Positions 1 through 11,795 of a stretch of 11,795 nt of DNA are shown one piece after another (the stretch's first letter is position 1; every line of letters begins with the position of its first letter). The position numbers and the translations under genes were made by a program. The stretch lies in assembly GCA_000388065.2 (NCBI GenBank), contig KB932218.1, one strand, 5' to 3'. The notes under the pieces are model-generated. The model saw only the letters and a program-made list of their open reading frames with translations. It was not told the DNA's origin and did no database searches. The DNA is from Fonticula alba ATCC 38817 (Eukaryota > Protista > Nucleariida).

Positions 1-100
1 GGGGGGCAGCGTCAGTGCCCGGGGTGGGGACCTCCTCGCGTGCGCCCGCGCATGTCCATGTACGTGTGTGTGGCGGGGGGAGGCATCGATGTGTCCGCAC

Positions 101-180
101 CTGGCAATGGTCTCCTTCAGCTCCTGCGGGTCGACCGGCTTGGAGTTGACAAAGGCGCCCGGCGGGGCGGACTGCTGCAT
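101..180 (-). CDS. First coding exon of a minus-strand gene continuing beyond the left edge; product not identified (MQQSAPPGAFVNSKPVDPQELKETIA-R)
   Basis: ATG at 180-178 is preceded by cttcgcc and a pyrimidine-rich leader. There are 26 codons plus AG, then a donor AG|GTGCGG at 100. A CTGAC branch-like motif lies at 15-11 near the window edge. No homology was recognised with confidence. Confidence 0.6.
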
Positions 181-640
181 GGCGAAGGGTGATAAAAGGG
201 AGCGGGGCGGGGGGGGGGGAGCGAGAAAAAAAAAGAAGAGGGGGTGTCTGCGGGGAGGACGGGGAGGGGCACTTATCCCGCGCGCCTGGGCGCCGGCAGG
301 CGGGCCGGGGGCGGCGGTGGAAATACCAGAGAGCCGCCCCGGGCGCGGCCCGCCCGAGTTAGCGCCGGCTGCCAATGCATGGGGGATGGTGTCTGCCAAC
401 GGCGGCCCGGGCGAGGCTGTGGGGTAGAAGCACTGTTGGAGCGTGTTGTGTATTGTCCCGGGGGGCGGAAGCACGGGGGGGGCGGGGCGCGAGAGGGGGA
501 GACTGCCCCCCGCTCGGGCCCAGCCATGTGTGTGTAGCATGTGCGGGGGGAGGGGGAGGCCGGCGAGGCGCGGCCCCCGGGGCAGCCGGCCGGACGCCGC
601 AGGAGGGCAGCGCGGCGGGCCGGAGGGGCCCGGGGGGCTC

Positions 641-3600
641 TCAGTTGGCCGGGCTCAGGGGGGACAGCCGCTGCTGGGCGCTGGCCATGGTCGGGCGCTC
701 GGCAGGGTCGTGGTCCCAGCAGGCGGCCGCCACGTCGAGGAGTGTGCGCACGGCCGGCGAGGTGGCCGGCAGGCGGATGGCCTCGGCCGAGGTGTCCGGC
801 CGGTCGCCGGCCACCACGCGCTCGATCAGCTCGAGGGTGGCGAGGCCTGCGGGCAGCCGGGCGGACGAGGGGGCGGCGGTGGTCAGCGGGCGTGAGCCCC
901 GGGCAAGGGGGGGGGGCGGGAGGGCGAGGTCGAGCAGGGAATGAATGGGACGCGTCGGGGCGCACCGGACCAGGGCCGGGTCTTGGACACCAGCTGCCAG
1001 AGGACCACGCCGAAGGAGTATGTGTCGCAGGCGAAGAGGTCGCCCCCGGACATGGCCTTGGTGGAGATGTTGGTTTCGCGGAGGTTTTGGCTTGCGCGGT
1101 AGATGGCATTGTCGCGGAGGAACTAGCCGGCCGTTGGGGGCGGGGGGGGNNNNNNNNNNNNNNNNNNNNNNNNNNNNNNNNNNNNNNNNNNNNNNNNNNN
1201 NNNNNNNNNNNNNNNNNNNNNNNNNNNNNNNNNNNNNNNNNNNNNNNNNNNNNNNNNNNNNNNNNNNNNNNNNNNNNNNNNNNNNNNNNNNNNNNNNNNN
1301 NNNNNNNNNNNNNNNNNNNNNNNNNNNNNNNNNNNNNNNNNNNNNNNNNNNNNNNNNNNNNNNNNNNNNGGGGGGGGGCGACGGGGCGGTCAGTACGAGG
1401 CGATCGGGCGGTCAGTACGAGGCGATCGGGCGGTCAGTACGAGGCGATCGGCCGGGCAGTGCCGGACGGCCGGTGGCAGGGAGCGGCTGGCGCACCTCGG
1501 GCGCGGTGTAGGGCGGGCTGCAGCCGCGGACATTGAGCGAGGACACCAGCAGCGACCCGCGCTCGACGCTGCGGGCGATGCCAAAGTCCCCGATGGCCGC
1601 GCGCAGGAGCCCGCTGCCGGCGGGGTCCGGCGCCAGGAACACATTGGCCGGCTTGATGTCCAGATGGACGATGCCGGAGCCGTGGATGAACTCCAGCCCG
1701 GTGGCTGGGCCGCCGGCGGGGCGATTGCCATTCGGGGCGCCGAAGCGTGTCAGGGGCCGGGCATCAGCGAGCCAAATGGGGCCGGCGGGCGGGGAGGGAC
1801 GCACCGATGTCGCACGCCAGGCGCATGGCCTGCGCCTCGGAGGGATCGTCCTCCGACAGGTGGAGGACCCGGTCGAGGCTGGTGCTGTACAGCCGCATGA
1901 CGATGGCCAGCGGGGCCACCGAGTAGCCCAGCAGGGTGGCCACATGCGGCGACATGGCCAGGGTCCACATGAGGGACACCTCGTTCTCCATGACCGACAT
2001 GGCCTGCTGCGGGTTGGAGCCTGTGGGATGGGCGGGGGGGGGGGGGGGTCCCATCGCGCGTTGGCCGCCAGGCGGCGAGTGCGCACACACGCCACGCGTA
2101 CGCGCGCACACAGATATACCCGCATGCACACATATGCACACATGTACACATGCACACAGATATACACGCATGCACACAGATATACACGCATACACACAGA
2201 TATACACGCATACACACAGATATACACGCATACACACAGATATACACGCATACACACAGATATACACGCATACACGCATACACACACATGTACACACATA
2301 CACACAAATATACACACACACATACACACACATACACACACATACACACACATACACACACATACACACACATGCACACACCCAGGCACATCAGGGGCAG
2401 GCGGCCGGAGCCGACACATGGCAGGCGAGAGGTCAGTCAGGGACGGCGGATGGGTTCGCGCGGGCGGCCGCACCAGGGCCGGGCCACGTACCGGTCACCA
2501 ATTTGACGGCCACAAGGTCCTGGTTGCTGGCGCGCTGCATGAGCTCCGGGGAGAAGATCCGGGCCTCGACCACGGCCGCCTGGGCGCCCTTGCCGAGCTC
2601 CGACTCGTCGTGGAGGAACTGCACATCGCGCTTGAGGTCCAGCAGGAGGAAGCCCGGCAGGGCGATGTCGAAGATGGTGTTCATGACGGTGCGATTGGCG
2701 TCGTCCAGCTCCAGGGCCTCGGTCTCGGCGTCGTGGGGCTTCTTGTGGCGCAGGAGCCGCGGCCGGCCGGCCACCAGCAGCCCGACGATGACCAGCGACA
2801 GGACCACCAGGAACAGGAGCCCCAGGCCGATGGACAGGCCGAGGACCATGCGCAGGGGGGTGCCCTGGTGGCAGTCGGGGCATGCTCGCTCGAGGCAATC
2901 GTCGGCCGCCGGGCCGAGGCACACCAGGCAGCCCTCCTCGCAGGCGGTGCACACCAGGGCCGAGCTGTCGGCGTGGTCCTCGAAGAATGCCGGCGGGCAG
3001 GTGGCCAGGCATTGGCCCGGGGCCGAGGGCCAGGGCCGGTGCAGGACCCCCGGCACCCGGCACCGCAGGCAGTCATCCGGCCGGTCGGTGCACTCGATGC
3101 AGCCCTCCGGGCAGGGGACACACCGGCGCCCGGGGACATCCTTCCAGAACCCCTCGCTCGGGCAGTCATACTGGCAGCCGGTCCCGGCCAGGAGGAAGTA
3201 CGGCTCATGGCAGGCGGTGCACCCGGCGGGCCCGGGCCCGGAGCAGGTGGCACAGTCGGTGGCACAGGCGCGGCAGGTGGCCCCATCGCCGGCATCCAGC
3301 CAGAAGCCCTCCGGGCAGGCTTCCAGGCAGTGGCCCCCATGCCGGGCCAGGCCCGGCCGGCAGGCGGTGCACTTGTCCTCGCCGGGCTCGGCGCATGTGG
3401 CACAGGTGCCGTGGCAGGCCCGGCACCGGCCGGCCTGCGGGTCGGCCCAGTGCGCATACTCGCCGGGGGGGCAGGCCTCGACGCAGCGGCCCGATGCCTC
3501 GGACAGGAGCGGCCCCTCGGGGCCGGCCCCGAGGCAGGCCGTGCAAAAGTCCCCGGCCCCGGTGCACCGGGCACAGGCCCCGGTGCAGGGGCGGCACACC

Positions 3601-5510
3601 CGGTCGCCGGCATGGCCGAAGTACCCGGCCGGGCAGGTCTCCGCACAGGCCGGCCCCTCCGAGGCCCCGGTGTCCGGCAGCATGAAGGACCCCTCGCGGC
3701 AGAGGATACACTCGCCGGGCTGCTGGCTGCCCTTGTCATCGGCCTCGCAGCGCTCGCACCGGTTGGGGCACACTTGGCAGGCGCCGGTGTCCTCGGAGGG
3801 GGTCAGCCCCGGGGGGCAGTCGGCCCGGCAGGTGGTCCCGAGCTCCGGCTTGTCGGCCGGCGGCTGGAGGAAGTCCCCGGCCGGGCAGGCCGTGCAATTG
3901 CTGCTCTCGGGCCCGGTGCAGGTGGCACAGGTCCCATGGCACGGGGTGCACAGCTGGGCATCGGCATAGTAGCCATCCGGGCAGGCGGCCAGGCAGCGCC
4001 GGCCGCCGGGCAGCCGCGGCGCCGGCAGGGTGAAGCTGGCCCGGGGGCAGGACTTGCACCCGTCCTCCAGGGCATCGTAGCACTGGCCGCAGGAGAGGTG
4101 GCACCGCTCGCAGGTGCCCGGCGTCGGGGCAAACCAGCCGATGGGCGAGCACTCGGCCCGGCACTCGCCCCCCTGGAGGACCATGTCCGGCGGGCAGTCG
4201 CTGCATTGGTCATGCCCGGGCCCGGTGCACCGGTCGCCGCAGCGGGTGCTGCAGGCCGCGCAGTAGCCGGCCTCCATGGTGGCATGCCTCGGGGGGCAGG
4301 CCTCCAGGCAGAGGCCATCCAGCAGCACCAGCGGCGCATGGCACTCCATGCACACGGAGTCCCGGGTGTCCGGCAGCGGGGCATGGGGGTCGCGCAGCCG
4401 GCAGCTGGCACAGCCCTCCTGGCAGACGGCACACTGGGAGGGGACATTCATGCAGTCCTGCACGCAGGGCCCCCGGGCGAGGGGCGGATCGACCGGCGGG
4501 ATGGGCTGGCGAATGACCAGCGGGTGGTCGCACTCGGTGCAGGCGCTGCCGGCCGGCCCGTCGCATGTCCGGCAGTCCGGGTGGCAGGCCCGGCAGGCCC
4601 CGCCGTAGGGGCCGTCCGTGGGGGTCCGCTCGCCGAAGAAGCGCTCCGGGCAGTCCCGGTGGCAGGCGCCGGCCAGGAAAAAGTGGTCCGCCTGGCAGCG
4701 CTCGCACTGGTCATACCGCGGGCAGTGGGCGCAGCCGGCCTCCATGCAGGGGATGCACTTTTCCTCGGCCGACAGGCCGAAGCCATCCAGGCACACCGCG
4801 CACCGGGTGCTATTGATGATGGCCATGTCGCAGTGCTCCACCCCGTGCGACTGGGTGCAGCGGATCGTCCCGTCGGTCGGGTCCAGCACGCGGAACTTGA
4901 AGAGCATCTCGCACTGGTAGACGCACTTGCCGCGCGACAGGAACAGCCCCGCCGGGCAGAGGGTGCATACGTGCGGCCTGTCGCACTCCAGGCAGAGGGG
5001 GTCATCGCAGGCTGCCGGGGCGGAGGACTGGCTGCCGGGGCTGCTGGCACTGGTTGAGGTGCTGTCGGATGCGCTGGCGGAGGTACTCGTGGAGGCGCTG
5101 GCGGAAGTACTCGTGGAGGCGCTGGCGGAGGCGCTGGCAGAGGCGCTCGTTGATGCGCTGGCAGAGGTGCTCGTGGAGGCGCTGGCGGAGGTGCTCGTGG
5201 AGGCGCTGGCGGAGGCGCTCGTGGAGGCGCTGGCGGAGGCGCTCGTGGAGGCGCTGGCGGAGGTGCTCGTGGAGGCGCTGGCGGAGGTGCTCGTCGATGC
5301 GCTGGAGGAGGTGCTCGTCGACGCACTTGCCAATGCGCCGGCTGGTGCCCCGACGCTGACGCTGGCCAGGCCGGCCGAAGGAGAGAAAGGCGAAGAGGAC
5401 GGAGCTCGCAGGGCTAGCATGCCGGCATAGGCCAGCGCCGCCGTCGCCGCCAGCAGCAGTGACACAAGCAAGGTCACCAGCGGCGCCGAGGCCGCGCCGC
5501 GCCGGGACAT
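641..5510 (-). CDS. Single-pass receptor-like Ser/Thr kinase (TKL-like) with Ser/Thr/Ala repeat and furin-like Cys-rich ectodomain, about 1268 aa, 5 exons
   Basis: Exons: 5510-2492, 2020-1805, 1704-1496, 1122-966, 846-641 (3807 nt). All four introns are GT..AG with matching phases (1,1,0,1). Spliced kinase motifs: GKGAQAAV, VAVK, MENEV (alphaC Glu), HLDIKPAN, DFG, YTAPE, DTYSFGVVLW, CWDHDPAERP; stop TGA at 643-641. The ATG at 5510 precedes a hydrophobic stretch; the upstream part of ORF 2433..5783 is low-complexity and probably non-coding. Confidence 0.92.
1150..1369. other. Assembly gap (220 N), intronic
   Basis: N run flanked by G homopolymers, within intron 1123-1495. The flanking exons join in frame as APE|FLRD. 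Confidence 0.95.
1385..1451. repeat. 3 x 22-bp perfect tandem repeat in intron 3 of the receptor kinase
   Basis: cggtcagtacgaggcgatcgg recurs at 1387, 1409 and 1431. Confidence 0.95.
2101..2381. repeat. Intronic CA/TA-rich minisatellite: 6 x 20-bp unit plus 5-6 x 10-bp unit
   Basis: t(a/g)cacacagatatacacgca x6 at 2151-2270 and catacacaca x5 at 2321-2370, plus catgcacaca. Lies inside intron 2021-2491 of the receptor kinase. Confidence 0.95.
2769..2846 (-). other. Transmembrane helix
   Basis: VLGLSIGLGLLFLVVLSLVIVGLLVA followed by basic GRPRLLRHKK (positive-inside rule). Confidence 0.9.
2870..5010 (-). other. Furin-like cysteine-rich repeat array (about 13-14 units), extracellular
   Basis: Repeated CxxChxxCxxCxGpxxxxCxxC...C...CPxG(Y/F) units, e.g. 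TPCHGTCATCTGPESSNCTACPAGDFL and RACATDCATCSGPGPAGCTACHEPYFL. Boundaries are approximate. Confidence 0.88.
5071..5322 (-). repeat. Coding 24-bp tandem repeat (10 full units plus one 12-bp half unit) encoding (S-T-S-T/A-S-A-S-A)n
   Basis: Plus-strand unit gcgctggcggaggtgctcgtggag and variants start at 5071, 5095, 5131, 5155, 5179, 5203, 5227, 5251, 5275 and 5299. A 12-bp half unit starts at 5119. All units are in frame. Confidence 0.95.
5424..5510 (-). other. Predicted signal peptide of the receptor kinase
   Basis: MSRRGAASAPLVTLLVSLLLAATAALAYA: basic N-region, Leu-rich core, A-x-A ending. The cleavage site is not determined. Confidence 0.75.
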
Positions 5511-6678
5511 CGTGCGCAGGGGATGGCGCCCGGATTGGGGACAGGGCGAGCCAGCGGGGAGAGGGGGTGTGGGGAAGTGCGGGAAGGCGTGCGAGTCGGG
5601 TGGTGACGAGAGGGGGGGGGGGACACAAGCATGCGGATGCCGAAGCGCCCCCCCAGGGCCCGGGGGGGGGGAGGCGCCAGATGGGCCACCAATCAAGGCC
5701 CCCAGCCGCGATCTCGGGCCTGTTACTGGCGGCCCCCCCCCCCCCGGCCCCCCACCCCGCCCCCCCCCCCTCCGCGCCCCCACCGAGAGTGTCTGCCTCG
5801 TGCCGGCGGGACAGCTTGCAGCAGAGCTGTGTCAGTCCGGACTCGGGGACCCCGGTTCCCCCCCCCCCCCCCCCCCCGCCCCCCCTCGAGGACGGCCGCC
5901 GGGGCCGGGGCAGCGGGGATCTCACTGCATCGGCCGCCGGCCGGGCGCCCGAACCCCCGGCAGTGTGCCGCCGGCGTCCGGCCGCATCCGGGCGGGGGTC
6001 AAATCAATATCGGCGTGCCTTTTGAACCCGGCCGGGCCCCAGGAATGGGTGCGGCAAATGCGCCGGGGAGGGGCCCAGAGACGCTGGCCCATGAGATAGC
6101 GCACCTTCGTAGAGATAGTGGTCCGCACACGCCGGCTCCCCGGCCCGAGGTGGTGGGTGGTGGGGGGGGATTTGTGGGTTTTGGGGGCCGGCCCCGGCAA
6201 GCGCGCCAAGACCCACCGCGGCGGCATAGGCGTTGCGCCGCCCTGCGCGCGCCGGGCGCGCTGCTCGCCCGCCCCAGGGGGGGGGGGGGGGGGCGAGAGC
6301 CGCGCGATCGACGCAGGCCAAACCGCCTGCAGGTCTTGCCGCTGTTCCTGATCTAGTGGCCGGCCGGGCGGCGGCCGATGGGTGTGGCCCTGCCCGGGCG
6401 ATGTCTCATGGGGAGGGGGCATGGCGCCTGCGTGAGAACCTGCCCGTCGCTTGGGCGCGCGCGCGCGGGGGCCCGGACGCACCGCGGCCCAGCCGGCCCA
6501 GCAGGCCCTCGGCTAGCGGGCGCGCATACTCCCCCCCCCCCCCAGCCTGGCGCCCTGTGCGGCCCGGGCCCGGATGCAAGGGCCCGCGCGCGCACCTCCG
6601 CCGAGCTGCCCGGGTAGAGATGATCAGCCGCATGCCTTCCAGCCAGAGCGGGCAGCAGGGGGGGGGCCTGTGTGGCCG

Positions 6679-6737
6679 CCCCCCCCCCCCCCCCCCCTCT
6701 CCCCCCCCGCGGCCCCCCCCCCCCCCCCCCCCCCCCC
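6679..6737. repeat. Poly-C tract in the divergent intergenic region (G-run on minus strand)
   Basis: Almost uninterrupted C runs. Similar C/G homopolymers occur at about 5731-5770, 5858-5885, 6277-6293 and 7487-7500. Confidence 0.85.
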
Positions 6738-7760
6738 GGGCGGCGGGCGCATTCCACCCGCAGGCGTTATTTACCTGGCCTGCGCCCCATCCGGCGGCTG
6801 CTGCGGCCGCGGCGGTCGCCCTGCCAGCCCGGGGTGCGCGCCCATTCCTGGCAGTGTTGTTTTGAATTCCGCCCCCGGCCGAGGGCGCATGCCGGTGTGT
6901 TGTGCCCTGGCGGCGGCGCGCATGGGCCCCGCCTCGCGCGTCTGTCCGTCGGATTGCCGACCCCCTCGGTGCCGGGCTGTCCGCGGCCGAAGTCCGGGGG
7001 GGCGGCGCACGGCGCCCTGGCCAGCGGCGGTCTAGGGGGCTTTCCGTAGGGGGGGGCGGGGGCGTGCCCACACGCCCTCTCCCTCTCTCACGCCCCCTTT
7101 CGGCGGCGGGGGGCGGACAAGTGTGGGCGCCCACTCTTGCTGCCCCTGGGGCACACGCGCCCGGCACACCCCGGGGTGTGGCCCCCGCCCTGCGCGGCTC
7201 GCGCCCGGAGACGACGGCGGCGGCGTCTGAGGCCCGGCAGTGTCACGTGCCTCCTCGTGCGTCTCGGCGGAGGGGTGAGCTTCGGCTGGGCACGTGCGCC
7301 GCTGCCGGCGGATGGGGCGGCCGCCGATCCCGGCCCCCGGTCCCCTGCGTGTGTGTGTGTGTCCCTCTCTTCGATGGCCGGGGCATGTTGCTGTTGTTTT
7401 TTTTCTTTCTCCACCAACGGCCCCTCATTCCGCTTCCCCGACATCAGGGGCGGGGGGGACCTTGGGCTGTGCGCCCGTTGGACCGCCCCCCCCCCCCCCC
7501 GGGTCCGCAGCCAGGATTTCCTGTCTCCCGCCGGCCAGGGGTCGGACAGGCCGGAAGAGGCAGCGCCTTCGGGGCGCCCAACGCCCCCCGCGCGGTTGGG
7601 GGGGGAGGCAGCGCGCTCCGTTCCCCCTCTTCCCTCCTCGCCTTGTCCCTCTCCGCCCCCTTTTCCCTGCCCCTTCCCTTTCCCCCCTTCCTCTCTCCCC
7701 CCCCCCTCCCCCTTACCCCGCCCTCCGCTTGTCGCCGTCGAGCCGCGGGCAGCCGGCACC

Positions 7761-10413
7761 ATGGCCACGCGCAGGTGGCGCACCAAAAGCGACCACGCGC
7801 AGGAGCACGTCCCCGAGGACCGGAATGTCGTGGGCGAGGTTGTCGGCCCCTATGTATGTGCTTGACCTTTGGGTGTGCCCTTTTGCCGGAGACCATCTGC
7901 GCTGGATGCTGACGCCGCCCTTTGCCCCGGGGGTTTTCTTTTTACAGATTGTCGGTGACGAGCTTGGCCGCGGGTCATCTGGCTATGTGAAGCGCGCCAT
8001 CAACTCCGAAAACGGTGCGCATGTCCGGTTCCCGTGGCTTGCGACCTGGCGCGCGAGTGCATGCATGCGCCTTTCCACTCACCTGTCCGACTGCGTGCTG
8101 CTCCTGTAGGGCACTTCGTGGCCATCAAGCAGTTTCCCAGGTCGATCTTCTCGCCGGAGCAGGTGCGTCCCGTGAAGCGCTTTGCTTTTGATCGTGTGTT
8201 TGTTCTTTTGCGCGTGTGTGCGCGTGTGTGCGCGTGTGTGGCTCCATGTGCCTGCATGTGGCTCCATGTGCCTCCATCTACGCACATGTGTATGCATGCG
8301 CCTGCATGTACACGCGTGTGCCTCCATGCGCCTCTGATGTAGCATAGCTGACCCTGGGCTTTGCCACCGCGCAGTTTCGCGTCCTCGAGGCGGAGATCGA
8401 TTCGCTCCAGCGCCTGGCGCACCATCAGAACATCGTCCGCGTGCTGGATGTCATCCGCGGCCCGGCCTACTTGAACTTGGTCCTGGAGTGTGCGCCGCCC
8501 CAGCCGCCCTTCCGGGCCCCGACGCGCTGTCGCGCCATGCTGGCCTTCCCCTTGCCCTGTGCCCCCACCCCCTTCCCATGCCCTGCCACGCCATGCTAAC
8601 AGGCCCCGGCGCGCAGATGTCGAGAGCGGCTCGGCCGCCCAGATCATCGAGAACTTCGGCTTCTTCCCGGAGCCCCTGGCCGCATTGTACATCTCCCAAT
8701 CGCTGAAGGTGCGCCCGGTGGCGACATGGCCCGCGAGCGCCTCTGCCTGGTGCCTTTCTTTTCCTCCTCACGCACGCCCCCCCNNNNNNNNNNNNNNNNN
8801 NNNNNNNNNNNNNNNNNNNNNNNNNNNNNNNNNNNNNNNNNNNNNNNNNNNNNNNNNNNNNNNNNNNNNNNNNNNNNNNNNNNNNNNNNNNNNNNNNNNN
8901 NNNNNNNNNNNNNNNNNNNNNNNNNNNNNNNNNNNNNNNNNNNNNNNNNNNNNNNNNNNNNNNNNNNNNNNNNNNNNNNNNNNNNNNNNNNNNNNNNNNN
9001 NNNNNNNNNNNNNNNNNNNNNNNNNNNNNNNNNNNNNNNNNNNNNNNNNNNNNNNCCGCTCGGCCGCGTCTGCCCGGTGACTGACCCGTCCTTTCCGGCC
9101 CCCCGCTCGCCGGATGCGTTCGCGCTTGCTGGCGCCAGATTTCGGCCTGACCAAGGCCGCCGAGCTGAATGTCCCATACTGGTGTACGTTTATCGTCCTC
9201 CCTCCGCTCTTCTCCCCGCCCACCCGTCTTTAGTCCGCCTGCGCTCCTGGACACACGGCCGCAGCCGGTCCTGCGCTCCTGCCTCCGCCCGTGCTGACAC
9301 TTTGCTCCGGCCCCTGCCCTGCCATGTGGGCGGCACAGCCTCGCCAGAGCTCCTCGACGGCGCGGCCCCCGGCAAGCCGGCCGACATTTGGGCGCTGGCG
9401 TGCACGGCCATGGAGTTCACCACCGGGGCACCGCCGTGGGCCGAGCTGCAGCCGGCCACAGCGGCCGCGCGCCTGGCCACCAGCCTGCCGACGCCGCCGG
9501 GGCACGCGTCGGCCGAGCTGGTGGCCTTCCTGGCCCGGTGCTTTGTGCACGACCCGGCTGGCCGGTGTACGGTGGATGCGCTGCTCGAGGACGAGTGGGT
9601 CAGCGCCGTGTCGCCGGTCATCGTGGAAGAGGCGGCCGCAGGGGCGGCGCTCCCCCGGCAGCCGGCAGCCCGGCCGTCCAAGTCGGACGGGCCGCCCTCG
9701 GTGGTCACCTCCGCCGGGCTGGTCCCCTCGGGCGGGGTATGTTTCTTCTTGCCTCCTTCCTCCTCCCCTTTTTTTTTTCGGCCGGTCGCCCGGTTCTGAC
9801 CCCCTCCTTCTCGGGCATGGCGTCCTTGGCGCCTGGCGATGGGGCTGGGGCACTTTTGCTGCTCGGTGTCCAGGGCCCGGCCGGCCCGGTGTCCGGGGGC
9901 GCCCCGGTCGAGCGCATGATGATCCGAGTGGTCATGCAGCTGGGCGAGGGCGAGTCCGCCAAGACCATCTACGTCCAGCGGCAAATCACCGCGCGTGCCC
10001 TGGTGTCGGTCATCCTGAACAAGGTGCGCTCAGTGGCGCCGGGCGCTGCTTTGCCTTCTTGCCGCTTCCGGCCCCGGCCCCCGCTCTCGGTGGGGCTCCT
10101 TGCTGCTGACCCCTGCCCCCCGCTCCTCCTCTCCCTCCTCCTCCTCCCTGCCGCCGCATGTGGTGTGCTTGGCCCTCGCCGCGCCGGCCGACGCGGCCTG
10201 TTCGACTCGCGCCCCATCCCGCCCTCGGCCTGGGTCGGTGGCGAGGCCCGCAGCTGAGCGCCTACTACAACCCCGAGGACTACTGCATCGCCGAGTACCA
10301 CACCACCAAGGGTACGCCCCGGCCCTCGGCCTGTCCCGTCCGCTGGCCGGGAGTCTCTGCTCACCTACGCGCCCCTGTGCTCCCAATCTCTCTCTATCTC
10401 TCTCCCATGCCCC

Positions 10414-10452
<39 letters not shown>

Positions 10453-11069
10453 GAGAAGCAGATCTTCCTCGACCACGAATACCCGGCACAATACTACGAC
10501 TCGGACCAGACGCTCGACTTCCAGCTGCGCATCGAGCCGCGCCCGGCCGACATGATCTGCGGGACCCTGCGCCGGCGGCGGGGCCGGCTCATGTCGCGCC
10601 ACTGGCAGACGCAGTACTGCGTGCTGGACACGCACGAGCGATACCTTGCTTTCTATCAGCGCGCCCCTCGCCCGGGGGAGGAGGCCCTCGAGCCGGCCAC
10701 CGACGTCATCTGGGACCTGACGCACATTGACTCGGTGGTGATCAGCTCGCGCGACGCGACCCGGTGCGCATCCCGCGGCCGGCTGCCGCACTCCCCCCCC
10801 CCCCTCCCTCCTCTCCTCGCTGCCTTCCAATGCCGCGGGCGCCCGACTGACCTGCCGCCTGCCTCTCCCCTCCGCCCGCGCCCCTGCCCTCTGTCCTGCC
10901 TGCTGGTCTATCCCCCGGCCCCCGGGCCAGCTTCGCCATCGAGTGCGCCGGGCAGGTGCACCACATGGCAGCCAACTCCATAGACGACGCCCTGCGCTGG
11001 ACCAATGCCCTGCGCCACGCCAGCGGGTGCCCCTTCCAGCTGGGCTTCCGCAAGGACTTCGGCAACTAG
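7761..11069 (+). CDS. STE-group (STE11/Cdc15-like) Ser/Thr kinase with C-terminal RA and PH domains; one exon missing in assembly gap
   Basis: Exons: 7761-7853, 7948-8014, 8110-8162, 8375-8489, 8617-8708, [gap exon], 9139-9183, 9339-9736, 9874-10023, 10254-10311, 10454-10763, 10931-11069 (TAG). All visible introns are GT..AG with consistent phases. Motifs: YIVGDELGRGSSGYV, FVAIKQF, EAEI, HQNIV, LVLEYVESGS, ENFGFFPEPLAALYISQ, DFG, PYWSSPE, ADIWALAC, PPW, RCFVHDPAGR. 1520 nt are visible. The subfamily call rests on motif resemblance from memory. Confidence 0.88.
8210..8332. repeat. Intronic GT/GC-rich low-complexity repeat
   Basis: gcgcgtgtgt units, then recurring gctccatgtgcct / gcctgcatgt variants, inside intron 8163-8374. 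Confidence 0.8.
8784..9055. other. Assembly gap (272 N) predicted to hide the catalytic-loop exon of the STE kinase
   Basis: The exon before ends in phase 0 (SQSLK|) and the exon after begins AT-TTC-GGC (phase 1, completing DFG). Kinase subdomains VIa-VIb are absent from the visible sequence. Confidence 0.9.
9919..10530 (+). other. Ras-association (RA, ubiquitin-like) domain, spread over three exons
   Basis: Spliced MIRVVMQLGEGESAKTIYVQRQITARALVSVILNKLSAYYNPEDYCIAEYHTTKEKQIFLDHEYPAQYYDSDQTLDFQLR fits the RA pattern by eye (KTI-x-V...TA..V...L.K...P.DY.I.E...E.P...F.LR). Confidence 0.78.
10417..10449. repeat. (CA)16 microsatellite immediately before a 3' splice site
   Basis: cacaca...c is followed directly by gcag|AG AAG CAG (acceptor at 10453). 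Confidence 0.95.
10552..11021 (+). other. Pleckstrin homology (PH) domain
   Basis: ICGTLRRRRGRLMSRHWQTQYCVL...YLAFY...DVIWDLTHIDSVVI...RFAIE..VHHMAANSIDDALRWTNALRHA: G-x-L-basic strand 1, W..Y.VL strand 2, and a terminal helix with the conserved Trp. Confidence 0.85.
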
Positions 11070-11795
11070 CGCGGCCGGCCCCCCCCCCTGGGAGGAGGCG
11101 GCGGGAATACATTATCGATGCGTTGGCACCTGGGCCCCGCTCGTACTTCGGTTGGGATCTGACTACGAGGCGCGGGGGGGGGGCGCGGGCGCGCCCTGGC
11201 GTTGATCTCCCGGGGCCGGCGAGAGGGGCGCGGAGGCCGGGGTGTGGGGGGGGGGGGCCGAGAAAGGGCGCAAGGGGAGCGGAGGTCGGCGCGCGCGCGC
11301 GCGGCGGGGTACGCCCGGCTGCCCCGCGGCGCCCCGTTGCATCACCGGCTCCGTCACCTCCGGCGGCGGGGGCTCCCCGGTGTGGGTGCGTCCTTCTCGA
11401 CATTTCGGGAGGCCTCCGGGGCGTGTGCGGCGGCCAGCGGGACGGGCTCCGTCGAGCCGGGCCGCGCTCGCGCCCGGGCCCTCGGCCTTTTGGCCCCTCC
11501 CCCGGTCCCGGGCGCGGCCGTGCGTGCCCCTCTCCCTCCCCTGGGGGGGACCCCTGGGCGAGTTGATGATCGGCCCGGGGCGAACGTGCCCTCGGACCGC
11601 GTAGTGCACGGGGCGCGAAGGGGGAGGCTGATGCTCCCACGGTGGGCCGTCGGCGGGGCCCCATGCGCGCGCGCGCGCCCCGCCTCGCCCTGATCTCCTC
11701 CGGGTCGGGGTTTTTTCAGCGCGTGGCCCCGGGCGCCTGCCCCGCCGGCCGTGGCGGCACCCCCCTCCCGCGCGTGCTCTCCCTCCCTCCCCCCA

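What the first reader, a model, noticed from the sequence alone, without database searches (positions are those of the whole stretch)
7761..11069. Kinase-RA-PH fusion: a STE kinase carrying the RA-PH tandem usually seen in kinase-less animal adaptors
Seen: the spliced model gives an N-terminal STE11/Cdc15-like kinase, a short Ala/Pro-rich linker, then an RA domain abutting a PH domain, in roughly 540 aa. Established: adjacent RA-PH modules define the Grb7/10/14 and MRL (RIAM/lamellipodin/MIG-10) adaptors, where they integrate Ras/Rap-GTP and membrane lipid. Fungal Ste11/Byr2 carry their Ras-binding region N-terminal to a C-terminal kinase. Inference: this may be a one-polypeptide Ras-plus-lipid coincidence-detecting kinase with an architecture I do not recognise as a named family. 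It could inform the origin of RA-PH modules outside animals. Basic residues expected for Ras contact are present (MIR, AKT, QR/AR, LNK).
Basis: partly seen in the sequence, partly recalled or inferred. Interest (0 to 1): 0.75.

Follow-up and report, generated by a model that had tools for sequence, protein, structure and literature searches.

The report
Cdc15-like kinase with RA-PH tail
This Fonticula alba gene really does encode a STE11/Cdc15-type protein kinase followed by a Ras-association domain and a PH domain; it belongs to a small, undescribed family, but it is built from well-known parts and the idea is not new.

Summary
The window is Fonticula alba contig C18. Twelve GT-AG exons (7761-11069) encode a kinase, a 60-aa linker, an RA domain and a PH domain. 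One exon lies in the assembly gap.

The gap was tested first. Exons on both sides map collinearly onto one homologous kinase. About 32 residues are missing, including the HRD catalytic loop. The splice phases require a hidden exon of 3n+1 bases.

On the spliced public product, Pfam calls RA at 36.9 bits (cut-off 21) and PH at 26.2 bits (cut-off 25.1).

The public model H696_06098 is broken. It starts just after the gap, and it bridges a second 2.8-kb gap into an unrelated Tau95/Mog1 gene.

It is supported by homology instead:
- A 699-aa protein from an unidentified eukaryote is one uninterrupted ORF in two datasets. It aligns in a single segment across kinase, RA and PH (E 6e-32).
- F. alba has a second kinase-RA-(PH-like) paralogue, annotated STE/STE11/CDC15.

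An AlphaFold model of the homologue's tail (pLDDT 80) ranks Grb14, lamellipodin, Grb10, RIAM and SIN1 tandems first. The RA-PH linker is only about 6 residues, and the relative orientation of the domains does not match those structures.

Ras-plus-lipid-sensing kinases already exist (Raf, Dictyostelium Phg2). This is a new variant of a known kind.

The parts
7761..7853 (+). Exon 1: start codon and N-terminal lead-in to the kinase (31 codons, ends in phase 0)
   Evidence: ATG at 7761 with a GTATGT donor at 7854. The last 15 residues map to P0004 120-134, just before its kinase domain.
7948..8014 (+). Exon 2: kinase glycine-rich loop (GRGSSG)
   Evidence: Maps to P0004 135-156 with 11/22 identical, and to P0003 145-166.
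8110..8162 (+). Exon 3: strand 3 with the VAIK lysine
   Evidence: Translation. Maps to P0004 159-164.
8375..8489 (+). Exon 4: helix C (conserved Glu) to strand 5
   Evidence: Pfam Pkinase profile 46-78. Maps to P0004 175-211. Aligns with kinases in the PDB.
8617..8708 (+). Exon 5: hinge, helix D and the start of helix E; ends in phase 0
   Evidence: Maps to P0004 214-241 with 13/28 identical. Aligns to NIK 133-160.
8784..9055 (.). Assembly gap hiding about one exon (expected about 97 nt, 3n+1) that would carry the end of helix E, the HRD catalytic loop and strands 7-8
   Evidence: The missing stretch corresponds to P0004 242-273. The splice phases on the two sides are 0 and 1. The paralogue P0003 carries HRDIKGANIL at this position.
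9139..9183 (+). Exon 7: DFG motif and a short activation segment
   Evidence: CAG acceptor at 9136-9138 and GTACGT donor at 9184. The public model P0001 uses the same donor. DFG aligns to P0004 residue 274.
9339..9736 (+). Exon 8: kinase C-lobe (to about 9604), then the Ala/Pro-rich linker (9605-9736)
   Evidence: Pfam Pkinase 38.7 bits, profile 165-263. Best PDB matches are MAP3K2 and ASK1. Linker GC3 is 41/44.
9737..9873 (+). Intron 8, between the kinase-linker exon and the RA exon (137 nt, GTATGT...CAG)
   Evidence: T-rich with low GC3 (0.51-0.69). Reading through it reaches a stop after 20 codons. Its size is within this gene's range of 94-230 nt.
9874..10023 (+). Exon 9: end of the linker, then RA strands 1-2 and helix 1 (RA starts at 9913)
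   Evidence: Pfam RA profile 3-39 on this exon alone. RA scores 36.9 bits on the spliced product. The 13 codons before the first Met have GC3 of 13/13.
10254..10311 (+). Exon 10: middle of the RA domain
   Evidence: Junctions as in P0001. There is no indel at either junction in the alignment to P0004.
10454..10763 (+). Exon 11: last RA strand (to about 10539), a linker of about 6 residues, then PH strands 1-6 with a very basic strand 1-2 loop
   Evidence: Maps to P0004 513-597 with 34/80 identical. PH scores 26.2 bits on the spliced product. This is the only copy of this exon in the genome.
10931..11069 (+). Exon 12: last PH strand, C-terminal PH helix (conserved Trp), a short tail and the TAG stop
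   Evidence: Pfam PH profile 74-104. The public model leaves this exon at 11027/11028 only to bridge a 2.8-kb N gap.

Best explanation
One Fonticula alba gene encodes a protein of about 540 aa. It has an N-terminal STE11/Cdc15-type Ser/Thr kinase domain, a low-complexity linker of about 60 aa, a Ras-association (ubiquitin-fold) domain, and directly after it a PH domain. It is the shorter and more divergent of two F. alba paralogues. Both belong to a small family that also has a 699-aa member in an unidentified eukaryote.

Inferred mechanism: the C-terminal RA-PH pair acts as a membrane-targeting and regulatory module. RA binds a GTP-loaded Ras- or Rap-like GTPase. The PH domain, through its highly basic strand 1-2 loop, binds acidic membrane lipid. 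Together they bring the kinase to sites of GTPase activation, or release it there, in the way Raf, Phg2 or the RIAM RA-PH unit are recruited.

Shown: exon structure, domain content and order, homology across all three domains, and the PH fold of the family representative. Inferred: catalytic competence (the HRD loop lies in the gap), Ras or Rap binding, lipid binding, and the substrates.
For: Gene structure:
- All borders are canonical GT-AG. Exon GC3 is 0.91 against 0.42-0.85 in the introns.

Domains:
- Pkinase on single exons. On the spliced public product, RA scores 36.9 bits and PH 26.2 bits, both above Pfam's cut-offs.
- The kinase C-lobe is closest to MAP3K2, ASK1, MST and PAK.

One polypeptide:
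- BLASTP of P0001:1-366 against P0004 gives a single collinear segment, 9-359 against 274-640, E 6e-32, running through C-lobe, linker, RA and PH.
- P0004 is one complete ORF on a 2160-nt contig. The same ORF is uninterrupted on a 2967-nt contig from an independent dataset.
- P0004 carries Pkinase 245.8 bits, RA 41.5 bits and PH 20.5 bits; the PH score is below Pfam's 25.1-bit cut-off.
- The window's exons on both sides of the gap map on P0004 in order.
- The linker is about 60 aa here and 57 aa in P0004.

Paralogue:
- P0003, named 'STE/STE11/CDC15 protein kinase [Fonticula alba]', has Pkinase at 147-413 and RA at 584-656.
- The RA-PH part of P0004 finds exactly these two loci in the genome.

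Fold:
- The AF2 model of P0004:440-655 has pLDDT 80.4, with a beta-beta-alpha-beta-beta-alpha-beta unit followed by a 7-strand-plus-helix unit.
- The PH part gives Z 15.1, rmsd 2.5 A over 100 residues, against the DAPP1 PH domain.
- The Foldseek top hits spanning both domains are Grb14 RA-PH/H-Ras, lamellipodin, Grb10, RIAM and SIN1 RBD-PH/KRAS.

Partner:
- The genome has at least 33 exon-level matches to the Ras family of small GTPases.
Against: - The E8-E9 splice therefore rests on sequence signals, the public model and homology.
- The public model that uses this junction is itself a demonstrable chimera at its 3' end, so its authority is weak.
- The catalytic loop is unseen.
- The kinase is very divergent, with 34-35% identity to Cdc15 kinases and a very long branch. 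Its activation segment is unusually short.
- The PH domain lacks the basic residues in strand 2 that are typical of phosphoinositide-specific PH domains. I read this from the sequence; it is an inference.
- The window protein's own RA-PH model was poor (pLDDT 40). The fold evidence comes from the homologue, at 27-31% identity.
- The two-domain superposition on the Grb and MRL structures is poor (TM 0.33-0.37, rmsd about 16 A).
Confidence: 0.6

Rival explanations
1. There are two adjacent genes: a kinase gene ending by read-through into 9737-9799, and a separate RA-PH adaptor of about 205 aa starting at the ATG at 9913. The reader and the public annotation merged them wrongly.
For: - The RA profile match starts exactly at the first Met of exon 9.
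- Read-through of the donor reaches a stop after 20 codons.
- The public annotation over-merges at its 3' end.
- No RNA data are available.
Against: - Homologues in two other loci or organisms carry kinase and RA(-PH) in one ORF, with a linker of about the same length.
- 9737-9873 has a strong GTATGT donor, a CAG acceptor and intron-like composition. The 13 codons before the Met are exon-like, with GC3 13/13.
- Only 113 nt would be left for a 3' UTR, a promoter and a 5' UTR, in a genome where neighbouring genes in this window lie about 2 kb apart.
Confidence: 0.07
2. The gene is one unit, but the window copy is a decaying or non-catalytic paralogue. It would be a pseudokinase scaffold whose RA-PH tail still localises it, with no phosphotransfer.
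For: - It sits on a very long branch, with 34-35% identity to Cdc15-type kinases, against 59-68% for the paralogue P0003.
- The activation segment is short and lacks the usual GT before PYW.
- The HRD loop is unseen because of the gap.
Against: - The glycine loop, VAIK, the helix C Glu, DFG and S-P-E are all present.
- No frame disruption or in-frame stop occurs in any of the eleven visible exons.
- GC3 is uniformly high.
Confidence: 0.12
3. The architecture is real, but the RA and PH folds do not read Ras-GTP and lipid. The ubiquitin-fold plus PH pair would serve as a protein-protein or autoinhibitory module, binding another GTPase class, the kinase's own lobes or a substrate. Many RA-like and PH domains work this way.
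For: - The PH strand 2 lacks the canonical basic pair (read from the sequence; an inference).
- RA matches are moderate (33-41 bits), and sub-threshold matches to several RA-like families are spread evenly.
- FERM-type proteins, which also contain a ubiquitin-like lobe and a PH-like lobe, also appear among the fold matches.
Against: - A Lys in RA strand 2 is invariant in all three family members, as is a basic residue closing helix 1.
- The strand 1-2 loop of the PH domain is strongly basic in both the window protein and P0004.
- The highest-ranked two-domain structures are all Ras- or Rap-binding tandems.
Confidence: 0.2

Closest known systems
Fonticula alba 'STE/STE11/CDC15 protein kinase' (P0003, 1088 aa, contig C1) and the 699-aa protein P0004 from an unidentified eukaryote (Logan SRR29605746; JGI 3300050371)
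   Same: Same order: Cdc15-type kinase, linker, RA, PH(-like). Homology is collinear over all three domains with P0004. Intron positions are shared with P0003: after the LV[IL]E motif of strand 5 and just before DFG.
   Different: The window protein is shorter and much more divergent in the kinase. P0003 has long Gly/Pro-rich inserts, and Pfam does not call its PH domain. None of the three has been studied.
Canonical Cdc15 / SepH / Sid1-type kinases (mitotic exit / septation network)
   Same: This is the nearest kinase subfamily. P0003's kinase is 44-54% identical to fungal and nucleariid Cdc15/SepH.
   Different: Canonical members carry an ARM-type tail (PF24768), not RA-PH. F. alba appears to have a separate, closer Cdc15-like locus on C3. 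The RA-PH kinases are therefore extra paralogues, and a mitotic-exit role cannot be assumed.
MRL (RIAM, lamellipodin, MIG-10) and Grb7/10/14 RA-PH adaptors
   Same: RA is followed by PH. These are the top-ranked solved structures for the family's RA-PH model and the nearest language-model clusters (0.87, a lead only). In RIAM the pair detects Rap1-GTP plus PI(4,5)P2 (PMC3471229).
   Different: - They have no kinase.
- Their RA and PH are about 50 residues apart and form one rigid unit (PMC3471229). Here the linker is about 6 residues, and the modelled geometry does not superpose (TM 0.33-0.37).
- Sequence similarity is not significant (E 0.6).
- There are no proline-rich, SH2 or BPS parts.
Dictyostelium Phg2
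   Same: A Ser/Thr kinase that combines a lipid-binding domain and a Rap1-GTP-binding RA domain in one polypeptide. The RA domain is needed for its function (PMC2064086).
   Different: The order is reversed (PI(4,5)P2-binding domain, RA, kinase). The lipid module is not a PH domain. From my own knowledge, the kinase belongs to a different group (TKL-like).
Raf kinases (RBD-CRD-kinase) and SIN1 of TORC2 (CRIM-RBD-PH)
   Same: In both, a ubiquitin-fold Ras binder sits next to a membrane-lipid binder and controls a kinase. SIN1 RBD-PH with KRAS (7lc1) is among the best fold matches.
   Different: Raf places the sensors N-terminal and uses a C1 domain (established knowledge). SIN1 is a subunit that regulates a separate kinase.

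Membership tests
Eukaryotic protein kinase, STE group, STE11/CDC15-like | Pkinase profile match above threshold | tested here: met
   E8 alone scores 38.7 bits against a cut-off of 31.7. E4 gives a partial match.
Eukaryotic protein kinase, STE group, STE11/CDC15-like | Catalytic motifs: glycine loop, VAIK Lys, helix C Glu, HRD...N, DFG, APE | tested here: inconclusive
   All are present except HRD...N, which falls in the assembly gap 8784-9055.
Eukaryotic protein kinase, STE group, STE11/CDC15-like | Closest relatives are STE11/CDC15 kinases | tested here: met
   - The best PDB matches are MAP3K2 and ASK1, then MST and PAK.
- The nearest rows in the tree are P0003 (named STE/STE11/CDC15) and P0004, though on a very long branch.
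Canonical Cdc15/SepH (mitotic exit network kinase) | C-terminal ARM-type tail (PF24768) | tested here: not met
   The tail is RA-PH. No PF24768 match was found on P0001.
Ras-association domain (PF00788) | Profile match above Pfam's cut-off | tested here: met
   36.9 bits against a cut-off of 21 on P0001:160-375. 41.5 bits in the homologue P0004.
Ras-association domain (PF00788) | Ubiquitin-like beta-beta-alpha-beta-beta-alpha-beta fold | tested here: met
   Met for the homologue: the AF2 model has this order of elements at pLDDT 73-92, and two-domain Foldseek hits go to RA-PH structures. The window protein's own model was poor.
Ras-association domain (PF00788) | GTP-dependent binding of a Ras-family GTPase | not testable with these tools
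   Only an invariant strand 2 Lys is seen.
PH domain (PF00169) | Profile match and seven-strand sandwich capped by a C-terminal helix with a conserved Trp | tested here: met
   - 26.2 bits against a cut-off of 25.1.
- The homologue's model gives Z 15.1, rmsd 2.5 A over 100 residues, against the DAPP1 PH domain.
- The Trp is invariant.
PH domain (PF00169) | Phosphoinositide-binding basic motif in strands 1-2 | tested here: inconclusive
   The strand 1-2 loop is very basic, but the usual strand 2 basic residues are replaced. I read this from the sequences.
MRL / Grb7-10-14 RA-PH ('GM') module | RA then PH in one chain | tested here: met
MRL / Grb7-10-14 RA-PH ('GM') module | Linker of about 50 residues and a conserved RA-PH interface giving one rigid unit (PMC3471229) | tested here: not met
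   - The linker is about 6 residues.
- The two-domain superposition gives TM 0.33-0.37 and rmsd about 16 A. The model's interdomain geometry is itself uncertain (pTM 0.54).
MRL / Grb7-10-14 RA-PH ('GM') module | Significant sequence similarity to family members, and the accompanying proline-rich, SH2 or BPS parts | tested here: not met
   - Lamellipodin RA scores E 0.6.
- RA_2 is sub-threshold (14.8-25.6 bits against a cut-off of 27).
- No other domains were called.
Phg2-like Rap1 effector kinase (Dictyostelium) | N-terminal PI(4,5)P2-binding domain, then RA, then kinase | tested here: not met
   The order here is kinase, RA, PH. The architecture of Phg2 is taken from PMC2064086.

The most novel reading that the evidence does not exclude
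The RA-PH pair of these Cdc15-like kinases is homologous, as a unit, to the RA-PH module of the animal Grb7/10/14 and MRL adaptors. If so, the module predates animals, was present in the opisthokont ancestor attached to a kinase, and the animal adaptors are kinase-less derivatives. The family would then be a living example of a direct Ras/Rap-to-MAP3K-type membrane switch that animals lost.
Probability: 0.12. Interest if true: 0.65.

Novelty: new variant of a known kind. Interest (0 to 1): 0.4.

Why it matters
If the mechanism holds, Fonticula alba wires a Ras-family GTPase directly to a Cdc15/STE11-type kinase through a C-terminal RA-PH sensor. F. alba is an aggregative amoeba on the fungal side of the opisthokonts. 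I did not find this arrangement described in the papers I searched.

It adds a data point on how Ras-effector modules were shuffled before animals and fungi diverged. Earlier notes of this scan report RA domains on a formin and on a GIT-like ArfGAP in the same genome.

Practically, it shows that the public gene model H696_06098 is wrong at both ends because of assembly gaps. Its kinase N-lobe is missing, and an unrelated Tau95/Mog1 gene is fused on. Domain-architecture surveys built on that model would misread the protein.

Tried and rejected
- **Exhaustive phmmer** of exon 11 against 1.84 billion representatives found only the gene's own public product and one 2xPH protein.
- **Word-indexed search** scored on the RA-PH region of P0001 found nothing. 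The same search on the paralogue's RA-PH found only the paralogue itself.
- **Collection scans.** Two metagenome scans (alignment A2, and P0004:430-660) and one viral scan found nothing.
- **Sequence search of the PDB** with RA-PH was not significant.
- **AF2 of the window protein's RA-PH without an alignment** gave pLDDT 40 and was unusable. I modelled the homologue with a 5-row alignment instead.
- **ESM Atlas search of residues 1-375** found no large cluster with Pkinase+RA+PH.
- **Tree of kinase C-lobes.** The window row has an extreme branch, so its place next to P0003 and P0004 is only consistent with kinship and is not proof.
- **The 31-aa Fusarium 'member' of P0004's cluster** lies among ordinary fungal genes. 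I discarded it as a clustering artefact.
- **Rejected: the public model's 3' continuation.** It needs a 3.6-kb intron across a 2.8-kb N gap, and it enters a Tau95 domain that lacks its first 35-43 profile positions.
- Exons were searched singly by reference, and the stored public product P0001 stood in for E7-E12.


Full report
**Where the window lies.** The window is Fonticula alba contig C18:98727-110521, in a 31.3-Mb assembly of 214 contigs. The public protein that contains exon 11 is XP_009498135.1 / H696_06098. The sequence has about 70% G+C. It holds two runs of N, at 1150-1369 and 8784-9055. The window ends at the edge of a third gap of 2.8 kb.

**The gene model.**
- E1 7761-7853
- E2 7948-8014
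- E3 8110-8162
- E4 8375-8489
- E5 8617-8708
- gap 8784-9055
- E7 9139-9183
- E8 9339-9736
- E9 9874-10023
- E10 10254-10311
- E11 10454-10763
- E12 10931-11069

Donors are GTATGT, GTGCG[CT] or GTACG[CT], and acceptors are [ACT]AG. Complete introns are 94-230 nt long. Exon GC3 is 0.91 against 0.42-0.85 in the introns. The introns are pyrimidine-rich on the sense strand.

Exons were searched one by one by reference. For E7-E12 I used the stored public product P0001, which uses the same junctions.

**The assembly gap, tested first.**
- E5 ends in phase 0 on a GTGCGC donor. E7 begins with the last two bases of the Asp codon of DFG, so the hidden coding sequence must be 3n+1 bases long.
- Mapped exon by exon on the homologue P0004, the pieces are strictly collinear: E2 to 135-156, E3 to 159-164, E4 to 175-211 and E5 to 214-241. 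DFG falls at residue 274, and E8 maps to 300-387.
- The missing stretch corresponds to P0004 242-273. That is 32 residues holding the end of helix E, the HRD catalytic loop and strands 7-8.
- One exon of about 97 nt, with the two partial introns that are visible (75 and 83 nt), fits a gap estimated at 272 nt.
- So the two flanks belong to one kinase domain and are compatible in frame. The catalytic loop itself has not been read.

**Domains.**
- On single exons, Pfam gives Pkinase on E4 and on E8 (38.7 bits, above the cut-off). It gives a sub-threshold RA match on E9 (profile 3-39) and a sub-threshold PH match on E12 (profile 74-104).
- On the spliced public product, RA scores 36.9 bits (cut-off 21) at residues 171-245. 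PH scores 26.2 bits (cut-off 25.1) at 260-359.
- The RA match, extrapolated to the full profile, ends where the PH match starts. The AF2 model of the homologue puts six residues between the last RA strand and the first PH strand.
- The kinase C-lobe is closest to MAP3K2 and ASK1, then to MST and PAK, among solved structures.
- The glycine loop, VAIK, the helix C Glu, DFG and S-P-E are all present. The activation segment is about 10 residues shorter than in P0004.

**The public model is broken at both ends.** P0001 (940 aa) starts at an ATG at 9114, just after the gap, so it lacks the whole N-lobe. It leaves E12 at 11027/11028 and resumes at 14620, three bases after a 2,821-N gap. From there it runs through a Tau95 (TFIIIC subunit 5) barrel that lacks its first 35-43 profile positions, and then through a Mog1 domain. 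An intron of 3.6 kb is out of scale with the gene's other introns (94-230 nt), and it exists only to bridge the gap.

Three lines support one gene.
1. *Intron 8 looks like an intron.* 9737-9873 has a strong donor and acceptor and intron-like composition. The 44 linker codons before it and the 13 codons after it (upstream of the first Met of the RA exon) are exon-like, with GC3 of 41/44 and 13/13. Read-through would add 20 low-GC3 codons and then a stop.
2. *A second F. alba locus has the same order.* The locus on contig C1 encodes a complete Cdc15-type kinase, a linker, an RA domain (35.9 bits) and a PH-like region with long Gly-rich inserts. Its public product P0003 is named STE/STE11/CDC15 protein kinase. 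It shares two intron positions with the window gene: after strand 5 and just before DFG.
3. *The best non-self relative of P0003 has all three domains in one ORF.* P0004 is 699 aa, from a eukaryote with about 40% G+C. It has Pkinase at 137-388, RA at 445-512 (41.5 bits) and PH at 537-641 (20.5 bits, E 7e-4, below Pfam's cut-off). It is a complete ORF on a 2160-nt Logan contig. The same ORF, 99.95% identical and uninterrupted, lies on a 2967-nt JGI contig.

BLASTP of P0001:1-366 against P0004 gives one collinear segment covering C-lobe, linker, RA and PH (E 6e-32, 27% identity). There are no indels at the E9/E10 or E10/E11 junctions. The RA-PH part of P0004 finds exactly two places in the F. 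alba genome: the C1 paralogue and this window.

**Fold.**
- The window protein's RA-PH folded poorly without an alignment (pLDDT 40).
- With a five-row alignment, P0004:440-655 gave pLDDT 80.4. The model shows a ubiquitin-like unit followed by a canonical PH sandwich and helix.
- The PH part matches the DAPP1 PH domain at Z 15.1, rmsd 2.5 A over 100 residues.
- Foldseek ranks first the two-domain structures Grb14 RA-PH/H-Ras, lamellipodin, Grb10, RIAM RA-PH and SIN1 RBD-PH/KRAS, each aligned over about 245 columns. Global TM is only 0.33-0.41 and rmsd 13-16 A.
- So the order of folds is shared, but the modelled relative orientation is not. The model's own interdomain confidence is modest (pTM 0.54).

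**Comparison with what is known.**
- *Animal RA-PH adaptors.* In RIAM, RA and PH are about 50 residues apart, form one rigid unit, and act as a detector of Rap1-GTP plus PI(4,5)P2 (PMC3471229). Here the linker is about six residues, and sequence similarity to MRL and Grb proteins is not significant. I therefore do not file this as an MRL/Grb member.
- *Kinases with Ras and lipid sensors.* The concept is established. Dictyostelium Phg2 has a PI(4,5)P2-binding domain, a Rap1-binding RA domain and a kinase (PMC2064086). Raf has RBD-CRD-kinase (established knowledge). SIN1 places an RBD next to a PH domain in TORC2 (7lc1).
- *Canonical Cdc15/SepH.* These kinases, including that of the nucleariid Parvularia (Nk52), carry an ARM-type tail instead. 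F. alba seems to have a closer Cdc15-like locus on C3. The RA-PH kinases are therefore extra paralogues.
- *Tree.* In a C-lobe tree the three RA-bearing kinases fall on one side, but the window row has an extreme branch, so this is only consistent with kinship.
- *Literature.* I found no paper describing the architecture.

**Mechanism (inferred).** The kinase is probably recruited to, or released at, membranes where a Ras- or Rap-like GTPase is active. This would happen through the RA domain, which has an invariant strand 2 Lys in all three members. It would be helped by electrostatic binding of the PH domain's very basic strand 1-2 loop to acidic lipid. The strand 2 basic pair typical of phosphoinositide-specific PH domains is absent, so I expect low lipid specificity. 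The genome encodes many Ras-superfamily GTPases. The substrates are unknown.

**Verdict.** This is an undescribed but modest variant: a small Cdc15-like kinase family with a C-terminal RA-PH tail, assembled from well-known modules. The window copy is its most divergent member, and its catalytic loop is still hidden in an assembly gap.

Noticed in passing
window 11028 to beyond the window end; L007 (C18:109500-119400), exons at extended coordinates 14620-16978: The public model H696_06098 fuses the kinase-RA-PH gene, across a 2,821-N gap, to a Tau95 (TFIIIC subunit 5) barrel that lacks its N-terminus, and then to a Mog1 (Ran-interacting) domain. Whether Tau95 and Mog1 are themselves one gene or a second false merge was not examined.
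   Followed up: partly
window 1412-5783, minus strand (gap at 1150-1369): The divergently oriented neighbour is a receptor-type kinase. It has a signal-like N-terminus, a long Ser/Thr/Ala repeat, about 700 aa of furin-like Cys-rich repeats (Furin-like_2, GF_recep_IV), a transmembrane stretch and a kinase domain that continues in 1415-2473. An intron in between is full of CA/TG-type repeats. Earlier notes of the scan report giant receptor kinases nearby.
   Followed up: partly
L008 (C1:3893500-3903400); public protein P0003: Second F. alba kinase-RA-(PH-like) gene, annotated STE/STE11/CDC15. Its PH-like region carries a Gly-rich insert of about 90 aa and a long strand 1-2 insert, and Pfam does not call it. 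The locus has two assembly gaps of its own (4439-4498 and 7846-8076).
   Followed up: partly
L004-L006 (C2:2900343-2905455) and L003 (C6:1781998-1785318): Further RA-domain matches in the genome: three in a row within 2.2 kb on C2, and one on C6. They are probably the multi-RA effector genes (formin, GIT-like ArfGAP) noted by other readers. I did not identify them.
   Followed up: no
L009:1-38 versus L012:796-833: The two contigs that carry P0004 are 99.95% identical, except that the first 38 nt of the Logan contig (with the start codon) are replaced by other sequence in the JGI contig. There a PIG-L gene lies head-to-head only about 50-80 nt away. This could be a 5' exon, a spliced leader or an assembly chimera. 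The organism is unidentified (about 40% G+C).
   Followed up: partly
window 8195-8335 and 10418-10450: Introns 3 and 10 contain microsatellite-like repeats: GTGTGCGC and CATGTGCCT-type units in intron 3, and a (CA)n run of about 32 nt just before the acceptor of exon 11.
   Followed up: no
G000:C3:1937330-1940574, minus strand: These are the two best matches to a nucleariid Cdc15 kinase domain (63-66% identity). They lie 3 kb apart, in an order that does not fit one minus-strand gene. There may be two tandem Cdc15-like genes or an assembly problem.
   Followed up: no
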